From Azolla caroliniana (lineage: Eukaryota; Plantae; Polypodiophyta): a stretch of DNA of 12,063 bases. The notes beneath the pieces are model-generated. The model searched no databases and had not been told where the DNA came from. It saw nothing but the letters and a program-made list of their open reading frames with translations. A program made the position numbers and the translations under genes. The DNA is taken from assembly GCA_043228905.1 (NCBI GenBank), contig JBHGNT010001099.1:1-12063 (forward strand). Reading direction: 5' to 3'. Shown one piece after another: positions 1 through 12,063 of the stretch; within the stretch, counting starts at the first letter, position 1; each line of letters starts with the position of its first letter.

Positions 1-396
1 ACACAGTTAGGTAAAGCAGTGATACTATTTTGGCTTGTTGCTGTACTGATATTTACGTCAAGTTATACGGCTAGCTTGTCATCAATAATAATAGCACAAC
101 AACAACAACAACAAACTCCAATCATTAGAAGTTTTCAAGACCTACAAAATTCTCGATTACATATAGGATGCCAAGAAGGATCATTCACACTAGAGTACTT
201 AAAGAATCACTTACAGATTTCTTTAGATAGGCTTATACAATTGGATACTGACAAGAATTATGTTGATGCATTGAATTTGAATGAGGTGGCAGCAATTATT
301 GATGAGTCACCTTATATAGAGACCTTCCTTACAAGTTTGGGATGCGACTATACGATTGTTGATTCAAACATTGTTTACTTTGGCGGCTTCTCATTT
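1..396 (+). CDS. GLR: Glutamate receptor-like (GLR/iGluR family) ion channel, penultimate coding exon (M3 helix and S2 ligand-binding lobe); begins before the window
   Basis: Frame 1 is open from base 1: TQLGKAVILFW...IFTSSYTASLSS (M3 gating motif, plant SYTASLTS type, 61-84), IGCQEGSF, VAAIIDESPY, GCDYTIV, GGFSF. It ends at a GTAAGT donor at 397 in phase 0. Confidence 0.92.
97..114 (+). repeat. (CAA)6 coding microsatellite encoding Q6
   Basis: caacaacaacaacaacaa, in frame in the GLR M3-S2 linker. Confidence 0.95.
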
Positions 397-697
397 GTAA
401 GTATTGTTTATTTAATTGTAGCATGTCATCTAGTTTTATTTTTTAATGCATGCCATAATAATGATACAACCAATACATATAATACTTTTGAGACAAGTAC
501 TCAACTAGCGAACTTAATATATTTAACTCACATGTCATTATTTAATTACTTTGATCGAGTGAAATCACTAAATATTTATGTAGGATTATCTCCTGAAATA
601 AAATGAACCAACTAACCATGGTACAAAAAGAAATAGTATGTAAATATACATTTAAAATAAAAACTAATATCATAAGGATTTCCCTCCCATCTTGCAG
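397..697 (+). other. Spliceosomal GT-AG intron of the GLR gene (301 bp)
   Basis: Donor GTAAGT at 397, AT-rich body, branch-like CTAAT at 664-668, pyrimidine tract ttccctcccatct, acceptor TGCAG ending at 697. Splicing gives GGFSF|AFQKNSSL, matching the plant GLR G(F/W)GF|AFP(K/R)xSPL junction. Confidence 0.9.
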
Positions 698-988
698 GCA
701 TTTCAAAAGAACTCATCCTTAACAAATGATATGTCACTTTCTATCATATCTTTAGAAGAATCTGGTGAGCTTCAAGAACTTAAGAATAAATGGCTTGGTT
801 CTCGACAATGTACAACAACCACTACTACCACAAAAATGTCTTTCTATAGTTATTTGGGTGTACTTTGTATCATAATTGTATTGTATCTTGCGTGTGTATT
901 ACTAAGATGTTTGTATTGTCGACCCTCATCAACAGTATCACATAATCGTCAAGGATTTGTGGAAATGACCGAGAATCAAAATCAATAG
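698..988 (+). CDS. GLR: GLR last coding exon (end of S2, M4 transmembrane helix, short C-terminal tail)
   Basis: AFQKNSSLTNDMSLSIISLEESGELQELKNKWLGSRQC matches the GLR consensus (S.AIL.L.E.G.LQ.I..KW....C). A hydrophobic M4 (SFYSYLGVLCIIIVLYLACVLL) follows; stop TAG at 986-988. Confidence 0.9.
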   Translation, partial: AFQKNSSLTNDMSLSIISLEESGELQELKNKWLGSRQCTTTTTTTKMSFYSYLGVLCIIIVLYLACVLLRCLYCRPSSTVSHNRQGFVEMTENQNQ

Positions 989-1003
989 CCTTTTCAAGCA
1001 AGA

Positions 1004-1023
1004 AATAAAAATATATCAATAAA
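1004..1023 (+). promoter_or_regulatory. Candidate polyadenylation signals (two AATAAA) in the GLR 3' UTR
   Basis: AATAAA at 1004-1009 and 1018-1023. The AT-rich context makes chance occurrence likely. Confidence 0.3.
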
Positions 1024-1277
1024 ATCATTTAATGTGGTGGAATAATTAACATAGAGTTATAAAAGTTCTTGTAATTTAGTAATTCATTATTATATTTTAT
1101 GTTGAGAGAAAGCTTAGATTTCAAGTTACATATTATGTGAAAATGATTAAACATGTACAGATATTGTATACATGTGGTGGAAATAAGATGTTATTGCCTA
1201 TCTGAAGCTCAGTATTTTGCGTAATCATTGTTAGAAACATGCCATATTATTGTAATTAGGTTTTTGTTTATCAAAAT

Positions 1278-1719
1278 TGTTGAGCAAGCAAGGTCAACCG
1301 GATCCGGATCAGCTAAATAAGCTAGAGCTGGATCGGTATCCGGAACGAAGAACCGGATCGGTGTTCAGATGATATCCGAAACTAGGAGTCGGATCGGATT
1401 CAAACCGGTATGCTGTTAGAGGCCTATGGATCTCGCCTAGTACGTAGGCATATTTTTGGGAGTCAGTATCAGTCGCTCGTGTGAGCATTGAAATACTTGT
1501 CAGTCCTTTATGGACTTGTATAAAAGTGCTCTCTGATCACATTCTATGTACAAAGGATTGTTTTTTTTTTAATTGAGTTTTATGTTCTGCTCTCTCTCTG
1601 TCTCTCTGTCTCTCCCGTGTATGCTAAGTGCTCTCAAGCTTCCATTGAGCCTGTGTTTATTCTCTATCACTACCCGGCTAAACCGGTTTTGTGAAAGCTT
1701 CCACACGCTAACTTTCACA
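1278..1719 (+). mobile_element. Probable solo LTR (about 442 bp), superfamily unresolved (Copia-like layout)
   Basis: Starts TGTTGAG and ends TTTCACA. Flanks AAAAT (1273-1277) and CAAAT (1720-1724) form a 5-bp TSD with one mismatch. It has a GC-rich U3 with repeated CCGGAT/ATCCGG, TATAAAAG at 1519-1526, then poly-T and (CT)n. Both flanks are AT-rich. Confidence 0.55.
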
Positions 1720-1914
1720 CAAATATATGTCAAATGTTCACAAATAAAACGAAAACCATATGTAGTATATTGATTCCTCACACGACGGGTGAGTAGGAGG
1801 CAGAGTGGAGGAGGGGCAGGTCCCGTCTTTCCTAAGGAGTGGGGGAGCACGCACACTTCCTCAAGCAGAAAGGATCAAGTGCGGGAACACAACAACCAAA
1901 GTAGTGCTCTCCCT

Positions 1915-2280
1915 ATTGAGATCATATTTAAGTAGCACAGGATGCTACTCTTGGAGAAGAAGATAGACCTCCTTGAGCAAGTAGTGGTCATATGTCGCGT
2001 GGTGGGAGCATGTCCGAATAGAGGGTTGCATCAAGATATACTACAAGGAAAAAACCACCCACCAATAGGTGGAAGGGGTTTTATCTAATCGTCTTGGAGG
2101 ACAAGGACTCTACAAAGAAACTCATAGCAATGTCCCCTTGCCACATCCAAAACACACAAATGTTTTTTGCACAAATGGGTACATGGTTTTAATCCAGTGA
2201 CAGGCGCACAGCTAGAAGATTCAATGAAAAAGGTAATGATGTTGTTTCTTGGTTTATTTTTGGAATACAATGCTTCCCAC
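1915..2280 (+). pseudogene. Frameshifted relic resembling L1-type LINE ORF1 (DUF4283-like domain)
   Basis: Joining frames gives LLEQVVVICRVVG ... GFYLIVLEDKDSTKKLIAMSP ... CFLHKWVHGFNP ... KVMMLFLGLFLEY. This follows the order of plant LINE ORF1 motifs (G.F.I.F....D...VL..GPW; W.PGF.P; VWV..PGLPLEY). It is absent from the ORF track because of the frameshifts. Confidence 0.55.
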
Positions 2281-2299
2281 TATTGGAAATTCCTTCGAA

Positions 2300-4090
2300 A
2301 TGATGTTGTACGCAACGACTAACGGAAGCAGAAGCCGAGCGATCAGAAATCGTTGAATTCGGCATGTCACTTGAAGGACTAGTGGCAAGATGGCATGAGA
2401 AGCACCTCCTGAGAAGCTTCGCACTAGTCAAACAATTTATACGACATATCAAGAAGCCAACGAGGCCATTCCCCAATTTATCATTTGGTTTCAGACATTG
2501 AATAATCATCTTACAAGGGCATCCCTAGAGGATGAAGCAAAGGGAGTCTTTTTTGCTGCGCTCCGGGAGCCACTCTGGACAATGCTTATAGTGTTGTATT
2601 TCCGACAGAACACCAGCAATAAAGTCATTGATCGGGTTCTTGACATGGATCGAGCCCAAAACGGAAACTACATGGCGATGGGGGCCTTGCAACATGTGCT
2701 ACCGAGAGAGGAGGATGTGCAATTTAGGCAAGCATTGCAGTGCACAACGTGTCTCAACCCCGAACATTCCACACTAGAATGCACCATGAGCACCCAATGC
2801 ATGTTGTGTCACACTCGGTCACACTCCATGGACCAGTGTGAGTACAATTTATTAAATCGGCAGGCATCATCGGTCTTACAGATGGAGCTCCGAGACGACC
2901 AACGACTAGAGGAGGAGCGGTTCCGATGAGAGAACTCTTACGATGACAGACAAAGAGAGGATTATGTTTGGGACCGCTATGAACGAGATTACTCGCTAGA
3001 TTATGACTAGAAAAGAGGCGAAATATGGTACTTGGAGAGGCAAGGATACCACAACCGGAGAAACCCGAATAATAGAAGGGGGAATTTCTGATAGGATCAG
3101 CATCGGGAGTAAAACCGGGAATACCGTCGGGGACTGGACACGAATCCGTCCACCCCACAACCGGAGTAGCGAAGGACGGAGGAGGAAAACAAGATGGCTT
3201 CCAGCATCCAACTGGGTAATGCCGAAAAGGGAGAATCGAGTGGTATCCGGAAATTATATTGTTACTATTGTCGGCAAGAAGGCCACTACAATAGCCAGTG
3301 CCCGGTAAAGACCAAGGAGAAACAACCGACAGTGAATTGAGTGGTGACTACCAAGGTGATGGATGTTTAACAAGTCATGACACGGTCCAAAGGGAGGGCT
3401 GCAAAGTGGGAGACCCAAGAAGCAATCCGGACGCAGGCCACAGAATGGATACAACATGCCAATCAAAGGAACACGGACAAATTGAAATAATAGGCCAAGT
3501 TACCAAAAGAAACGATTGGGAGCACCGACAACAACCCAACCTAGTAGGCCTTACAACAATGTAAGATTATGTTGCCACTATGCCGACTCTTGCAGTTGGT
3601 TCCCAGATTTATGGAAGGGTTAAAATTGGCATTGTCACCACAAAATCCGGCGTCATCACCCTCATTTTTCACAAATCCAGGGGAAGGATCGGCCATAGTG
3701 GACACAAATAGTTCGGCAGTGACAACCATCATAAAGGGAAACGAGGTACCCGTAACGATTATAGATGGAGGATCTAGCGTGAATATGATCATCCGACGGA
3801 CTTGCGATATGCAGGGCATCCGACATTGGGAACCGTGCCCATTCTGGATACATATGACAGATACAAGTTTGGTTCGGCCAACCGGATTAATCCGGAACCT
3901 TGAAGTCACGATCGAAGGACATGCGTTCTGGATTTCAACAATACTATTGCAACTCAATGCGACGGGAGCATATCCTCTATTAGTAGGAAGACCGTGGCTG
4001 AAGACAGTGCACATTAAACAAAATTGGCAAAAGAACGTGATCACTTTCTGACGAGGAAAAACCAAAGTCAGGGTACCAACACATGAACGG
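2300..4090 (+). pseudogene. gag: Relic A: degenerate Ty3/Gypsy gag plus aspartic protease
   Basis: Capsid-like EFGMSLEGLVARW; CCHC knuckles CTTCLNPEHSTLEC and CMLCHTRSHSMDQC (2741-2839) and CYYCRQEGHYNSQC (3260-3301); protease IIDGGSSVNMI (Asp codon 3764) and YPLLVGRPWL. Contains several stops and frameshifts, and is cut at 4090 by the LTR of element B. Confidence 0.8.
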
Positions 4091-5009
4091 TGTCATGAAG
4101 GATTCCAGCCATAGAGAGAGACATAGCCCGATGCGCGTGAACAGGTGTGCACGGTTGCACACAAATTAAGTGATATGTACAAACATATGTGAATACTATA
4201 GTGTTAGTTTAGTGTTGGTGATTACTAGGTAGGTGTGAATGATAGGTACTTTATGGTCACACAATTAAAGGAATAACGGTGATTGAGTGGAGGAGATCGA
4301 GCAAAGAACTAGGAGGACAGAAAACGATTGCCTTTATTGATGATTTAACGACTTCCCCTTGTTCTATAAAAGGGGAGGTTAGAGGTTGTTTTAGGGATCC
4401 ACGATTTGGAGGACGAAGTGTTGTTGGTTTGAGTGTCGAGCTCTCTCTCTCTCCCTCCCTCCCTCGCTCTTTGTTTTGTGTTCCGTGCTGATTCGGGAAA
4501 GAAGGTGAAGCCTCTGCTCCCTCAAGAAGCCTGTGGGCTCCCGACTAGAGGTTCATCATTTTGTGCATGTTTGTGGTGGTCGTAGTTCAAAGCACCATTG
4601 TTGACCAAGTCCGGTTGTATTCTTTCGTTTTCTGTTAATCATTAGTGTTTTGTTGTGTCTCTTCTTGTGTTTGGGTATTCCTGCGTGGTTCCTACTTGTT
4701 GCAGTTTGCTACGCCTCGAGATCGTGTCATTATTCTCATTATGTTCCTATTGTGCACGCGTCCGAGTCCGTGAGCCTATGAGCTCATTGTTGTTGTTTGG
4801 CATTCCGACCAAAACAATACACTTCTTCAGGCCCATGCGCTAACCGGCCGGGATCCGGGAATCGTTCGGATTGGATACGCATCTCGAAACTAAACCAGCA
4901 AAGCTATCAAGACGTCGTTTCACGCCGCCATTCACCCTTACCGACTCCTTAGTATGATATCCCAGTGGTCCTGCCCCCTTTCTACACATCCACGTAGAAT
5001 ACCGCGACA
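4091..5009 (+). mobile_element. 5' LTR of older Gypsy element B (about 919 bp)
   Basis: Begins TGTCATGAAG (compare TGTCGTGAAG of D) and ends CGCGACA (compare CACGACA of D). TATAAAA at 4365-4371 is followed by a CT-rich tract at about 4441-4470. A PBS-like site and gag come directly after, and it interrupts relic A. Confidence 0.7.
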
Positions 5010-5013
5010 TCTT

Positions 5014-5031
5014 TGGTAAACCCAAAATGAA
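5014..5031 (+). promoter_or_regulatory. Degenerate primer-binding site (tRNA-Trp type) of element B
   Basis: TGGTAAACCCAAAATGAA matches the D PBS TGGTGAACCCGACGTGAA at 14 of 18 positions (three G>A, one C>A). It lies 4 nt after the LTR end. Confidence 0.65.
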
Positions 5032-5051
5032 GGCAGCAAAAGAGTCTGAAG

Positions 5052-6103
5052 ATGAGGGGAAACGAACTGGCTGAAGTAATGGCGGTGATTGTCGACTGTC
5101 TGGTTAACGCTCGTGAAAGCACCAATGGGCTCTACAAGTCCGTAGAAACAATACTAGGCATGACAGGACGTTTCAACGGGAAGGATGTCACGAACTACCT
5201 CGACGCCTTCAAGGCCGAGATGTTGATGAGGGATATTCCAGACGATAGACGGTTGTCCGCATTTCCCCGAGTTGTTACGCCGAGCATCCACGCAGAGGTG
5301 CTCGAGTTGCAGGCCGACTGCCGAACTTGGCCGGAGTTCAAGGAGTGGCTCCTTCTATGACTTGATCCGGTTGTCAGAGAGGGAGCTGATGAAGTGGGTC
5401 AAGAGCCCTAGTGACGGGACGAGCAGATTGGCGCTCCTCCAAGAGTTTGAAAGACGATTCAATGTGCTACTCTCGGTGCTAAACCGGACCATGCTCAATA
5501 CAAGCAAGGTCCTGTTGTTTATCAAGTAGGTCGATGTGCTCGATCAAGAGAAGGTTGGCCTCCCATTGGATACAGAAGAAGGGGCACGACTAATTGGGCC
5601 GTGGTAAAAAGGGTTTGTAGCCGTTTCGACAAACGGGGAGAACGGAATGACTCGGGACCTCGACGGTTGGCTCAGTCGCTGGGAAAAAGCCGGATGAATT
5701 GATTCCAACACGATCGAGGGAGACACCAAGATGGATCGAGTAGGGCAAGGTACCGGCCGACGTGGTGAAAGGACCATCCGGGGGCACAACTCTAGAGGAG
5801 CTAACAAAGATGGTAAGAGACCTTCATATTTCCCAAGCCTGGAGGGAGGGTGGCGGCCAAACGCGCGATCGGCGCCCACCGAACGACCAGAGGTACATGT
5901 GGTGTGACGCCGTCCGCCACATGCGGAGAGAGTGCACCAATTTCGCTGAAGCACTCAAGAACAATGTTGTGTACCTCTGGAACGGAGGGGTGCATGCATG
6001 TGACACGCAAAGGCCTCTCGGGGTGAACACCAGACAAGGTTGCATGAAGAGGCTAATGGAGGCCATTCACTACTCGGTGTCGGCAGGGATCCCGGTAGGT
6101 TGA
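5052..6103 (+). pseudogene. gag: Broken gag of element B, homologous to the Gag of element D
   Basis: B versus D: GRFNGKDVTNYL/GMFDGTNISKYV; KVLLFIK/KVALFLQ; LEELTKMVRDL/LDDLVQSMKDL; RYMWCDAVRHMRREC/RCMWCDSLEHRLRDC; HYSVSAG/YYSATAG. Has frameshifts and stops and is truncated before the protease. Confidence 0.85.
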
Positions 6104-6112
6104 GATAAGGGC

Positions 6113-7628
6113 CTCCCCCTCAAGTTTGGGATATCGAGCTATTGCACACCAAGTGCACCGGAAAATTACCGCAAATTGTCAAAGCCGAGGGGTTCAATGA
6201 AGATATCGGCCACCTGCCGATCCATTGGAACTAGCAGCAGTTCCACCTCACCGGAGAGAATGCGCTCTCGAACCAGATGGTAGTGCACCTCGATGTGCTT
6301 TGTCCGGGCGTGAAAGACGGGGTTCTTGGCCAATTGGATGTTGCTGAGGTTGTCATAGTAGATCGTTGTCAAATCAAACACCTCCACACGCAGATCCTTC
6401 AGGAGCCTCTTGAGCCATATGGCTTCGCATGTGGCGACAACCGCTCCTCGGTACTTGGCCTTTGTGCTCGACAGTGCTACTATCAGCTGCTTCTTGCTAC
6501 TCCAGGCGACCACGACACTTCCAAGTGAAAACGCATATCTGGCCCAATCGGCATCTGTGCAGATCACTTCGATCACAAGGACGTAATGAAGGTATTCTAG
6601 ATCCTTCATCTCAAATGATACCGCGAGCTGGGATTTGACGCGGCCGATTTCGTCCAAGTCAGAACCGACGATGACAAGATCATCCACATAGAGCAATATG
6701 CTCACCGGCCCATTCTAACCTTGCCGAATGAAAAGTGAATAGTCTGATTTCGACGGAGGAAACCCCATTCGATGCAGTCTCTACGTGATCTTCGCGTTCT
6801 AGTCGGGCAGGGCTTGCTTAAGTCCGTAGAGGGACTTCTTCAATCGGCACACAGCTGATATGTTCATCCCGAACTGAAATCCTGGGGTTGAACCATATAC
6901 ACCTACTCTTGATTATCACCTTGCAGGAACGTGTTCTTTATATCCATCTGATGTAGATGCCACACCTTTGACACGGCCACCATAAGCAAGACACAGATGG
7001 TCGTCATCTTTTTGACCGGCATGAACGTCTCATCGTAGTTGATGTCGTGCTACTGCGCATAGCCTTTGGCCACTACCCAGGCCTTGTACCGGTTGATAGA
7101 GCCATTGGTGTTGTATTTGACCTTGTATACCCACCGGCAACCAATCCACTTCATTCCATTCGGTACGTCCACTAAATCCCATGTCACATTTTCCTTGAGT
7201 GCGTGCATCTCTTCCTCCATGGCCTTCTGCCAGTTCGGATCTCTAGCCGCTTCTACATAGCTCTCCGACTCACGCACGGCTGCCACCTTCATCATGTACG
7301 CATAATGATGCGCCATATACTCATTGTACACCTACCTCTTTACGGGGTTTTCCTAGCGGGTGGATTGGCGCAATTCCTGATTTGCCGATTTCGTGGCCTC
7401 CTTGGCCGATTCCAACCTCTTCCTCGGAGGTGCCTGTTCGGTTCTGTCGGAGTCGGATTCGCTCTGATCCGACTCGGCTCGGCTGGTATCTCCTCGGTTT
7501 CTTGCGCGGGGAGAGCACAACCGAGTCTTCACTACTCTCCGGCTCATCATCCGGTTGACCGCTCTGGCTCAACCAGTACGGGTTCGGTCCACTCATTCAG
7601 AGAGAAGTCGGATTATCCGGCTATCCGG
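6113..7628 (-). pseudogene. pol: Relic C: Ty1/Copia pol (integrase-RT linker, RT, RNase H) ending at a polypurine tract
   Basis: Minus-strand motifs W..AMEEEM.AL..N.TW.LV, CRWVYKVK, RYKA..VAKGYAQ, HQMDIKN.FLQG, LKKSLYGLKQA, YVDD (6679-6690), DADWA, W.SKKQ..VALSST, NPVFHARTKHIEV.YH, ADIF, then TTGAGGGGGAG (6123-6113). Contains stops, frameshifts and internal deletions. Confidence 0.93.
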
Positions 7629-7796
7629 TGTCGTGAAGTACGAAAGCTTCACATTAAAAGTCTACAATAAGATAAATACGTAACTAAAATAACATTTGAT
7701 AATGTTTTATAACAACACATATGATAATATTATATATATGTAAAGAAAAATAATATATATATATAGATAAATATATTATATTACACGAACAAGAGA

Positions 7797-7850
7797 GGAC
7801 TTGAACCAATAACCCCACCCTATGACTCTCAAATCTTACCATTTACTCTA
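7797..7850 (-). promoter_or_regulatory. tRNA-like Pol III A-box/B-box module 1 in the LTR (copy at 11233-11286)
   Basis: Minus strand: TAGAGTAAATGG, 31 nt, GGTTCAAGTCC. A T5 run lies downstream (7750-7746) and TATATATAAA upstream (7890-7881). Confidence 0.5.
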
Positions 7851-7954
7851 TACTAGTAATATACATAAAATAAAGCATACTTTATATATACTTTATATTA
7901 CATAAAGGATTTGCTTCATGATATAAAAATAAAGTTGTATGTTGTAGTATTTTG

Positions 7955-8008
7955 AGACTCGAACCAACAACCTCATACACCAAAGTCAACACACCTACCA
8001 TTAAGCTA
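7955..8008 (-). promoter_or_regulatory. tRNA-like Pol III A-box/B-box module 2 in the LTR (copy at 11391-11444)
   Basis: Minus strand: TAGCTTAATGG (fits TRGCNNARYGG), 32 nt, GGTTCGAGTCT. A T5 run lies downstream (7929-7925). Confidence 0.6.
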
Positions 8009-8191
8009 GGCCCTTTCTCTTTAAGATTATATTTTCATGTTTATTGTTATTGCATATATTGTTTCATACATAAAAGCTCAAATGAGCGAGATGTTTATCA
8101 TGCATCACATGTAATGCATGAACGCCAAATGGCGATCATGCATCACAGGCATGTCTTGTACCCTCCAATGCATCATATGCATGGGGGCACC

Positions 8192-8199
8192 TATTTAAA
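8192..8199 (+). promoter_or_regulatory. Candidate LTR TATA box (TATTTAAA; copy at 11628-11635)
   Basis: CTATTTAAAG in mid-LTR, just after the CATG-rich block and before a purine-rich stretch. Confidence 0.45.
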
Positions 8200-8318
8200 G
8201 GGTGAAAGAGGAGATCAAAGGGGGATATGTATGAGATATCAATCAAATTATGTACTTCATAAGAGATACCATAAAAATAGAGAAAGAGGGGAAGAAGTTT
8301 AACATAAACGTGGAGCTC

Positions 8319-8372
8319 TAGCTTGGCGGTCGTGGTGGTCAACTCTCAACAAGAGGGAGGCGGTTCGAGATT
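8319..8372 (+). promoter_or_regulatory. tRNA-like Pol III A-box/B-box module 3 in the LTR (copy at 11755-11808)
   Basis: GGAGCTC then TAGCTTGGCGG, 32 nt, then GGTTCGAGATT (5' LTR) or GATTCGAGCCT (3' LTR). Combining the two copies gives GGTTCGAGCCT. Confidence 0.5.
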
Positions 8373-8730
8373 TATCTTCATCAAAATATTGAAGTGAAGA
8401 TTGTAATGGTCTACGATCAAGAAAGAGAACAGCGATTACCTTGCAAGACAAAGTTCGGAGGTTCAACAATGTGCACAATCATTTTGTAACTCTTTCATGA
8501 AAATGATTATAAAGTTCATACACTTTCTCATATATTATTTTATATCTTATCTTGTCTTATCTTATATTCCTTAAAAATCCTATTTTGTCATAACTTATTG
8601 ATCTCTATTCACTCTATCTCTACTCTTTCGTCTCTTCCGTCAATAATCCCAGTGATTCCTTCCTCACTTTCACGTTATCCTTTGTGTGCGCAACGCTACG
8701 CTTCTAGGCGAGCCACGCCACGACACAAAT

Positions 8731-8748
8731 TGGTGAACCCGACGTGAA
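8731..8748 (+). promoter_or_regulatory. Primer-binding site complementary to the 3' end of cytosolic tRNA-Trp
   Basis: TGGTGAACCCGACGTGAA is the reverse complement of TTCACGTCGGGTTCACCA, the recalled 3' end of plant tRNA-Trp(CCA). It lies 5 nt after the LTR end. Confidence 0.85.
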
Positions 8749-8792
8749 ACGGGGAAGTAGAAGAGACATCTAAAGTAAACATCAACATCAAC

Positions 8793-11024
8793 ATGGCAAG
8801 TACGAGTACAATGGATCCGGTAATGTTGTTTATTGAAAAGTTGAATCAAGATCGATTATTTCATGCCTTACGAGAAGTCCGAGAGAAGATTGGTATGTTT
8901 GATGGCACAAATATTTCGAAGTATGTGAATATATATTATGATGAAATGGAAATGTCTGGTATAAATGATGTCAATATGATAGCAAACTTGTATAAATTAG
9001 TGGACATGGAATTGAGAGATAGAATTCATGAAATACAAGCATTGCATAGTTTGGATTGGAATGCATTCAAAGAAGCACTTGTGTCTGAATATGCTCGTGA
9101 GGATTTCTCTCGAGTTACTATGCGTTCATTTCATGAATGGATCTTAAAAGAAGATAAAGGGTTATCTGTGGCTGACACAAAAAAAGAGTTTGATAGGATG
9201 TATGGACACTTAAAGCCAGAAGAAAGAAATTATTTGTCTTGGCAAAAGGTTGCTTTATTTTTGCAGGCAATTGACAAGAGATATAGAAAAGAATTGGAAT
9301 TTATGCTTGAAGTACCAAATACCGAGGATGGTATAACGACAGATTGGAATGAGGTAACAAATGCTTGTAATAAATTTATGAAAAGAATGCAAAGGAATGG
9401 TGTAATGCTACAAATACCACATGTGGGAAACACAAATCGGCTTGAGCAAAACATTGAAGTTCAAAGACTTGGTCGAGAACCATCACAGGAAATGGTCCAT
9501 CAACCACGAGAAATGACGGGAACTAAGAGTGAGTTTTTGCTTGATGATTTAGTTCAAAGTATGAAAGATCTAACAATTAAAGTGGCAAAGCTTGAGAATG
9601 GTCAGACTTCGAGGTCAAGGGAACCATTTCGACCTCGATGCATGTGGTGTGATAGTCTCGAACATCGTCTACGTGATTGTGAAGAATATAAAGACATGGA
9701 GAATCGGGACTTGGTCTATTGGAAAAATGGTAACATTTACTTAACTGAAACTAGAACTCCGCTTACAAAGAACTTTGGTGATGGTGGTGTTAAGGTTAAA
9801 TTTGAAGAAGCTGAAGCAAAGAAGGCTTCCGCAATGTATTACTCGGCAACGGCAGGAATGCGCCTCGATGACATGCCATCCCGATCATCATTCTGGGAGA
9901 AGGTTGTAAGTACCGCACAAAAGCAAAAGATGAAGATGGAAGACCTTCGTGTTGCCGGAGATTTTGTGAGGAAAAACACTGGATGGGATGTTCCAGTAGA
10001 TGTTATGACAGTCTATGCTCAAATGGCAGAACACCAAGAGCATGAGGTGATAGTGGAAGAAAAAAGGAAAAGATCGGATGATGAGATTGGCTCAACCAAA
10101 AAGCATGAAACAAGAGAAAGCAAAAGAAAAGAGATGGACGCAAAAGTTGAAAAAGGTAAATCTGGTCCTTCATTCAAATTAATGTCTGATATTGAAAAGG
10201 ATACAAATTTAAAGAAAGTTTTAGAAACAAGAATACTAGACAGTCGAGTAGAATTTACACTAAGAGAAGTGTTAGGTATTGCAAAAAAGGAATTTCATGA
10301 TGAAATAATTGATATTGTGCGAAGAAAGAAGCAAGTAAATGAGCAGGTTAAAGAGACAAATCCGAAGGTGGCATATGAAGTGGTGAGCAACGAGTCAAAC
10401 AATATCGTTGTTGACTCTCAACATGCATCAACCTCAATGATAAATTCAACAGATGTAAGAAGCCATTACTGTTGCAAATGTTGGGCAAGAGCCACTACTG
10501 AGACTCATGTGAAGATTGGAAATGTTCCAGACCCCGTAATGGCACTTATTGATCATGGTTCTGAAATAAATATAATGAGTGCTGATTTTTACAGGAAAGG
10601 TAGATGGCCAATTGATACTCAACATGGTTGGCGAGTAAAAGCTGCCACATCAGTCACGGAAGATTTATTTGGTGCATGCCCAAATGTAAAGGTTACTATT
10701 GGTGATATAGAGGTAGATCAACATTTCTTTGTGCAGGAAGGATCTACCTATCCAATAATCCTGGGGCAACCATACATTACAGCGGTACGAATGGAGACCA
10801 AAGTCCTCGACAATGGTTCTGCCTATGCAAAAATCCGTAGCCAAGATGGACGACGAACTGTACAATTTATGACAGTTCGCCCAAATCATGAGAGGAACAA
10901 GGTAGACCTTCGAGATCATTCGATACCAAAAGAATTTGGTACTTGGAAAGAGAATAAATTTTTTTTAAAAAGAAGGTTCGAGCTTGAACCTCCTCCAATA
11001 GATCAACATGAAGATGAAAGATAG
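8793..11024 (+). CDS. gag: Intact Gag-aspartic protease polyprotein (743 aa) of element D
   Basis: Uninterrupted ATG-to-TAG ORF with a capsid-like N-terminus, CCHC knuckle CMWCDSLEHRLRDC (9639-9680), basic stretches (EEKRKRS), and retropepsin motifs ALIDHGSEINIM (Asp codon 10551) and YPIILGQPY. Confidence 0.92.
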   Translation: MASTSTMDPVMLFIEKLNQDRLFHALREVREKIGMFDGTNISKYVNIYYDEMEMSGINDVNMIANLYKLVDMELRDRIHEIQALHSLDWNAFKEALVSEYAREDFSRVTMRSFHEWILKEDKGLSVADTKKEFDRMYGHLKPEERNYLSWQKVALFLQAIDKRYRKELEFMLEVPNTEDGITTDWNEVTNACNKFMKRMQRNGVMLQIPHVGNTNRLEQNIEVQRLGREPSQEMVHQPREMTGTKSEFLLDDLVQSMKDLTIKVAKLENGQTSRSREPFRPRCMWCDSLEHRLRDCEEYKDMENRDLVYWKNGNIYLTETRTPLTKNFGDGGVKVKFEEAEAKKASAMYYSATAGMRLDDMPSRSSFWEKVVSTAQKQKMKMEDLRVAGDFVRKNTGWDVPVDVMTVYAQMAEHQEHEVIVEEKRKRSDDEIGSTKKHETRESKRKEMDAKVEKGKSGPSFKLMSDIEKDTNLKKVLETRILDSRVEFTLREVLGIAKKEFHDEIIDIVRRKKQVNEQVKETNPKVAYEVVSNESNNIVVDSQHASTSMINSTDVRSHYCCKCWARATTETHVKIGNVPDPVMALIDHGSEINIMSADFYRKGRWPIDTQHGWRVKAATSVTEDLFGACPNVKVTIGDIEVDQHFFVQEGSTYPIILGQPYITAVRMETKVLDNGSAYAKIRSQDGRRTVQFMTVRPNHERNKVDLRDHSIPKEFGTWKENKFFLKRRFELEPPPIDQHEDER

Positions 11025-11052
11025 TGGCACATGCCGGAGGATGTGCAGGTCT

Positions 11053-11064
11053 AGAGGGGGTGGA
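11053..11064 (+). promoter_or_regulatory. Polypurine tract of element D
   Basis: AGAGGGGGTGGA directly before the TG of the 3' LTR. Confidence 0.85.
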
Positions 11065-12063
11065 TGTCGTGAAGTACGAAAGCTTCACATTAAAAGTCTA
11101 CAATAAGATAAATACGTAACTAAAATAACATTTGATAATGTTTTATAACAACACATATGATAATATTATATATATGTAAAGAAAAATAATATATATAGAT
11201 AGATAAATATATTATATTACACGAACAAGAGAGGACTTGAACCAATAACCCCACCCTATGACTCTCAAATCTTACCATTTACTCTATACTAGTAATATAC
11301 ATAAAATAAAGCATACTTTATATATACTTTATATTACATAAAGGATTTTCTTCATGATATAAAAATAAAGTTGTATGTTGTAGTATTTTGAGACTCGAAC
11401 AAACAACCTCATACACCAAAGTCAACACACCTACCATTAAGCTAGGCCCTTTCTCTTTAAGATTATATTTTCATGTTTATTGTTATTGCATATATTGTTT
11501 CATACATAAAAGCTCAAATGAGCGAGATGTTTATCATGCATCACATGTAATGCATGAACGCCAAATGACGATCATGCATCACAGGCATGTCTTGTACCCT
11601 CCAATGCATCATATGCATGGGGGCACCTATTTAAAGGGTGAAAGAGGAGATCAAAGGGGGATATGTATGAGATATCAATCAAATTATGTACTTCATAAGA
11701 GATACCATAAAAATAGAGAAAGAGGGGAAGAAGTTTAACATAAACGTGGAGCTCTAGCTTGGCGGTCGTGGTGGTCAACTCTCAACAAGAGGGAGGCGAT
11801 TCGAGCCTTATCTTCATCAAAATATTGAAGTGAAGATTGTAATGGTCTACGATCAAGAAAGAGAAGAGCGATTACCTTGCAAGACAAAGTTCGGAGGTTC
11901 AACAATGTGCACAATCATTTTGTAACTCTTTCATGAAAATGATTATAAAGTTCATACACTTTCTCATATATTATTTTATATCTTATCTTGTCTTATCTTA
12001 TATTCCTTAAAAATCCTATTTTGTCATAACTTATTGATCTCTATTCACTCTATCTCTACTCTT
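11065..12063 (+). repeat. 3' LTR of element D (cut by the window end)
   Basis: Colinear with 7629-8627 with no indels seen. Differences at 11198, 11349, 11401, 11568, 11799, 11806, 11807 and 11866. Confidence 0.95.

Follow-up and report, generated by a model that had tools for sequence, protein, structure and literature searches.

tRNA-type A- and B-box modules in LTRs of numerous families within a protein-coding Gypsy lineage

The element and its surroundings

The window, the whole 12,063-bp stretch of Azolla caroliniana DNA analysed here (GenBank assembly GCA_043228905.1, contig JBHGNT010001099.1), opens with the 3' exons of a plant glutamate-receptor-like gene (1-990; Pfam Lig_chan, E 4.5e-10). 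Positions 2200-4080 hold disrupted frames that resemble the gag and protease of a further Gypsy-type element, with no Pfam match at E ≤ 0.1. They are followed by a second Phygy-like LTR (4090-4992), which has an ACGG flank and a decayed primer-binding site (PBS) near 4997 and lacks an A/B-box module, then by a broken gag (5031-6100), and finally by a Copia reverse transcriptase/RNase H remnant (RVT_2) on the minus strand at 6088-7628. A Phygy-type element appears to have inserted at CCGG into this Copia remnant, and its features are as follows, where a module is a pair of A and B boxes.

7629..8725, plus strand: 5' LTR, 1,097 bp, with ends TGTCGTG...CACGACA and CCGG directly before it (an NCGN target)
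7746..7750, minus strand: T5 run 47 nt past module 1, candidate Pol III terminator
7797..7850, minus strand: module 1, with A box at 7850-7839 (shifted or decayed, the weakest of the three), B box at 7807-7797 and GGGT at tRNA positions 44-47
7899..7930, plus strand: likely older LTR start inside the LTR, corresponding to the LTR starts of the related loci L005, L007 and L035, with loose ends at 7901 and 7905
7925..7929, minus strand: T5 run 26 nt past module 2, candidate terminator
7955..8008, minus strand: module 2, with a perfect A box at 8008-7998, a 32-nt spacer, AGGT at tRNA positions 44-47 and a perfect B box at 7965-7955
8095..8182, plus strand: array of CATGCA repeats, kept across related LTRs, that separates module 2 from the TATA box
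8191..8199, plus strand: predicted Pol II TATA box (a motif call), CTATTTAAA and then a purine-rich tract
8319..8372, plus strand: module 3, with A box at 8319-8329 (one mismatch), a 32-nt spacer and B box at 8362-8372
8482..8485, plus strand: first T4 run past module 3, 110 nt beyond its B box
8731..8748, plus strand: PBS, one and the same in the window and 44 of the 79 related loci
8793..11024, plus strand: 743-aa ORF in which Gag-protease continues in frame into the final residues of integrase
11053..11064, plus strand: polypurine tract (PPT)
11065..12063, plus strand: 3' LTR, running past the window end, with 8 mismatches against the 5' LTR over 999 nt

The window element, about 4.5 kb and protein-coding, belongs to a Phygy-type Gypsy family and has suffered an internal deletion; its full-length relative, L001, has an open pol. 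With L001 as the reference, ~3.4 kb of reverse transcriptase (RT)-RNase H-integrase sequence has been deleted near 10938, and this deletion places gag-protease in frame with the integrase C-terminus. L001 is the closest relative among the best 80 of 166 stretches (92% protein and 94.6% DNA identity to the window element); its pol frame spans 1,181 codons, and its gag contains a single stop. The pol of L001 matches RVT_1, RT_RNaseH, Integrase_H2C2 and rve and no other Pfam family at E ≤ 0.01, and the domain order is Gag, protease, RT, RNase H, integrase without a chromodomain or extra RNase H, as in Phygy. A 1,032-bp LTR and ~5.73 kb of internal sequence bring L001 to ~7.8 kb, inside the Phygy range. 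We take the PBS of the window element to be of the tRNA-Trp type. All five 5' flanks fixed by LTR matches fit NCGN (GCGG, CCGT, ACGT, CCGC and CCGG; L044 and L016 are omitted from this set as junction or false calls), and of the two 3' flanks, ACGT fits and CTGC does not; no element has both flanks.

Papers are cited here and below for the passages covered. In those of PMC6317226, Phygy is a non-chromovirus Ty3/gypsy lineage of Physcomitrella patens with a 4-bp NCGN target, a tRNA-Trp PBS in 81%, a length of 7.7-10.0 kb and no extra domain, and Pol III boxes in its LTRs are not mentioned. By these tabulated features (NCGN flanks, size, domain set and shared PBS), rather than by placement on a reference tree, the present element fits Phygy. 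The nearest named Gag relatives are two predicted proteins of P. patens (44% and 39%) and a Riccia protein (31%); on this basis the related families likely come from mosses.

The CATGCA array between module 2 and the TATA box is presumably RY-type, RY motifs being B3/ABI3 sites, and 42 of 64 columns are invariant across related LTRs in 8085-8148. P. patens RLG2, an element that need not belong to the present lineage, is ABA-induced (PMC7466625). A stop-free frame of 126 codons also runs across module 2 and the array in each LTR (7922-8302 and 11358-11738), and these frames are probably incidental.

Modules in the window LTR and among related families

A scan with consensus sequences that we assumed for the two boxes (A, TRGYNNARYGG; B, GGTTCRANYC; gaps 24-45 nt, up to 3 mismatches) recovers the three A/B-box pairs that the original prediction had reported in this LTR, with the positions and strands listed above, and in each of them 43 nt separate the initial T of the A box from the initial G of the B box. 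The T runs reported with them, T5 past modules 1 and 2 (7750-7746 and 7929-7925) and T4 at 8482-8485, are likewise present. Comparison with shuffled sequence had been proposed as a check, and the prediction withstands it: the LTR holds three distinct modules, and 1,000 dinucleotide shuffles average 0.149 and never reach three (0/1,000). It had further been claimed that modules 1 and 2 align with each other, which is true of the boxes and the stretch just 5' of the B box and does not extend to the spacer cores and flanks, where similarity is at shuffle level (P 0.75-0.82).

Module 2, the A box of which precedes the TATA box by 183 nt, is the sole perfect consensus match of the three, the other two carrying 2-3 mismatches, and module 3 lies in sense orientation 128 nt downstream of the TATA box. 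The 3' LTR holds copies of all three, with A boxes at 11286, 11444 and 11755. Damage to the B box of module 3 differs between the LTRs: the 5' copy has two mismatches and the 3' copy a change at G53. At positions 8370-8371 most of the depth in four public DNA runs carries the consensus letters C, C. Ten contig variants are listed over 246 bases, one of them in a box (7961) at a degenerate purine, and among 40 of 242 variants in a second set is one at 8004, a free A-box position. A run guessed to be RNA (X21) yielded a single short contig, 7905-7943, which leaves the modules uncovered and is uninformative on expression.

No tRNA is called by ARAGORN, either in the window or in the loci scanned (55/55 negative), and the window, its segment 7770-8040 and the module of L026 all lack an Rfam tRNA match at E ≤ 10; the Rfam scans of the window and 7770-8040 give no 5S match either. 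Because both tRNA searches are negative and the anticodon positions vary freely, no parent tRNA can be named.

The related loci come from a metagenome scan, which yielded 79 loci (best 80 of 166 confirmed stretches) with 32-92% identity to the Gag-protease of the window; they are collapsed repeat assemblies, mostly from one accession series. Their LTR segments, delimited by PBS, PPT and LTR ends, amount to 52,950 bases. A strict scan of the 79 loci and the window (at most 1 mismatch, gaps 24-45 nt, 433,010 bases) gives 22 matches, with gaps of 32 nt (n = 13), 33 nt (n = 6) and 37 nt (n = 3). All 19 matches with a 32- or 33-nt gap sit in LTRs, 17 in delineated segments and 2 in nested LTRs, and the three with a 37-nt gap are one coding site. 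Outside the LTRs, 74,078 non-coding bases hold no match with a 32- or 33-nt gap, the two 33-nt matches that fall there being those in nested LTRs, and a profile built from all seeds has 0 matches in 305,982 coding bases. A search of viral contigs found no relative.

For the distribution among families, we grouped the Gag proteins by eye into 18 clades on a quick IQ-TREE tree of 78 of the 80 rows (L074 and L077 were dropped as too short) and searched each clade with a leave-one-clade-out profile, at a module score of at least 20 that 0/100 shuffles of the same segment reached and with segments under 200 nt omitted. Modules are found in 10/18 clades; F05 is weak, F17 is not judgeable, and the profile finds no module in F03, F07, F11, F12, F13 and F18. 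When the modules are masked, the LTR segments form 24 single-linkage similarity clusters, 10 of which are module-bearing, and several of the module-less clusters are partial segments without the 5' part of the LTR. The LTR of L014/L015 has no module. The A/B modules thus recur in numerous families within this protein-coding Gypsy lineage, and since module-less clades and LTRs exist, the module is dispensable for the lineage. By eye, GC content, CpG and CATGCA counts do not separate module-bearing from module-less LTRs. In L060, an early-branching family, a perfect B box stands at the contig edge (6125-6220) with the A-box position off the contig.

The region from module 2 to the TATA box in the window is ~80% identical to L035 and L005, the Gags of which are 43-47% identical; LTR parts have been swapped between Gag clades, and therefore the clades are not independent samples and the tree cannot date the module. 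Since the LTRs of related families start at 7899-7930, the block with module 1 was probably added at the 5' end, and these LTRs appear, from their sequences, to grow by such block addition. Two antisense modules are also present in L001 and L005. On the single contig of L035, the two LTRs differ, 5241-5901 having a module and 11743-12385 none, which reflects either LTR exchange or an assembly chimera.

Conserved positions and arrangement around the TATA box

In tRNA numbering, the positions kept in 25 distinct modules are T8, G10, A14, G18, G19, A44-G45-G46-T47 and the B box. In-register identity between clusters is 0.86 at positions 44-47, 0.78 in the A box and 0.85 in the B box (the two box values being partly circular), and falls to 0.33 in the spacer and 0.27-0.33 in the flanks. 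Six LTRs that BLAST, not the motif search, had brought in have 11/12 invariant box columns and 4/4 of columns 44-47 unchanged, against 29/163 spacer and flank columns (Fisher P 3e-7, with columns treated as independent), and among 15 strict seeds not chosen on positions 44-47, GG45-46 occurs in 14/15 and A44 in 13/15. The expectation that the boxes would be more conserved than neighbouring LTR sequence is therefore borne out, both in the BLAST-found LTRs and over the 25 modules.

The tRNA fold has left no such trace. Over the 25 modules, pairing is at permutation level in the acceptor stem (67/175 vs 65.7), the D stem (46/100 vs 50.1), the anticodon stem (49/125 vs 51.3) and the T stem (52/100 vs 52.6), in agreement with the earlier description of tRNA-type Pol III promoter remnants in which the stems have decayed and the boxes and their spacing persist. 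T33 and A38, each kept in 18/25 modules, are unexplained by TFIIIC contacts, and L007 has kept both boxes and lost 11 nt of the spacer.

In yeast, TFIIIC makes a contact at G47, G45A weakens its binding 5-fold, changes at +44 to +47 alter transcription, and the A box is required for TFIIIB loading (PMC11724288). As the positions kept here are TFIIIC contacts and the stems are at chance, the modules fit DNA sites for TFIIIC/TFIIIB, not tRNAs, and the conservation pattern, judged by alignment, matches a TFIIIC DNA footprint rather than an RNA fold. Together, the A box, the B box, the tRNA spacing and positions 44-47 give the modules the sequence features of a Type 2 Pol III promoter (PMC11724288, PMC12409998). 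Because yeast TFIIIC tolerates spacings of 32-93 bp (PMC12409998), the fixed 32/33 nt may reflect descent from an intron-less tRNA gene as well as selection.

There are 1-3 modules per LTR, and of the 25 modules, 15 are antisense and 10 sense. Where the TATA motif is called strictly (9 LTRs), the closest module on its upstream side lies 137-215 nt away; six further LTRs with looser calls give 147-252 nt. This upstream module mostly faces away from the TATA box; it is sense in L018/L019/L057, L020 and L026. In the window, L001, L006 and L011, a second module lies 74-167 nt downstream of the TATA motif. A T4 run occurs within 50 nt of the B box in 15/25 modules, compared with 0.24-0.35 of random LTR windows (about 2x background), and in the remaining 10/25 there is none within that distance. 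CAA precedes 4/25 modules. The 25 predicted transcripts have a mean z of -0.38, with 3/25 below -2, and no shared fold.

Known Pol III-bearing LTRs and a possible role for the modules

The original prediction had called this LTR a candidate tRNA-type analogue of Cassandra. Cassandra is a non-coding plant TRIM with a 5S-derived Type 1 Pol III promoter that lies in sense orientation and drives its own RNA (PMC10886601); Pol III promoter elements in a plant LTR are common to both, whereas the window LTR has no 5S segment by Rfam. The comparison does not hold, since the window element is not a TRIM and two of its three modules are antisense, and the place of tRNA-type analogue is already taken by Helenus, or TRIMp3 (Kojima 2024, PMC10886601). 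Helenus elements are non-coding, 311-1,263 bp long and presumed to be Pol III-transcribed, and their LTRs contain a tRNA-like stretch with conserved A and B boxes, mostly without a working cloverleaf (PMC10886601). The LTRs described here share with Helenus the A/B boxes inside the LTR and the mostly lost cloverleaf, and Helenus-1_SMo of Selaginella has the same 32-nt register and AGGT before the B box (supplement of PMC10886601). Unlike Helenus, the present carriers encode Gag-Pol and have 1-3 modules per LTR, mostly antisense and beside a TATA box, and the window element lies outside the TRIM definition used for Helenus (non-coding, ~0.3-1.3 kb). Descent from Helenus-1_SMo was considered and rejected, as its PBS and 5-bp target duplication differ. 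Nor is there support for the idea that the modules arose through insertion at tRNA genes in the manner of Ty3: the flanks of the 55 loci scanned hold no tRNA gene, and the target is NCGN.

Two other systems offer partial parallels. Simian foamy virus, with a Pol II genome, has several A/B-box Pol III units in U3 that make hairpin pre-miRNAs (PMC3993851), and thus shares with the present elements multiple A/B-box Pol III units in an autonomous LTR element; in contrast to the virus, the modules have no conserved hairpin and have the spacing and positions 44-47 of tRNA genes. ETC sites are B-box sites without TFIIIB (PMC12409998; see also PMC3395662). By analogy, the modules would share with these sites and with tDNA insulators the use of TFIIIC sites as barriers whatever RNA is made, but they keep the A box, and the known cases in the passages covered are host loci of yeast and mammals rather than parts of a plant retrotransposon. 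A tRNA gene proper differs in its cloverleaf stems and anticodon, which the modules lack (ARAGORN and Rfam negative, stems at permutation level).

In the passages of PMC10886601 covered, one plant family is listed, autonomous partners are said to have to use Pol II and to be unlikely to share LTR sequence, and "not a few" Repbase LTRs match tRNA, of which only the TRIMs were followed; the terms "physcomit" and "moss" have 0 matches in its supplement. An earlier unpublished notice of such LTRs is possible because Kojima left the other tRNA-matching Repbase LTRs aside. Such modules are not described in the covered passages of PMC7466625, PMC13570524 and PMC13578239, and a literature search, with most subscription journals and the Repbase entries outside its scope, found no account of A/B boxes in moss or Phygy LTRs. 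Pol III boxes in LTRs are known for tiny non-coding elements and thought to transcribe the element; here they are conserved in protein-coding elements.

Protein-coding elements need a Pol II mRNA. Because the carriers are protein-coding and end-to-end Pol III transcription is not expected of them, the modules need another job. Our first-ranked reading, which was also among the original proposals and to which we give a probability of roughly 0.5, is that these tRNA-type promoter remnants are DNA sites for TFIIIC and TFIIIB that would hold the adjacent Pol II promoter of the LTR open, either as a barrier or as a nucleosome-free anchor that counters silencing. TFIIIC very probably binds the modules, as the kept positions match its known contacts. 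TFIIIB and Pol III would probably be loaded as well, because the A box and downstream T runs are also kept, and would make short unstructured RNAs of ~95-115 nt from modules 1 and 2. What benefits the element would be the bound complex itself, which would sit roughly a nucleosome's length before the TATA box, in most cases pointing away from it and in some families joined by a second site downstream; Pol II would remain the source of the genomic RNA. In yeast, heterochromatin is held back by tRNA genes and TFIIIC sites, and in human cells the two act as insulators (PMC12409998); this evidence from yeast and mammals would carry over to plant LTRs by analogy.

Several other readings have to be weighed against the barrier. 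That the boxes are chance matches in AT-rich LTR DNA might be suspected from the 2-3 mismatches in two of the three window modules and from the failure of every tRNA detector to fire, but none of the 1,000 shuffles reaches three modules, and LTRs that cannot be aligned with one another repeat the motif at the same spacing, which coding DNA does not, so that coincidence is barely credible. Hardly better placed is self-transcription of the element, also proposed originally, in which Pol III would start at module 3 and do what it does in Cassandra and is presumed to do in Helenus. Module 3 is indeed sense and inside the LTR, but such a transcript would have to pass 13 runs of T≥4 (4 of them T≥5), expected to halt Pol III, before the 3'-LTR copy of the module in the window and 23 in L001, the first of them 110 nt past the B box; several families have an antisense module only, and the encoded proteins require a Pol II mRNA. 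With these T runs and two of three modules antisense, the LTR-to-LTR Pol III path of Helenus is not found here on a test of the sequence. A neutral history, in which relics of tRNA-derived SINEs or tRNA pseudogenes were inserted in LTRs and spread by LTR exchange, would account for the patchy presence and mixed orientation of the modules, for the LTR parts swapped between Gag clades and for decayed copies such as window module 1 and L007. In Kojima's proposal, Helenus goes back to SINE insertion (PMC10886601), and the present modules may well have arisen in the same way. As relics, however, the boxes and positions 44-47 should not be far more conserved than the spacer and flanks, nor should 19/19 strict LTR matches keep the 32/33-nt gap despite many flank indels. 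There is also no shared SINE body in the 80 nt past the B box (3/216 between-cluster pairs at 24 or more vs 2 when shuffled, although an old decayed body would escape this comparison) and no free 32/33-nt match outside LTRs, in only 74 kb of control DNA; we regard neutrality as improbable.

Two functional alternatives are less remote, though we consider both unlikely. Full A and B promoters, a T4 run within 50 nt in 15/25 modules and the retention of T33 and A38 in 18/25 would suit Pol III genes with working short RNAs, for example small-RNA precursors or silencing decoys, comparable to the Pol III cassettes in simian foamy virus U3, and Pol III miRNA cassettes have been shown in the LTR of an autonomous retroelement, SFVagm (PMC3993851). 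A small-RNA product of the modules is possible, but its predicted transcripts share no fold (the mean z and 3/25 count above), the stems are at chance, and spacer identity between LTR clusters is 0.33, which makes a working RNA doubtful. Alternatively, the bound Pol III complex could tune the LTR promoter directly, by feeding TBP or open chromatin to the TATA box, or by dampening the promoter and shielding host genes from the CATGCA enhancer. The fixed distance of the modules from the TATA box with the conserved CATGCA array between, and the TFIIIC-dependent enhancer blocking by tRNA genes (PMC12409998), speak for such tuning, whereas the free orientation of the modules and the presence of TATA boxes, often with CATGCA repeats, in module-less LTRs speak against it; tuning and the barrier are inseparable by sequence alone.

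A more ambitious form of the barrier reading, which we put forward only tentatively, is that plant Gypsy elements of an autonomous lineage bring insulators derived from tRNA genes with them: the lineage would have captured tRNA promoters, lost every part out of reach of TFIIIC and set the remainder one nucleosome from its Pol II promoter, on both sides in some families, thereby escaping host silencing. If this is true, each insertion scatters TFIIIC barriers through the genome. If TFIIIC is bound, the modules would be a cis-encoded anti-silencing device made from a host housekeeping promoter, and an abundant repeat would be a source of dispersed TFIIIC sites, with the related families that have or lack the module offering a ready comparison for tDNA insulator action in plants.
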